Assembly (NCBI GenBank): GCA_965249135.1
Contig: OZ252220.1
Coordinates: 1,472,001 to 1,536,000, forward strand
DNA: 64,000 bases
Reading direction: 5' to 3'
Source of the DNA: Alphaproteobacteria bacterium
Lineage (GTDB): Bacteria; Pseudomonadota; Alphaproteobacteria; GCA-2746255
Shown here: positions 1-64,000 of the stretch, piece after piece
How the letters are laid out: each line of letters opens with the position of its first letter
How positions within the stretch are numbered: position 1 is the first letter of the stretch
Notes under the pieces: generated by a model
Databases searched by the model: none
Told to the model about the DNA's origin: nothing
Seen by the model: the letters and a program-made list of their open reading frames with translations, nothing else
Translations under genes and position numbers: made by a program

Positions 1-944
1 ATCCCCATCTGTTCCGCCTTCGACTGCAGGATGCCGAGGCGCAGCTCGTAGGTGGTCGCGTGAATGTCGGCGACGAGCCCCCAGCCCAGCCGCGAGCGCA
101 GCCGTTCTTCCAGCCGATCCAGGTCGGAAGGGGATTTGTCGGCGGAAATGATGATCTGGCGGTTCCGATCGACCAGCGCGTTGAAGGTGTGGAAGAACTC
201 CTCTTGAGTGGCGTCCTTGTCCGCCATGAACTGGACGTCATCGATCATGAGCACGTCGACGGAACGGAACAAGTCCTTGAAAGCCATCGTATTCTTGAAG
301 CGGAGCGCGCGGATGAAGAGGTACATGAACTTCTCGGCCGACAGGTACACGACCTTGCGGGCCGCCTCGCGTTCGCGGATGTGCCAGGCGATCGCGTGCA
401 TGAGATGGGTCTTGCCGAGCCCGACCCCGCCATAAAGAAAGAGGGGGTTGAAGGGCACCTCCTTTGTCTCGACGACGCGACGGGCCGCCGCATGGGCTAA
501 TTCGTTCGGTTTACCGACGACGAAATTATCGAAAGTGAAACGCGGATCGAGAGGGGCGGCGACCTCTTCCAGCGTCCAGGCGCGGTTGCCCGCCGGCAGG
601 CTGACGCTTTCGACGGCGACGCCGGCTTCGGCCGCCACCTGTTCGGCGCCGACTTCCGGGCCCCCCGGCTTCGAGCGCATTCCGCGCACGGTAAAATCGA
701 TGCCGCCGAGGGAGGGATTGCGCGCCGCCCACAATTCACGGATGCGGTCGGCATATTTCGACTGGATCCAGTCGCGCATGAAACGGGTCGGCACGGAAAG
801 CATCACGCCGTCGTTCGAGATGGATTCGATCTCAAGCAGGCTCAGCCAGCTCTTGAAGATCGCTTCGCCGAATTCCGCCTCGAGCTCCTTGCAGACGAGG
901 CCCCATTCCGCGCTGGCAGAGGCGTCCCCGTCCTTCCCGGTCAT
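1..944 (-). CDS. dnaA: Chromosomal replication initiator DnaA (3' part runs off the window)
   Basis: Hand translation from ATG at 944 (GGAGG RBS upstream) gives FKSWL, FTFDNFVVGKPNELA, NPLFLYGGVGLGKTHLMHAI and LMIDDVQF...QEEFFHTFN. Absent from the ORF track because its stop is outside the window. Confidence 0.97.
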   Translation of the reverse strand, partial: MTGKDGDASASAEWGLVCKELEAEFGEAIFKSWLSLLEIESISNDGVMLSVPTRFMRDWIQSKYADRIRELWAARNPSLGGIDFTVRGMRSKPGGPEVGAEQVAAEAGVAVESVSLPAGNRAWTLEEVAAPLDPRFTFDNFVVGKPNELAHAAARRVVETKEVPFNPLFLYGGVGLGKTHLMHAIAWHIREREAARKVVYLSAEKFMYLFIRALRFKNTMAFKDLFRSVDVLMIDDVQFMADKDATQEEFFHTFNALVDRNRQIIISADKSPSDLDRLEERLRSRLGWGLVADIHATTYELRLGILQSKAEQMG

Positions 945-1128
945 GGGCGAGCCTCCAAGGCTTGAGAATCGGGCAAAAACCCAAGGAATTTCAGTGGAAA
1001 AGCTGCCGCCGTTAGGCGGCCCCGGAGGGAAGTAGTGCGGATGGAGGCGGTCTTTGATTCATCTTCGATGTGCAGATTTGCCGATTTGAGCCATGCATTG
1101 CGCTTCGCCCAGAGCGACATGCCCCCCT

Positions 1129-1152
1129 CCCTAAAAACGTCCCTAAAAACGT
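1129..1152. repeat. Perfect 2 x 12-bp tandem repeat CCCTAAAAACGT upstream of dnaA
   Basis: Read directly at 1129-1140 and 1141-1152. Confidence 0.85.
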
Positions 1153-1480
1153 CAGGCGATTTCGAACCGCCCACTTAATTGCACACGAAAAAACTTACCG
1201 GGAAAATTTACAAACGAACTGAAACGTCCTCCCGGAATTTTTGCTTATGTCATCTCCGAAGATTTCGAAACGGCGGCGGTAAAACTTCTCCGCCCACTCA
1301 CCCCGCTCCGCAAAAGAGGGGTAAGACTAGCCACAGTCGGGGCCGTTGGCAACCCGGTCGAAAGGAGAACACAAAAAAATTTTAGCGCTTGACAGGCGCC
1401 GAATTACGTCGCGCAAACGCAATAAGATGACAGCCGCACTACCGGCGCAGCAAGCTCGTCAGGCCCTGATGGATTTCAGG

Positions 1481-1741
1481 TTAAAGCGCTTTGATTCTTG
1501 CCGAGAGGCGCGACAGTTTGCGTGTCGCCGTGTTCTTTTTGATCACTCCCCTCGTCACGCCGCGCATGATTTCCGGCTGCGCCGTGCGGAGCGCTTCGGC
1601 CGCTTCTTTTTTCTTGCCTTCCAGGATCGCCGTCTCGACCTTTTTCAGGAAGGTGCGAACGCGTGTGCGCCGCGCCCGATTGGTCGCGGTCCGTTTTTCG
1701 ATTTGGCGGGCTCGTTTCTTGGCCGATGTCGTATTCGCCAT
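1481..1741 (-). CDS. rpsT: 30S ribosomal protein S20
   Basis: [13 protein letters not shown]...[11 protein letters not shown]; rpsT-dnaA adjacency is typical of Alphaproteobacteria. Confidence 0.97.
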
Positions 1742-1816
1742 ACTGGACTTCCGATCCCTTTACCTGAACGCGGGGTTATAGCGTCCCCGTCCCCCGATCG
1801 TCAAGGCAGGGCAGGT

Positions 1817-2590
1817 CTAGCGGTGCTTCCATTGCGGGCTTCGCTTGTCGACGAAGGCCGCCATCCCCTCCTCACGGTCCTCGGTGGCCAGGGTGAGGTT
1901 GAAGAGGCGGTGCTCGAGCGTGCGGCCCGCCTGCAGCGACGTCTCGTAAGCGGCGTTCACCGCCTCCTTCGCCATCCGCGTAACGGGGAGCGAGAGGGAG
2001 GCGATCTTCTCCCCCAGTTTCACCGCCTCATCGACCAGCGCCGCCGCCGGCACGACGCGGGTGGCAAGGCCGGTGCGTTCGGCTTCTTCTGCTTCCATCA
2101 TCCGTCCGGTCAGACACATTTCCATCGCCTTCGACTTGCCGATGACGCGGGTCAGCCGTTGGGTGCCGCCGGCGCCCGGCATCGTACCGATCGTGATTTC
2201 CGGCAGTCCCAGTTTCGCGGTGTCGGCAACGATCAGGATGTCGCACATCATCGCGATTTCGAGTCCTCCGCCTAGCGCATAACCCGCCACCGCGGCAATC
2301 GTCGGCTTGTTGCAACGGGAAACGCATTCCCAGTCATTCGTGAAGGTCACCGCATGGGCTTCTGCCGGTGTCATTTGACGAAGCTCTTTGATATCCGCGC
2401 CGGCGGCGAAGGCCTTCTCGCTGCCGGTCAGCACGATTGCCCCGATCCCGTCATCCGCCATGAAGCCATCCAGGGCTTGGCTCACCTCGGCGATCAGCGC
2501 CCGGCAAAGCGCGTTCAGCGCGTTGGGCCGGTTCAGCACGATCAACCCGACTCGACCACGGGTTTCGACGCGAATGTTTTCGTATGCCAT
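1817..2590 (-). CDS. Enoyl-CoA hydratase (crotonase family)
   Basis: LNRPNALNAL, AFAAGADIKE, AVAGYALGGGLEIAMMCD, PEITIGTMPGAGGTQRL. Confidence 0.93.
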   Translation of the reverse strand: MAYENIRVETRGRVGLIVLNRPNALNALCRALIAEVSQALDGFMADDGIGAIVLTGSEKAFAAGADIKELRQMTPAEAHAVTFTNDWECVSRCNKPTIAAVAGYALGGGLEIAMMCDILIVADTAKLGLPEITIGTMPGAGGTQRLTRVIGKSKAMEMCLTGRMMEAEEAERTGLATRVVPAAALVDEAVKLGEKIASLSLPVTRMAKEAVNAAYETSLQAGRTLEHRLFNLTLATEDREEGMAAFVDKRSPQWKHR

Positions 2591-2623
2591 CGATCACTCC
2601 TGTCTGTTTCCGGCTGCCTCTGC

Positions 2624-3031
2624 CTAGTTCGGTGAGAGGGAAAAACGAACGCGCAGAGGCTTATCGTTTGCTTCGAATTCGATGCGAAGCACCTCGCCCT
2701 CGCGATGAAAGGTGGCCTTTCCTTCGAGCGTCCAACCGAGCTGGGGAAGGGTGTTCGCATAAAAATCGAGGACGTCGGCCTCGGACACCTCTCCTTCTGC
2801 AAGCGAGATGATGATGCGTCCGGCCGGCTTGTCGAAGACGACGCCGGCCTCTTCGAGTTCGGTGAGTTCCCGCATCAGGGGGAGGTCCTGGATGCCGCGC
2901 AAGTAAGCGCGGGAGACTTCCGCCGCTTCCGCGAGCGGCGCGGCACCTGCCACCGAGAGAGCCGCCGCCACAAGAAGCGCACACCCGATGCCCTGGCAAA
3001 TCCGTCGAAGCGAAACCGCAGCTGCGTACAT
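2624..3031 (-). CDS. Small exported hypothetical protein
   Basis: Signal-peptide-like N-terminus, then DLPLM...FDKPAGRII...FYANTLPQLGW; co-oriented between mutM and the hydratase. Confidence 0.7.
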   Translation of the reverse strand: MYAAAVSLRRICQGIGCALLVAAALSVAGAAPLAEAAEVSRAYLRGIQDLPLMRELTELEEAGVVFDKPAGRIIISLAEGEVSEADVLDFYANTLPQLGWTLEGKATFHREGEVLRIEFEANDKPLRVRFSLSPN

Positions 3032-3044
3032 GATTTACGTTCCT

Positions 3045-3875
3045 CTAGCGCTGACGCTTTGGACAATAATACGTCGAACGTCCCGCCTGCCGGCAACGCC
3101 GGACCCCACCTTCGCAGTCGCAGGCAGGGCAGCGAAGCCCCTCCCGATCATAAACCGCGAAATGGTGCTGAAAATAGCCAAGCTCGCCGGACGGTTGCGC
3201 ATGATCCCGAAGGGAGGAGCCGCCAGCCGCAATTGCCTGGTCAAGGACGCGCCGGATGGCGTCGGCCAGCTTCCTGGCGCGCCCGCCGCGGACCGAAGAT
3301 GCGCGCCTTCTAGGAGAAAGCCCCGACCAATAGAGGCTTTCACACACATAAATGTTGCCAAGGCCGGCAACGACGTGCTGGTCGAGAAGGACCGTCTTCA
3401 AAGGCCCCTTTCGCCGCTCTAACCTTTCCATGAGGCACGCCGCCCCGAAGCCTTCGGAAAGGGGGTCCGGGCCCATCTCTTTAAGCAGAGGATGGGCGGC
3501 AAGGCTAGCCGCATCGCTCAAGGCGAAAAGCCCGAAACGCCGCGGATCGCTGAATCGGATCCACATCCCCGCTTCCGTCTCGAAATCGACATGGTCGTGG
3601 GAGGAAGGGGCGGGGGGCGCGCCCTGAAAGAGCGCCATCCGGCCCGACATGCCTAGATGCTGCAAGACGACGGTGCCGTCCTCGAAATGCCAAAGCAAGT
3701 ATTTGCCGCGACGCGTGAGTTCCTGCACGCGCTTGTCTTCGAGACGGGATGCGAAATCCAGCGGGATCGGCCTTCGAAGATCGCCGCGTCGAACGATGAC
3801 GCCCGCCAGGCGATGGCCTTCAAGATAGGGCTGCAAGCCGCGGCGGACGGTTTCGACTTCCGGAAGTTCGGGCAT
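3045..3875 (-). CDS. mutM: Formamidopyrimidine-DNA glycosylase
   Basis: True start MPELPEVET; RRGKYL, HLGMSG, DPRRFG, GLGNIY and C-terminal zinc finger. Confidence 0.97.
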   Translation of the reverse strand: MPELPEVETVRRGLQPYLEGHRLAGVIVRRGDLRRPIPLDFASRLEDKRVQELTRRGKYLLWHFEDGTVVLQHLGMSGRMALFQGAPPAPSSHDHVDFETEAGMWIRFSDPRRFGLFALSDAASLAAHPLLKEMGPDPLSEGFGAACLMERLERRKGPLKTVLLDQHVVAGLGNIYVCESLYWSGLSPRRRASSVRGGRARKLADAIRRVLDQAIAAGGSSLRDHAQPSGELGYFQHHFAVYDREGLRCPACDCEGGVRRCRQAGRSTYYCPKRQR

Positions 3876-3926
3876 GATCCGGCAAGGTAGCGCCTTCCCA
3901 GGCGCTCGGCTATCTTCACCAACGGA

Positions 3927-4724
3927 ATGGAAACGGAAAGGCCGAACGACGGCGGCGAAGAGACGACCGATTTCGGGTTTCGCCGGGTGCCGCCAGCGGC
4001 GAAAACGAAACTCGTCGACGACGTCTTCGCCCGGGTCGCATCGCGCTACGACCTCATGAACGATCTTATGAGCGGCGGCATCCACCGCCTATGGAAACGC
4101 GTGCTCATCGACCATCTCAACCCGCGGCCAGGCATGCGCCTTCTCGACGTGGCGGGAGGGACGGGCGACATCGCCTTTCGTTTTTTGGATCGCGCCCAGG
4201 CGACGGCGAAGGGACGTGACGAGCCGGCAGACACCGAAGCCTTCATCTGCGATCGCAACGAAGCGATGCTGCGCATCGGAGCGAACCGTGCCATCGACCG
4301 GGGACATTTGCGCGGCCTTCGATGGATCGATGGCGATGCGGAAGCGTTGCCCATCGCATCGGCAAGCGTGGATGCCTACGTCATCTCGTTTGGGCTTCGC
4401 AACGTCACGCGGATCGATGCGGCGCTGGAGGAGGCGGCGCGCGTGCTGAAACCCGGCGGACATTTTCTCTGCCTGGAGTTCAGCCGGGTCCTTCTGCCGG
4501 GACTAGCCGGGCTTTATGACGCCTACTCCTTTCACGTGATTCCGCTTCTAGGCCAGATCGTCGCCAAGGACCGGGAGGCCTATCGCTACCTCGTCGAAAG
4601 CATTCGCCGCTTTCCTTCGCAGGAAGATTTAAGCGCACGCCTTCGCGCCACCGGCCTTAAGCGGGTGCGGGTGCGCAACCTGTCTGGCGGCATCGCCGCC
4701 ATCCACTCGGCCTGGCGCGTGTGA
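3927..4724 (+). CDS. ubiE: Ubiquinone/menaquinone C-methyltransferase UbiE
   Basis: VASRYDLMNDLMSGGIHRLWK, LDVAGGTGDIA, FGLRNVT, YLVESIRRFP. Confidence 0.95.
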   Translation: METERPNDGGEETTDFGFRRVPPAAKTKLVDDVFARVASRYDLMNDLMSGGIHRLWKRVLIDHLNPRPGMRLLDVAGGTGDIAFRFLDRAQATAKGRDEPADTEAFICDRNEAMLRIGANRAIDRGHLRGLRWIDGDAEALPIASASVDAYVISFGLRNVTRIDAALEEAARVLKPGGHFLCLEFSRVLLPGLAGLYDAYSFHVIPLLGQIVAKDREAYRYLVESIRRFPSQEDLSARLRATGLKRVRVRNLSGGIAAIHSAWRV

Positions 4725-4857
4725 GCTTTCTGAAAAAACAGGGAATCGCCAGGGAATCGAACGCCTTAAAATGGCTCCTTGTCTGTCCCCGCACCGCCCC
4801 ATACATTAATAACGACTTTCTTTCGTAGTTTATCGCCTTTCACACGCAAAGCCCCTC

Positions 4858-6060
4858 ATGCTCGACGGCAAGCGCATTTTGCTCATCGTTTCTGGCGGCA
4901 TCGCCGCCTACAAGGCCCTCGACCTCATCCGCCGGTTGAAGGAGCGGGGAGCAAGCGTGCGCGCCATCCTGACGAAGGGCGGGGCGGAATTCGTAACCCC
5001 GCTTTCCATCGCGGCCTTAAGCGGCGAGAAGGTCTATCAGGACCTCTTCTCACTGACGGATGAAAGCGAGATGGGCCATATCCGGCTTTCCCGCGAGGCG
5101 GATCTTATCGTCGTCGCGCCGGCAAGCGCGGACCTGCTGGCCCGGATGGTGGCCGGCATCGCAGACGACCTGGCAACGACGGCGCTTTTGGCGACCGACA
5201 AGCCGGTGCTGGTGGCGCCCGCCATGAACGTGGAAATGTGGGCGAATGCCGCTACGCAAGCGAATCTGGCGCTGTTGGAGGCCCGTGGTCTCCTTCGCAT
5301 CGGGCCTGCCGCCGGCGATTTGGCCTGTGGCGAGACGGGCCCCGGCCGGATGGTGGAAGCGGCCGAAATCTTGAGCGCGATCGCGCATTTCTTCGAACGC
5401 CCGACTCCCCTTCATGGGCGGCGCGCGCTGGTGACCAGCGGCCCCACCCACGAGCCGATCGACCCCGTGCGCTACCTCTCGAACCGCTCCTCCGGCAAGC
5501 AGGGCCATGCGATCGCGAGCGCGCTGGCCCGGCTCGGTGCGGAGACGGTGCTGGTGACGGGCCCGACGCGGCAGACGCCGCCGCCGCTCGTGCGCGTGCG
5601 TGCCGTGACGACGGCCGAAGAAATGCTCGCCGCCTGCACGGACGAACTGCCGGTCGAAATCGCCATTTGTGCGGCCGCCGTCGCCGACTGGCGGCCCATC
5701 GCCAAGCCGAACCAAAAGCTCAAGAAGGATGGGCGTCCGCCCGTGTTTGAGCTTCAGGAGACCCCGGATATCCTGGCACATTTAAGCGCATCCGGACCCC
5801 ACCGCCCGAACCTTGTCATCGGCTTTGCCGCCGAGACCGAGAACCTGATTGCGAACGCCGAGGCGAAACGCGCACGCAAGGGCTGTGACTGGATGCTGGC
5901 GAACGACGTCTCCGATGACAGCGGAACGCTCGGCGGTGATCTCAACACGATCCACTTCCTCTCACCGGACGGGGTCGAAGACTGGCCGACCCAAAGCAAG
6001 GACGCCGTCGCCGGCGCGCTAGCCGAGCGCATCGTCGCCCATTTCGAAGGCAGCGCATGA
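4858..6060 (+). CDS. coaBC: Phosphopantothenoylcysteine decarboxylase/ligase CoaBC
   Basis: [58 protein letters not shown]. Confidence 0.96.
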
Positions 6061-6527
6061 GTCCGATCCCGGTGACGATTGAACGCCTTCCCCACGGCAA
6101 GGACCTTGACCTGCCGACTTACGCAACGGATTTAAGCGCCGGCGTCGACTTGATGGCGGCGAACCGCGAGGCGCTGACGCTCTTGCCCGGCGAACGGACG
6201 CTGGTGCCCACCGGCATCCGGATCGCGCTTCCGGAGGGCTTCGAAGCGCAAGTCAGGCCACGATCCGGCCTTGCCCTTCGCCACGGCATCACCGTCCTCA
6301 ACGGCCCCGGCACGATCGACGCCGACTACCGTGGCGAGATCGCCGTCCTGCTCGTCAATCTGGGGGACGCCACCTTTACGGTCGAACGGGGCATGCGGAT
6401 CGCCCAGCTGGTCGTTGCGGCCGTCGCCCGCGTCGCTTGGCAAGAGGCGCCGGCGCTCTCGACGAGCGAGCGGGGCGAGGGCGGCTTCGGCTCGACCGGC
6501 CTTCACGTCAAACGGGCAGGCGAGTGA
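6057..6527 (+). CDS. dut: dUTP pyrophosphatase
   Basis: [39 protein letters not shown]. Confidence 0.97.
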
Positions 6528-6979
6528 TGCGGATATCGAAGAAACTGCTCTTCGCCCTCGAAGCCGTTCTCGACATCGCCTACCATTCCGGCGGCGAGCC
6601 GGTGCAATCGAGCGAGATTACCCGTCGCCAGAAGATCCCGAAGCGCTACCTCGAGCAGGTCCTGCAGCAGCTGGTGCGCGGCGGCATCCTGACGGGCGTT
6701 CGCGGCCCACGCGGCGGCTACCGTCTGGCGCGGGAGCGAAGGCGCATTTCGCTTGGCGAGATCACGCGCACGGTGCGCACGCTCGAGACGGCCCAAGACC
6801 CGTTGCAGGATTCTTCCGGCTCCGAGCTCGGCCACCGGATCTTACGGCCGCTTTGGACGGAGCTTTTGGATGAGACGATGACGAGGCTCGACTCGATCAC
6901 CATCGAAGACCTTTGCACCCGGGCGAACATGGCCCGTATCGCAAAGGAGGTGGAGGAGAAGGTCGATTTCACGATTTGA
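6527..6979 (+). CDS. Rrf2-family transcriptional regulator (CymR-like, lacks the Fe-S cysteine triad)
   Basis: YLEQVLQQL...GVRGPRGGYRLAR; ATG overlaps the dut stop; directly upstream of cysK; ends DFTI. Confidence 0.9.
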   Translation: MRISKKLLFALEAVLDIAYHSGGEPVQSSEITRRQKIPKRYLEQVLQQLVRGGILTGVRGPRGGYRLARERRRISLGEITRTVRTLETAQDPLQDSSGSELGHRILRPLWTELLDETMTRLDSITIEDLCTRANMARIAKEVEEKVDFTI

Positions 6980-7057
6980 TTTTCGTGGGCCGAGCGCCCA
7001 AATAACATATGCAAGTTGTAATTAGAAATTATTAACATAATTTTAGGGTGAAAATAG

Positions 7058-8038
7058 ATGTCAGGGGCCAAGCTTTCCGGTTACGACGCCAATCAGGCGG
7101 GGCGGGGACGAATCTACGAAAACTTTCTGGATACGATCGGCAGCACGCCTCTCGTCCGCATCCAGAAATTCGCCGAAGCCCATGGTTGTGCGGCGGACCT
7201 CGTCTGCAAGCTCGAATTCTTCAACCCGCTTGCCTCCGTCAAGGACCGGATCGGGCTTGCGATGATCGAAGCGGCGGAAAAGGAGGGCCGGGTTAAGCCC
7301 GGCGCCATCTTCATCGAGCCCACCTCGGGCAACACCGGGATTGCGCTTGCCTTCGTCTGTGCGGCGAAGGGCTATCGTCTCATCCTCACGATGCCGGAAA
7401 GCATGTCGATGGAACGAAGGAAGATGTTGCAATTGCTCGGCGCGGAACTTGAATTGACGCCGGCAGCAAAGGGCATGAAAGGCGCGGTGGCACGCGCCGA
7501 AGAGCTGTTGGAGCAGACGCCGGAAATGGTCATGCTGCAGCAATTCAAGAACGCGGCGAATCCGGAAATTCACCGGCGCACGACGGCGGAAGAGATCTGG
7601 GACGACACGGATGGCAAGGTCGACGTCGTCATCAGCGGCGTCGGTACGGGCGGCACGCTCACCGGCGTCGGCGAAGTCCTAAAAGAACGCAAGCCCGGCA
7701 TCAAGATGGTCGCCGTGGAGCCGGAAGACAGCCCCGTGCTTAGCTGCGGCGCACCGGGACCCCACAAGATTCAAGGAATCGGCGCCGGATTCGTGCCGGA
7801 GATTCTCGACGAGAAACTGATCGACGAGGTCGTGCAGATCGGCAATGAGACCGCCTTCATGCTGGCCCGGGACATTGCCCGCGTCGAGGGCATGCCGGTT
7901 GGCATCTCTTCCGGTGCTGCCCTTGCCGCCGGCCTCGAAATTGGCTCGCGGCCCGGCATGGAAGGCAAGATGATCGTCATCATCATCCCCTCCTTTGCCG
8001 AACGCTACCTCTCGACGGCGCTGTTCGAAGGGCTTTGA
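7058..8038 (+). CDS. cysK: Cysteine synthase A (O-acetylserine sulfhydrylase)
   Basis: [52 protein letters not shown]. Confidence 0.96.
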
Positions 8039-8063
8039 GCAAAAAAGGGTTGGGACTTAAAGG

Positions 8064-8873
8064 ATGGCCTTCAACGAAGAGCAGGTCCAACGTTACGCCC
8101 GCCACATCGTCCTTCGGGAAGTGGGCGCGAAGGGGCAGGAAAGGCTTTCGAACGCGAAGGTCCTGGTGGTGGGCGCGGGCGGCCTTGGTTCGCCGAGCCT
8201 GCTTTACCTTGCCGCCGCAGGCGTGGGAACGATTGGCATCGTCGATGACGACGTCGTCGATTTAAGCAATCTCCAGCGGCAGATCGTCCATCCTACCAGC
8301 CGCATCGGCGTTGCGAAGGTGGAGAGCGCCGCCGAGACCCTGGCCGAGGTGAACCCGAACGTTCGCGTCGTCTGCCACGGCGAACACTTAGGGGCCGGCA
8401 ACGTGCGCACGCTTTTCAAGGACTACGATTTGATCGCGGACGGCAGCGACAATTTTCCGACCCGCTTCTTAGTGAACGACGCCTGTTATTTTCTGCGCAA
8501 GCCGTTGGTCACGGCGGCCGTCCTTCGCTTCGACGGCCAGCTTGCGACCTTCCGCGCCTATGAGGAAGGGAACCACCCCTGCTACCGCTGCATCTTCCGC
8601 GAACCGCCGCCGCCCGGCACCGTGCCGAACTGTGCGGAAGGCGGCGTGTTCGGGGCGGTCGCCGGCGTGATGGGCACGATCCAAGCGACGGAGGTCGTCA
8701 AGGAACTGCTCGGCATCGGCGAAAGCCTGGACGGGCATATGTTGATTTACGATGGCCTCGAGGGCAGCTTTAGAAAGATCGCGATTGCGCGCGACAAGGG
8801 CTGTCCGCTTTGCGGGGACAAGCCTACGATCCACGAGATCGAGGGGTTAAGCGTCGACGCCTGCGCCAGCTGA
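8064..8873 (+). CDS. moeB: MoeB/ThiF-family adenylyltransferase
   Basis: RYARHI, VVGAGGLGSP, VDLSNLQRQ, CYRC and CPLC zinc pairs. Confidence 0.88.
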   Translation: MAFNEEQVQRYARHIVLREVGAKGQERLSNAKVLVVGAGGLGSPSLLYLAAAGVGTIGIVDDDVVDLSNLQRQIVHPTSRIGVAKVESAAETLAEVNPNVRVVCHGEHLGAGNVRTLFKDYDLIADGSDNFPTRFLVNDACYFLRKPLVTAAVLRFDGQLATFRAYEEGNHPCYRCIFREPPPPGTVPNCAEGGVFGAVAGVMGTIQATEVVKELLGIGESLDGHMLIYDGLEGSFRKIAIARDKGCPLCGDKPTIHEIEGLSVDACAS

Positions 8874-8895
8874 TCAAGCCGAAACGAAACGAAGT

Positions 8896-9882
8896 TTAGC
8901 TTTCCGTTCCGATCACCCGGTCCGGGGGCGAGTGGCCATCCACGAAGGTCTTGATGTTGACGAGCACCTTCTCTCCCATGTCGATCCTACCCTCCAGCGT
9001 CGCCGAGGCCATGTGCGGCAGCAGAACGACGTTGTCGAGTTTGAGAAGCTTGGGATTGATGGCGGGTTCGTGTTCGAAGACGTCGAGGCCGGCACCGGCA
9101 AGCTCGCCGCGCTCGAGCATCCGGGTGAGCGCATTCTCGTCCACCACCTCGCCCCTTGCCGTGTTCACGATATAGGCCTCGCGGCGCATCAGCTTCAGCC
9201 GCCTTGCCGAAAGCAGGTGATAGGTCGCCGGCGTGTGGGGGCAATTGATGGAAATGATGTCCATATGGGCGAGCATCTGGTCGAGGCTTTCCCAGTAGGT
9301 GGCTTCGAGTTCCCGTTCCGCCGCCTCCGGCAACTGATGGCGGTTGTGGTAATGGATGGAAAGCCCGAAACCACGGGCCCTGCGGGCGACGGCGGAGCCG
9401 ACCCGGCCCATGCCGAGGATGCCGAGGCGCTTGCCCCCGATGCGGTGGCCGAGCATCCAGGTCGGGCTCCATCCCTGCCATTCGCCGGACCGGATGATGC
9501 GCTCTCCCTCGGCCAGGCGTCGCGGCACGGCGAGGATGAGCACCATCGTCATGTCGGCGGTGTCCTCGGTCAGCACGCCCGGCGTGTTCGTGACCGTGAT
9601 CCCGCGCTGGCGCGCGGAGCCGAGGTCGATGTGATCGACGCCGGCGCCGAAGGAGGCGATCAGGCGCAAATTCGGCCCAGCATGGGCTAGGACGCCGGAA
9701 TCGATGCGATCCGTGACGGTCGGAACGAGAACGTCGGCCTTTTCGACCGCGCCAACCAGCTCGCCCTGGCTTAAGGCATGGTCGTCGAGGTTCAATTGCG
9801 CCTCGAACAGCTCCATCATCCGCGTCTCAATCGGATCCGGAAGCTTCCGTGTCACCACCACCAAAGGCTTTTTCGGGGCCAT
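8896..9882 (-). CDS. D-2-hydroxyacid (D-glycerate/glyoxylate) dehydrogenase
   Basis: Start MAPKKPLVVVTRKLP; NTPGVLTEDTAD, GILGMGRVG, NTARG, LDVFEHEP, LPHMAS. Confidence 0.92.
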   Translation of the reverse strand: MAPKKPLVVVTRKLPDPIETRMMELFEAQLNLDDHALSQGELVGAVEKADVLVPTVTDRIDSGVLAHAGPNLRLIASFGAGVDHIDLGSARQRGITVTNTPGVLTEDTADMTMVLILAVPRRLAEGERIIRSGEWQGWSPTWMLGHRIGGKRLGILGMGRVGSAVARRARGFGLSIHYHNRHQLPEAAERELEATYWESLDQMLAHMDIISINCPHTPATYHLLSARRLKLMRREAYIVNTARGEVVDENALTRMLERGELAGAGLDVFEHEPAINPKLLKLDNVVLLPHMASATLEGRIDMGEKVLVNIKTFVDGHSPPDRVIGTES

Positions 9883-10071
9883 TCGCTTCATTACTCCTCG
9901 ATTTGGAGCCTCCCATAGCAAGTATATTACAGCCTTGTCCACCGCCTGTCCCCGACGACACTCTTGCCACCAGCAGACGCTTTTCCAAGCCGGGCGCGCC
10001 ACTTGACCGGCCTGCTTTCTCCCTTATCTAATGGACGCACAATTTCGATCCTGGTTCGGGCAAGTATCGCC

Positions 10072-10572
10072 ATGCGTTCCTTCCATTCCGTTTTCACCGC
10101 AAGCCTTGTCCTTACGCTAGTCGCAACCTTGTTCGGTCCTGCGCTGGCCGCGACGGGACTGCCGCTTCCCAGATATGTGAGTCTGCGCGCTTCGGAAGTG
10201 AACGTGCGCACCGGACCCGGCGTGCGCTATCCCGTCGATTGGGTGTTTCATCGCTATGGCCTGCCGGTCGAAATCGTCGCGGAATTCGATACCTGGCGAA
10301 AGATCCGGGATGCGGAGGGAACGGAAGGCTGGGTCCACCAGAGCTTGCTTTCCGGCAAGCGAACCATCCTGGTGACCGGTAAGGTACGCACGCTTTACCG
10401 GAGGCCCTCGATGGCGGCGAAAGCGGTGGCAAAAGCAGAAGCAAACGTCGTCGGCAAGCTTGTCAACTGCCCGGAGAAATCCGAATGGTGCCGCGTCGAT
10501 GTCGGCGCCTATGAAGGCTGGCTCAAGCGAAGCAATTTCTGGGGCGTCTACCCAAACGAAATCATCAAATAG
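10072..10572 (+). CDS. Exported bacterial SH3-domain protein
   Basis: Signal peptide; TGLPLPRYVSL, VNVRTGPG, WRKIRD..G..GWVH; second SH3 repeat. Confidence 0.88.
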   Translation: MRSFHSVFTASLVLTLVATLFGPALAATGLPLPRYVSLRASEVNVRTGPGVRYPVDWVFHRYGLPVEIVAEFDTWRKIRDAEGTEGWVHQSLLSGKRTILVTGKVRTLYRRPSMAAKAVAKAEANVVGKLVNCPEKSEWCRVDVGAYEGWLKRSNFWGVYPNEIIK

Positions 10573-10584
10573 GAAGCGAAGACT

Positions 10585-11175
10585 TTAACCGAAGTCCTGA
10601 ATAAGAGCGGCATGGACGTTGTCCGGCATTCTCGCCATATGCGCGTAGCCTTTGTGCCGGATTCCGAGGATGATTTCCGTTTCCGGATTCCGGAAAGCCG
10701 CGATTGCGGATTCCGTAAAAGGAAAGTGAAGAAAGTGAACGGAGGAAGCCTTGCCGTCCTCTGCCGACCTTTCGACGTCCACTTCGGGAACGGCTTCGAT
10801 CTTTTCCTTGCCGACGTGAAGGGTAATCGTTTTCTCGACACCACCCATCTTCGAGAGAAACCGATCCCGCTTCTCCGGGTTTTCGATTTCGAACATCAAG
10901 GTCGCAACGAGCTCATTTCCTTTTGGAATCAATGGATTATATGCGGCCAACTCGTCAGCGATCTGCTCTTCGCCTCCCTTTTCGATGTAGAGCATTTCGT
11001 GGATCTGCCACCACATCGTATCGAAGTTCTCGAAATAGAGCGTCGCGTAAGGACCGACGGCAACGCGCCGGTTTTTTTTGATCGCCGAGATGTCTCGGCG
11101 GCGGTCCATCCTAATTTTTTCGTATGCCTCGAGCGAGAGCACGTCTTCGCGCGTGATTTCGTGTTTCCTGGTCAT
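10585..11175 (-). CDS. DUF3501-family protein
   Basis: Start MTRKHEITRED; RRVAVGP, FENFDT..QIHEMLYIE, AYNPLIP, SSVHFLHF; usual partner of aerobic-type rubrerythrin. Confidence 0.88.
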   Translation of the reverse strand: MTRKHEITREDVLSLEAYEKIRMDRRRDISAIKKNRRVAVGPYATLYFENFDTMWWQIHEMLYIEKGGEEQIADELAAYNPLIPKGNELVATLMFEIENPEKRDRFLSKMGGVEKTITLHVGKEKIEAVPEVDVERSAEDGKASSVHFLHFPFTESAIAAFRNPETEIILGIRHKGYAHMARMPDNVHAALIQDFG

Positions 11176-12518
11176 GAAGCCGATATCCCATAGGCGCGTG
11201 CGAAAAGCTCGATCGGATGGAAGGCCGCGTCCGGGGCCTCCTCGCCATCGAGACGCTCGATCCCTTGCAGGATCTGTCGTCCTGCCAACGGACATTCGGA
11301 GGCGATGTAAGCCTTCTTCGCGTTCGCCGCGGCGCGGGCGACCGGTTTTCCGATTTTCAGCGTCGTTTCGAAATTCGCCTTCATCATGCCCCACGAGCCG
11401 CCATGGCCGGAACAGCGTTTGATCACCTGAAGGTCGGCCTTTGGAATCAGACGAAGCATCTCGGCTGCCTTCTGTCCCATGTTCTGGGCCCGGGCATGGC
11501 AGGCAAGGTGAATGGCAACACCGCCGTCCAAGGGGACGAGCCCTTCCGCGAGGCCTTCCTTCGATGCGATGTCGACGACGTATTCCGTAACGTCGAAGGT
11601 CGCCTCCGAAAGCCGTTTCACGTCCGCGTCGTCTGGCAAGATGAGGGGCCACTCGAACTTCAGCATGAGCGCACAGGAAGGCATCAAGCTGATGACCGCA
11701 TAGCCTTTCTCGATCCAGGGTCGCATTTCGCCCGCAACCTTGCGCGCGCGTTTCGCGACCGCCGCAAGATCGCCGTGCTCAAGTTTCGGCATGCCGCAGC
11801 AGGTGGGATAGACGATTTCGGTCTCGACGCCGTTCTTCGCGAGAACGGCGCGCGTGGCGAAACCGATCTGGGGATTGTGGTAGTTCCCATAACAGGTCGC
11901 ATAGAGCACCGCCTTGCGGCCGAAGGCCGGTGCGCTTTCGTTCGCTTCGATGGGCTCAGTGGCGGCGGAAGCCGCGAAGGTCTTGCCGTGGAAGCGCGGC
12001 AGCGCCGCCTCACGGTGAATGCCGGTCACGCCTTCCATCAGGGTTCGCATCGGCTTGTTCTTCGTATTGCAGGCCCAGTTCACCAGCGGGGCCAGCGGGG
12101 CGGCGAGGGAGGCGTTGCGGTCGATGTCCGTGAGTTGACGGGCAGACAGCGAGATCTTCTTTTCCTTCAGCTCCATCGCCCGGTAACGGAGCATGAGATG
12201 GGGAAAATCCAGATCGAACTCGTGCGGCGGCACGTAGGGGCATTTCGTCATGAAGCACATGTCGCAAAGCGTGCAGGCATCCGTGACGTGCTTGAAATCC
12301 TCATTCCGCACATCCTTCAGTTCGCCGGAAGGGGTCGTGTCGATTAGGTCGAAAAGGCGTGGAAAGCTGTCACAGAGATTGAAACAGCGCCGGCACCCAT
12401 GACAGATATCGAAGACGCGGCGGCATTCCTCCTCCACCTTCGCCCGGTCCGTAAAGTCCGGATCCTGCCAGGAAATGGGATGGCGCATCGGCGCGCCGAG
12501 GGATCCCTCGCCAGCCAT
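11172..12518 (-). CDS. Rubrerythrin-associated Fe-S oxidoreductase (GlpC/HdrD-like)
   Basis: CHGCRRCFNLC and CTLCDMCFMTKCP ferredoxin motifs, CCGMP cysteine-rich domain. Confidence 0.88.
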   Translation of the reverse strand: MAGEGSLGAPMRHPISWQDPDFTDRAKVEEECRRVFDICHGCRRCFNLCDSFPRLFDLIDTTPSGELKDVRNEDFKHVTDACTLCDMCFMTKCPYVPPHEFDLDFPHLMLRYRAMELKEKKISLSARQLTDIDRNASLAAPLAPLVNWACNTKNKPMRTLMEGVTGIHREAALPRFHGKTFAASAATEPIEANESAPAFGRKAVLYATCYGNYHNPQIGFATRAVLAKNGVETEIVYPTCCGMPKLEHGDLAAVAKRARKVAGEMRPWIEKGYAVISLMPSCALMLKFEWPLILPDDADVKRLSEATFDVTEYVVDIASKEGLAEGLVPLDGGVAIHLACHARAQNMGQKAAEMLRLIPKADLQVIKRCSGHGGSWGMMKANFETTLKIGKPVARAAANAKKAYIASECPLAGRQILQGIERLDGEEAPDAAFHPIELFARAYGISAS

Positions 12519-12544
12519 CTTTATTTGCCTCCAACGCTCATCCG

Positions 12545-12577
12545 AAAACAAAGGGGATACCTTTTCGTATCCCCTTT
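12545..12577 (-). terminator. Intrinsic terminator or stabilising hairpin after rubrerythrin
   Basis: 11-bp perfect stem AAAGGGGATAC/GTATCCCCTTT with 6-nt loop, running into TTTGTTTT on the minus strand. Confidence 0.75.
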
Positions 12578-12607
12578 AAAGATTCGTTTCGGATGGCTTT
12601 CTTGAAC

Positions 12608-13030
12608 TTACTGTCCGAGCGTATCGAGGGCCTTCTGGAAGCGTCCCGCATGGGATTTCTCGGCCTTCGCCAGGATCTCAAACCAGTCGGCGATCTCGTC
12701 GAAACCTTCCTCGCGGGCGGATTTCGCCATGCCCGGATACATGTCCGTGTATTCGTAGGTTTCGCCAGCAATCGCCGCCTTCAGATTGGCATCCGTTGCG
12801 CCGATCGGCTGGCCGGTCGCCGGGTCGCCGACCTCTTCGAGGAACTCGAGATGGCCATGGGCATGCCCCGTCTCCCCCTCGGCGGTCGAGCGAAAGACGG
12901 CGGCGACGTCGTTGTAGCCTTCGACATCCGCCTTCTGAGCAAAATAGAGATAACGACGGTTCGCCTGGGACTCACCGGCAAAGGCCGCCTTCAAATTTTC
13001 TTCGGTATTCGTTCCCTTCAAGGCTGCCAT
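12608..13030 (-). CDS. rbr: Rubrerythrin (short aerobic type, no rubredoxin domain)
   Basis: Start [27 protein letters not shown]; [24 protein letters not shown]. Confidence 0.93.
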
Positions 13031-13141
13031 TTTTTTCCTCCGTTTGAGTTTGGTCCGCTCGGAATCCCATGCCTTAAGATGAGAGCCCGAAAGATGGGTT
13101 TCAGCGGATAGAGTCGGACCGGAAAGGCCCAAAATCCATAG

Positions 13142-13158
13142 ATTAGAATTATTCTAAC
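13142..13158. promoter_or_regulatory. Iron control element (ICE, Irr box)
   Basis: ATTAGAA-TTA-TTCTAAC versus consensus TTTAGAA-N3-TTCTAAA; lies between irr and rbr. Confidence 0.8.
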
Positions 13159-13216
13159 ATAGGGGCGGAAAGATGAAAGGTAAAGCGTTTTCTAAGCAGC
13201 AGAACACCCGGAAATT

Positions 13217-13639
13217 CTAGTCTTCCGGGTCGGTGAGGTGGAGGATCACATCGACCCGTTTCAGGGTCTTGCCGGCCGGTGGATCCGGAAGCCGTTCGAT
13301 GGAAAGCTGATCGGCAGGCACGTCCCGAAGCTCGCCGCTCTTCTCATAGAAGAAGTGGTGATGGTCGCTGATATTCGTATCGAAATAGGCGCGCCCCGAT
13401 TCGACGACGACCTCACGCAAGAGTCCGACCTCGGTGAATTGGTGCAGCGTGTTATAGACGGTCGCCAGTGACACCCGAACGCCAGCAGCAAGCGCCTCGC
13501 CATGCAGCTGTTCGGCACGCACGTGACGATCCGTTCCGTCGAAGAGAAGTTTCGCCAGGGCCAAACGCTGACGCGTCGGGCGCAGGCCCGATTCCCTCAA
13601 GAGGTCGTACGCATTTGCATATGGACGGGTCGCTGCCAT
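13217..13639 (-). CDS. irr: Iron response regulator Irr (Fur family)
   Basis: GLRPTRQRLALAKLLF, VSLATVYNTLHQFTEVGLLRE, YFDTN..DHHHFF. Confidence 0.9.
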   Translation of the reverse strand: MAATRPYANAYDLLRESGLRPTRQRLALAKLLFDGTDRHVRAEQLHGEALAAGVRVSLATVYNTLHQFTEVGLLREVVVESGRAYFDTNISDHHHFFYEKSGELRDVPADQLSIERLPDPPAGKTLKRVDVILHLTDPED

Positions 13640-13734
13640 TCAATTTCCTCAGTGAGTCCTTAAAAATACTCAGGCCTTTCCAGAAAATGCAATAAAAAAC
13701 ATTGTCTTCCTGGGCTTTTTCGAACCCCCCTAAA

Positions 13735-15132
13735 TCAGTCCCCCGTCAACAGCCGCTGGAACAATTTCTTCACCGTCGGGATATAGCCATTCGCATAGAA
13801 GGGGTCCGAGGCGAAGCGAAAGGCATTGTGGCCAGCGAACATGAGTTCGTTGTCGATATCCCCCCCATGGGCGATTTCCTGCAGGGTCTTCTGAATGCAA
13901 TAGGACCGGGGGTCGGGCTTCTTGCCCGTCGTACCGGCTTCGTTATGCGACCAGTTGCTGAACCGACAGGCCGAAAGACAGCCCATGCAGTTCACCTGAT
14001 CCGTTCGGATCTGTTTCGCGTTTTCCAGGGTAACGAAGATGAGCGTCGAATCCGGCGTTCGCATCGCTTCCGTAAAGCCGGTCGCGACCCAAGCCTCCGC
14101 CCGGTGCTTGTCGGTGGTCGTAAGAAAGACCGGCCGCTTCCTGGCCCCGACGCCGAAGGCAACCTGATGTTCGCCGACCGGTTCAACCGTATAGGCGACC
14201 TGGCGTTCGGACCGTTCCCTAAGCTCTTTGAGGAAGGCGTTGTTCACACAAGAAGAATAGAAGCCGGTCGGGCTGAACCGGTTCAGTTGGACGCTCCCCT
14301 CGTCGAGCTCGAGAAGGCGGCGCTTCCACTTTTCCGGGATTGGGCTTTCTTTCGTCAGCAAGGCCCGGGTGCCGAACTGAAAACAGATCGGGCCCAGTTC
14401 CGGATTGTCGATCCAATCCTCCCACTCCCGCAAATACCAAACGCCGCCAGCCATGATGATCGGTGTGTCATCAAGCCCGAACTCGCGCATCTGTTCGCGC
14501 ATGGCGCGCACGCGCGGGTAAGGATCTTGCGGGACTTCCGGATCCTCGCTGTTGCTGAGGCCATTGTGGCCGCCGGCCCGCCACGGGTCCTCGTAGACGA
14601 CGGCGCCCAGAAAATCCGAAAACCTGTGGTAGGCGCGTTTCCATAGCGCCCGAAAGGCGCGCGCCGAAGAGACGATCGGGTAACAGTAGACGCGGTAACG
14701 CGAGCAGATTTCCGCGAGGCGATACGGCATGCCGGCCCCGCAGGTCACGCCGTGAACGAGATCCTTCGCGCCTTCGAGAATGCCCTTGAGTACGATTTCC
14801 GCCGCGCCCATCTCCCAAAGCACATTGACGTTGAGCCGCCCTTGGCCGTTCGACATTTCATGGGCGATCCGTGCCTGGGTGATGCCGCCCTGAATGGATT
14901 GCTCGATCAATTCGAGATGGCGCGCGCGGCGATTGCGGCCTTTGTAGACGTAAGGGATGGCCAAGCCGTCCGCATCGAAGCTATCCGCATTGACGCCGGA
15001 GAAGGTGCCAAGGCCGCCCATCGCGGCCCAGGCGCCCGAGCTTTCGCCGTTCGTTATGGAAACCCCCTTCCCCCCTTCAATGAGGGGAATCACCTCTCTC
15101 CCGGAAAGAACAAGGGGGTTCAGGGCCTTCAC
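13735..15132 (-). CDS. Nitronate monooxygenase-family FMN oxidoreductase
   Basis: PLIEGGKG, VTCGAGMP, YEDPWRAGGHNG, IMAGG, FQFGTR; probable GTG start. Confidence 0.82.
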   Translation of the reverse strand: MKALNPLVLSGREVIPLIEGGKGVSITNGESSGAWAAMGGLGTFSGVNADSFDADGLAIPYVYKGRNRRARHLELIEQSIQGGITQARIAHEMSNGQGRLNVNVLWEMGAAEIVLKGILEGAKDLVHGVTCGAGMPYRLAEICSRYRVYCYPIVSSARAFRALWKRAYHRFSDFLGAVVYEDPWRAGGHNGLSNSEDPEVPQDPYPRVRAMREQMREFGLDDTPIIMAGGVWYLREWEDWIDNPELGPICFQFGTRALLTKESPIPEKWKRRLLELDEGSVQLNRFSPTGFYSSCVNNAFLKELRERSERQVAYTVEPVGEHQVAFGVGARKRPVFLTTTDKHRAEAWVATGFTEAMRTPDSTLIFVTLENAKQIRTDQVNCMGCLSACRFSNWSHNEAGTTGKKPDPRSYCIQKTLQEIAHGGDIDNELMFAGHNAFRFASDPFYANGYIPTVKKLFQRLLTGD

Positions 15133-15284
15133 GCTACGGTCTCCCGGCCGCTCGATCTGCATAAGGGATAGCCAATCGCCATTGCCTTGCATATAGGCAA
15201 GAAAACGCAGAAAACCACATCGCGGATGACAGAAAGCATCAAAGGATTTCCGATGGTTATGTCCTCCTCCGGTCGCCTTGGCGT

Positions 15285-17414
15285 CTAGCCCGCCTTAACC
15301 TTCTCCTGCGCTTTCTGCAGATCTTCGCCGGTTTTCTGATCGACCGCCCTGAGGCTCAGCTTCACCTTGCCACGGTCGTCGATGCCGAGGACCTTGACCT
15401 TCACCATGTCGCCTTCCTTCACGACGTCCGTCACCTGCGCCACGCGCCCGGGTGCCAGCTCGCTGATGTGGACGAGACCATCGCGCGCGCCCAAGAAATT
15501 CACGAATGCGCCGAAATCGAGGACCTTCACGACCTTGCCGGAATAGATCGTGCCGATTTCCGGCTCGGCGACAATCTCCTTGATCCATTCGACGGCGGCT
15601 GCCGCCGATTCGCTATCCACCGAGGAGACCTTGACCGTGCCATCGTCTTCGATGTCGATCTTCGCACCCGTCGTCTCGCAGATCTCGCGGATCACCTTGC
15701 CACCGGTTCCAATCACTTCGCGAATCTTATCCTTCGGAATCGTCATCATGGTGATGCGAGGCGCATGGGTACTCACGCCATCGCGGGCCTGGGCAAGGGC
15801 CTTCGTCATCTCATCAAGAATATGCATCCGACCTTCGTTCGCCTGGGCGAGCGCCGTCTGCATGATCTCTTCCGTAATGCCCGTGATCTTGATGTCCATC
15901 TGGAGCGCGGTCACACCTTTCTCCGTGCCGGCCACCTTGAAGTCCATGTCGCCGAGATGGTCTTCATCTCCCAGAATGTCGGAGAGCACCGCAACGCCCG
16001 AATCCTCCCTGATCAGGCCCATCGCGATGCCGGCGATCGGACGCGGTAGTGGAACGCCTGCATCCATCAGTGCCAGTGACGTGCCACATACGGTTGCCAT
16101 CGAGGAGGATCCGTTCGACTCGGTAATCTCCGAGACGACCCGAATCGTATAGGGAAAGTCTTCCTTGTTCGGCATCAGCGCACGCAGTGCGTGCCAGGCG
16201 AGCTTGCCGTGGCCTACTTCCCGGCGGCTCGTGAAGCCGACGCGTCCCGCTTCGCCGACGGAGAAGGGGGGGAAGTTGTAATGGAGCAGGAAGTGTTCGC
16301 GGTATTCCCCTTCAAGCGCGTCGACGAACTGTTCGTCCTGACCGGTGCCGAGCGTGGCGACAACAAGCGCCTGGGTCTCACCGCGGGTGAACAGCGCGCT
16401 TCCATGGGCGCGCGGCAAGACGCCGACCTCCGCCACGATGGGACGAACCGTCTTCGTATCCCGCCCGTCGATCCGTACCCCCGTTTCGAGGATCGCGTTC
16501 CGAACGATCGCCTTCTCCACCTTCTTCGTGGCGTTAGAGACGGTATTCTCGTCCACCTCTTCGGTCACCAGCGTCTCCGCCAAGCCTTTGCGAATCTCGG
16601 ATAGGCGTTCGGAGCGGGCCTGTTTCTCGGTGATTTTGTATGCCTCACGAAGGTCGGCCTCGGTCTTTTCCCGTACGGTGGCGGTCAGTGCCTCGACGGA
16701 TCCGTCCGGCGCCGGCAATTCCCACGGTGTCTTAGCGCAGGCGCCTGCCATTTCAGCAATCGCCTCGATCACCGGCTGGAATTCCCGGTGGCCGAACATG
16801 ACGGCCGCGAGCATGACGTCCTCGGCAAGCTCGTTCGCTTCCGATTCGACCATGAGCACGCCGCCCTTGGTCCCGGCGACGACGAGGTTGAGATCTGAGT
16901 TCGCCATCTCGTCGATCTGGGGATTGAGCACGTGACGGCCATCGATGTAACCGACCCGGGCGGCGGCGATGGGGCCCTGGAAAGGGATGCCGGAAATCGC
17001 CAGTGCAGCCGATGTGCCGATCATGGCGACAATATCCGGGTCGTTTTCGAAATCGTGGCTTAGCACCGTGCAAATAACCTGCACCTCGTTGCGAAAGCCG
17101 TCCGGAAACAGTGGACGGATCGGCCGATCGATCAAGCGGCAAACAAGGGTTTCCTTTTCGCCGGGCCGGCCTTCGCGCTTGAAGAAGCCACCCGGAATTT
17201 TTCCCGCCGCATAGGTTTTTTCGATGTAGTTCACCGTGAGGGGAAAGAAATCGAGTCCTTCTTTCGCCTTCTTCTCGCCAACGACGGTGCACAGCACGGA
17301 GGTCTCTCCATAGCTTGCCAGCACTGCGCCATCGGCCTGCCTTGCGATTTTTCCGGATTCCAGAACAAGTTTCCGGCCGCCCCAAAGAATTTCCTTACGT
17401 GTAACGTCAAACAT
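15285..17414 (-). CDS. pnp: Polyribonucleotide nucleotidyltransferase
   Basis: [43 protein letters not shown] and S1 domains. Confidence 0.98.
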
Positions 17415-17513
17415 TTCATCTTCCTTCTATCCAACAACCGGCGATCCATACCGTCGGGGCTCTTCCATCCGCCCTGTCGGGTGAGCCCATCCCTTCAAGG
17501 CACGTTCTTTCGA

Positions 17514-17783
17514 TTACTTCCTCAACCCAAGCCGCTTGATGAGCTGCTCATAGCGCGCGTTGTCCGTCTTCTGCAGGTAATCGAGAAGCCGACGGCGTTG
17601 GCCGACCATTTTCAGGAGGCCGCGGCGCGAATGCATGTCCTTGTTATGGTCCTTGAGATGTTCGGTCAGGTTCGTGATCCGTTCGCTCAAGATCGCAACC
17701 TGTACTTCCGGCGAGCCGGTGTCGCCCTTCTTCAGGGCGTACTCTGTGATGAGGTCTGTCTTCCTCTCCGACGTAATCGACAT
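17514..17783 (-). CDS. rpsO: 30S ribosomal protein S15
   Basis: [32 protein letters not shown]. Confidence 0.98.
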
Positions 17784-17794
17784 CGTCTATTCCC

Positions 17795-18733
17795 TTACAG
17801 ATTCAGCACCCGCAGCGCGCGAAGCGTGCCACTCGCCAGCCGCGCGAGGGCGACCGGCTTGCCACCCGACATGGCGCAAACCACGGCGCCCTCCTCCTCG
17901 GAGGCCGTAACGCTTTGTGCCTGCCGGTGATCGTCGCATAGAAGCATCTGGATGGTTTGTCCGTGCCGAAGCCGGATCGCCTGTTCTTCCGTCAAGGCCA
18001 GAGCCGGGATGTCGTCCAGCCCGGTCTCGATCGGAAGCAGATGCTTCAAAGCGGACGCATCATGCCCGAGAGAAGCTAGATAATCCAGCGAAATTGCCTG
18101 GTTTTCCGTGAACGGGCCAACCGCAAGCCGGCGCAAATCCTCGATGCAGCCGCACGTCCCAAGTGCGGCGCCCAGATCGCGCGCCAGGCTTCGCATATAG
18201 GTTCCCTTGCCGCAAACGACCTCGAAGGTGGCGTGATCCGAATCCGGGATGTCGAGAAGCGCCATGGTCACGACCTCCACCGTCCGCGGCGCAAGCTCAA
18301 AGGGGTCCGCCGAGCGCGCCCGTGCATAGGCCCGCTTGCCTTCGACCTTGATCGCCGAATAGATGGGCGGCACCTGTTCGATGAGGCCTGTGAAGGCGGG
18401 AAGCACCTTTTGGATCTCCGTTTCCGTCGGCCGGCATTCACTTTGCCCAGTGAGCTTGCCGTCCACATCGTCCGTCTCGCGCGCCTCGCCCCAGCGGACA
18501 CGGAAGCGGTAGGTCTTTCGGCCTTCCATCGCGTACGCCATTGTCTTTGTCGCTTCGCCGAGCGCGATCGGCAGCACGCCGGTCGCCAGCGGATCGAGCG
18601 TGCCGCCATGCCCTGCCTTCGCCGCGCCAAGATGCCGGCGCACGGCTGCCACCGCCTGCGCCGAGGTGATCCCCTTCGGCTTGTCGAGCACCAGCCAGCC
18701 GTGAATGGGGCGTCCGTTTCGTTTACGTGTCAT
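17795..18733 (-). CDS. truB: tRNA pseudouridine(55) synthase
   Basis: LDKPKGITS, KAGHGGTLDPLATGVL, PPIYSAIK, CGKGTYMRSLARD. Confidence 0.97.
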   Translation of the reverse strand: MTRKRNGRPIHGWLVLDKPKGITSAQAVAAVRRHLGAAKAGHGGTLDPLATGVLPIALGEATKTMAYAMEGRKTYRFRVRWGEARETDDVDGKLTGQSECRPTETEIQKVLPAFTGLIEQVPPIYSAIKVEGKRAYARARSADPFELAPRTVEVVTMALLDIPDSDHATFEVVCGKGTYMRSLARDLGAALGTCGCIEDLRRLAVGPFTENQAISLDYLASLGHDASALKHLLPIETGLDDIPALALTEEQAIRLRHGQTIQMLLCDDHRQAQSVTASEEEGAVVCAMSGGKPVALARLASGTLRALRVLNL

Positions 18734-19148
18734 CGCTTCGTTTGCTTTTCGCCCGAGGTGTGGCGTCGGTCAGATCCTGCGCCACCTCCGGTCGGTGAAG
18801 CAGGGCTTCGACCTTCGATACCGCTTCGAAAGTGCCGTCCGGCTGAAAGGCAAGGGCGGGCAAGTAGCGAAGCTGAACGTGACGGGCGAGTTGGATGTGA
18901 AGATAGGGCGTGGCCCTGCTCAACGCCTCGATCAGGTCTTCCATGCCTTCGCCGCCAAGGGGTGTGACGAAAACGATCGCCTTTCGAAGATCCGGCGTTA
19001 CCCGAACCTCCGTCACGGTGATTGGCGTGCCGGTGAGAACCGGATCGCGGAAGTGACCGCGTTCGAAGATGGTGGCAAGGGCATGACGCAATTCTTCGCC
19101 GACGCGAAGCTGCCGTTGGGAGGGGACCTTGCCCCGAGAAGACGTCAT
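18723..19148 (-). CDS. rbfA: Ribosome-binding factor A
   Basis: RQLRVGEELRHAL, ITVTEVRVTPDL, LRYLPALAF; downstream of infB. Confidence 0.95.
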   Translation of the reverse strand: MTSSRGKVPSQRQLRVGEELRHALATIFERGHFRDPVLTGTPITVTEVRVTPDLRKAIVFVTPLGGEGMEDLIEALSRATPYLHIQLARHVQLRYLPALAFQPDGTFEAVSKVEALLHRPEVAQDLTDATPRAKSKRSDDT

Positions 19149-19190
19149 GGCATTTCTTCCGAACCGAGACGGGAAAATAAGGAAAACGAC

Positions 19191-21692
19191 TCAGAGCGTC
19201 GCCGCGATCTCTTCGACCTCGAAGCATTCGATCACATCCCCGACCTGGATGTCCTGATAGTTCTCGAAGGCCATCCCGCAATCGTTGCCGTCACGAACTT
19301 CCTTCACCTCGTCCTTGAACCGCTTGAGACTGCTTAGCTTGCCTTCGTGAATGACGACGCTGTCGCGCAGGAGCCGGACGCCGACGCCACGGCGAACCAA
19401 GCCATCCGTCACCATGCAACCCGCCACCTTGCCGACCTTCGAGATGTTGAAAACCTCGCGAATCTCGGCGTTCCCAAGGTATTTCTCGCGGCGGATCGGG
19501 GACAGCATCCCCTCGAGGCCCGCTTTTACGTCATTCGTCACGTCGTAGATGACGGAGTAGTAGCGGATGTCGATTCCTTCCCGTTTCGCAAGCTCCCGCG
19601 CCTGCGGGTTCGCGCGCACGTTAAAGCCAATGATGAGAGCATTCGACGCTTTCGCCAGCGTTACGTCCGATTCGTTGATGCCGCCGGCTGCCGTGTGCAG
19701 CACGACGACGGAGACCTCCTCGCTTTCCGAGGAAAGCTTTTCGAGGCTGCTCACGATCGCCTCCACCGAACCCTGAACGTCCCCCTTGACGATCACCGGA
19801 AGCTCTTTGGCGGCTCCGCTGGCAATCTCCGAGAGCATCTGCTCGAGCGTGCCACGCGTGTTCGCCGCGGCTTCCATTTCGCGTTCGCGGCGCCGGCGGT
19901 ATTCCGCGATCTCGCGCGCGCGTGCTTCGTTGTCGACGACGACGAATTCGTCCCCCGCCAGAGGCGCGCCGTTCAAGCCTAAGACCTCGGCCGGCTCCGA
20001 GGGTCCGGCTGCCTCGACGTTCTGTCCCTTGTCGTTGATCAGCGCACGGACCCGGCCCCACTCGCTGCCTGCGACAAAAATGTCGCCGACACGAAGCGTG
20101 CCGCGCTGAATGAGAAGCGTGCCTACGGCACCCCGGCTGTGCTCGAGCTTGGCCTCGACGACGACGCCTTCCGCTGCACGGTCCGGGTTTGCCTTGAGAT
20201 CCAGTATTTCGGCCTGCAGAAGAACCGCTTCTTCAAGCTTATCGAGGTTCTCTCCGGCCTTCGCCGAGACTTCGATGGCGAGCACATCGCCGCCCATCGA
20301 TTCGACGACGACTTCGTGTTGGAGAAGTTCCGAACGCACCCGATCCGGATTCGCCTCCGGCTTATCCATCTTGTTGATGGCGACGATGATGGGCACTTCT
20401 GCCGCTTTTGCGTGGTGAACGGCCTCGATCGTCTGCGGCATGATGCCATCGTCGGCGGCAACGACCAACACGACGATGTCCGTCACCCGCGCGCCGCGCG
20501 AGCGCATCGCTGAGAAGGCTTCGTGGCCCGGCGTATCCAGGAAGGTGATGCTATCCCCGGTCTGAAGCGTCACTCGGTAGGCTCCGATATGCTGGGTAAT
20601 GCCTCCCGCCTCGCGACTGACGACATCCGTTTTGCGAAGGGCATCCAAAAGCGAGGTTTTCCCGTGGTCGACATGACCCATGATCGTAACGACCGGCGCC
20701 CGGCGTTTGAGGAGGGCCGCGTCATCCGGTTCCGTTTTCAACCCGATCTCTACGTCTGCCTCGCTGACGCGTTTTACCTTGTGACCGAATTCGGCGACGA
20801 TGAGCTCCGCCGTGTCGGCGTCGATCACTTGCGTGATATTCCCCATCACGCCCATTTTCATGAGCGCCTTGATGACGTCGACGCCCCGTTCCGCCATCCG
20901 GTTGGAAAGTTCCTGAACCGTGATCGTTTCCGGAATGACGACCTCGCGCACGATCTTGCCGGGTTCCCCTTCGTCGCCTTCTTTCCGCTTCTCCCGTTCC
21001 CGGGCGCGGCGGACGGAGGCAAGGCTGCGGACGCGTTCTTCTTCGTTCAGCGCTTCATTGATCGTCAGCTTGCCGGCCCGCCGGCGCGGCTCGGAGCGTC
21101 GTACCGGCGGCAAACGTTTTGCCTCGGGCTTGCGCCCGGTGGTGCCTTCCTTCTCGCGGATTCGCGTCGCCGCCGCCGAAAGCGCATCCTTCTTGCCTTT
21201 TTCGCTAGCCCATTCCGCTGCGGCTTCCTTCTTTCGTTCGGTGCAGGCACGAGCCGGCTTCTCGGCAGGCGGCGCTTCGGGGGGGGGCATGGGCGCGACC
21301 ACTTCGGGCAGGGCTTCCACTTCCTCGACCGGGGTTTCCAGCACTTCCGGCGGGGCCTCGCCTTCCGGCAGACCGGCGCCTTGAAGGGCGCGGGCGCGCG
21401 CCATCCGTTCCGTTTCCGTGAGTTTGACGCCGCCAAGGGCTTCTTCTTCCGTAAGCTCCGGCGCCTCCATCCCCTCGGGGAGTGCGATGACCTCCGTCAT
21501 GTCGCCCTGGGAATCCTTCGAGAAGGTCCGTTTCTTGCGTGCCTCGACGGTGACCGCCTTCGTCCGGCCATGGGAGAAGCTTTGCCGCACCTGGCCGACC
21601 TTGACGGTTTTCTTCAGTTCCAACCGTCCCGGGCGCTGAAGCGACAGTGACTTCTTCTTTCCCTTTTCTTCTCGTTCGTTCGTTTCCGTCAT
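19191..21692 (-). CDS. infB: Translation initiation factor IF-2
   Basis: [34 protein letters not shown]. Confidence 0.98.
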
Positions 21693-21729
21693 ATGAATCT
21701 AATCGGTTCCGTGTGGCTTCGTTCTAGGT

Positions 21730-23325
21730 TTATGTCTTTTCTTCTTCGGCGGGTTTCGCATCTTCCGTCGTTTCATCGGCGGTCTCTTCCGATGGCGCTT
21801 CTTCTCCCTCGAACCAATGCGCGCGTACCGCCATGATGATGGTGTCGGCGTCGCTTGCCGAAAGTTTCGCATGGCCAACGATGTCACGAAGTTCGTCACT
21901 TGCGAGATCCGCAAGGTCGTCGAGGGTCTTCACATCCTTCTCGCCAAGCTGAACCAGTATGGCGGGGTTCAAACCTTCGAGCGCGGCCACCTCGTCCGTA
22001 ACGCCGAGCTCCTTGCGTTGCGTCGTCAACCGCTCGTTCTGACCCGTAATATAACTCCGGGCCCGGTCGCGGAGTTCCGTCGCAACGGCTTCGTCGAAGC
22101 CCTCGATAACGGCAAGGTCCTCGATCGGTACGAAGGCGACCTCCTCGACGGCCGAAAAGCCTTCCGTCACGAGCAAGTGGGCGATGACTTCGTCCACATC
22201 GAGTACTTCCGTAAACATTTGCGAACGCGTACGAAATTCCTCACTTCGCCGATCCGACTCTTCGGCCTCGGTTAGAATATCGATGTCCCAACCGGTCAAC
22301 TGGGAGGCAAGGCGCACGTTCTGCCCACGCCGCCCGATGGCAAGGCTTAGCTGATCGTCCGGAACGACGACTTCGATTCGCTGCTGTTCCTCATCCAGCA
22401 CGACCTTCGCCACTTCCGCAGGCGCCATCCCGTTTACGATGAAAGTCGCCGGATCCGGCGACCATGAAATGATGTCGATCTTCTCACCCTGAAGCTCGCT
22501 GACGACGGCTTGCACGCGGCTGCCGCGCATCCCCACACAGGCGCCGACGGGGTCGATCGCCGCATCGTTCGAAAGGACGGCAATTTTCGCACGGCTTCCC
22601 GGGTCACGGGCGACGGCCTTGATTTCGATGATGCCGTCATAGATTTCCGGCACCTCTTGCGCGAAAAGTTTCGCCATGAACTGCGGGTGGGTCCGTGACA
22701 GAAAAATCTGCGGGCCGCGCGGCTCCTGGCGAACGTCGTAGATATAGGCGCGCACCCGGTTGCCGTTGTGGAAGACTTCTCTCGGCAAGGTCTCGTCACG
22801 GCGCAAAAGAGCTTCCGCCCGGCCCAAATCCACGATCAGGTGATTGCCAAACTCGCTTCGTTTGACGATGCCGTTCACGATGTCGCCGACACGACCCTTG
22901 TATTCCTCGAATTGGCGCTCGCGTTCCGCCTCGCGGACTTTTTGGACGATGACCTGCTTTGCCGTTTGGGCGGCAATCCGTCCGAAATCGATCGGTGGCA
23001 AGGATTCCGTCAGAAATTCGCCAATTGCGGCGTCCGGTTTGTGCTTCTGCGCTTCTTCCAGCGTGAGCTGGGTGACTTCGTTTTCCACTTCTTCGACCAC
23101 TTCGAGAAAGCGCATGAGTTCAATCGCCCCGGTCGTGCGATCGATCATGGCGCGGATGTCGTGTTCATGGCCGTATTTCGAGCGGCCGGCCTTCTGGATG
23201 GCCTGCTCCATCGCCTCCAACACTTCATCGGGTTGGATGCCTTTGTCCCGAGCGACGCTTTCGGCCACTTGCAGGAGTTCCGGTCTCGGTTCCGTTACGG
23301 TTTCAAGTTCCATACCCTTGTCCAT
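21730..23325 (-). CDS. nusA: Transcription factor NusA
   Basis: FGRIAAQTAKQVI, ARDPGSRAKIAV, GACVGMRGSRVQ, LSLAIGRRGQNVRLA. Confidence 0.97.
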   Translation of the reverse strand: MDKGMELETVTEPRPELLQVAESVARDKGIQPDEVLEAMEQAIQKAGRSKYGHEHDIRAMIDRTTGAIELMRFLEVVEEVENEVTQLTLEEAQKHKPDAAIGEFLTESLPPIDFGRIAAQTAKQVIVQKVREAERERQFEEYKGRVGDIVNGIVKRSEFGNHLIVDLGRAEALLRRDETLPREVFHNGNRVRAYIYDVRQEPRGPQIFLSRTHPQFMAKLFAQEVPEIYDGIIEIKAVARDPGSRAKIAVLSNDAAIDPVGACVGMRGSRVQAVVSELQGEKIDIISWSPDPATFIVNGMAPAEVAKVVLDEEQQRIEVVVPDDQLSLAIGRRGQNVRLASQLTGWDIDILTEAEESDRRSEEFRTRSQMFTEVLDVDEVIAHLLVTEGFSAVEEVAFVPIEDLAVIEGFDEAVATELRDRARSYITGQNERLTTQRKELGVTDEVAALEGLNPAILVQLGEKDVKTLDDLADLASDELRDIVGHAKLSASDADTIIMAVRAHWFEGEEAPSEETADETTEDAKPAEEEKT

Positions 23326-23328
23326 GCC

Positions 23329-23826
23329 TTATGGTTTTGCGGTTTTTGCAATCAGTTCATCGGTAAGCACGAGTTTCGCGCGTTGGATATCGTCGAAATC
23401 AAACTCTAGTGTCTCACCATCCTGATCGAGCCGGATCGTATCGCCATCGATGCCAAGCAATTTCCCCCGAAACTTTCGCCGGCCATCGCAACCTTTCTTC
23501 GTTTCCACCTTCGCAACGTACCCGGAGAACCGGGAAAAATCTTCGCGCCGCACCAACGGCCGATCGATGCCGGGCGAGCTCACCTCCAGCTGATAGGGGC
23601 CCGCTATCGGATCCTCCACATCGAGAAGGGCCGAGACGGTCCGGCTTACCTCGGCACAATCCTCGACCGTGACGTCACCGCCGTCGCTGCGTTCCGTCAT
23701 CACCTGCAGGGTTGGCTTTCGCCCGCCGGTGAAAAGCACCCGCACGACCTCATAACCCATCGCCTCCAGGGAAGGCGAAATCATCTTCAGGATCGGTTCT
23801 TCCAACTTCGTTCTCGGCTCCTGCAT
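23329..23826 (-). CDS. rimP: Ribosome maturation factor RimP
   Basis: VTVEDCAEVSR, YQLEVSSPGIDRPL. Confidence 0.95.
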   Translation of the reverse strand: MQEPRTKLEEPILKMISPSLEAMGYEVVRVLFTGGRKPTLQVMTERSDGGDVTVEDCAEVSRTVSALLDVEDPIAGPYQLEVSSPGIDRPLVRREDFSRFSGYVAKVETKKGCDGRRKFRGKLLGIDGDTIRLDQDGETLEFDFDDIQRAKLVLTDELIAKTAKP

Positions 23827-23847
23827 CGGCTTCGTTTTGCCCGCGCC

Positions 23848-23880
23848 AAAAAATAAAAAGTGGGCCACCGGCCCACCCCT
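23848..23880 (-). promoter_or_regulatory. rimP leader attenuator hairpin
   Basis: Minus strand GTGGGCC-GGT-GGCCCAC then TTTTTATTTTTT, just upstream of rimP; matches the described terminator-like rimP leader. Confidence 0.75.
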
Positions 23881-23949
23881 TTGGTCGTCTGAAACATCTC
23901 TCAGGCTTAGGGAATTTTTCTTTAAAATATAGGGGATTGGAGGGTCCCA

Positions 23950-24681
23950 TCAACCCCTTTTCGCCGGTTTTTCGGCGCTCCGACGCCGCCGCCGGAACCG
24001 TAAATAAGCCACTTTTTTGCCTTCGCGTTCCGCTTTTGCCTCGTAGCGGGTGGCCGGCCAGTCGGCTGGGCGCTCGCGCCAGCCTTGTGGGTGCTCCACT
24101 TCCCAGACGAAGGCGGCGTGGCCTAGCAGATGGGAAAGCACCCATCGAAGATAGCCCACATCGTCGGTGGCCAGCTTCAGCTCCGCCCCGTCCTTCATGA
24201 CGCGGGCCAAGGCGTCCAGATTCTCCTGCGAGACGAAGCGCCGTTTGTGGTGGCGTTTCTTCGGCCAGGGGTCCGGAAAGAGAACAAAAACACGGCCCAG
24301 GCTCGCCGGCGGCAGCGCGGCCAGAAGCATCCGTGCGTCATCCGGAAAGATGCGGACGTTTCGCAAGTCGGCCGCTTCGATCCGGCTCAAGAGACGGGCG
24401 ATCCCGTTCACGAACGGCTCGCAGCCGAGAAACCCGATCCCGGCATGGGCGCCGGCCTGCCAGGCCAGATGCTCGCCGCCGCCAAACCCGATTTCGAACC
24501 AGACGTCGTCCGGCGTCTTTGGAAAGAGCGTCTTCGGATCGATCTCGATGTTTTCGTCGGGGAGCGGAATGGCAAGCCTCGGCAGCAGGCGTTCGAGCCG
24601 TGCCTGCTGACCCGCACGCAGGCGATGGCCGTGACGCCTGCCATAGAGGAGCCGTTTCTGCTGGGTTTGGCGCTCGGCCAT
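23950..24681 (-). CDS. trmB: tRNA (guanine-N7)-methyltransferase
   Basis: EIGFGGGEHL, GCEPFVNG, FPDPWPKKRHHKRR, ATD, TRYEAKA. Confidence 0.95.
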   Translation of the reverse strand: MAERQTQQKRLLYGRRHGHRLRAGQQARLERLLPRLAIPLPDENIEIDPKTLFPKTPDDVWFEIGFGGGEHLAWQAGAHAGIGFLGCEPFVNGIARLLSRIEAADLRNVRIFPDDARMLLAALPPASLGRVFVLFPDPWPKKRHHKRRFVSQENLDALARVMKDGAELKLATDDVGYLRWVLSHLLGHAAFVWEVEHPQGWRERPADWPATRYEAKAEREGKKVAYLRFRRRRRSAEKPAKRG

Positions 24682-24700
24682 CTCGAACGCAATCTTAAGG

Positions 24701-25870
24701 TTAGGGAAAAGCGGCGCGCAGTTCGTCGACGAGATCCAGACGCTCCCACGAGAAACCGCCATCCGCCTCCGGCTCCCGGCCGAAATGGCCGTAGGTGGCC
24801 GTGCGCTCGTAAATCGGGTGGTTGAGCTTTAAATGCTCGCGGATGCCACGCGGAGAAAGGTCCACCAGATCCCGCAGCACCTCGCAGAGGACCTCCTCAT
24901 CGGCAAGGCCAGTCCCGTGGGTATCGATGTAAACCGACAACGGCTTCGAGACGCCGATCGCATAGGCGAGTTGCATCGTGCAGCGATCGGCTAGCCCCGC
25001 CGCGACGACGTTCTTCGCCAGGTAGCGCGCTGCATAGGCCGCCGAACGGTCGACCTTCGTCGGGTCCTTACCGGAAAAGGCGCCCCCGCCATGGGGTGCG
25101 GCACCACCATAGGTGTCCACGATGATCTTGCGTCCGGTAACCCCCGCATCCCCGTGGGGACCGCCGGTCACGAAGCGGCCCGTCGGGTTCACATAGAACT
25201 CTTCTTCCTTGCACATCCAGCCTTCCGGCAGGGCCCGTTCGACATAGGGCCGGACGATCTCACGGACGGCGTCCTGTTCGAGGTCCGGCGCGTGTTGGGT
25301 CGAGACGACGATGGAGGTGGCGCGGATCGGGTGACCGTCCTGATATTCGAGGGTCACCTGGCTTTTTGAGTCCGGCCTCAGGCCCGGCGCGGTCCCGGCG
25401 TGACGGGCCTCGGCAAGCAAGCGCAGGATGCGATGGGCAAAGTGGATGGGGGCCGGCATCAGCACGTCGGTCTCCCGGCAGGCATAGCCGAACATGATGC
25501 CCTGGTCGCCGGCACCTTCGTCCCTGTTTCCCTTCGCATCGACGCCGGCGGCAATGTCTTCGGACTGGTTGTGAACGTAAACGTCGACTTCCGCTTCCTT
25601 CCAATGAAAGCTTTCGTGGTCGTAGCCGATGGCGCGAATCGTGTTGCGCGCGACGTCCTCGAGCACGGCATGGGTAAGCGATTCAGGCCCGCGAACTTCA
25701 CCGGCCAAAATAATCCGGTTCGTCGTCACCATTGTTTCGACGGCGACGCGTGCATAGGGGTCCGCGTTCAGGAAGGTATCGACGATGGCATCCGAGATCA
25801 GATCGCACACCTTGTCGGGATGGCCCTCCGACACCGACTCGCTGGTGAAGAAATATTTCCCCTTCCGCAC
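24701..25870 (-). CDS. metK: S-adenosylmethionine synthetase
   Basis: [55 protein letters not shown]. Confidence 0.98.
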
Positions 25871-26093
25871 GTGGATTGCCTCCCGATCCGAGGGTTACCC
25901 CACCTTATCCATCGCGGGGTCGGGTCCGTTGTTCCGGCAGAAATCGGGGGATGCCACCGGTTTCGATAAGGCGGTTTTGTGGCAGCCTTTCGATAGACCG
26001 TCAAGCGGCGATGGGGTTTAAGCTTTCGGGATGGAAAAGCAAGTCCTGTCGATGAACGTCGCGGTGACGGAAGTTAAACGCGATGGCAGGCCT

Positions 26094-26576
26094 TTAATCT
26101 TGTTCTTCGCTTTCCCCGTCGGCCAGCGACTTCGTCAGGTCGAGAATCCGCTTGCGCAGGACCAGTGACTTGATTCGGTAATAGGCGCGAACCAGCTGCA
26201 GCGTTTCACGCTTTGCCATCGGATCCCCTTCGAAAGGTGGCGGAACTTCCTCGCGAAGCCCGCCGACGCCCGCGAGACCGACGAACGGTGCGTTGCTCAT
26301 GTCGTCGAAGAAGAAGGAAACCGGCACGTCGAGCACCTGGCTTAATTCGTGCAGCCGGCTTGCGCCAATGCGGTTGGCGCCGCGCTCGTATTTTTGGACC
26401 TGCTGGAAGGTGAGGCCGATCGCCCGGGCCAGCTTTTCCTGGCTCATGCCAAGCAGCGTGCGACGCAGGCGCACCCGGCTTCCGACATGGATGTCGACGG
26501 GATTGGGTCCGTCGCCTTTCTGTCGACCGCGTTTGGGGGGTACGCCTTTTTTCTTTGCTGCTGCGAGCGCGCTCAT
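26094..26576 (-). CDS. XRE-family HTH transcriptional regulator
   Basis: PNPVDIHVGSRVRLRR...GLTFQQVQKYERGANRIGASRL; usual position between lnt and metK. Confidence 0.9.
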   Translation of the reverse strand: MSALAAAKKKGVPPKRGRQKGDGPNPVDIHVGSRVRLRRTLLGMSQEKLARAIGLTFQQVQKYERGANRIGASRLHELSQVLDVPVSFFFDDMSNAPFVGLAGVGGLREEVPPPFEGDPMAKRETLQLVRAYYRIKSLVLRKRILDLTKSLADGESEEQD

Positions 26577-26679
26577 CTAGCTCCCTGCCAACCCCGAAGA
26601 TTGCAGCCGACCGTAGCATACAACCGTATGATGTCAATTCGGCAGAACCTACAACCGTGTGAGGGTGAGCCGCGGCCGC

Positions 26680-28287
26680 TTAGGTCTTGGCGTACGGGCG
26701 GCGGATGCGCGCCGCCCCAAGCAGGACGAAGCCAGCAACCAGCAAGCCGAGCAGCGCACCATCCTGAAGCCGTGCATAGGGCGGCGGCTCAAGGGCAGCC
26801 GGCAATGGCCCATCCAGCACGCCCTCGACGCCGAGATCGAGCTTGGCACGCACCCGGCCATGCGCATCGACGATCGCCGAAATGCCGGTGTTCGCGGCCC
26901 GAACCAGGGGAAGCCCCTCCTCGACGGCACGAAAGCGGGCCGAGGCGAAATGCTGGTGGGGACCGGAGCTTTCCCCGAACCAGGCGTCGTTCGTCACATT
27001 GAGCAACCAGCGCGGCCGTTCCGTCAGATCCAGCGCCTTGCCCGGAAAAATGGCCTCGTAACAGATGAGCGGGCTCAGCGCCGGCACGCCAGGCAGCAAA
27101 AGCGTGCGCGGTCCGGGCCCGCGGTGGAAATCGCCGATGCCGGGCACGATCCTCGAGAGCGGGAGCCACCTCCGCAGGGGCATGTATTCCCCGAAGGGCA
27201 CGAGGTGAAACTTGTCATAGCCGCCGACGATTTCCCCCTTATCGTCAAGGGCGACCAAACCGTTCGAAGACATGGGTGCCCCACCCCTATCCGCCATCGT
27301 CAGGCGCGGCGCACCGGTCAGCAAAAGCCCCCTCACTGGCACCGCGGGGCGCATGCGGGCACGGCGCTCCGGATCGCCGGAGAGAACGTAAGGTGCTGCC
27401 ATCTCCGGCCAGATGACGACGCTTGCCTCCTCAAAGCCCGCGCCCATCGTCAGCGCCACGTGGCGTTCGAAATGCGCCTCGCGAAGGTCGGGCCGCCATT
27501 TGAGGGCCTGGGGAATGTTCGCCTGAACGAGCCGCAACCGAACGTCCGTCTCGTTTTGCGTCTCCGCCTGAACGAGCCGGACCGTGCCTGCGCCCCAAAG
27601 GAGAAGGAGAAGGCACGCCGTCAAAAGAAACGGCAAGACCCGGGAGGCGTTTTTTTCCTGGGCCAGCACCGTCGGCATCAAGGCCGCCAACACCATGACG
27701 AAGCTTAGGCCATAGCTGCCGATGACGGCCGCCGTCTGGATCATCGCGTCCGAGACGATCCAGCCATGCCCCATGAGCGTCCAGGGGAAACCCGTCAGGA
27801 GATGGCCGCGCAGCCATTCGAAGGCCATCCAAAGCAGCGCGAACAGAAAAGCGCCCCGCCAACCGCCGCTTCCGAAGAACCGGGCAAGCAGGCGAAGGGC
27901 GAGCACGGCACCGGCGGGAAACAGCGCGAGGTAGAAGGCCAAGCCTGGAATCGCAATCGGCACCAGCCAGGCGAAGCGGCCCGCGTCGACGAGAAAGGCA
28001 TTCGTAATCCAGTAAACGCCGACCAAGAAATGCCCGAACCCGAAGGCAAGGCCGAGAAAAAAGGCGGTTCGATGGTTGGGCGCGGCGCTGACGAGCCAAA
28101 AGAGCCCGGGGAAGGCAAGCAGGAGAAGGGGGAGTCCGTGCCAAGGCGGCATCGCGAACGCGGCAAGGGCGCCAAGCAGGAAGGCAAGCGCCCATCGCCG
28201 CCATCCGGCAAGGGCCTCGAAGGACCTTCGAAACCTCAAAGCCCTTGCAAAGAAACCGAATCCGGTCGCGGCGAGACCGTCACCCAT
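26680..28287 (-). CDS. lnt: Apolipoprotein N-acyltransferase
   Basis: EWLRG..LTGFPW, WPE, YDKFHLVPFGEY, ICYEAIF, NVTNDAWFG, RAANTGIS. Confidence 0.95.
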   Translation of the reverse strand: MGDGLAATGFGFFARALRFRRSFEALAGWRRWALAFLLGALAAFAMPPWHGLPLLLLAFPGLFWLVSAAPNHRTAFFLGLAFGFGHFLVGVYWITNAFLVDAGRFAWLVPIAIPGLAFYLALFPAGAVLALRLLARFFGSGGWRGAFLFALLWMAFEWLRGHLLTGFPWTLMGHGWIVSDAMIQTAAVIGSYGLSFVMVLAALMPTVLAQEKNASRVLPFLLTACLLLLLWGAGTVRLVQAETQNETDVRLRLVQANIPQALKWRPDLREAHFERHVALTMGAGFEEASVVIWPEMAAPYVLSGDPERRARMRPAVPVRGLLLTGAPRLTMADRGGAPMSSNGLVALDDKGEIVGGYDKFHLVPFGEYMPLRRWLPLSRIVPGIGDFHRGPGPRTLLLPGVPALSPLICYEAIFPGKALDLTERPRWLLNVTNDAWFGESSGPHQHFASARFRAVEEGLPLVRAANTGISAIVDAHGRVRAKLDLGVEGVLDGPLPAALEPPPYARLQDGALLGLLVAGFVLLGAARIRRPYAKT

Positions 28288-29203
28288 CCGCAGGTGAGGC
28301 CACGGGAATGTTGCGGGCGCGAAGGCGGCGAATGCGACGGGCGTCGGCCTCGAGGACCTCGAATTCCGCACCCGAAGGATGCCGAATGATTTCGCCCCGG
28401 GCAGGCACGCGTCCGGCAAGGTAGAAAACGAGGCCGCCCAAGGTGTCGATGTCTTCGTCCTTGTCGGTGAGCAGCTCCAACCCGGTGTGCGCCTCGAAGG
28501 CTTCAAGCCCGACCCGGGCATCCACCAGGAGCGAGCCGTCGTGCATGGAGACGATCATCGGTGGTGCCTCGATGTCGTGTTCGTCCTCGATTTCACCGAC
28601 GATTTCCTCGACAAGATCTTCGATGGTCACGAGTCCATCGACGCCGCCGTATTCATCGACGACCAACGCCATATGCGTACGCGTCGCACGCATCTGCAGC
28701 AAAAGATCGAGCACCCGCATCGTCGGAGCGACGAACAGCGCGCGGCGGCCGATTCGTGAAAGCTGGAATTTTTCCTCCGCGCCCCAGCAGGCCAGAATGT
28801 CCTTAATATGCACGATGCCAATCACATCGTCGAGCGAGCCACGATAGACCGGAAGTCTGGAATGCGCATTCCGGCTCATGATCTCCACCACTTCCTTGAG
28901 CGCTGCCTGCGCATCGACCGCAACGATATCGACACGCGGCACCATGATGTCGCTGATGGCGACATTGCGCAGTTCAAGGACGTTCTCGAGAAGGACGCGC
29001 TGATCCGGATCGATCGAGATTCCCGATTCGTCCCGATCCAGGATCAGATCTTCGATCGCCTCCTCAAAGGCGTCTTCCGTGGTTCGCGAACGCCGCCCGC
29101 GAAGGCGGTTCCACATCTCCCGGAACCAAGACCCCGTCTCCGCCGTTTCCGTTGCCGGTGTCTCCGTATCGATCGCTAGCCTTTCACGGGTCTGCGTCGT
29201 CAT
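28280..29203 (-). CDS. CBS-domain HlyC/CorC-family protein
   Basis: DIMVPRVDI, HSRLPVY, VVDEYGGVDGLVTIEDLVEEIVGEIEDEHD. Confidence 0.92.
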   Translation of the reverse strand: MTTQTRERLAIDTETPATETAETGSWFREMWNRLRGRRSRTTEDAFEEAIEDLILDRDESGISIDPDQRVLLENVLELRNVAISDIMVPRVDIVAVDAQAALKEVVEIMSRNAHSRLPVYRGSLDDVIGIVHIKDILACWGAEEKFQLSRIGRRALFVAPTMRVLDLLLQMRATRTHMALVVDEYGGVDGLVTIEDLVEEIVGEIEDEHDIEAPPMIVSMHDGSLLVDARVGLEAFEAHTGLELLTDKDEDIDTLGGLVFYLAGRVPARGEIIRHPSGAEFEVLEADARRIRRLRARNIPVASPADG

Positions 29204-29745
29204 CTCGCCTCCCCGGCAACGAAGGGGTGCACCTCGCCCGCGTAAGGATCCGCGATACCGAGCCGGGCAAGGATGTCGCGTTCGAGTCTTTCCATTTCGG
29301 CGGCAGCCGAGTCGTCCATGTGGTCATGGCCCAAAAGGTGCAGGACCCCGTGGACGACGAGATGGCTGAGATGATCCGAAAGGGTTTTTTCCTGGGTCTT
29401 CGCCTCGGCAGAAGCCGTCTCGAAGGCAATGACGACGTCGCCGAGCATGGCGGGGGATCCGCCTTCGTCGCCCCGGATTGGATCGCCTGCAAAGGAAAGG
29501 ACGTTCGTCGGCGCGTCCGTATCGCGGTAGTCGCGATTAAGCGCACGCATAGCTTCGTCATCCATCAGGGCAAGGCTGAGTTCGGCCGGCCCTTTCGGCA
29601 ACGCCATTTTCTCGAGGGCGGCGGCGGCAGCACGGCGCGCGACGGCTTTGACTTCCGGCAAGGCCTTCGACCACCGCCCATCGAGAACAGTGAGCGCAAT
29701 GTCAACCGAAGGAGAAGCGGTAGCATCAACCATTGCCTGGTTCAT
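29200..29745 (-). CDS. ybeY: rRNA maturation endoribonuclease YbeY
   Basis: LNRDYR..PTNVLSF, LGDVVI, HLVVHGVLHLLGHDH; start either 29745 or 29733. Confidence 0.95.
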   Translation of the reverse strand: MNQAMVDATASPSVDIALTVLDGRWSKALPEVKAVARRAAAAALEKMALPKGPAELSLALMDDEAMRALNRDYRDTDAPTNVLSFAGDPIRGDEGGSPAMLGDVVIAFETASAEAKTQEKTLSDHLSHLVVHGVLHLLGHDHMDDSAAAEMERLERDILARLGIADPYAGEVHPFVAGEAR

Positions 29746-30745
29746 TGTCCAAATCGGGAGCCATTGCATCACCCTGCTGATCACGGGCGTCATAGGCGCG
29801 AACGATGTCCGACACCAATGGATGACGAACGACGTCGGCATCCGAAAGTTCGACAACGCGCACGCCCTCGATGGCCGTCAGAATCTCGAGTGAATCGCGA
29901 AGACCGGAGCGAACGTCTTTCGGCAAATCCACCTGCGTCAAATCGCCCGTCACCGTCATGCGGGCATTCTCGCCAAGGCGCGTCAGCAGCATCTTCATCT
30001 GGACGGCGGTCGTATTCTGCGCTTCGTCCAGAATGACGAATGCGTTGGAAAGCGTGCGCCCGCGCATGAAGGCGAGCGGCGCGATTTCGATCTCGCCGCT
30101 GGCAAGCCGGCGGTTCACCTGATCGAGCGGCATCATGTCGTGGAGCGCCTCGTAGAGCGGCCGCAAATAGGGATCGATCTTCTCGCGCAAATCCCCCGGC
30201 AGGAAACCTAGGTGTTCGCCTGCCTCGACGGCGGGACGCGACAGGATGATCCGGTCGACCTGGCCCGTCATCAACATGGAAACCGCCATTGCCACGGCGA
30301 GGTAGGTCTTGCCGCTGCCGGCGGGACCAAGGGCAACGACGAGTTCGCTTTCCTGCAATGCCTGGATGTAATGGACCTGGCCGGCCGAGCGGGGCGAGAT
30401 CAGTCGCGTGCGCGTCGGGATGGCGTAGGTCTCGGGATCCAGCAACGTGCCTTCCATGCTCATGGTTAAGCGTAACGCCGCCTCCACCTCGCCGGCATCG
30501 ACATCCAGTCCCTTTTGCAACCGCCGATAGAGCGATTCGAGCGTCGCCCGCGCCATCCGAACGCGTTCCGGTGGGCCATCGATTGCCAAACGATTCCCAC
30601 GCGAGGTGACGGAGACGCCAAGCTTTTCTTCGATCCGCGTGAGATGTTCGTCCTGCTTCCCATAGAGATGGGGAAGAAGTCGGTTGTCGTCGAACTGAAG
30701 GTGGAGCGGAGCCTCGTGCTCCGTCGCCGTCGTATTCACGCGCAT
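29726..30745 (-). CDS. phoH: PhoH-family ATPase
   Basis: [42 protein letters not shown]. Confidence 0.94.
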
Positions 30746-32124
30746 GCTTGGCAAGCGTCTCCTTTATCTAGTGCCGCGGCGGAGGGCGGCGCGATCTCAC
30801 GACCAGCCAGGCTGTTTGCGTGTAGGGCCGTAATCTCGACGTCGGCGACATCGCCGATGGCGGCGGCAGGGGTTTCGACATGCACCGCTTGCAAATAAGG
30901 GCTCCGCCCCACCAGCTGGCCCGGGTAGCGGCCGGGTGATTCGAAGAGGATTTGGAGCCTCTGTCCAAGCATGCGTGCGTTCCAGGCGCGACTCTCGGCG
31001 GTGAGAAGGGCCTGAAGGGTTTCCAGGCGTTCGTCCTTTGCCGCGTCTGGCACCGGATCCTCCATCGTGGCGGCCGGCGTGCCGGGACGCGGGCTGAACT
31101 TGAAGGAAAAGGCCTGGGCGAAACGCACCTCGCGGACCAGCGCCAGGGTCGCTTCGAAGTCCGCCTCCGTCTCCCCCGGGAAGCCGACGATGAAGTCCGA
31201 GGAAAGGGCGATGTCCGGACGGTGGTGGCGAAGCCTGGCGACCAACTCGCGATAGGTATCCACCCGATGGCCACGATTCATGCGTTCCAGCACCGAATCG
31301 GATCCGGACTGAACGGGAAGGTGCAGGGAGGGCATCAGCTTCGGCTCCGTCCCGTGCAGCGCAAGCAGGTCTTCGTCCATGTCGCGGGGATGCGAAGTCG
31401 TGTAGCGGATCCGCAGCAACCTTTTGATCGCCGCCAAGGCATGGATAAGCTCGGCCAGCGTAGCGGCGCCTGCGCCTGTCGGGTGACGCGCGCGATAGGC
31501 GTTGACGTTCTGGCCCAAAAGGGTGATCTCGCGCGCACCTCCGTCGACCAACCGGTGGGCTTCTTCGAGAATGGCGGGAACGGGTCTCGAGAATTCCGCA
31601 CCGCGTGTATAGGGCACGACGCAGAAAGTGCAGAACTTGTCGCAGCCTTCCTGAATGGAAAGAAAGGCCGAGACCCGAGCATGGGTTGAGGTTTGCGGCA
31701 GACGATCGAATTTCGATTCGACCGGGAAATCCGTATCCAGCACGCCGCCGCCTACTCGCGTGGCACGCGCTACCATCTCCGGCAAGCGATGGTAAGTCTG
31801 AGGCCCAAAGACCAGATCGACGTAAGGGGCGCGGCGAAAAATTTCCGCGCCTTCGGCCTGGGCGACGCAGCCGGCAACGGCGAGGATCATTCGCCGACCC
31901 TTCGCCTCACGGCTGGTCTTCGCCTGGCGAAGCCGCCCCAGTTCCGAAAAAAGTTTCTCGGACGCTTTTTCGCGGATGTGACAGGTGTTCAAGATCACCA
32001 TGTCTGCGTCTTCGACCCCATCCGTCAGACGGTAGTCGAGTGGCGCCAGGACGTCCGCCATCCGTGCGGAGTCGTAGACGTTCATCTGACAGCCGTAAGT
32101 TTTGATGAAAAGCTTCTTCGCCAA
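30736..32124 (-). CDS. miaB: tRNA-2-methylthio-N6-dimethylallyladenosine synthase
   Basis: [20 protein letters not shown], radical-SAM [20 protein letters not shown] domain; start approximate (TTG). Confidence 0.96.
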
Positions 32125-32233
32125 CCTGTCTACCCGGCTTGCAGGACCCTTCGTCCTCAAGCCCCCGACTTTCGGCATAGAATGGATAGGGGGAAGAATA
32201 GCCTAAAAAGCATTGGAATTGCGTTAAAAAGCG

Positions 32234-33070
32234 TCATGGGCTCGCGCCTTCGAAGGCGGCCTCCTTTGGTTCGCCGGCATCGGCCAGCGGCACCTGGCCG
32301 GTGATCGCCGCGGCGACACCTTCGGCGACGACCTTGCCACAGGCATCGGCCAGCTCTTTGCGCGAGCCATAGGCCTCGACCGTCACCGGGCGATGAAATT
32401 GCACGACGATGGTGGCATTCCCAAGCCCTGCCATCTCCAGGAAGTGCGGCGCCAACTCCATGTCGCCGTACCACGCGTAGTACGGTCGAAACAGGCGCCC
32501 CAACGGGATGCCGTCCAGATGCGTATAGGCGATCGAGACCGGCTGAATGGTCAGTGGCCGGCCATCGATCTTTTCTTCGGCAACGCTTAAGAGCGCGCTT
32601 TTGAACCGGAGCACCCGGTTCCCATCGTTGCTGGTTCCTTCCGGAAAAAGGACGAGCTGATCGCCTTTCTTCAGCCGCTCATGAATGACGTCCCGATGGT
32701 GCGAAGTTCGTGACGTCCGCCGTTCGATAAAGACGGTTTCCTGAAGCCGCGCGAGCCTGCCGAAGAACGGCCAGTCTTTGACTTCCGCCTTCGAGATGAG
32801 CGACACGCCGGGGATCAGCGCCGAAAGCATCGTGATATCAAGATAAGAGGTATGATTCGAAACAAACAGGGTCGGCCGCTGATCCGAAATTTTTCCGATC
32901 TGAATCAGACGAAAACCAAAAATCCAACAACAACTGCGATGATAGAAATAAGGAAGACGCCGCGTGTAGGAACGGTGCAAACGAAGCCCGATGGCCTGCA
33001 CGGGGATAAGCAGGAATGTCCAGCTGATGTAGATTAAGATACGAGAGACGGCGAGGAGACGAGAGCCCAT
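32234..33070 (-). CDS. Lysophospholipid/lyso-ornithine-lipid acyltransferase (PlsC/OlsA-like)
   Basis: NHTSYLDI (HX4D), FIER, LFPEGTS; adjacent to an olsB-like gene. Confidence 0.88.
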   Translation of the reverse strand: MGSRLLAVSRILIYISWTFLLIPVQAIGLRLHRSYTRRLPYFYHRSCCWIFGFRLIQIGKISDQRPTLFVSNHTSYLDITMLSALIPGVSLISKAEVKDWPFFGRLARLQETVFIERRTSRTSHHRDVIHERLKKGDQLVLFPEGTSNDGNRVLRFKSALLSVAEEKIDGRPLTIQPVSIAYTHLDGIPLGRLFRPYYAWYGDMELAPHFLEMAGLGNATIVVQFHRPVTVEAYGSRKELADACGKVVAEGVAAAITGQVPLADAGEPKEAAFEGASP

Positions 33071-33075
33071 TCGAC

Positions 33076-33897
33076 CTACTGCGTCGACTTTTTCACATCG
33101 AAGTGCCGGAAATACTTATCCGGAACAAGCTCGCGCTTTACGACGACACAAACGTCCGTCGTATTAAATTGCTCATCGACGACGGTACCGTCACCCACAA
33201 AACCACCGAGTCGCAAATATCCTTTGAGAAGGGTCGGAAGCGAGGCGAGCGCGCGTTTCGTGTTGACTTCACCCATCGTCTTCATGGGAACGTAGCGATC
33301 CACCAGCGCCTTGGGTCGAATGGCGGACGGCGCCAAGTGGTACTTATATAAATAGGTAAGCACCTCGGCATGTTCCTTGAGGTCCGTACCCACCAGGCTT
33401 GCACAGCCGAACAGGACATCGATATCGTAATATTCGACATAGGCGCCGATGCCGCGCCAAAGCAATTCCATCGTGGCACGGCTGCGGTAGTTCGCATCCA
33501 CACAGGAACGGCCCAACTCCAAAAGCCGGCCCGGATATTCCATCAAGCGCGAGAGGTCGTACTCACCGGCGGAATAGAAACCACCGTGATTCGCCGCCGT
33601 TTCACTGCCGATCAAACGATAGGTTCCGACGACGGCGCTTGAAAAATCATTCCCTTCGACATGATCGTGATCGATGACCAGCACATGGTCGCACGCTTCA
33701 TCGAAGCTATCGAAATCCTGTTTCCTAACCAGCATTTCCGGTGTCGGGTGGGCATTCAGTTCCTCGTAAAAAACCCGATAGCGAAGCGCCAGCGCCGCCT
33801 CGACCTCGCGCTCGTTATGGGCGAGGCGAACCTCGAGCGTCTTGCTGCGAACCTTCTGGATAGGATCGAATCGCTTGCGGCCATAAGGCGGCCGCAC
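33076..33897 (-). CDS. olsB: Ornithine N-acyltransferase (GNAT)
   Basis: LRYRVFYEE, DSFDEACDHVLV, VVGTYRL, LELGRSCV, PTLLKGYLRLG, DEQFNTTDV. Confidence 0.85.
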   Translation of the reverse strand: MRPPYGRKRFDPIQKVRSKTLEVRLAHNEREVEAALALRYRVFYEELNAHPTPEMLVRKQDFDSFDEACDHVLVIDHDHVEGNDFSSAVVGTYRLIGSETAANHGGFYSAGEYDLSRLMEYPGRLLELGRSCVDANYRSRATMELLWRGIGAYVEYYDIDVLFGCASLVGTDLKEHAEVLTYLYKYHLAPSAIRPKALVDRYVPMKTMGEVNTKRALASLPTLLKGYLRLGGFVGDGTVVDEQFNTTDVCVVVKRELVPDKYFRHFDVKKSTQ

Positions 33898-33975
33898 GAC
33901 CTTCGCAAATTTTGGAAGCCATCCCGGCTGTCGATTACGAAATCGTTCACGAATTTTTTTTCGGTCCCTTCAGCA

Positions 33976-34398
33976 TCAGCTTGATTTCGATTTATCGATC
34001 AGAATGCCATAGAGTTCGAGTCGGTGGCCCACAAGTTCGTAGCCATGTTCTTTTGCCACTGCTTTTTGGTGCTCTTCGATGTCCCTGCACTGAAATTCGA
34101 TGACTTTACCACTGCGCACGTCAATCAGATGGTCGTGATGCTCTTCCGGAATTTCCTCATAGCGTGCGCGCCCACTTTTGAGATCGAGCCGCTCGATAAT
34201 GCTGGCTTCTTCGAATAGCCGAATCGTCCGGTAGACGGTTGCAATGCTGATGTGCTCATCAACTTCCGAGGCGCGCCGGTAAACCTGTTCGACATCCGGA
34301 TGATCTTTCGATTCAGAAAGCACGCGAGCAACCACTCGGCGTTGCTCCGTCATTTTCAGGCCCTTCGCTTCACAAAGGAGTTCCAAGCGGGAAGACAT
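33976..34398 (-). CDS. fur: Fur/Mur metalloregulator
   Basis: MTEQRRVVARVL, DHPDVE, ISIATVYRT, EHHDHLID. Confidence 0.92.
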   Translation of the reverse strand: MSSRLELLCEAKGLKMTEQRRVVARVLSESKDHPDVEQVYRRASEVDEHISIATVYRTIRLFEEASIIERLDLKSGRARYEEIPEEHHDHLIDVRSGKVIEFQCRDIEEHQKAVAKEHGYELVGHRLELYGILIDKSKSS

Positions 34399-34493
34399 GT
34401 TCCAGTCGAGTCTCGGTTTCCGTCGTTTTAGTATAAGGGCTTGAAAGTACCCTCACAAGCCTGTCCAAGATTGGCGTAACATGGCAGTAGCGT

Positions 34494-34931
34494 TTATTTT
34501 TTACGCTTTCGTGAACGTGAGCCCAGGCCAATTTTTTCAGCGAGTTTGCTTCGCTGCTCCGCATAAGCAGGGGCGACCATCGGATAATCCGGCGGCAACC
34601 GCCAGCGCGCACGGTATTCCTCCAGTGTCATGTTGTAGGCCGTCTTGAGATGGCGCTTTAGCATTTTTAATTTTTTCCCGTCTTCCAAGCAGACGATGTG
34701 GTTCGGGGTCACGGATTTGCGAACGGGGACGGCCGGCTGTGGACGTTTTCGCTCCCGCTCATTCTTCGGCCCGGCGCCGGTAAGCGAGGTATAGACGTCA
34801 CGAATGAGCTTCGGCAAATCCGCCGGCGCCAAATGGTTGTTCGCGACGTGGGAAACGACGATGTCCGTCGTAAGCTTCAGGAGTTCGGTCTTGCTCGTGC
34901 CTTCCGCGGCATGAGGCATTCCTTCCACCAT
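34494..34931 (-). CDS. mucR: Ros/MucR zinc-finger regulator
   Basis: PAVPVRKSV, IVCLEDGKKLKMLKRHL, LPPDYPMVAPAYAEQRS. Confidence 0.93.
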   Translation of the reverse strand: MVEGMPHAAEGTSKTELLKLTTDIVVSHVANNHLAPADLPKLIRDVYTSLTGAGPKNERERKRPQPAVPVRKSVTPNHIVCLEDGKKLKMLKRHLKTAYNMTLEEYRARWRLPPDYPMVAPAYAEQRSKLAEKIGLGSRSRKRKK

Positions 34932-35066
34932 GGGCCCTTCTCTCCCTTCCTGATCACTTTAATATGAATCGACGCCTTCGCGGAATTTGCGATGCGTGCG
35001 CCTTGGAAATGGCGGCTTTCAGAGTGCCCGGCCATCGCGGGGCGCACGCGAACGGGCCTTTGCGCC

Positions 35067-35720
35067 TTATCCATCGGGAAGCCGGGCCTCGGGCGCTCTC
35101 AGGTAGATGGGGCGAAGGTTTGCCGCCGGCTCCCGCGTAGCGGCGAGGCGCGCGATGACCGTGGCCTGCGGGTGACCGGGGGCCTCGGACCAGCGAACCG
35201 CTTGGCCATCGAAGACGTCGCGGAGCAAGGGCGCCCCATCGCCGACGATGAGAAGGGGGCCGTCGTGGCCGAAGCCGGCACAGGCCGAAGACACCAGGAC
35301 CTCGGCTTGCGTGAATGGACGCAGCGCCTCATCGAAACCTTGGACGTAGAGGTCGCTTCGCTTCGTGTCCAAGGCGACCAGAAGCCGGCGGCCTTCCCGT
35401 TCCGAAGGGGCGACCCCGTTGGCGACCGCCTCGAAGGTCGTCACGCCCACCACCGGCAGGCCGCCGGCCAGTGCGATGCCGCGCGCCGCGGCCAGCCCGA
35501 CGCGAAGCCCGGTGAAGGAACCGGGCCCAAGCGTCGTCGCCAGACGATCAAGGCCTGCGAAGGGCACGGCCGCCTCGGCCAGCACCTCCTCGACGAGGCC
35601 GAGCAACGCCTCCGCCTGGCCGCGCTCCATTTCCAGAAGGCGCGACGAAAGGATCCGGTCATCCTCGAGAAGGGCGGCCGAGCAGGCGCGAGCGGCGGTG
35701 TCGAAGGCAAGAATCTTCAT
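35067..35720 (-). CDS. tsaB: tRNA threonylcarbamoyltransferase subunit TsaB
   Basis: MKILAFDTA, GPGSFTGLRVGLAAARG, PIYLR. Confidence 0.93.
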   Translation of the reverse strand: MKILAFDTAARACSAALLEDDRILSSRLLEMERGQAEALLGLVEEVLAEAAVPFAGLDRLATTLGPGSFTGLRVGLAAARGIALAGGLPVVGVTTFEAVANGVAPSEREGRRLLVALDTKRSDLYVQGFDEALRPFTQAEVLVSSACAGFGHDGPLLIVGDGAPLLRDVFDGQAVRWSEAPGHPQATVIARLAATREPAANLRPIYLRAPEARLPDG

Positions 35721-35828
35721 CGCCCGGTCCAAAAGGTTGCCAAGGATAAGGTGGCGGGCGAAATTCTAGCCCAAGATGGACCGAAGGCTTGTAAAAACCG
35801 CACCGATCCCGGAAAGCTTGTGCAAGCG

Positions 35829-36407
35829 ATGGACGATCGGCCCAAGACACCCTTGATTGAAATCACGGCGCGCGATGGCGTGGCATTGTCCCTTGCCTAT
35901 GCCGCGGCGGCAAATTTCACCGGCAAGCCGATCTATGCTCACGCGCGCTGCTATCTGCATCCGGACGCGGCTTTGCTGCTTCACGACGCCGTAGCCATTG
36001 CCGAACGCTTCGGCCATCGTCTCAAGATCTTCGACGGCTTCCGCCCGGCGGAGGCGCAACAAATCCTATGGGATGCCTGTCCGAATCCGGAATTCCTGGC
36101 TGATCCGAAGAAGGGCTCGCCCCACTCCCGGGGGGTCGCGATCGACCTCACGCTTGCCGATCGGACAGGCAAGGAACTCGACATGGGCACGCCGTTCGAT
36201 GCCTTCACGCCGCTTTCGCACCACGGCAATGGAGAAATTGCCCTTGATGCGAGTCGCAATCGGCTCTTTCTTTTGGGGCTGATGACGGACGCCGGCTGGG
36301 ATTTCTACCGGAACGAATGGTGGCATTATCAGTTGTTCGATGCGAAGCGTTACCCACTTCTTCACGACGCCGATCTCGGTCTTGGCATGCTAGGCTTAAG
36401 AACATGA
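35829..36407 (+). CDS. ddpX: D-Ala-D-Ala dipeptidase (VanX/DdpX, peptidase M15D)
   Basis: Start MDDRPK; NFTGKPIY, FDGFRP, SPHSRGVAIDLTL, DMGTPFD, EWWHY. Confidence 0.92.
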   Translation: MDDRPKTPLIEITARDGVALSLAYAAAANFTGKPIYAHARCYLHPDAALLLHDAVAIAERFGHRLKIFDGFRPAEAQQILWDACPNPEFLADPKKGSPHSRGVAIDLTLADRTGKELDMGTPFDAFTPLSHHGNGEIALDASRNRLFLLGLMTDAGWDFYRNEWWHYQLFDAKRYPLLHDADLGLGMLGLRT

Positions 36408-37450
36408 CGCTCGGCACCCGCCTCCTTCGACGTTGCCGCCGACTTAGCCTCTTGCTGGCAAGCCTCTATGGGTGCTTTTTTGCCGGCGCTGCCTTTGCCG
36501 CTGATTCGGCCGTCGTGTTCATCTATCACCGATTCGGAGAAGGCACCTACCCCTCGACGAACATCACGATCGAGCAGTTCGAAGCGCATCTTCAGGAACT
36601 GAAAAACGGTGACTACGCCGTGTTTCCCTTGCCCCAGATCATCGCGGCACTTCGTGAAGGAAAGGAACTTCCAGAACGCGCGGTTGCCATCACCATCGAT
36701 GACGCGTTCTTTTCCGTCTACACAGCGGCCTGGCCGAGGCTAAAGGCGGCTGGGCTTCCGCTTACCATTTTCATCGCCACCGAAGCCATCGACGGCGGCG
36801 GGAAAAGTTACATGACCTGGGACCAGGTGCGGGAGTTGATGCAGCAAGGGGTCACGATCGGAAGCCAGACGGAAACCCATCTCCACATGCCGCTTGCCGA
36901 TACCGAAACGATTCGGGCGGACCTCGTCCGTTCGAACGCGCGCTTTCTCAATGAGCTGGGAATCGTGCCGAAACTTTTCGCCTACCCTTACGGTGAGGCG
37001 AGCCTTGACGTGCAGGATGCCGTGCGGGCGGCGGGCTTCACGGTTGCCTTCGGTCAACATTCCGGCGTCCTGCATGGCAAAGAGGACTTCTTCTACCTGC
37101 CGCGGTTTGCCTTCAACGAAGCCTTCGGGAATATCGAACGGGTCCGTCTTGCCGCCAACGCGCTGCCACTGCCGGTGAAAGACCTGACACCGCGCGACAT
37201 ACTGCTTCAAAAAGACGACAATCCGCCGAATTTCGGTTTTACCGTCGAAGGAGAAATTCCCGATCTCGACCGGTTGAACTGCTATGCATCGAATCAAGGG
37301 ATCGGCCAGCTCGAGCGGCTTGGTGAGCGCCGCTTTGAGGTTCGCTTGGCCGAGCCCTTTCCGAAAGGCCGCGCCCGGATCAACTGCACGTTGCACACAC
37401 GGGACGGGCATTGGCGATGGTATGGCCGCCAGTTCTATATTGTGGAATAA
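36404..37450 (+). CDS. Exported polysaccharide deacetylase (CE4)
   Basis: Signal peptide; IYHRFG, ITIDDA, GSQTETH, FAYPYG, LPRF; start overlaps the ddpX stop. Confidence 0.87.
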   Translation: MTLGTRLLRRCRRLSLLLASLYGCFFAGAAFAADSAVVFIYHRFGEGTYPSTNITIEQFEAHLQELKNGDYAVFPLPQIIAALREGKELPERAVAITIDDAFFSVYTAAWPRLKAAGLPLTIFIATEAIDGGGKSYMTWDQVRELMQQGVTIGSQTETHLHMPLADTETIRADLVRSNARFLNELGIVPKLFAYPYGEASLDVQDAVRAAGFTVAFGQHSGVLHGKEDFFYLPRFAFNEAFGNIERVRLAANALPLPVKDLTPRDILLQKDDNPPNFGFTVEGEIPDLDRLNCYASNQGIGQLERLGERRFEVRLAEPFPKGRARINCTLHTRDGHWRWYGRQFYIVE

Positions 37451-37468
37451 GGAAGAGGAAAAGCGGAG

Positions 37469-38452
37469 CTAAACGCCGTTCTTCGAAAGCGACGCATAGA
37501 CATCGCCCTTGAGTTTCGCCCGGTCGAAGTGACGCAGCTTGTTCGATCGGATGAGAGAGCGAAGCGTCTGGACGTAAGCCTGCCCACGCTCGGAATAGCG
37601 TTCAAGCGTGTCGGCAAGCGTGTAGCCGTTCAGAGGCGCGGCACGGCGGCGCAACGTTTCGCGCTTGTTGCGGAGATCCCGATAGGCCCGGTGCGTGTTT
37701 AGATTGCGCGCATAGGCCCGGACGGAGCCGGCGAGTTCGCGGAAGCTTCGAACCGCGTAACGCGCGTCCGCGTCGCGTTTCAGCGGCACCAGACCCCGAT
37801 GGAAGCTAAGCGTCCACTGGCCGAAGATGGCGTTGCCTTCCTGGGCGAAACGGGACGTCCCCCAGCCGCTTTCCTCGGCGGCCTGGGCAAGGGCGAGCGA
37901 GGGTGGGATCACATCGACCCGGCGAAGCAGCTCAGGCAAATCCCCTTCCGCTACGCGGTAATAGGCATAAAGGCCCCGAAGCCAGTCCGAATCCTGGGTG
38001 GTGAGCCGGAAGCCGTCCTTCTTCGCCTTGTAGATCTCCAGCACCCGTTTGCGCTGTTCGGTGATCGTCTCGTTCACATGCAGGACAAGGGGTAACACCG
38101 TCTGCAGAAAGAGGCGCTTGCGTTCGCGCACGGCCGGAACTTCCTCGAGGTCGTTGGGCAGCGCCGCCAGAAAGACCCGCGGTACGATGCCTTCCCGGCG
38201 CACCCGGTCCAGACGGTAGCCCTGGCTGCCGAATGCGGCGGCGACCGTCTCGGCGTCGACGAGCTTGAGCGAGGCGATCGGGCGCTCAAAGGGCGCGCGT
38301 TCGAGAAGCGGGGTTACCGGCAGGCTTGTCTGGCCGAAGGCGACGCTTCCCATGAGGCCGCCGATGGCAAGGAAAAGGGCGCCAAGGGCGAAGCGTTCGT
38401 AACCGATGCGCTGCCCGAGACCGCCGAAGGCCTTCCTGTCGATCCACTGCAT
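37469..38452 (-). CDS. Bax-like glucosaminidase-domain (GH73) protein
   Basis: RKRLFLQTVLPLV, RVDVIPPSLALAQAAEESGWGTSRFA..GNAIFG, NLNTHRAY, YSERG. Confidence 0.87.
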   Translation of the reverse strand: MQWIDRKAFGGLGQRIGYERFALGALFLAIGGLMGSVAFGQTSLPVTPLLERAPFERPIASLKLVDAETVAAAFGSQGYRLDRVRREGIVPRVFLAALPNDLEEVPAVRERKRLFLQTVLPLVLHVNETITEQRKRVLEIYKAKKDGFRLTTQDSDWLRGLYAYYRVAEGDLPELLRRVDVIPPSLALAQAAEESGWGTSRFAQEGNAIFGQWTLSFHRGLVPLKRDADARYAVRSFRELAGSVRAYARNLNTHRAYRDLRNKRETLRRRAAPLNGYTLADTLERYSERGQAYVQTLRSLIRSNKLRHFDRAKLKGDVYASLSKNGV

Positions 38453-38641
38453 ATAGTAGCAAAACCTATTTAGCCTACTAGATATAGCAATAGATCGCCA
38501 CGCCCCGTCAAGCCAAAAATGGCTGCGTTCGGCCAGTCTGCGGACCCGGTGGCGGAGCTGCCGGAGGGAACGGTATGGAGCCGGCCGGTTACGGCCGGGG
38601 AATGGATACCTCAATGGACGGATTCTCCCTGAAACATCGCC

Positions 38642-39205
38642 TTACGAAACGGCGCGTACTTCCTGAACTTCCGGGATGTAGTGCTTGAGCAGGTTCTCGA
38701 TCCCGCTCTTCAGCGTCGCCGTCGAGCTCGGGCAGCCGGAGCAGGATCCCTGGAGTTCGAGGAAGACGACCCCTGCTTCATAGCCCTGGAAGACGACGTC
38801 GCCGCCATCCTGGGCGACGGCCGGGCGGACCTTGGTTTCTAGGAGTTCCCGGATTTGGACGACAATTTCATCTTCATCTTCGCCATCGCCCACCTTCGCC
38901 GGCGCTTCCTCGGAAGCACCCTTAGTGAGGACCGGCTCGCCAAGGGTGAAGTGCTCCATGATGGCGCCCAGGATCTCCGGCTTGATCACTTGCCAGTCTC
39001 GCTCTTCCGTCTTGCGCACGGTAATAAAGTCAGCGCCCAGGAACACGCCGACCACGCCCGGAATGCCGAACAGTCGCATCGCCAGTGGCGAACGCACCGC
39101 CGCTTCGGACGATGCGAAATCGACCGTTCCTTCTTCCATGACCGTCTGACCGGGTAAGAACTTTAAAGACGCCGGGTTTGGCGTCTGCTCGGTCTGAATA
39201 AACAA
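38642..39205 (-). CDS. Nfu-type Fe-S cluster carrier (NifU C-terminal family)
   Basis: FIQTEQTPNPASLKFLPG, VRPAVAQDGGD, GSCSGCPSS. Confidence 0.93.
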   Translation of the reverse strand: MFIQTEQTPNPASLKFLPGQTVMEEGTVDFASSEAAVRSPLAMRLFGIPGVVGVFLGADFITVRKTEERDWQVIKPEILGAIMEHFTLGEPVLTKGASEEAPAKVGDGEDEDEIVVQIRELLETKVRPAVAQDGGDVVFQGYEAGVVFLELQGSCSGCPSSTATLKSGIENLLKHYIPEVQEVRAVS

Positions 39206-39351
39206 CGCGGAACCTCCTTGGCGAATCCAAGCCGCAGTTTAGCCGTTTCCTCGTTTGATACAAATTTAGAAAAAGAAATCTAAAATTCAAGCTTTCTTTA
39301 GATATTTCTTAAGGTTACCGGCCTAACCGTCGAGAAATTCACCGTTATTTA

Positions 39352-39378
39352 GGGGATTATATACGAAAGTCACATTTT
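39352..39378 (+). repeat. Left terminal inverted repeat of the IS1595 element
   Basis: Exact reverse complement of 42991-43017. Confidence 0.97.
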
Positions 39379-39382
39379 GGCG

Positions 39383-39411
39383 TTGACATTACTGGGCCGT
39401 TCCTTTACAGT
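39383..39411 (+). promoter_or_regulatory. Sigma70-type promoter of the IS1595 transposase/cargo operon
   Basis: TTGACA-N17-TACAGT, then GAGGA RBS and ATG at 39438. Confidence 0.7.
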
Positions 39412-39437
39412 AAAGTCACATTACAAGAGGACGGATC

Positions 39438-40403
39438 ATGAGCAAGAAAGCACCGGGAAAGAGCCACCGCAAGGGGATGACTCTCATAGAATTGACAGAG
39501 ATGTTCCCGGACGATGCGGCGGCGGAAAGGTGGTTTGCCAAGCACCGCTGGCCGGACGGCCCTTATTGCCCGCACTGCGGCTCCTTTAACGTCCAGTCCA
39601 ATGTCAAGCATCATTCAATGACGCACCGGTGCCGCGATTGCGCGGACAAGAAGATGTTTTCACTCAAGACGGGAACGCTAATGGAGGGTTCCAAGCTGGG
39701 ATACCGGGTTTGGGCGGTCGCCATTTATCTTCTCACGACGAACCTCAAAAGCGTGTCCAGCATGAAGCTGCACCGCGATCTCGGCGTCACGCAAAAGAGC
39801 ACGTGGCACTTGGCGCACCGGCTGCGCAAATCCTTCGAGGCGGGCGGCGGTCTGTTTGCCGGTCCCGTAGAGGTTGACGAGACCTATGTAGGCGGAAAGC
39901 GCCGCAATATGCCCAAGACCAAGCGGGCAAAGCTCCAAGGGCGCGGAGCCGTTGGGAAAGTTGCCGTCGCGGGTGCGAAGGACCGGGTGACGAAGCGTGT
40001 AAGCGCGGCGGTTGTTTCTGCTGCTGACAATGAGACATTACAAGGCTTCGTGCGGGAGCGTGTGGCTGGTGGCGCGGTGGTCTATACGGACGATCACGCG
40101 GCCTATCGCGGCATGGCCGGTTTCGCGCATGAGGCAGTAAAGCACTCGGTCGGGGAGTATGTCCGTGGCATGGCGCATACAAACGGCATCGAGTCCTTCT
40201 GGTCGATGCTGAAACGGGCTCACAAAGGCACATTCCACCAGATCAGCCCGAAGCACCTTAACCGCTACGTCGGCGAATTCGCGGGCCGTCACAATGTCCG
40301 CGAGGCCGACACGGTTGATCAAATGCAAACTGTGGCACATGGTTTGGCGGGAAAGAGGCTTCGATACCGGGACTTGGTGGCGGGGGTAAACGGCGAATGT
40401 TGA
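39438..40403 (+). CDS. IS1595-family DDE transposase
   Basis: Zinc ribbon CPHC...CRDC, HTH LHRDLGVTQKSTW, VEVDETYVGG, VYTDD, TNGIESFWSMLKR, RYVGEFAGRHN. Confidence 0.95.
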   Translation: MSKKAPGKSHRKGMTLIELTEMFPDDAAAERWFAKHRWPDGPYCPHCGSFNVQSNVKHHSMTHRCRDCADKKMFSLKTGTLMEGSKLGYRVWAVAIYLLTTNLKSVSSMKLHRDLGVTQKSTWHLAHRLRKSFEAGGGLFAGPVEVDETYVGGKRRNMPKTKRAKLQGRGAVGKVAVAGAKDRVTKRVSAAVVSAADNETLQGFVRERVAGGAVVYTDDHAAYRGMAGFAHEAVKHSVGEYVRGMAHTNGIESFWSMLKRAHKGTFHQISPKHLNRYVGEFAGRHNVREADTVDQMQTVAHGLAGKRLRYRDLVAGVNGEC

Positions 40404-41323
40404 CATCTTTGGAGGTCTGTGCGGGCGGCGGCGGAACAGCCCTCGGACTTGAACAAGCGGGATTCGATCACGTTGCATTAATGGACAGCGATTCGCATTC
40501 GTGTGCAACACTCCGGCAAAACCGGCCTTATTGGAACGTGATCCAAGCCGATATAAACCGGTTCGATTCGTCTTATTGGCGCGGTGTCGATCTTGTAAGC
40601 GGAGGCCTGCCATGCCCGCCATTTTCGATAGCTGGGAAGCAGCTAGGGTCCGATGATAACCGCGATCTGTTCCCGGCGATGCTCCGCATTGTCGAAAACG
40701 CCCATCCGCGCGCTGTCCTGATTGAAAACGTCAGGGGCATTATGTCGGCCCGCTTCGACTCTTACAGGGCACAATTGGACGGCGCGTTTGACCATCTGGG
40801 TTTCGACGTATATTGGACTGCGTTCAATGCGGCGGAATTCGGAGTTCCGCAGAACCGCTTGCGGATTTTCATCGTCGCCTTGCGGCGTGGCGAAACGGCA
40901 CCGTTGAAGTGGCCAATACCGTCCGATGGCCTGACACCGACAGTTGGTGAAACGGTGGGAGATTTAATGGCGGAACGCGGTTGGCGCGGCGCTGGGCAAT
41001 GGGTAAAGAAGGCAGCCGCGCCCGCGCCCACCATAGTTGGCGGTTCACACAAGCACGGCGGTCCAGATTTAGGGCCGACACGTGCCCGCCAGGAATGGGC
41101 AAAGCTTGGTGTTGATGGATTGGGCCTCGCAAATGAAGCACCTGCGCCCAAGTTTAGAGGATTGCCGCGCCTGACAGTTCCCATGGTGGCAAGGCTGCAA
41201 AGTTTTCCTGATGATTGGGCATTCGCGGGGGTCAAGACCAACCGCTACCGGCAAATCGGTAATGCATTGCCCGTCCGGCTTGCGATGGCCGTCGGCAAGG
41301 CCGTGCGAAAATGCCTCGCATAG
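40397..41323 (+). CDS. DNA (cytosine-5) methyltransferase, M.NgoMIV/M.NaeI-like
   Basis: Motifs I (CAGGGG), IV (GGLPCPPFS), VI (IENVRG), VIII (QNRLR), X (YRQIGNA). TRD APTIVGGSHKHGGPDLGPTR resembles GCCGGC-specific enzymes (from memory). Confidence 0.93.
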   Translation: MLTSLEVCAGGGGTALGLEQAGFDHVALMDSDSHSCATLRQNRPYWNVIQADINRFDSSYWRGVDLVSGGLPCPPFSIAGKQLGSDDNRDLFPAMLRIVENAHPRAVLIENVRGIMSARFDSYRAQLDGAFDHLGFDVYWTAFNAAEFGVPQNRLRIFIVALRRGETAPLKWPIPSDGLTPTVGETVGDLMAERGWRGAGQWVKKAAAPAPTIVGGSHKHGGPDLGPTRARQEWAKLGVDGLGLANEAPAPKFRGLPRLTVPMVARLQSFPDDWAFAGVKTNRYRQIGNALPVRLAMAVGKAVRKCLA

Positions 41324-41880
41324 GATCGAAAGAGAAAATCCGGCGTTTCCTGCTGGCGAATATTGGCCGGGTGATCGAATCCCACGAGTTGCAAGAAGCG
41401 GCGGACGGTGCCGTACAGTACAGCCGCCGTTTGAGAGAACTGCGTGATGAGGAGAGCTGGCCAATTCTGTCTCACAACGACTTGGCGGAGTTAAAACCAG
41501 GCCAGTACATGCTGAAAGAGGCACCAACGGACAAACGGGATATCGGTTTCGTCCGTGGCATTTCCGCGAAGCTCCGGGCTGAAGTGCTCGACCGGAACGG
41601 CTTCACCTGCCAAATGTGCGGGCTGACACCGGGCGGCATTGATCCGGCGACCAGGCGCAAGGTGCGGCTTCATATCGGCCACATTGTTGATAAAAGCCAT
41701 GGCGGAAAAGACGAACTGTCAAATCTCCGGGCTTTGTGCTCATCCTGCAATCAAGGCGCTAAGAACATCACGTCCGAAAAGCCAAGCACAATCTGGCTGC
41801 TATCTCAAATCAGGCGGGTCGGGAGAGACGAACAACGAGCCGTGTATGATTGGCTCAAACAGAAATTCAGCGATGGATAA
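41311..41880 (+). CDS. HNH endonuclease, probable type II restriction enzyme (KpnI-like architecture)
   Basis: CQMC...HIGHIVDKSHGG..ELSNLRALCSSCN; N-terminal FLLANIGRVI...RRLRELRDE..ILS resembles R.KpnI as remembered; overlaps the MTase stop. Confidence 0.82.
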   Translation: MPRIGSKEKIRRFLLANIGRVIESHELQEAADGAVQYSRRLRELRDEESWPILSHNDLAELKPGQYMLKEAPTDKRDIGFVRGISAKLRAEVLDRNGFTCQMCGLTPGGIDPATRRKVRLHIGHIVDKSHGGKDELSNLRALCSSCNQGAKNITSEKPSTIWLLSQIRRVGRDEQRAVYDWLKQKFSDG

Positions 41881-42448
41881 GATTTCAGCAGAACGGCGCA
41901 GCGCGAACATGCGCGCAATCCGCAACAAGGATATGTCACCAGAGATCACGGTCCGCCGGGTAACACACGGCCTGGGGTTCCGTTACAGGCTTCACCGGCG
42001 CGATCTCCCTGGCTGCCCTGACCTGGTATTCTCAAGCCGGCGGAAAGTGATATTTGTGCATGGCTGTTTCTGGCATCAACACGCCTCCAAGGCGTGCAAG
42101 ATTGCCCGGATGCCAAAGTCTAACCAGAACTATTGGACAGCGAAGCTGAAAAGGAATGTGGCCCGGGATTCGGAAAACCAATCGCGTCTGCGTAAAATGG
42201 GCTGGGAAGTGGCTGTGATTTGGGAATGTGAAACGAAAGAACTAAAGGCGCTGAGAAAGAAGATCAGTAAGTTCTTGTTTAGGAAACCGCTAATTCCTTT
42301 GAACCTAGACAAACCGGTGGTCAAGGTTAAGCCCTACAGCTATCAGCCTTCAAAGGCCGAGATTGAATCCGATATAAGCATTCCGGTTACGCCGGATGAA
42401 CTGGCGCACAGCATCATGCAGTGTGTAAAAGTGAAGGAAACCGGCTAA
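41873..42448 (+). CDS. vsr: Very-short-patch repair endonuclease with C-terminal extension
   Basis: Start MDKISAERRSANMRAIR; LPGCPDLVF, IFVHGCFWHQH, YWTAKLKRNVARD, VIWECE. Confidence 0.93.
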   Translation: MDKISAERRSANMRAIRNKDMSPEITVRRVTHGLGFRYRLHRRDLPGCPDLVFSSRRKVIFVHGCFWHQHASKACKIARMPKSNQNYWTAKLKRNVARDSENQSRLRKMGWEVAVIWECETKELKALRKKISKFLFRKPLIPLNLDKPVVKVKPYSYQPSKAEIESDISIPVTPDELAHSIMQCVKVKETG

Positions 42449-42472
42449 TTAAGTCTATGAAGAAGAGGCACG

Positions 42473-42943
42473 ATGATGGCGATTGCTGAAACCCTGACCG
42501 CTCTCAAGTCCGTTCTTGACGTCGCAAACAACCTTAAATCCCTCAGTGAAGCGGCGTCCGCGGGAACGGCTCCGGGCGATCTCGCAAAGACGCTCAATGG
42601 GGAGATTCTCGAATTGCAGAGACAAGTCTACGCCGCCAACGAGAGCGCATTGGCTGCCCAAAAGGCGGAGGCGGGACTGACTCAGCGTATAAGCGAGATG
42701 GAAGAAATAATTGCTGGCCAGGAAAGCTGGACGGAGGAGAAGGCGCGCTATGAACTTCATAGGACTGGAGGTTCGGTCACAGTCTACCGTTTGAGAAAGG
42801 AACATATAAACGCCTCTGAACCCGCGCATTGCATTTGCCCAAACTGCTATACGCAAGGCCAGAAATCTATCCTTCAGCTTACCAATGTGGCGAATACGTT
42901 GTATCAACTGAACTGCCAGAGATGTGGCGAAATCGTGACTTAA
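42473..42943 (+). CDS. Hypothetical coiled-coil plus C-terminal zinc-ribbon protein
   Basis: GAGG RBS; heptad-like helix (ILELQRQV...LTQRISEMEEII), then CPNC...CQRC. Confidence 0.75.
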   Translation: MMAIAETLTALKSVLDVANNLKSLSEAASAGTAPGDLAKTLNGEILELQRQVYAANESALAAQKAEAGLTQRISEMEEIIAGQESWTEEKARYELHRTGGSVTVYRLRKEHINASEPAHCICPNCYTQGQKSILQLTNVANTLYQLNCQRCGEIVT

Positions 42944-42990
42944 ATGACACCTTTTCTGTTGCAGATGCACCGGCCATCCTCTTTATCTGT

Positions 42991-43017
42991 AAAATGTGAC
43001 TTTCGTATATAATCCCC
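42991..43017 (-). repeat. Right terminal inverted repeat of the IS1595 element
   Basis: AAAATGTGACTTTCGTATATAATCCCC. Confidence 0.97.
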
Positions 43018-43022
43018 ATTAT

Positions 43023-43517
43023 TTAAGTTAGCGAACGAAGCTGTTCGTCGGTCAAATCGCCGGGCACGATCGTGATCGGGATCCGAATCTTGCCTGCCAT
43101 CTTGTTAACCAGATTGCTGATGATCGGTCCCGGCCCCTCCGGGCCTGAGGACGCGGCGAGCACGAGAATGGAAATGCTCGGCTCTTCCTCGATGACCTTC
43201 ACCAGCTCATCGCTGCGCGTTCCTTCCCGAACGAAGAGGACCGGTACCTTGCCGGTCAGTTCGTTCACTTCTTCCGAGAGCTGCTGGAGATGCTTCTCGG
43301 CTTCCGCGCGTGCCTCGTCGCGCATGAGCTCGCCAACCGTCATCCAGTGTTGGAAGTCGGCCGGCTCCAGCACGTAAAGAAGCGAGACGTAGCCCCCCGC
43401 GTTGCGGGCACGGTAGCAGGCAAAGCGAAGGGCCGTGCGCATCTCCTCCGTCGGATCGACGACGACGAGAAAACAGCGGCCGGATGGCTCCTTTTCGCTT
43501 TTCTTCTCTGGCGGCAT
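43023..43517 (-). CDS. Universal stress protein
   Basis: FLVVVD..EEMRTALRFA, ISILVLAA..GPEGPGP, IPITIVPG. Confidence 0.88.
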   Translation of the reverse strand: MPPEKKSEKEPSGRCFLVVVDPTEEMRTALRFACYRARNAGGYVSLLYVLEPADFQHWMTVGELMRDEARAEAEKHLQQLSEEVNELTGKVPVLFVREGTRSDELVKVIEEEPSISILVLAASSGPEGPGPIISNLVNKMAGKIRIPITIVPGDLTDEQLRSLT

Positions 43518-43552
43518 GCGACCTCGAGACCATGAAATGGGGGGGGTAAGGG

Positions 43553-44317
43553 TCAGACCCGGCGGAAGAAGACCCCGGCCAACCATCCTGCCACCAGGGC
43601 GAGGAAAATAGCAACGATCCCATATTGCGCCGCATGGGCATGGGCAAAGTTGAAAATCGCCGCCTCAAGGCCCGTCTTCTGGACAATGAGTGGAGTCGTC
43701 TGGACGCTGACGACCCGCTTTTCCTTTACCAACAGCACCTTGACGGTGTAAACGCCGACCGGCACCGTCGCCGGAAAGAACAGGCGAGTCTGGAACAGGC
43801 TGTTGCTCATGAAGGCAATCTCTCCGGTCTTAACTCCATAGAGCTGCTGGGCCTGTTTGCCGCGGATCAGCGCCTCGCGAAAGAGGCCGATCGTTTCTTT
43901 CGGCGCCTTCTGTGCCGCTCTCAGCCGCAAGTTCTCCGCGCCGATCTCGTTACGGACGCGCATCTCATGGGGCACGATCTCGTCGACCGGCCGGTTCGAG
44001 GCGGCGGCGTAATAGGCCGGCACATCCCGAAAGCGCATTCGGCTGCGGTTCATCCAAATGCCGGCGACCGATTCCTTTTGCCGCACGATAAGGTCCTGCG
44101 CCGGCCCGCGAACGATGACGACGATGTCCCCTTCCCCTTCCGTCGCCCCAAAGAGCAGGACCTCCGCACCGGTGAAGCTGGTCGTGATCTCAATCAAATG
44201 GTCGGAGAGATCCGCCACCAGCGGTTCCGCCCGAGCCGATGGCGACCCAAGCCAAAAGAGCCCGATGACGCCAATCAAGGGAAGGAAAAGCCGGTGAAGG
44301 AAATCGGGTCCGTTCAT
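43553..44317 (-). CDS. TIGR02186-family membrane protein
   Basis: LVADLS..IEITTSFTGAEVLLFG, GIWMN, C-terminal TM helix; usual partner of the TauE gene. Confidence 0.85.
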   Translation of the reverse strand: MNGPDFLHRLFLPLIGVIGLFWLGSPSARAEPLVADLSDHLIEITTSFTGAEVLLFGATEGEGDIVVIVRGPAQDLIVRQKESVAGIWMNRSRMRFRDVPAYYAAASNRPVDEIVPHEMRVRNEIGAENLRLRAAQKAPKETIGLFREALIRGKQAQQLYGVKTGEIAFMSNSLFQTRLFFPATVPVGVYTVKVLLVKEKRVVSVQTTPLIVQKTGLEAAIFNFAHAHAAQYGIVAIFLALVAGWLAGVFFRRV

Positions 44318-45231
44318 GGCATCACCAAGCTTAAGGAGAAGACGTCCGCCGGCGTTGCCACCAATCCCCAAAGCATCCGCGCGCAGACGAAAAGGACCAA
44401 CAGGGCAAGCAGGCTTCTCAGTTCGTCGCTCTGCAGCTTGCCGCCGAAGCGCGTGCCAAGCTGGGCGCCGATCACGCCGCCAGTCAGAAGCAGGAGCGCA
44501 AGCAGAACGTCCACCGTCTGATTGTGCAACGCCTGCAGGAACGTCACGTTCGCCATGACGAAGATGATCTGGAAAAGCGAGGTGCCGACGACGACGGTGG
44601 TCGGCATGCCGATGAAATAGATCATCACCGGTATCAGGATGAAGCCGCCGCCGACCCCCATGATGGCGGCGAGCACACCGACGAAAACCCCGACCCCGAG
44701 CGGCAAGAGCGCGCTGATGTAGAGCTTCGAGCGGTGAAACCGCATCTTGAAGGGAAGCCCATGCACCCAGCGATGCTGGTGCAGCTTTCGTCGCGGCGAG
44801 ATGTGCCGGCGGCGGCGGAAGACGCTACGGGTGCTTTCCGCAAACATGAGGCTGCCGATCACGCCCAGGAAAACGACGTAAGCCAGCGCGATGACGAGAT
44901 CGATCTGGCCCAGACTCCGGAGGTAGGAAAACAGCCACACGCCGACGGTGGAGCCGAGTAGACCTCCGATGACGAGCACGATCCCCATCTTCAAGTCGAC
45001 GTTCTGCCGTCGCCAATGGGCGAGCGCGCCGGAGACGGAGGCGGCGACGATCTGGTTTGCCTCCGTGGCCACGGCGACCGCCGGCGGAATGCCGATGAAA
45101 ATGAGGAATGGCGTCATCAGGAAGCCGCCGCCGACCCCGAACAGGCCCGACAGGAAGCCGACAAGCCCCCCAAGTCCGAGAAGAAGAAAGACATCTACCG
45201 AAATCTCGGCAATGGGGAGGTAAATCTGCAT
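44314..45231 (-). CDS. TauE/SafE-family sulfite exporter-like permease
   Basis: MQIYLPIAE, SGLFGVGGGFLMTP, IMGVGGGFIL, VVGTSLFQI. Confidence 0.9.
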   Translation of the reverse strand: MQIYLPIAEISVDVFLLLGLGGLVGFLSGLFGVGGGFLMTPFLIFIGIPPAVAVATEANQIVAASVSGALAHWRRQNVDLKMGIVLVIGGLLGSTVGVWLFSYLRSLGQIDLVIALAYVVFLGVIGSLMFAESTRSVFRRRRHISPRRKLHQHRWVHGLPFKMRFHRSKLYISALLPLGVGVFVGVLAAIMGVGGGFILIPVMIYFIGMPTTVVVGTSLFQIIFVMANVTFLQALHNQTVDVLLALLLLTGGVIGAQLGTRFGGKLQSDELRSLLALLVLFVCARMLWGLVATPADVFSLSLVMP

Positions 45232-45353
45232 TTGGCCTATGTTTTACGGTCGCTTAGACCGTTATGCAGAGATAGGCCGAGCGCCACCGCAAGGGCAAGC
45301 CCAAATCGCATTCTCGCAAGAAAAAGAGAGTAAGAAGTGCCGCGCTTAAAAAA

Positions 45354-46352
45354 TCAGTAGTACACGAGTCCCATGAGGTCGCGAATCTCGGCCAAGTGCT
45401 TCTCGGCAATGGCGGTGGCACGCTCCGTGCCTTCCTTCAAGATCGCATCGACCAAGGCGGTGTCCTCTTTAAGCTCCGTCATCGTCTCGCCGATCGGCCC
45501 CAGCACCTCGACGGCAAGCTCGGTCAACGCTTCCTTGAAGGCCGAGAACTGGGCGCCGGCGAAACGCGCCAGCACGGCGTTCCGATCCTCTCCCGCCAGG
45601 GCCGCATAAATGCCGACGAGATTCGCCGCCTCCGGCCTTCCCTCGAGGCCCTTCGGCGCATCCGGCAAGGGATCCGGATCCGTTTTCGCCTTGCGGATTT
45701 TCCGGGCGATGGTGTCGCGATCGTCCGTAAGGTTGATCCGGGAATTGTCGGAAGAGTCGGATTTGCTCATCTTCGCCGTTCCGTCGCGAAGGCTCATGAC
45801 CCGGGTCGCCTCGCCGAAGATCTGCGGCTCCGGCAAGGGAAAATACTCGATGCCATAGTGGCGGTTGAAGGCGCCGGCGATGTCGCGGCAAAGCTCGAGA
45901 TGCTGCTTCTGGTCTTCGCCGACCGGCACATGGGTCGCCTTATAAAGCAACACATCCGCCGCCATCAGCACCGGATAGGCATAAAGCCCAAGGCCCGCCT
46001 TTTCCTGATGCGGGCCTGCCTTGTCCTTGAACTGGGTCATCCGGTTGAGCCAGCCAAGCGGCGTCAGACAGCCGAGCAGCCAGGCGAGCTCGGCATGGCC
46101 GCAAACGGCGCTCTGGTTGAAGATGATGCAGCGCTTCGCATCGATCCCGGCCGCGATGAAGGCGGCCGTCACTTCCCGGGTATGGGCGGCAAGTGCGGCG
46201 GGTTCCTGTGGCGTCGTCAGCGCATGCAGATCGACGATGCAATAAATGCACTCGAAACGCTCCTGCAGGCCGCCCCAGTTTCTGAGCGCGCCCAGGTAAT
46301 TACCGAGATGCAGATTCCCGGTCGGCTGCACGCCGGAAAAGATGCGTTCCAT
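45354..46352 (-). CDS. trpS: Tryptophan-tRNA ligase
   Basis: [41 protein letters not shown]. Confidence 0.97.
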
Positions 46353-46397
46353 GTCTTGAGCTCCCGCGGAGCCCTTTCGGGCGGGCGAAGTCTCCCC

Positions 46398-47963
46398 TCA
46401 AGCCTCCGTCTGGTCAAGCGCGCTTTTCCGGAAAAGCGCGCGCAGATCCTCCTTCTCGAACGCCCCAAGAAGACGCGCGAAAAGAAAATAGACCCCGGTA
46501 CCGCCGCCGACGAGAACCAGCAAGGCGATCCAGCGTTCGACTTCGCCGCCCATGAGTGGTGCTTCCAGCAGTTGTGCCGCCCAAAACGCAAGCCCGCCCA
46601 TGGCCAGCGAGGCAAGCGCCATGCGCGGCAGTCGTCTTTTCAACCGTGCATCCAGGACCAGATCGTGCCTGCGCCACAATCCGAGCGCCAGCAGGCTCGC
46701 GTTGAACCAGGAAGCGATCGCCGTGGCAAACGCGATGCCCACATGGGCGAAGGGAATCATCAACGCGATGCTCAAGACGATGTTAAGCGCGACGGCAACG
46801 CCTGCGATTTTCACCGGCGTCGTCGTATCTTTTCGGGCGAAGAACGCGGGCGCCAGGACCTTGACGAGCACATAGGCCGGCAGACCCACCGCATAGGCCG
46901 TCAGCGCCAAAGCCGAGGCTTCGGTTTCCGCGTCACCGAACGCACCCCGTTCGAACAGCACGCGGATGATCGGCTCGCTTAAAAGAAACAAGGCAACCGT
47001 CGCCGGAAGCGTCAGAAAGAGGGTGGCCTCGATCGCCCGGTTCTGGCTTGCGTTCGCAGCCTCGCTATCGCCGGCGCGAATCTGGCGCGACAGCAGCGGC
47101 AAAAGCGCCGTGCCGACGGCGATCCCAACGACACCGAGCGGCAGCTGGTTCAACCGGTCCGCATAGTAAAGGTAGGAAATCGCGCCGGCAGGCAAGAGAG
47201 AAGCAAGGATAACGTCGACGAACAGGTTGATCTGAACAATCCCGGCACCGACCGCACCGGGGGCTAGCAGACCGAGGAAGCGTTTCACGGCCGGCGTCAA
47301 TCGGGGCCGACGCAGGCGAAGCCGAAAATCGGCCTTTTTGAGCGCGATCACCAACCACAGGAATTGCCCAACGCCGGCGATGGCAACCCCGATCGCAAGC
47401 GCATGCCCCGGCGTCGCCGTAAAGTTCGCTAAGATCAGCAGGCTTCCGATCAACATCAAGTTGAGCAGGATCGGCGTTGCCGCAACGGCCGCAAAACGGC
47501 CAAGCGAATTCAGCACGCCGCCCATGAGTGAGACGAGCGAGATAAACAGAAGGTAAGGAAAGGTTATCCGCGTAAATTGGGTGGCAAAATCGTAGCGCTC
47601 GGGATCGTCCACGAAGCCGGGCGCAAGCAGATACAAAAGCCAAGGCATCGTAATCTCTGCGATCGCGACGAAGACGGCAAGCGTGATGAAAAGCACGGCA
47701 AGCACCTCTTCTGCGAAGCGTTTTGCATCGTCTTGGCCTTCTTTTTCGAGAAAACCGGCGAACATCGGAACGAAGGCTGCGTTGAAAGCCCCTTCCGCAA
47801 ACAGTCTCCGGAAGAAATTCGGCAATTTGAACGCGACGAAGAAGGCGTCGGCCACAACGCCTGCGCCCAGAATCGCCGCGAGCAAGATGTCGCGGATGAA
47901 GCCGAGCACGCGGCTTGTCAGTGTGTAGCCACCGACGGTGGCAATCGATCGAAGAAGCGCCAT
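46398..47963 (-). CDS. murJ: Lipid II flippase MurJ
   Basis: SRVLGFIRD, PNFFRRLFAEGAF, LYYADRLNQLPLG. Confidence 0.96.
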   Translation of the reverse strand: MALLRSIATVGGYTLTSRVLGFIRDILLAAILGAGVVADAFFVAFKLPNFFRRLFAEGAFNAAFVPMFAGFLEKEGQDDAKRFAEEVLAVLFITLAVFVAIAEITMPWLLYLLAPGFVDDPERYDFATQFTRITFPYLLFISLVSLMGGVLNSLGRFAAVAATPILLNLMLIGSLLILANFTATPGHALAIGVAIAGVGQFLWLVIALKKADFRLRLRRPRLTPAVKRFLGLLAPGAVGAGIVQINLFVDVILASLLPAGAISYLYYADRLNQLPLGVVGIAVGTALLPLLSRQIRAGDSEAANASQNRAIEATLFLTLPATVALFLLSEPIIRVLFERGAFGDAETEASALALTAYAVGLPAYVLVKVLAPAFFARKDTTTPVKIAGVAVALNIVLSIALMIPFAHVGIAFATAIASWFNASLLALGLWRRHDLVLDARLKRRLPRMALASLAMGGLAFWAAQLLEAPLMGGEVERWIALLVLVGGGTGVYFLFARLLGAFEKEDLRALFRKSALDQTEA

Positions 47964-48028
47964 GATCTTGATATGTATCGGATTTTTTGACGCGTTGGAA
48001 GGCGAAGCGACGCCACCAAGCCGGACGC

Positions 48029-50785
48029 CTATTCGTCGGACGCTGCCCTTGCCTCCAAAGGCTGGCTTTGCTGCCCCTCGACGGCATCGAGCAGGCGGGC
48101 CTTTATCTCCTTCAGCTTCACCTCGTGCTCGAGCTTCATGCCGAAGATGTCCTTCACATAGAAGACATCGACGGCGCGTTCACCATAGGTCGTGACATGC
48201 GCGCTTCCGATCTGCAGATTGAGGTCGCTTAATGCACGCGTGACGTCGTAGAGGAAGCCGGGGCGATCACGCCCATTTACTTCGATGACCGTGAAGCTGT
48301 GGCTGGCCTTGTTGTCGATCAGGACACGCGGTGCGACCGTGAAGATCTGGGTACGGCTTGGCAGCCTCGCGTGCCGGGCAAGTTCCTTGACGGGCAGGAT
48401 TCGGCCGGCCAGGGTTTCCTCGATCAGCCTTGCGAGCGTCTTGGTGAGGTTCGGTTTTTCGAACGCCCTGCCGGTGACGGCTTGCAGCCAGAAGGTATCG
48501 AGCGCCATGCCGTTCTTCATGGTGGAGATCTTGGCATCCACGATGTTCGCACCCGCCAGTGAAAGCGCGCCCGCCAGCCGTGAGAAAAGTCCGGGATGAT
48601 CGGCTGTATAAATCGTCACTTCCGTTACGTCGCGCGCCGCATCCACATGTGTCTTTACGGAAAGCGGAACCGCGTTTTCATCCGCCTCGTGCATGAGTCG
48701 CGCCTGGCGCGCCAGCGTCTCGGCCGGGTAGGCCAACCAATAGGCTGCAAAGCCGCGCTCGCGGAAGCCGGCGAAGGTTTCGTCCGTCCAATCGCTAAGC
48801 ATGGCCCGCAACGCTTCGAGGGCGGCCTCGACACGCGCTTCCGTCACCTGCGTCATCAAGCCGCCCGACATGACCTCTTCGGCCCGGAAGTAGAGCGCAC
48901 GAAGCAGCGATGCCTTCCACGCGTTCCAGACGTCCGGACCGACGGCGCGGATATCGGAGACGGTGAGCAGCAGGAGAAGCCGCAACCGTTCCGGCGACTG
49001 CACGGCGTCCACGAATGCCTGGATCGCCTCCGGGTCGTTCGTGTCCCGCTGGAAGGCGGTGCCGCTCATCAGGAGGTGGTAACGCACGAGCCAGACGACG
49101 GTTTCCGTTTCCTCTTCCGTCAGGCGCAGCCGGCGACAGATACGGGCGGCAATCTCGGCCCCGACGATGGAATGATCGCCCGGCCGGCCTTTCGCGATGT
49201 CGTGGAAAAGAACGGCGAGGTAAAGGGCGCGTCTGGAGAGGACCTTGTGCACGATCTCGGAGGAAAGCGGCATGGCTTCGCACAATCGACCTTCTTCGAT
49301 TCCGTGTAACGTGCCGATCGCAAAGAGGGAATGCTCGTCCACCGTATGGACGTGGTACATGTTGTATTGCATCTGGGCGACGATCCGCCCGAACTCCGGA
49401 AGCAAGCGGCCAAGCACGCCAGCCTCGTTCATTCGCCGAAGCGCGCGTTCCGGATCCTTCTTCGAAGTGAGGATTTCCAGAAAGAGGCGCGAGGCCTCCT
49501 TGCTGTCCCGCAAGCCATGATCGATTCTTTTCAGGTTTTGCGTGATCAGGCGGAGCGCGTAGGGGTGCACGTCGAGCTCTTTTTCCTGCGCGACGTGAAA
49601 CAGCTTGATGAGACGCAGTGTATCGGCTTCGAAGGCATCGTCTTTTTCCACGTTGATCCGATTGCCCTCGACGACGAATCCCTCGATGCGCGATAGCGCC
49701 ATCCAGGGAAGGCGGAAGCGCGGGCGGCGTTTTTGTTGTGCCTCCAAACAGGCGCAGAAGATCCGCGTAAGATCGCCGACGTCTTTCGCCACAAGAAAGT
49801 AATGCTTCATGAAGCGCTCGACGCCGCGCGCATGCCCGCGATCCACATAGCCCATCCGGCGGCTGATCTCGGGCTGGACGTCGAAGGTGAGCCGTTCCTC
49901 CGGCCGGCCGGCAAGGTAGTGAAGGTGATAGCGCACGTTCCAAAGAAACCGGAGCGCGCGATCGAAGCGGGTGGCCTCATGCGCCGTCAACACACCAAGC
50001 GGCACCAAGGCGGCCGGGTCGTCGACCTGGTAGGCGGCCTTGGCAATCCAGAAAAGGGTGTGCAGATCGCGCAACCCCCCTTTGCCGTCCTTGATGTTCG
50101 GCTCCAGCACGTAACGGGAATCGCCTAACCGTTGGTGGCGTGCATCGCGTTCGGCGAGTTTCGCGTCGATAAATTCCGTCGTCGTCGGAACCAACACGTC
50201 GCGGAAGAAGCGCATGCGCATGCGCTCGTAAAGTGTCTCATTGCCAGCGATGAAGCGGGATTCAAGGAGCGCCGTGCGGATCGTTACGTCCGCCTTCGCC
50301 AGGCGGATGCAATCGTCGGTGGAGCGCACGGCGTGGCCGACCTTCAGGCCCAGATCCCAAAGCATGTAGAGCAGGTATTCGATGACCTGCTCGCCGAAGG
50401 GGGTCTGCTTGTAGGGAAAGACGAACAGCAAATCGAGGTCCGACTGGGGCGCCAACTCGCCGCGCCCATAGCCGCCGACGGCGACGACGGCGAGGTGCTC
50501 GGCGACCGTCGGGTTGGAGACCCGGAAGAGGTGGCCCGTCGTGAAGGCGTAAAGCGCCTTCAGCAGGGCATCGAAGCCCTGGCTGGCCTCCTGGGCGATA
50601 TCGAAGCCATTTGTTCCGGATTCGAAACGACTCTGCAATTCCGCGCGCATTTCGGCGAGCTGGCGCCGCAATTCGGCGAGCAGGCGGGAGCGAAGCCTTT
50701 CCTGGTTCGCGTCTTCCCGATAAAGCGCCGCGAGGGCCGCCTCAAGGGCATCGGCTTCCAGGGCTGGTTCGGTCGTCTTTTCCAT
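48029..50785 (-). CDS. glnD: [Protein-PII] uridylyltransferase
   Basis: AVGGYGRGELAPQSDLDL, EPNIKDGKGGLRD, HVHTVDEH, FHDIAKG and two ACT domains. Confidence 0.96.
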   Translation of the reverse strand: MEKTTEPALEADALEAALAALYREDANQERLRSRLLAELRRQLAEMRAELQSRFESGTNGFDIAQEASQGFDALLKALYAFTTGHLFRVSNPTVAEHLAVVAVGGYGRGELAPQSDLDLLFVFPYKQTPFGEQVIEYLLYMLWDLGLKVGHAVRSTDDCIRLAKADVTIRTALLESRFIAGNETLYERMRMRFFRDVLVPTTTEFIDAKLAERDARHQRLGDSRYVLEPNIKDGKGGLRDLHTLFWIAKAAYQVDDPAALVPLGVLTAHEATRFDRALRFLWNVRYHLHYLAGRPEERLTFDVQPEISRRMGYVDRGHARGVERFMKHYFLVAKDVGDLTRIFCACLEAQQKRRPRFRLPWMALSRIEGFVVEGNRINVEKDDAFEADTLRLIKLFHVAQEKELDVHPYALRLITQNLKRIDHGLRDSKEASRLFLEILTSKKDPERALRRMNEAGVLGRLLPEFGRIVAQMQYNMYHVHTVDEHSLFAIGTLHGIEEGRLCEAMPLSSEIVHKVLSRRALYLAVLFHDIAKGRPGDHSIVGAEIAARICRRLRLTEEETETVVWLVRYHLLMSGTAFQRDTNDPEAIQAFVDAVQSPERLRLLLLLTVSDIRAVGPDVWNAWKASLLRALYFRAEEVMSGGLMTQVTEARVEAALEALRAMLSDWTDETFAGFRERGFAAYWLAYPAETLARQARLMHEADENAVPLSVKTHVDAARDVTEVTIYTADHPGLFSRLAGALSLAGANIVDAKISTMKNGMALDTFWLQAVTGRAFEKPNLTKTLARLIEETLAGRILPVKELARHARLPSRTQIFTVAPRVLIDNKASHSFTVIEVNGRDRPGFLYDVTRALSDLNLQIGSAHVTTYGERAVDVFYVKDIFGMKLEHEVKLKEIKARLLDAVEGQQSQPLEARAASDE

Positions 50786-50870
50786 GCGTCTCGTCCATCG
50801 GTCTTGCGGCATTCAATGGCCAGAAATGCAAAGAATGCCTGAAGAATAGGAAGGATAGGAAGGAAACGTC

Positions 50871-53519
50871 CTATTCGTCGAGCGCCGTCTTCAGGCGGTA
50901 GAGGAGCTCGAGCGCCGCCTTCGGCGTCAGCTCATCGGGGCGTGTCTCGCGAAGCAGGGCCTCGACGGGCGAGGCCTGCGAAGGCGGGGCCGGCGTTCCC
51001 TCAGTCCGGAAAAGCGGCAGATCGTCCGCCAGCCGCGAGAGCGTGCTCTTTCCCTCGCCCGCTTCGAGGGTCGAAAGAATTTCCTCGGCGCGCCGGACGA
51101 CCGCCACCGGCAGGCCGGCGAGCCGACCCACATGGATCCCGTAGGAACGATCCGCAGCCCCGCTCGTTACTTCGTGCAGGAAGACGATTTCGTCCTGCCA
51201 CTCTTTGATCCGCATCGTGTGACAGGAAAGCTTCGCAAGCTTCGCGGCAAGGGCCGTGAGTTCGTGGTAGTGGGTGGCGAAAAGGGTGCGCGCATGGTTC
51301 ACCTCATGGAGGTGTTCGATCGACGCCCAGGCGATCGAAAGCCCATCGTAAGTTGCCGTGCCGCGTCCGATTTCATCCAGAATGACCAAGGAACGCGGCC
51401 CCGCCTGATGGAGAATCACCGCCGTTTCGACCATCTCCACCATGAAGGTCGAGCGCCCCCGGGCCAGATCGTCCGCCGCCCCCACCCGGCTGAACAATCG
51501 ATCGACGACGCCGATGCGGACCGCCGTCGCCGGTACAAAGGATCCCATCTGGGCAAGGATGGCGATCAGCGCGTTCTAACGAAGGAAGGTGCTCTTGCCC
51601 GCCATGTTCGGCCCGGTGACCAGCCACAGATGTTGGTCTTCGCCAAGGTCGCAATCGTTCGCGACGAAGGCGGCTTCGTGATCGCGCGCAAGCGCCTGTT
51701 CGACGACCGGATGACGGCCGCCCGTAATTTCGAAGGCGAGACTTTCTTCGACAAGCGGACGAACGTAGCGGCGCGTGACGGCAAGTTCTGCAAGGGCCGA
51801 GGCAACATCGCACTCGGCCAATGCGGCAGCCGTGGTGGCAATGCCGTCGGCGCGACGCCCGACGTCCGCGACGAGGGATTCGAAGAGCGCGCCCTCCAAC
51901 GCCAAGGCCCGCTCGGCGGCCTGGCGGATGCGGTTCTCCAGTTCCGAGAGCTCGACCGTCGTGAAGCGGCCAGCGGATGCCATCGTCTGTCGATGGAGAA
52001 AGCCGCTCTCCGGCAAGGACAGCTTCGTCGCATGGGCCGTCGTCGCCTCGATGTAGTAGCCCAGCAGGTTGTTGTGACGGATCTTCAGGGAGGCAATCCC
52101 GGTTTCCTTCCGATAGCGGCTCTCGAGATTGGCGATCAGGCGGCGGCTTTCGTCGCGGAGCATCAGGGTTTCATCGAGTTCCGGCGAATAGCCGGGCGCG
52201 ATGAAGCCGCCCTCGCGCGTAAGCGTCGGCAGTTCCGCCCTCAAGGCCCGCGTAAGCTCGTCGACGAGATCGCCATGGGCACCAAGGCCGGCGAGTTGAT
52301 CGGCAACGCCGTCCGGCAGGATGCCGAGGCCTTCGTCGGAAAGGGCGTCGCGCAGGTCCTGGGTCAAGGCCAGCGCATCGCGAACGCCCGCCAAATCCCT
52401 CGGACTTCCGCGCCCAAGCGTCAGTCGCGAGAGCGCACGTTCGAGGTCCGGCGAACCCTTCAGGATCGTGCGCATGCGCTCGCGGCATTTCGGGTTCTCG
52501 AAGAAGAATTGGACCATGTCGAGGCGGCGGGTGATGGCCGCCACTTCCGTGAGCGGCGAAGAAAGACGAAGTGCTAGAAGCCTGGCCCCCGCGCCCGTCA
52601 CCGTCGCATCGATCGTATTCAGCAAAGAACCCTTTCTGCTTCCCGTCTGGCTCCGGGCAAGCTCGAGGTTGCGCCGCGTCGCCACGTCGATCTCAAGCAT
52701 GACGTTCGAGCGAAGTCGCCTGGGCGGCGCCAATCGCGGCAGATGTCCCTTCTGGGTCAGCTCGATATAGTCGATGAGGGCGCCGCAGGCGGCGGCCTCG
52801 GCCCGCAAAAAATTGCCGGAGCCCTCCAGCGCCCGCGCCCCAAAGACGACTTCAAGCCGGCGCTTCGCACTCGCGCTGTCGAAACGCGCCGATGGCAATG
52901 GAGAAAGCTCGGCCCGGGAATCGCGCAACGCGTCTTCGAGCCCGGACCGATCGAACAGGTGATCGGAAAGCAGCACCTCGCCTGGGTCGATCCGGGCGAG
53001 CACGGTCGGAAGCCGTTTCATCGTCGTCGCCTGCACATGAAAATCACCGGTCGACATGTCGAGCCAGGCGACGGCGAGTTCGTTCTCGGCTTCCGCAAGA
53101 GCGGCGAGGAAGTTGTGGTCCCGCACATCCAGCAGGGCGTCTTCCGTCAACGTGCCTTGCGTCACCAGCCGGATGACGTCCCGGCGAACGAGTGTCTTCG
53201 AGCCGCGCTTCTTGGCTTCGCCCGGGTCCTCGACCTGCTCGCAGACGGCGACCTTGAAGCCCTTCCGGATCAGTCTGGAGAGGTAATTGTCCGCCGCATG
53301 CACGGGCACCCCGCACATCGGGATGTCGTCGCCCCGATGCTTGCCCCGTTTCGTGAGCGTGATATCAAGGGCCTCCGACGCCTTCACGGCATCGTCGAAG
53401 AAGAGTTCGTAGAAATCGCCCATCCGGTAGAAGAGGAGGTAGTCCGGATGGGCCTCCTTGATGGTCAGGTACTGGGCGACCATCGGGGTCACCGAAGGGG
53501 CGGATTTCGATTGGCCCAT
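50871..53519 (-). pseudogene. mutS: DNA mismatch repair protein MutS interrupted by an in-frame TAG (51576-51578)
   Basis: [30 protein letters not shown]-stop, then in the same frame [40 protein letters not shown]; 882 aa if read through. Confidence 0.88.
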
Positions 53520-53805
53520 AGGCGAAGGGGGTTCCTCCCACTCCCAATTGCCCGGCGGCTTTCACGCCAGGAACAGGTGGCAAAGAAATCGAATCTAACA
53601 CATACCCCAAGGTACCGGCCACGCCACCGCAGGCGGCGGCGGGCCCGAGCAAAGGCCTTGTTTTGCGCCGAAATCACCCCTGCTGCCCGGGGGACCGTCT
53701 TGCCGGTTGGCTTTGACGGCACCCGCCCACATCCCTACGATCACGGGAATCCGTCGGCGTTCAAGCGGGAAAGGGCCAGCGGAGATAAGGATTGCGCGAG
53801 CGAAG

Positions 53806-56067
53806 ATGGCAGACGACACGAACAAGGTAACCGACCAGGAAGCGCTACTTTTCCATTCGAGCGGCCGGCCCGGCAAGATCGAGATCAAGCCGACGAAACC
53901 GCTGACGACCCAGCGGGACCTGTCGCTTGCCTATTCGCCAGGCGTCGCCGTGCCGTGCGAGCGGATCGCCGAAGACCCCTCGCTTATCTACGACTACACG
54001 GCGAAAGGGAATCTCGTCGCCGTCATCTCGAACGGTAGCGCCGTGCTTGGCCTCGGCAACCTTGGCGCGAGCGCCTCGAAACCGGTTATGGAGGGCAAGG
54101 CGGTTCTTTTCAAACGCTTCGCCGACGTCGACAGCATCGACCTCGAGGTCGACACCCAAGACGTGGACGAATTCGTCAATTGCGTCCGCTTTCTTAGCCC
54201 CAGCTTCGGCGGCATCAACCTCGAAGACATTCGCGCGCCGGAATGCTTTGTCATCGAGCAGCGTCTGCGCGAGTTGATGGACATTCCGGTTTTCCACGAC
54301 GACCAGCACGGGACGGCGATCATTTCCTCCGCCGGGCTTTTGAACGCACTGAACCTGACGGGGCGCCGGATCGAAGACATCAAGATGGTCGTGAACGGAG
54401 CGGGCGCGGCCGGTATCGCCTGTCTCGAACTGGTGAAGGCGATGGGCGCGCGCCCAGAAAACATCATCCTGTGCGATACGAAGGGCGTCATCTATCGCGA
54501 GCGTGAAGCGGGCATGAACCAGTGGAAATCCGCCCATGCCGTCGACACGGAGGCGCGCACGCTGACGGACGCGATGAAGGGTGCCGACGTTTTCTTTGGC
54601 CTTTCCGTCAAGGGCGCCGTCGACGCTAACATGGTCGCCAGCATGGCCGATAAACCAATCCTCTTCGTGATGGCGAACCCGGACCCGGAGATCTCGCCGG
54701 AGGAAATCAATGCCATCCGGGACGATGCCATCGTCGCCACCGGGCGTTCGGACTATCCGAACCAGGTGAACAACGTTTTGGGTTTCCCCTACATCTTCCG
54801 TGGCGCGCTGGATGTCCGCGCCTCGACGATCAACGACGAGATGAAGATCGCCGCGGCACGGGCGCTAGCCAGCCTGGCCCGCGAGGACGTTCCCGACGAG
54901 GTCACCGCGGCCTATGCCGGCCAGCGCCTACAATACGGGCCCGACTACATCATCCCGGCGCCTTTCGACCCGCGCCTCATCTCGGCCGTGCCGGTCGCCG
55001 TCGCCGAAGCCGCGATGGAATCCGGCGTCGCCCGCAAGCCGATCATCGACATGGACGGCTACCGCCGGGAGCTTGCCTCGCGCCTCGACCCGACGACGGC
55101 GAGCCTCCAGCTCATCTTCGAGCGCGTCCGGCACAACCCCCGCCGCATCGTCTTCGCCGAAGGCGAGGAAGAAAAAGTGATCCGGGCCGCCATCGCGTTT
55201 CGCAGCGCCGGCTACGGCACGCCGGTCCTCATCGGCCGCGACCATCTGATCACGGAAGCGATGGAGCAGCTTGGTTTTAACGATACGGACTCCCTTGAGA
55301 TCCACAACGCCCGCCTCAGCAAGCACAACAAGCGCTATACGGAATACGTCTATGAGCGGTTGCAACGGGACGGCGTGCTCTACCGCGACTGCCAGCGGAT
55401 GGTAAACCAGGACCGCAACGTGTTTGCCGCCTGCATGGTCGCCCTTGGCGAGGCGGACGCGATGGTGACCGGGCTCACCCGGAGCTACACCGTCTCCTAT
55501 AAGGAGATCATGCGCGTGCTGGATTCGAAGCCGGACACACCGGTGTTCGGACTTTCCGTCGTCGTCGCACCCCACCGCACCGTCTTCCTTGCCGACACGA
55601 CCGTTCATGAAACTCCGACAGCGGAAATGCTTGCGGACATCGCCGTCCAGGCGGCGAAAAGCGCACGGGTGTGGGGGCATGAACCGCGGGTCGCCATGAT
55701 CTCGTTCATGAATTTCGGAAACCGCAAGGCAGATGGGGCAAACCGGGTGCGCGATGCGATTCGCGCGCTTGACCGGCGCAACGTCGATTTCGAGTATGAC
55801 GGGGAAATGGCCCCGGACGTAGCCCTTAACCCGGAACTCAGGAAGCTCTATCCCTTCTGCAATCTTTCCGATTCGGCAAACGTGCTTGTCATGCCGGATC
55901 TTGCGAGCGCCAACATCGCGTCGAAACTGGTTCAGGAACTTGGCGAAGTCACGGTGATCGGCCCGATCCTGTCAGGATTGTCGAAGCCCGCGCAGATCGC
56001 CCACATGGGAGCGACGGTTTCCGATATCGTGAACCTGGCGGCGTTGGCCGCCCACGCCGCCGAATAA
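53806..56067 (+). CDS. maeB: NADP-dependent malic enzyme with PTA-like domain
   Basis: DLSLAYSPGVA, KPVMEGK, INLEDI, FHDDQHGT, GRSDYPNQVNN, RIVFAEGEE. Confidence 0.95.
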   Translation: MADDTNKVTDQEALLFHSSGRPGKIEIKPTKPLTTQRDLSLAYSPGVAVPCERIAEDPSLIYDYTAKGNLVAVISNGSAVLGLGNLGASASKPVMEGKAVLFKRFADVDSIDLEVDTQDVDEFVNCVRFLSPSFGGINLEDIRAPECFVIEQRLRELMDIPVFHDDQHGTAIISSAGLLNALNLTGRRIEDIKMVVNGAGAAGIACLELVKAMGARPENIILCDTKGVIYREREAGMNQWKSAHAVDTEARTLTDAMKGADVFFGLSVKGAVDANMVASMADKPILFVMANPDPEISPEEINAIRDDAIVATGRSDYPNQVNNVLGFPYIFRGALDVRASTINDEMKIAAARALASLAREDVPDEVTAAYAGQRLQYGPDYIIPAPFDPRLISAVPVAVAEAAMESGVARKPIIDMDGYRRELASRLDPTTASLQLIFERVRHNPRRIVFAEGEEEKVIRAAIAFRSAGYGTPVLIGRDHLITEAMEQLGFNDTDSLEIHNARLSKHNKRYTEYVYERLQRDGVLYRDCQRMVNQDRNVFAACMVALGEADAMVTGLTRSYTVSYKEIMRVLDSKPDTPVFGLSVVVAPHRTVFLADTTVHETPTAEMLADIAVQAAKSARVWGHEPRVAMISFMNFGNRKADGANRVRDAIRALDRRNVDFEYDGEMAPDVALNPELRKLYPFCNLSDSANVLVMPDLASANIASKLVQELGEVTVIGPILSGLSKPAQIAHMGATVSDIVNLAALAAHAAE

Positions 56068-56146
56068 ACGGGGGCTGAACCACCACCTTCGCCTCACCGT
56101 CTCAGGCACGGTTTTAAGCCGAGCCATATATAGTAAGAGGACCCGA

Positions 56147-57556
56147 ATGCCCGAGCGTGGTCAGCCCCGAACCATTCCCAAGCGTTGGTTCCTCCTGTGG
56201 GCGGCCGTCGTGGCACCCGGCGTCGGCGTGCTGGCGCTGCTGGTCCTGTTTAGCCAGGCCACGCTGTGGCCGGCGATCCTTGGCGGGACGCTGGGCGCCG
56301 TCGCGCTTTTCTTCATCGTTCGCGCCTATCTCGCCGATTTCGATGCGGTCATCGCCTATATCGGCGATCTGGCCCGGGGCGGAAAGCCGCCGACGCCGGA
56401 AGTTCGCGGGCATAGCGCATCGGATGAAATTCTTTCCGTGATCGAGGCGCTCAACCGATCGCAGATCCGGCGAACGGCGGAACTTGAAACGCTCGCCGAA
56501 GCAAACGTCACCATCCTCGACAGCATCCCCGATCCGTTACTTCTGCTCGACGGCGCGCGGCGGATCCGTCAGGCGAACCGGGCGGCGCGCGCGTTGGTGA
56601 CGGCAAATCCAATCGGTCAGGATCTCGCCGCCGTCATTCGCGATCCGGTGCTTCTCGAGGAAGTCGACGTCGCACTCGAAACCCGGTCGGATCGCGAGGC
56701 CCAGTTCACGTTTCCCTATCCCCGCCCGCAGCACTTCCTGGTTCGCATCATCCCGCTTGCGAAACCAGCCAAGGATGGCACGGCATTGATCGTCAGCCTC
56801 CACGATCTTACGGCGGTGAAGCAGTTGGAACAGACGCGCGTCGACTTCATCGCGAATGTGAGCCACGAACTCCGCACGCCGCTTTCCACGCTCGTCGGTT
56901 TCATCGAGACCCTCCAGGGGCCCGCAAAGGATGACCCGAAAGCGCGCGCGCACTTCTTGGAAATCATGGATGGTCAGACGAAACGGATGGTGCGGTTGGT
57001 CGAAGACCTGCTCTCCCTTTCCCGGATCGAGCTTAGCGAACATCTCTTGCCCCCCGGCACGGTTCCGATCGGCGATGTGCTGAAGACGTTACGTGACATG
57101 CTTGCGCTCGAGGCGAAATCCCAAGGCATGACGATCGAGCTCGAATTGGCGGCAGACCTGCCGGAGATCCCCGGCGACCGGGACGAGCTGACCCAGCTCT
57201 TTCAGAACCTCATCGACAACGCCATCAAATATGGCGGCGCCGACACGGTGATCCGGATCGCGGCAAGAAAGGTGGCGCGTCCAACTGTGAGCGGCCTTCC
57301 CGGACCGGTCCTTAGCGTGGCGGTGCGGGACGAAGGCGAGGGGATCGCGCCGGAGCATCTCTCGCGGCTGACGGAGCGTTTCTACCGCATCGACCGGGCG
57401 CGTTCGCGGGAGCTTGGAGGCACCGGGCTGGGCCTGGCCATCGTGAAACACATCGTGAACCGCCACCGGGGCAGGCTAACGATCGAAAGCACCCTTGGAA
57501 CGGGCAGCATCTTCACGGTCTTCCTGCCTTTGGAGGCGGAAGCGGTACAGTCCTAA
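56147..57556 (+). CDS. phoR: Phosphate regulon sensor kinase PhoR (last residues VQS and stop supplied by the IS)
   Basis: 2 TM helices, PAS, DFIANVSHELRTPL, NLIDNAIKY, RLTERFYRID..RSR..GGTGLGLAIVKH; upstream of pstSCA. Confidence 0.9.
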   Translation: MPERGQPRTIPKRWFLLWAAVVAPGVGVLALLVLFSQATLWPAILGGTLGAVALFFIVRAYLADFDAVIAYIGDLARGGKPPTPEVRGHSASDEILSVIEALNRSQIRRTAELETLAEANVTILDSIPDPLLLLDGARRIRQANRAARALVTANPIGQDLAAVIRDPVLLEEVDVALETRSDREAQFTFPYPRPQHFLVRIIPLAKPAKDGTALIVSLHDLTAVKQLEQTRVDFIANVSHELRTPLSTLVGFIETLQGPAKDDPKARAHFLEIMDGQTKRMVRLVEDLLSLSRIELSEHLLPPGTVPIGDVLKTLRDMLALEAKSQGMTIELELAADLPEIPGDRDELTQLFQNLIDNAIKYGGADTVIRIAARKVARPTVSGLPGPVLSVAVRDEGEGIAPEHLSRLTERFYRIDRARSRELGGTGLGLAIVKHIVNRHRGRLTIESTLGTGSIFTVFLPLEAEAVQS

Positions 57557-57637
57557 TTTGGGATGAAGTGTCCTAAATACGTGCATGGAGTGTCCAAAAT
57601 TAACCGAACACTAACCCAGCCGAGGCATTAATGAATT

Positions 57638-57919
57638 ATGGAATCCAAGACTGATATGCGCGCCGATCTAGAGCGGGTTCTAGCCTGGGCCAACGAAAAG
57701 CTTGCTGCGGGACAGGAGCCCCCGTGGGCTTGGTATCAGTACATGAAGCTGCGCGAGACGCTTGAGGCCATCTTGGCGGGGATGGATGCCGTTACCACGG
57801 AGGGTTCACCTCAATCGGCTGAACATTTGGAAAAGCATCTCCGGCTAGTGGCAGATACCGATCCGCAAGATAGCGCTCCACGCCGTCCCGCTGGGCTGCC
57901 GACACGGCTGCCCATGTGA
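57638..57919 (+). CDS. Hypothetical protein overlapping the next gene tail-to-tail
   Basis: Protein-like amphipathic N-half LERVLAWANEKLAAGQEPPWAWYQYMKLRETLEAILAGM; 128-bp antisense overlap. Confidence 0.55.
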   Translation: MESKTDMRADLERVLAWANEKLAAGQEPPWAWYQYMKLRETLEAILAGMDAVTTEGSPQSAEHLEKHLRLVADTDPQDSAPRRPAGLPTRLPM

Positions 57920-58142
57920 CGTGAAGGACTCCCCGCTTTGCATAAGCAAGAATTTTTGGATCGGCACGGTGTTGGGCCAACCGGCCGGCAACATCTCCCT
58001 GTCCCAAACGAACGACGCGGTCAGGATCGCCTTCATGCCAGATGATGTAAACACCAGCCGTTTTCATATTTAGATTCAGGCGCTCAAACAAACACCAGTG
58101 GCCGTCATCGCCACATTTTATCCATTTAACTGTCAGCATCAT
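57792..58142 (-). CDS. Small GIY-YIG-like protein (degenerate nuclease fold)
   Basis: AGVYIIW...VVRLGQG...GRLAQH...VERYL..YLP follows GIY-YIG motif order; second Tyr replaced by Arg and terminal Asn not evident. Confidence 0.65.
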   Translation of the reverse strand: MMLTVKWIKCGDDGHWCLFERLNLNMKTAGVYIIWHEGDPDRVVRLGQGDVAGRLAQHRADPKILAYAKRGVLHVTWAAVSAAQRDGVERYLADRYLPLAGDAFPNVQPIEVNPPW

Positions 58143-58947
58143 TCGATTCCTTCATTCCCGTAGTTGACGGCTGCCCCTTCTCGCCGTCCCGATAGACAAG
58201 CTCAAAGCTGTTTTCCAGAATACCGAGCCAGAGCTTGCGTTCGGACTTCGGCCATGTGTCGCCGGACTTGGGGAGCCGATTAATAAGCCCCCGAATAATG
58301 GGGTCTAAACTGAACTCATTGCCACCCCCGCCATTGTCGTGCGCGCCGGTCCCACTACCTTTATTATGGTTATCGGCTGGTGGCGTAACATGCCCCCCGC
58401 TTTTAGTGCCAGGCTGGACCAGTCGGTCCTTTCCGTTTTCATAAAAATTGGCTTCAGCGGCAGATCGTTCCAGTGTTTGCCGTGCGCGGGCCTTTTGCTT
58501 TTCAGCAACGCCAAAAGTCACCAAAGCGCGTTCTAGTTTTGCCGCTGGCGGGATTTGTTGACCACGCCAGTTTTCATAAACGCGCTTAAACAACGGGACA
58601 TTGAGGAACGCTTGAACTTTTGCTGCCCGCGCGTGGTGTTCATCAAGCGCTTTGGGCGCGAGATCCGATAGTCGGACGCCGGACGATTTGCCTGACTCGA
58701 TCAAACCAAACAGCCGCGTCGCCGACATGCGGGACCGATAACCGCTGCTCTTGGAACTGAGGTCAGTCCACGCCGCCACCTGATCATCGGTGCAATCGTC
58801 TGCCCCAGCGTTATTTGATATGGCACGGACAATCTTGAGGCATTCGCCCAAGTCAAAATATGGAAATTGAATAGACGATCGTTCGTAGTTGGAACCATCG
58901 CCCTGGTTGCCCTGTGCCGCTGCGTTGGCTTCCTCGTCACCATTCAT
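58126..58947 (-). CDS. Hypothetical protein, probable winged-helix DNA-binding domain(s) plus small C-terminal helical domain
   Basis: Likely start MNGDEE just downstream of a promoter; FPYFDL..CLKIVRAI...VAAW..SSGYRSRMSATRLFGLIE..VRLSDL; Gly/Asn-rich linker; LDPIIRGLINRLP..W...RKLWL. Fold is an inference. Confidence 0.75.
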   Translation of the reverse strand: MNGDEEANAAAQGNQGDGSNYERSSIQFPYFDLGECLKIVRAISNNAGADDCTDDQVAAWTDLSSKSSGYRSRMSATRLFGLIESGKSSGVRLSDLAPKALDEHHARAAKVQAFLNVPLFKRVYENWRGQQIPPAAKLERALVTFGVAEKQKARARQTLERSAAEANFYENGKDRLVQPGTKSGGHVTPPADNHNKGSGTGAHDNGGGGNEFSLDPIIRGLINRLPKSGDTWPKSERKLWLGILENSFELVYRDGEKGQPSTTGMKESNDADS

Positions 58948-58986
58948 GTGAACCACCCAATCCTTTCTTTTGGATTCAACGGGCAC

Positions 58987-59015
58987 ATTATGAGCGCGAC
59001 TGTCTGCGTCGTCAA
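58987..59015 (-). promoter_or_regulatory. Sigma70 promoter for the leftward cargo genes
   Basis: Minus strand TTGACG-N17-CATAAT. Confidence 0.75.
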
Positions 59016-59035
59016 GCAATATTTTGGATTCGAGG

Positions 59036-59064
59036 TTGACAGATGGATTCGCGGCAGACATAAT
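59036..59064 (+). promoter_or_regulatory. Sigma70 promoter for the small ORF / tRNA-like RNA / transposase side
   Basis: TTGACA-N17-CATAAT. Confidence 0.78.
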
Positions 59065-59092
59065 AGGCTCGCAACAACCGAGGAGACCTGCC

Positions 59093-59176
59093 ATGAGGAG
59101 GGTCGAGAGCCTCTGGCGACGTAGCCGACCAAAGGGGGCGAGGAAAAAGACAGGGGCCGTGCCTCTACCCCGCTAA
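59093..59176 (+). CDS. Candidate 27-aa basic peptide MRRVESLWRRSRPKGARKKTGAVPLPR
   Basis: GAGGAG RBS 7 nt before ATG, just downstream of the promoter; translation not demonstrated. Confidence 0.35.
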   Translation: MRRVESLWRRSRPKGARKKTGAVPLPR

Positions 59177-59212
59177 AGGTCTGGAACGGCCCCTTAATCG
59201 GCACTAACTGGG

Positions 59213-59283
59213 CCCCGGTTCGTCTAGTGGCAGGACCCCCTCTTTACAGGTCGGAGACCTACGTTCAAATCGTAGACCAGGGA
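59213..59283 (+). tRNA. tRNA-like cloverleaf, anticodon TAC (Val), degenerate anticodon stem, no encoded CCA
   Basis: Acceptor CCCCGGT/ACCAGGG (6/7), U8, D arm GTCT-AGTGGCA-GGAC, anticodon stem CCCTC/GTCGG (3/5) with loop TTTACAG, variable AGAC, T arm CTACG-TTCAAAT-CGTAG (5/5), discriminator A, then C and a T7 run. Confidence 0.72.
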
Positions 59284-59446
59284 CTTTTTTTAAACCGGGA
59301 ACCGATGGCTGTTGTAGCAGCCACCGGCCCTTGATCAAAAACCCAGGGATTTGGCCCCTGAGCCGTGACCGAGGAATATATAGCAGATTCAGAGCTGTAT
59401 TTCCACAATGGCATGGGCCTATCCCGAGCAAATAGGGATTGGTCCC

Positions 59447-60322
59447 ATGAACATTCTACCGCTTGATAGGCAAATCCAAGCCGTTAGCGCCCTTACCGAG
59501 GGGTGTTCCATCCGCGCGGCCGAACGCCTTACAGGCGTCCACCGGGACACAATCATGCGCCTTGGGGTCCGAGTCGGGGAAGGGTGCCAGCACCTCCATG
59601 ACCGGCAGATGCAGGGGCTTCATGTCCCCATCATCGAATTGGACGAGATTTGGGCCTATGTCGGCATGAAACAACGGAAGGCTGGCCCGCACCCAGAGAT
59701 GGGCGACCAGTACACCTGCACAGCCCTAGACGCGACGAACAAGGCAATCATCTCCTACCTCACAGGCAAGCGGGACGCGCCGAATACTCACGCCTTTGCT
59801 TACGATCTTGCCAGCCGCATTACGAACCGGCCCGAAGTCACGTCCGATGGCTTTGGGCCTTATGTAGAAGCCGTCCTTGGCGCGTTTGGGTATGACGGGG
59901 TGGATTTTGGCCAGATCGTCAAGCACTACGAGGGCGAGCGAGGGCAACAGGCTTCCCGAAAATACTCCCCCGGCCGAATTGTAAGCGTACAGAAAACCGT
60001 AGTATCCGGCACGCCACGTCGCCTTTCGACCTCCCTCGTTGAACGGTCGAATCTAACCCTTCGGATGCAGCAACGGCGGTTCACTCGACTGACCAATGGG
60101 TTCAGCAAGAAGCTCCAAAACCACAAGGCAGCGGTCAGCCTTTTCGTGGCTCACTACAACTTTTGCCGGGTCCACAGTACCATCCAGATCACGCCAGCCA
60201 TGGCTCTTGGGGTCACAGACCACATCTGGACCATCGGCGAATTGATCGAAGCGGCGACCGGACCCGAGCCACAAGGTCACACGGCTGGACGGTTCCGGGT
60301 GATTGATGGCGGATTGTCCTAA
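59447..60322 (+). CDS. IS1-family DDE transposase
   Basis: HTH EGCSIRAAERLTGVHRDTIMRL, IELDEIWAYVG, VTSDG, TSLVERSNLTLRM..RRFTRLTNGFSKK, HYNFCRVH, TPAMALG. Confidence 0.92.
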   Translation: MNILPLDRQIQAVSALTEGCSIRAAERLTGVHRDTIMRLGVRVGEGCQHLHDRQMQGLHVPIIELDEIWAYVGMKQRKAGPHPEMGDQYTCTALDATNKAIISYLTGKRDAPNTHAFAYDLASRITNRPEVTSDGFGPYVEAVLGAFGYDGVDFGQIVKHYEGERGQQASRKYSPGRIVSVQKTVVSGTPRRLSTSLVERSNLTLRMQQRRFTRLTNGFSKKLQNHKAAVSLFVAHYNFCRVHSTIQITPAMALGVTDHIWTIGELIEAATGPEPQGHTAGRFRVIDGGLS

Positions 60323-60366
60323 GTTCATGCGGCGACTGTCCTAATTCAGCCAGTACCGCGGAAGCG

Positions 60367-60384
60367 GCGTCATAAATCCGTCAT
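60367..60384 (+). promoter_or_regulatory. Pho box upstream of pstS
   Basis: GCGTCAT-AAAT-CCGTCAT, two half-sites at 11-bp spacing versus consensus CTGTCAT-A(A/T)A(T/A)-CTGTCA(C/T). Confidence 0.82.
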
Positions 60385-60410
60385 AGAACTCCGCTACCCC
60401 TTTCTGGGTC

Positions 60411-61448
60411 ATGGGGAGGAAACTGCTTCTCGCTGCCGCTATTGCCGCCGTCGGTCTGGGTTCGGCCTTTGCGTCCGACACCCGCAACCAGATCCGCATC
60501 GTCGGGTCTTCGACCGTCTTCCCGTTTTCCACCGCGGCTGCCGAAGAATTCGGACAAATGACGAACTTCAAGACGCCGGTCGTCGAGAACACCGGTTCCG
60601 GCGGCGGTCTGAAGCTGTTCTGCTCAGGAATCGGGCTCGCTCATCCCGACATCACGAATGCCTCGCGTCGGATCAAGGATTCGGAAGTGGCGAGGTGCGC
60701 GAAGAACGGCGTCGGCAACATCACGGAAGTCAAGATCGGGTTCGACGGCATCGTGCTCGCAAATTCGAAGAAGGCAAAACGCTTCGCACTTACCCGGAAG
60801 GCGATCTGGCTGGCGCTCGCAAAAGACGTTCCGGACGCTTCCGGCAAGTTGGTACCCAATCCCAACACGACCTGGAAGGATGTGGACGCAAGCCTTCCCG
60901 ACAGGAAAATCGAAGTGCTGGGCCCGCCGCCGACGTCTGGCACGCGGGATGCCTTCGTCGAGCTTGCGATGGAAAGCGGCTGCAAGACGTTTCCGAGCAT
61001 CTTGGCGATGAAGAAGACGGACAAGATGAAGTACAAGGCCATCTGCCACTCGATCCGCGAGGATGGGGCCTTCATCGATGCCGGCGAAAACGACAATCTG
61101 ATCGTCCAGAAACTTAAATCGAACCCGGCCGCCCTTGGCGTCTTTGGGTTCAGCTTCCTCGATCAGAACCGGGACAAGGTCCAGGGCAGCCTCGTGGACA
61201 AGGCCGAGCCCAGCTTCGACAACATTTCAAGCGGGAAATATCCGGTCTCGCGTTCCCTATACTTCTACGTGAAGAACGCCCATGTCGGCATCGTGCCGGG
61301 GATTGCGGAATACATCGACGCCTTCACGAGCGAGACCGCCTGGGGACCTTACGGCTATTTGGCCGATCGGGGGCTTATTCCGCTGCCCGTGGAAGAGCGG
61401 GAGAAAGTCCGCAGCGGGGCGATGAGCCTGACACCCTATGCCAAGTAA
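60411..61448 (+). CDS. pstS: Phosphate ABC transporter substrate-binding protein
   Basis: Signal peptide; IVGSSTVFPF, TGSGGG, NASRRIK, GPPPTSGTRDAF, YPVSRSLYFY. Confidence 0.95.
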   Translation: MGRKLLLAAAIAAVGLGSAFASDTRNQIRIVGSSTVFPFSTAAAEEFGQMTNFKTPVVENTGSGGGLKLFCSGIGLAHPDITNASRRIKDSEVARCAKNGVGNITEVKIGFDGIVLANSKKAKRFALTRKAIWLALAKDVPDASGKLVPNPNTTWKDVDASLPDRKIEVLGPPPTSGTRDAFVELAMESGCKTFPSILAMKKTDKMKYKAICHSIREDGAFIDAGENDNLIVQKLKSNPAALGVFGFSFLDQNRDKVQGSLVDKAEPSFDNISSGKYPVSRSLYFYVKNAHVGIVPGIAEYIDAFTSETAWGPYGYLADRGLIPLPVEEREKVRSGAMSLTPYAK

Positions 61449-61483
61449 TCCCGACTGGGCGATGAAAGCGCCGCTTAACGATC

Positions 61484-61519
61484 GCCGGAATTTAAGCCGG
61501 AATTTGAGCCGGAATCTGA
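61484..61519. repeat. 3 x 12-bp imperfect tandem repeat between pstS and pstC
   Basis: GCCGGAATTTAA, GCCGGAATTTGA, GCCGGAATCTGA. Confidence 0.85.
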
Positions 61520-61523
61520 GAAC

Positions 61524-62900
61524 GTGATGGCTAGTTATTTATTCGTGATCGGCCTGCTCGCCCTCTCGTCTGCCGCCTTCGCGGTGGGGCGGCGGCGAGC
61601 CATGGCCATCGGCGCAGAGCAGCGCCTCCATTCCCGCCCGGCTCACCATGGGCTTTACGTCGCCCTTTGGTGCGTCGTTCCGGCGATCGTCCTTCTCACT
61701 CTGGGACTGCTTTTCGAAAGAACCCTGATTGGGGTCCTGCTCGCCACAACCACGGATCAAACGATCATCGACCAATTCGGCGGGCGCACCCTCTTCGTCG
61801 AAAAAGTCTGTTGGATCGTGGAAAGCGGCCTTACCAACCAGACAACGGAAACGCCCTTGCGTCTTGCGGCGCTCCACTATGCGGAGCTTAAGCAGATCGG
61901 TCAGGCGGGCCTTTTCGTGGTGGCGCTCACAGCCGCGCTCGGCGGGCTCGCCTGGGGACGGCGTGTCCTTAGCCCAACCTTTCGGGCCCGCAACCGGGTC
62001 GAAGGGTTCTTCCAGTTCGTGCTCATCGCGGGCTCGACGATCTCGGTCCTGACGACGATCGGCATCGTCCTTTCGATGCTGTTCGAAGCGATCCGCTTCT
62101 TTCAGCTCATCCCCTTCCACGAATTCCTGTTCGGGCTTCAATGGAGCCCGCAGACGGCGATCCGCGCGGACCAGGTCGGCCAGACCGGCGCCTTCGGCGC
62201 GATCCCGGTCTTCGCCGGCACGCTGTTGATCACCTTTCTTGCCATGCTGGTTGCCGTTCCGATCGGCATCTTCTCGGCCGTCTACACCGCGGAATACGCA
62301 CCGGCAAAGGTGCGGGCGACGGTGAAACCGGTCCTGGAAATCCTGGCCGGCGTGCCGACGGTCGTCTACGGCTTCTTTGCCGCCCTTACGGTGGCGCCGA
62401 TGGTACGGGACGGCGGTGGCATGCTTGGGCTCGACGTCGCCTCGGAAAGCGCGCTTGCCGCAGGCCTGGTGATGGGGATCATGATCATCCCCTTCATCTC
62501 GTCCCTTTCGGACGACGTGATTAACGCCGTCCCCCAAAGCCTGCGCGACGGTTCCTATGCGATCGGGGCGACGCAATCGGAAACGATCCGGAAAGTCGTC
62601 CTGCCGGCCGCCCTTCCCGGAATCGTGGGCGCCTTCCTGCTGGCCGTCTCACGCGCCATCGGCGAGACGATGATCGTCGTCATGGCGGCGGGCCTTGCGG
62701 CGAACTTGACTGCGAATCCCTTCGAGGCGGTGACGACGGTCACCGTCCAGATCGTGACGCTGCTGGTTGGCGATCAGGAATTCGACAGCGCGAAGACGCT
62801 GGCCGCCTTCGCCTTGGGCATCGCGCTCTTCACGATCACGCTTTTCCTGAATGTGATTGCTATCCGCGTCGTCGACAAATATCGGGAAAAATATGACTGA
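61524..62900 (+). CDS. pstC: Phosphate ABC transporter permease PstC
   Basis: KPVLEILAGVPTVVYG, GSYAIGATQSETI, SRAIGETMIV. Confidence 0.95.
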   Translation: MMASYLFVIGLLALSSAAFAVGRRRAMAIGAEQRLHSRPAHHGLYVALWCVVPAIVLLTLGLLFERTLIGVLLATTTDQTIIDQFGGRTLFVEKVCWIVESGLTNQTTETPLRLAALHYAELKQIGQAGLFVVALTAALGGLAWGRRVLSPTFRARNRVEGFFQFVLIAGSTISVLTTIGIVLSMLFEAIRFFQLIPFHEFLFGLQWSPQTAIRADQVGQTGAFGAIPVFAGTLLITFLAMLVAVPIGIFSAVYTAEYAPAKVRATVKPVLEILAGVPTVVYGFFAALTVAPMVRDGGGMLGLDVASESALAAGLVMGIMIIPFISSLSDDVINAVPQSLRDGSYAIGATQSETIRKVVLPAALPGIVGAFLLAVSRAIGETMIVVMAAGLAANLTANPFEAVTTVTVQIVTLLVGDQEFDSAKTLAAFALGIALFTITLFLNVIAIRVVDKYREKYD

Positions 62901-64000
62901 TACCGCAAACGCAACGAAGGAAAGGGTAATTTCCGCACACAGTCTTCGCCGGGCAAGGGCGGAGAAGCGGTTTCGCATTTACTGCGTCACCGCCGTCTCG
63001 ACCGCCATTGCGTTTCTTATCTTCTTGCTGGCCAGCGTTACATTAAGCGGATACACGGCAATCGTTCAGACGCACATTCGTCTCGACATCACTTATGACG
63101 AGGCCGTGTTTGAGCGCGATGGCAGCCGGTCGACCGCTGCCCTCATGCGGGCGGACTACGGCGTCCTCATCCGCCAAAGCCTGATGGCGAAGTTCCCGAA
63201 CGTGGAAGGCCGCAAGAATTTACGTCGCCTGTTTGCGTTGGTGAGTGAGAAGGCACGCTTCGAGCTACGCAAGGCAGTTACGGAAAACCCCGACCTCATC
63301 GGCAGCACCGGGTCGATCTGGCTCTCGGCATCGGGAGATGTCGACATGCTGATGAAAGGCTACATGCGGCGCGACGTAGCGGAAGGCGAACGACGCCTCG
63401 ACAACGAACAAATCGGCTGGATCGATTTACTCGCCTCGGAAGACTCGATCGAGAAAAAGTTCAACACCGCCTTCTTTACGCACGCGGATTCGCGCTCTCC
63501 GGAAATCGCCGGCGTGTGGGGCGCCGTCGTCGGCTCCTTCTATACGATGATCGTCACCTTACTGTTCGCCTTTCCGATCGGCCTCATGACCGGCATCTAC
63601 CTGGAGGAATTCGCAACGAAGAACCGCTGGGCGCGGCTGGTCGAGGTCAACATCAACAATCTGGCGGCCGTACCGTCGATCGTGTTTGGACTTCTCGGCC
63701 TTGCCGTCTTCCTGAACCTCGGCGGCCTGCCGCGCTCTGCACCCTTGGTGGGCGGGATCACGCTGGCGCTGATGACCTTGCCGACGATCATCATCGCGAC
63801 CCGGGCCTCGCTCCTTTCCATCCCGCCTTCCATCCGCGAGGCGGCGCGTGGCGTGGGCGCATCGGAAACCCAGGTCGTGCTGCATCACGTCGTGCCCCTG
63901 GCCATCCCCGGGATCCTGACCGGCACGATCATCGGGATGGCCCGCGCGCTCGGCGAGACGGCGCCGCTTTTGATGATCGGGATGGTGGCCTTCATCGCGG
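62893..64000 (+). CDS. pstA: Phosphate ABC transporter permease PstA (runs off the window)
   Basis: Hand translation from ATG 62893: GIYLEEFA, INNLAAVPSIVFGLLGL, SIREAARGVGAS, ARALGETAPL. Confidence 0.94.
   Translation, partial: MTDTANATKERVISAHSLRRARAEKRFRIYCVTAVSTAIAFLIFLLASVTLSGYTAIVQTHIRLDITYDEAVFERDGSRSTAALMRADYGVLIRQSLMAKFPNVEGRKNLRRLFALVSEKARFELRKAVTENPDLIGSTGSIWLSASGDVDMLMKGYMRRDVAEGERRLDNEQIGWIDLLASEDSIEKKFNTAFFTHADSRSPEIAGVWGAVVGSFYTMIVTLLFAFPIGLMTGIYLEEFATKNRWARLVEVNINNLAAVPSIVFGLLGLAVFLNLGGLPRSAPLVGGITLALMTLPTIIIATRASLLSIPPSIREAARGVGASETQVVLHHVVPLAIPGILTGTIIGMARALGETAPLLMIGMVAFIA

Follow-up and report, generated by a model that had tools for sequence, protein, structure and literature searches.

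The window, by which we mean the whole 64,000-nucleotide stretch of DNA analysed, carries a 2814-bp IS1-family element on the plus strand (57544–60357), of which the 2.1-Mb host genome has one full copy. The insertion point lies in the final codons of a phoR-like histidine-kinase gene (56147–57556), and a pstS-like gene (60411–61448) is located downstream. An exact 8-bp direct repeat, GCGGAAGC, brackets the element as the left (57536–57543) and right (60358–60365) copies of the target duplication, just as the original prediction had stated. The left terminal repeat GGTACAGTCCTAA (57544–57556, plus strand) differs from the family consensus GGTGCTGTCCTAA by two mismatches, and the right terminal repeat TTCAGCCAGTACC (60345–60357, plus strand) deviates from its consensus TTAGGACAGCACC at 4 of 13 positions; this copy has short, imperfect inverted repeats. 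GTCCTAA motifs lie inside both ends as direct repeats, at 60316–60322 and 60338–60344 on the right and, as GTCCTAA-like motifs, at 57570–57576 and 57592–57598 on the left.

A single plus-strand ORF (59447–60322, with an additional in-frame ATG at 59408) encodes a DDE transposase of 291 amino acids. Its match to Pfam DDE_Tnp_IS1 (E 2.9e-7) agrees with the predicted family membership, and plasmid records list relatives as 'IS1 family transposase'. The element as a whole is an IS1-family insertion sequence of the single-ORF kind.

Passenger genes and divergent promoters

Two overlapping genes are found on the minus strand. The larger encodes a 273-aa protein (58126–58947; the longest form of the ORF extends to 59094, 322 aa) with tandem winged-helix DNA-binding domains at residues ~20–180, a Gly-rich linker and a C-terminal helical module. 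The smaller, a cargo gene (57792–58142), overlaps it by 17 nt and encodes a 116-aa protein whose structural model (pLDDT 92) best matches the UvrC GIY-YIG domain (prob 0.99, TM 0.63), so the predicted overlap with a GIY-YIG-like gene held. This protein has 444 homologues, with 59–71% identity among the matches listed. A third gene of 93 aa (57638–57919, plus strand), absent from the original prediction and with no function assigned, is convergent with the GIY-YIG gene over a 128-nt overlap. It is a real gene, belonging to a conserved family with 231 homologues, and the identical convergent overlap recurs in the related locus L063. Defence-system models (PADLOC) gave no match for the 273-aa or the 116-aa protein and a weak one for the 93-aa protein (PDC-M05B, E 0.0036).

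Passengers differ among the related elements. The GIY-YIG and 93-aa pair is present in only 2 of 28 elements and in L063 lies downstream of the transposase; it assorts independently of the tRNA-like RNA described below and is independent cargo. Other upstream genes include a plus-strand coiled-coil ORF (L022, L023) and HigB/HigA-like pairs (L034, L063, L065). A member of the 273-aa family occurs in 20 of 28 elements with position and orientation kept. This constancy, together with the DNA-binding fold, makes a regulatory link to the divergent promoters plausible, and the protein most likely regulates that region as a DNA-binding factor or has an accessory role there. The original prediction had considered either one captured module of proteins and RNA or independently captured cargo throughout. 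The former fails on the rarity of the GIY-YIG pair and on the occurrence of the RNA with differing passengers. The latter is right for that pair but not for the RNA, which is linked to the transposase; the 273-aa gene, syntenic in most elements, is a partial exception.

The promoter-like site TTGACA-17-CATAAT (59036–59064, plus strand) matches the consensus at 11 of 12 positions and faces the leader, the tRNA-like RNA and the transposase. Its counterpart TTGACG-17-CATAAT (58987–59015, minus strand, 10/12) faces the 273-aa gene, and the predicted pair of back-to-back near-consensus promoters was thereby recovered. A promoter scan of the 3.1-kb region returned three such sites against 1.3 ± 1.1 in shuffles, and in 23 of 36 elements a promoter-like site precedes the tRNA-like RNA by 144–168 nt. 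TGGATTC occurs three times (58971, 59025 and 59044, spanning 58971–59050) around the divergent promoters and might serve as an operator.

A structured leader with a tRNA-like RNA

Between the promoter at 59036–59064 and the transposase lies a structured leader of ~376–380 nt, all features of which are on the plus strand. It holds a short upstream ORF of 27 codons (59093–59176) that has a conserved Shine-Dalgarno sequence, ATG and AGGAGGGT box and varies in length in relatives. A conserved hairpin, GGGGCCGT...ACGGCCCC, and then a conserved TAATCGGC occupy 59152–59202. Next come a tRNA-Val(UAC)-like cloverleaf (59213–59284), a T7 run on its 3' side (59285–59291) and a strong conserved hairpin (59295–59330). 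The 'up' segment AGGGATTTGGCCCC (59345–59358), a near-copy of the segment bearing the start codon, is a candidate anti-sequestor. In the last hairpin (59415–59449), GGGCCTATCCC pairs with AGGGATTGGTCCC-ATG and is predicted to sequester the transposase start region. When 26 leaders were folded, most paired the start codon or the bases directly before it, as read from the fold lines; the upstream near-copy would allow an alternative pairing, with z between -2 and -5.6 in many.

The cloverleaf was called as tRNA-Val(tac) at 59213–59284 by ARAGORN and scored 39.8 bits with the Rfam tRNA model (gathering score 29), in line with the structured, cloverleaf-bearing leader foreseen in the original prediction. 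Its 3' end is 162 nt upstream of the transposase start codon. The window's copy has two mismatches in the anticodon stem and one in the acceptor stem, lacks an encoded CCA and, folded alone, takes a minimum-energy structure other than the cloverleaf. It is the weakest of 39 copies (67.5 bits) under the family covariance model.

That model, built from 25 copies, placed the RNA ahead of the transposase start codon, on the same strand, in 39 of 92 sources, namely 37 of 80 related genome loci, G022 and the window; among metagenome loci the same arrangement was found in 20 of 80. G022 keeps the RNA next to different passenger genes. We rejected the RNA as cargo, since it precedes the transposase in both sets of loci while the passengers differ. 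By sequence comparison, the tRNA-like RNA and the remaining leader belong to the transposase and travel with it.

Of 776 cells in the family alignment, 97.0% form pairs, compared with 71% for shuffles and 36–59% for slid controls, and both sides have changed in 16 of 21 pairs, a pattern indicating that the cloverleaf structure is under selection. Conservation is strongest in the acceptor, D and T arms and at the bases that make tertiary contacts. The anticodon TAC (UAC) is invariant in all 40 aligned copies and the adjoining loop positions are variable; 39 of 40 have A as the discriminator and, by our reading of the alignment, about 27 of 40 encode CCA. Valine identity in tRNA depends mainly on A35, C36 and A73, all of which are conserved here. 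The anticodon arm is non-canonical, so the RNA could be a poor decoder: read from the alignment, an extra nucleotide sits in the 3' strand of the anticodon stem in roughly 30 of 40 copies and the loop has 8 nt in about half, with 7-nt and 8-nt loops mixed within the family; U33 varies, and most copies have C at position 55. The TAC loop also recurs in a long-variable-arm scaffold (L037, L124), in odd scaffolds (L053, L126, L127) and, in the sister clade, in G3:U70 scaffolds. Transposases of the RNA bearers share only ~55–70% identity.

GTA codons in the transposase

In 37 RNA-bearing transposases, GTA accounts for 131 of 150 Val codons within a 10-codon stretch and for 74 of 768 elsewhere. The stretch encodes a conserved V-V-x-V just before the catalytic glutamate region. 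GTA occupies its three conserved Val columns in 34/36, 34/35 and 34/35 sequences and a C-terminal Val column in 24/33, and is absent from the other nine conserved Val columns; a minor codon is fixed in the GTA-bearing columns and in no others. Metagenome loci replicate the enrichment (69/78), and in the host genome 8.5% of Val codons are GTA. As read from these alignments, the rare codon fixed at these sites and the invariant anticodon are exact complements, a match that our literature search did not find described. The host genome has its own canonical tRNA-Val(UAC), and the element RNA is therefore not strictly required for reading GUA. In the window the cluster reads R-I-V-S-V-Q-K-T-V-V-S-G (59975–60010, plus strand), with GTA at 59981, 59987, 59999 and 60002. 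Its first motif site is ATT and its C-terminal site GTG; the window's own copy of the tRNA/codon system may be decaying.

The clade offers natural contrasts. L112 is nested within it (72% identity to L128) and keeps the leader, with a canonical-looking tRNA-Gly(UCC) in place of the tRNA-like RNA. Its motif is GTT GTC GCG GTT, the GTA cluster having been lost, and GGA makes up 8 of its 20 Gly codons; for 61 relatives taken together the figure is 135 of 1376, with none above 24% (binomial P 3.6e-4). A subclade (L046, L051, L062) has neither the RNA nor the GTA cluster. Some elements (L048, L120, L121, L143) keep the cluster and lack the RNA; near kinship to bearers is seen in L048, which is 85% identical to L047, and in L120 and L121, which are 86–87% identical to L124. 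There are few independent events behind the co-occurrence of RNA and GTA, namely one clade, L112 and a subclade placed with a support of only 83.

Proposed function and rival readings

We believe, with a probability of about 0.6, that translation of the transposase is gated by a tRNA that the element itself encodes, acting together with a programmed cluster of rare codons. One transcript starting from 59036–59064 would contain the ~376-nt leader (short upstream ORF, two conserved hairpins, cloverleaf, third hairpin and start-codon-hiding hairpin) and the transposase gene. The cloverleaf would be excised like an ordinary tRNA precursor and the freed RNA probably charged by valyl-tRNA synthetase, given that the three valine identity marks are all conserved. 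The charged RNA would then work on the ribosome at the GUA cluster, that is, at V-V-x-V and one site near the C-terminus. In this way the element would control how fast its own transposase is translated, or with what result, as a help or as a brake. If this is true, a mobile element tunes its own jumping enzyme via a private tRNA.

An unlikely though serious alternative is that the cloverleaf acts in processing or insulation only. It would be an RNase P or 3'-end processing signal that frees the transposase mRNA from the upstream ORF or read-through, or stabilises it, and the GUA cluster would be a pause site unconnected with it, decoded by the host's tRNA. The concentration of conservation in the acceptor, D and T arms and tertiary contacts fits such a role, as do the frequent CCA, the position between two conserved hairpins in one leader, the irregular anticodon arm and the RNA-less elements that retain GTA. 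It gives no reason for an invariant TAC, kept even across four different scaffolds, and leaves unexplained both the match of fixed codon to anticodon and the loss of GTA sites in L112 upon the tRNA change. Less credible still, the charged RNA with its expanded or bulged anticodon arm might decode abnormally, causing a stall, frameshift or hop at GUA-GUA, so that rising copy number would bring a shortened DNA-binding product or simply lower amounts of full-length enzyme (multicopy inhibition). The extra stem and loop nucleotides are maintained across the family, and quadruplet reading of GUAG would lead immediately to TAG or TAA in 30 of 33 genes; this +1-frame stop is weak evidence, because about 71% of RNA-less relatives have A or G as the first base of the next codon. 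In the window, a +1 shift at the second GTA pair gives TAT, the family has loops of both 7 nt and 8 nt, and the canonical-looking tRNA-Gly of L112 suits a plain helper better. In favour of abnormal decoding, PMC5009743 describes transposase production by frameshifting in IS1 and IS3 and a regulatory upstream product in classical IS1.

Two further readings seem very improbable. One is the original proposal of a cargo cassette, of defence or toxin-antitoxin type, in which the two proteins and the RNA act together. In its favour, the genes are neighbours whose predicted paired promoters would drive divergent transcription, the 116-aa protein has a nuclease fold, and the 93-aa protein weakly matches a defence-candidate model; independent assortment contradicts the proposal, as do the other cargo found with the RNA, the relocated pair in L063 and the PADLOC result for the two proteins. 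The other holds that a tRNA gene was captured once and is carried without function. The window's degenerate copy would suit such a relic, which is hard to reconcile with compensatory pairs and an invariant anticodon persisting across transposases so diverged.

Gating by a private tRNA can be set beside several known systems. One is the single-ORF (ISMhu11-like) subgroup of IS1, whose members likewise have DDE_Tnp_IS1, GGT-starting termini, an 8-bp duplication, one ORF and extra genes inside the ends. Additional here are the ~380-nt structured leader with its tRNA-like gene, the programmed GTA cluster, the direct subterminal GTCCTAA repeats and the recurrent winged-helix partner gene, none of which our literature search found described. 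In IS10/IS200-type elements hairpins sequester the transposase start site; the predicted start-codon-hiding hairpin would similarly imply a low-level, translationally limited transposase. Unlike frameshifting IS1 and IS3 elements, this one has a single uninterrupted ORF with no frameshift window, and the control proposed is a tRNA and codon pair.

The Streptomyces bldA tRNA-Leu(UAA) is dedicated to the rare TTA in particular genes, and its supply gates their translation. A rare codon in particular genes of a high-GC genome and a dedicated tRNA make it a possible analogue, whereas here the tRNA is encoded by a mobile element in the leader of the gene to be gated, the codons are clustered at fixed positions and an ordinary host tRNA for the codon exists as well. 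Phage-encoded tRNAs, which match phage codon usage and serve codons rare in the host, also belong to mobile genetic entities; in contrast, a 2.8-kb insertion sequence carries a single tRNA-like gene with a non-canonical anticodon arm, for site-specific use at 3–5 codons rather than genome-wide codon bias. Co-transcripts of tRNA and mRNA are known from the tRNAs upstream of tufB and from RNase P sites in operon mRNAs. There too a tRNA structure lies within an mRNA precursor and would be excised by the host's tRNA-processing enzymes, but in the present element the anticodon is conserved and matches a fixed cluster of complementary codons in the gene that follows.

Boundaries and gene content of the element

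The IS1-family element at 57544–60357 (2814 bp) is flanked on either side by an exact 8-bp direct repeat, GCGGAAGC (57536–57543 and 60358–60365). IS1-family elements duplicate about 8–9 bp of their target, and the element has both the terminal inverted repeats and the target duplication of this family. Its left end reads GGTACAGTCCTAA and its right end TTCAGCCAGTACC. The family consensus is GGTGCTGTCCTAA and TTAGGACAGCACC, from which the right end of the window copy departs by four mismatches. Of 28 related elements, at least 17 likewise have an exact 8-bp duplication, and four more match if one end is shifted by one base.

The element interrupts the final codons of a gene for a phoR-like sensor kinase and lies upstream of a pstS-like gene. 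Read from the sequence, the kinase now ends in ...EAEAVQS, where it would end in ...EAEAAS without the insertion. One full copy of the element is present in the 2.1-Mb host genome. Four DNA-contig runs, all from one sample of one study, span both element junctions, and no empty insertion site was seen in these four runs. Elsewhere in the host genome, the right-end consensus is matched perfectly over 13 nt at C1:1104994 and the left-end consensus with one mismatch at C1:1038081; the two sites are far apart and may be solo remnants.

The leftmost gene is a 93-aa ORF on the plus strand, which converges with a 116-aa ORF on the minus strand over a 128-nt overlap. The start of the latter is overlapped by 17 nt by the stop of a 273-aa ORF, also on the minus strand. 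Two promoter-like sites, with 10 and 11 matches of 12, stand back to back, and a leader of about 376 nt precedes the 291-aa transposase, which is encoded in a single ORF. The transposase matches the Pfam family DDE_Tnp_IS1 (E 2.9e-7, 31.3 bits with a cut-off of 24.1) and contains the motifs ELDEIW, TSDGF and VERSN, which we take to hold the catalytic D, D and E. It scores 55.9 bits against NCBIfam transpos_IS1, under the cut-off of 100, and plasmid-borne relatives of about 40% identity are annotated as IS1 family transposases. Classical IS1 produces its transposase through a −1 frameshift between insA and insB, whereas the element shows one uninterrupted ORF and no insA/insB arrangement; it is therefore not a classical IS1. 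The single ORF presumably fits the single-ORF (ISMhu11) subgroup of IS1, and two features of that subgroup, the single ORF and the passenger genes, were observed.

The original prediction of an IS1-type element bounded by a perfect duplication is thus borne out by the DDE_Tnp_IS1 match and the exact repeat. Its back-to-back sigma70-like promoters, its tRNA cloverleaf ahead of the transposase (called by both ARAGORN and Rfam at 59213–59284) and its 273-aa gene overlapping a GIY-YIG-like gene (by overlap and predicted fold) hold as well, since the ends, ORFs, promoters, transposase and tRNA calls all agree.

Passenger proteins

None of the three passenger proteins matched a family in Pfam, NCBIfam or PHROGs. 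At least 242 proteins, all unnamed, make up the family of the 273-aa protein. The structural model of the 273-aa protein (pLDDT 82) appears to contain tandem winged-helix domains like the DNA-recognition parts of FokI, N.BspD6I and BrxA. The structure matches extend over about 150 residues with Z scores of 8.2 for N.BspD6I, 8.1 for FokI and 7.9 for both BrxA and 3bhw, which are middling values in the range that the tool terms a common arrangement. The best Foldseek matches are DtxR-type repressors (E 0.013). The protein might be a regulator of the divergent promoters, which in the window are flanked by three TGGATTC repeats. A search for an operator motif common to the winged-helix elements returned no recurring 6-mer, the repeats being particular to each element. 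A 244-bp piece of the window (58085–58328), which takes in the 273-aa gene's 3' end together with 57 nt from the start of the GIY-YIG gene, recurs at 98% identity at two further sites of the host genome (L002 and L003, 1501–1744 in each). There it ends a 119-aa ORF in a repeat of about 2 kb, beside integrase-like and XRE-like genes, which suggests recent recombination between the cargo of the element and another repeat.

The 116-aa protein was modeled with a pLDDT of 92. UvrC GIY-YIG domains take the first nine places among its fold matches (probability 0.94–0.99, rmsd 2.6 Å over 81 columns), and the pattern GVY...R-GQG...R...E is invariant in 33 sequences of its family. The Pfam GIY-YIG family gave no match. 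Judged by its modeled fold, the protein is a member of the GIY-YIG nuclease superfamily and a putative nuclease. The 116-aa and 93-aa families are large and well conserved, with 444 and 231 hits, and their genes converge with an overlap of about 130 nt both in the window (57638–58142) and in a related element, L063 (4994–5537). Hits to the two families fall on equal-sized contigs in at least 25 cases by an indirect comparison of tables, and many metagenome contigs seem to carry both families. The arrangement points to a conserved two-gene module. Prediction of a complex between the two proteins scored 0.00 and gave no verdict.

Co-occurrence of the cloverleaf with the two proteins, expected if they form one module, was borne out in part, for one of them. 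In 20 of the 28 elements with defined ends, a member of the 273-aa family is encoded directly upstream of the leader in the opposite direction, and one adjoins the RNA in two of four further genome loci. The GIY-YIG gene, together with the 93-aa gene, is present in only 2 of the 28, so this pair is independent cargo. The suggested role in defence found no support in PADLOC, which returned no match for the transposase, the 273-aa or the 116-aa protein and only a weak one for the 93-aa protein (PDC-M05B, E 0.0036). In L034, L063 and L065, two small genes take the place of the 273-aa gene upstream of the RNA; one of the two is XRE-like, and on visual inspection the pairs resemble HigB/HigA-type toxin–antitoxin cassettes.

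A tRNA-like RNA in the transposase leader

The RNA at 59213–59284 is called tRNA-Val(tac) by ARAGORN and matches the Rfam tRNA family RF00005 with 39.8 bits against a threshold of 29. The only other Rfam match within the element is a weak antisense one to BjrC68 (E 0.66). The RNA is encoded on the same strand as the transposase and precedes its start codon, with 162 nt between that codon and the 3' end of the RNA in the window. Of 61 related genomes, G022 is the nearest; its element has an exact duplication and shares the ends, the tRNA-like RNA, the hairpin and the leader, and the genes upstream of the RNA differ from those of the window element. Quadruplet decoding was considered as the cause of the frameshifted transposase of G022 and rejected, because the shift needed is −1, not +1.

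A covariance model built from 25 copies found the RNA in 39 of 92 sources, namely 37 of the best 80 of 508 genome relatives (one genome per species), G022 and the window, the last being the lowest scorer with 67.5 bits; L024, L038 and L049 have the highest scores. An independent scan of metagenome contigs gave the RNA in 20 of the best 80 of 568 loci. The RNA-bearing elements thus number dozens and occur in Pseudomonadota and other phyla. L068 has a second RNA copy about 2 kb past its first element and in the opposite orientation (7139–7215, minus strand, 64 bits), which is probably part of another element. Record 6 of run X1, a 661-nt contig of the same sample, matches only window positions 59191–59282, the tRNA-like region, with five differences and one gap; a related element of another organism is likely present in that sample.

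In an alignment of 40 sequences, 97.0% of cells are paired, compared with 71% in shuffles and 36–59% with slid partners. Changes on both sides occur at 16 of 21 pairs, all seven pairs of the acceptor stem covary, and the tRNA-core bases are conserved across the family. The anticodon TAC is invariant (40/40), and all copies but one have A as the discriminator (39/40). As read from the alignment, CCA is encoded in about 27 copies, the 3' strand of the anticodon stem has an extra nucleotide in roughly 30, about half have 8-nt anticodon loops, U33 is variable and most have C at position 55. The combination of a regular 5-bp anticodon stem, a 7-nt loop, U33, U54-U55-C56 and CCA that defines a canonical elongator tRNA-Val was found neither in the window RNA nor in the family. 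The element RNA differs strongly from the host's own tRNA-Val(UAC), and it contains A35, C36 and A73, presumably marks of valine identity. In the window, the RNA has three mismatched pairs, two of them in the anticodon stem, lacks CCA and is followed by a T7 run. Given these features, the divergence of its right end and the presence of ATT and GTG where the transposase gene usually has GTA, this copy of the element looks worn. ARAGORN labels such cloverleaves tRNA-Val, tRNA-Cys or undetermined tRNA, and annotation of this kind may inflate the tRNA counts of genomes.

The rest of the leader follows a common order. In 23 of 36 elements, a promoter-like site stands 144–168 nt ahead of the RNA. 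After it come a conserved Shine-Dalgarno sequence with its ATG, which opens a short ORF whose length varies, then a pair of conserved hairpins, the box TAATCGGC and the tRNA-like RNA. On its 3' side come a strong hairpin, a near-copy of the start-codon segment and a hairpin that pairs the start region. The cloverleaf and main hairpins were recovered by RNAalifold, whereas a column-wise search for further covarying helices is limited by alignment gaps. The transposase start site may be hidden and freed through alternative pairing, and, as read from the alignment, GCCGA of the first hairpin loop could form a pseudoknot with UCGGC after the second hairpin. An internal promoter at the conserved ATATAGC box was rejected, its spacing to any −35-like hexamer being unsuitable.

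The same TAC loop occurs at the same leader place on other scaffolds, a form with a long variable arm (L037, L124) and a form with an odd D region (L053, L126, L127), both with the GTA codon cluster of the transposase kept. In a sister clade of transposases, a cloverleaf lies just upstream of the start codon in 18 of 75 loci, compared with 0 of 75 in a reverse-strand control (among the bearers L067, L070, L072, L076, L079, L080, L089, L091, L094, L097, L098, L146, L149–L151, L161 and L162). Its distance to the start codon is 25–52 nt, with 271 nt in L162. This cloverleaf has G3:U70 and A73 in its acceptor stem, often CCA, and a TAC loop (YTTACAY) in 17 of 18. We take G3:U70 and A73, with CCA, to be alanine-type (AlaRS) marks, so the sister-clade form would be a valine anticodon on an alanine-type frame. 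The persistence of one loop sequence on frames so unlike each other speaks for the anticodon itself as the part that functions.

A cognate codon cluster in the transposase gene

Transposases with the RNA share the motif R-R-Y-S-P-G-x-V-V-x-V, whose Val codons read GTA GTA nnn GTA. Among the best 80 of 508 genome relatives, the 37 genes with the RNA use GTA for 131 of 150 Val codons in a 10-codon stretch versus 74 of 768 elsewhere; the 43 genes without it use GTA for 20 of 99 in the same stretch and 111 of 903 elsewhere. By column, GTA is present in 34/36, 34/35 and 34/35 sequences at the motif and in 24/33 at a C-terminal Val column, with none at nine other conserved Val columns. In the column-wise survey, no other column has a minor codon fixed; GTA makes up 8.5% of Val codons in the host genome. 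The metagenome loci, from the best 80 of 568, show the same pattern (69/78). The window reads ATT GTA AGC GTA CAG AAA ACC GTA GTA at 59978–60004, and four of the five GTA codons among its 21 Val codons lie within the cluster. In the sister clade, 10 of 12 genes use GTA for the Val of Q-I-V-K, as do seven genes without the RNA.

A natural swap of tRNA and codons was found in L112, an element inside the clade (72% identity to L128 and 71% to L027) with the leader kept. At the same leader place (1251–1326), a tRNA-Gly(UCC) of canonical appearance stands where the valine-type RNA would be, and the transposase gene of L112 (from 1492) has lost the GTA cluster, the motif reading GTT GTC GCG GTT. GGA accounts for 8 of its 20 Gly codons versus 135 of 1376 pooled in 61 relatives (binomial P 3.6e-4), the highest share of the 62 genes compared, with 24% in the next-highest single gene.

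Neither the RNA nor the GTA cluster is present in the subclade of L046, L051 and L062, which a quick tree search places inside the clade with a support of 83, the base of the clade being poorly placed. Other elements without the RNA keep GTA, namely L048 (85% identical to the bearer L047), L120 and L121 (86–87% identical to the bearer L124) and L143. Since these include close kin of bearers, recent loss of the RNA fits, and the cluster can persist without a cis copy of it. L120 and L121 are compact derivatives with a GTCCTAA end-like sequence and a promoter directly before the transposase, about 80 nt ahead of its start; the leader and the tRNA-like RNA are absent, and the GTA cluster is intact. 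Few independent evolutionary events underlie the match between RNA and codons.

The simplest account, to which we give a probability of roughly 60%, would be that the transposase gene of the element contains a programmed cluster of rare codons at which a tRNA encoded by the same element acts, since this explains the invariant anticodon, the cognate codons at particular sites and the swap in L112. Such a tRNA might be a helper, as the canonical form of the L112 tRNA-Gly suggests, or a brake, to which the irregular anticodon arm of the valine form points. A bolder alternative, which we regard as improbable, is that private tRNAs of this IS1 subgroup, in both clade forms, deliberately alter decoding at programmed transposase codons. 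The valine-type RNA, with its bulged or expanded anticodon arm, would then stall or shift the ribosome at GUA-GUA, and the alanine-type acceptor of the sister clade (G3:U70, A73, CCA) joined to a UAC loop would place alanine at the lone conserved GUA. On this bolder view, the transposon would make two protein forms or sense its copy number through the genetic code. The sister-clade variants may be natural mistranslating tRNAs. In L112, V-V-A-V is written with ordinary Val codons; valine is therefore the most likely residue at the cluster, and recoding is unlikely in the clade of the window. bldA offers a system for comparison, and hopR is a precedent for hopping with tRNA-Val.

Insertion sequences limit their transposase by weak promoters, hidden start sites, frameshifts, antisense RNAs and inhibitor proteins. 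A tRNA gene in the transposase leader coupled to a fixed cluster of cognate rare codons would be a new kind of control, and the literature searched contains no account of an insertion sequence in which a tRNA gene is coupled to codons. The transposase gene of one further related locus, L090, uses GTA for 15 of its 23 Val codons, far above every other gene, and the cloverleaf upstream of it carries the loop GTTAACG in place of the TAC loop.
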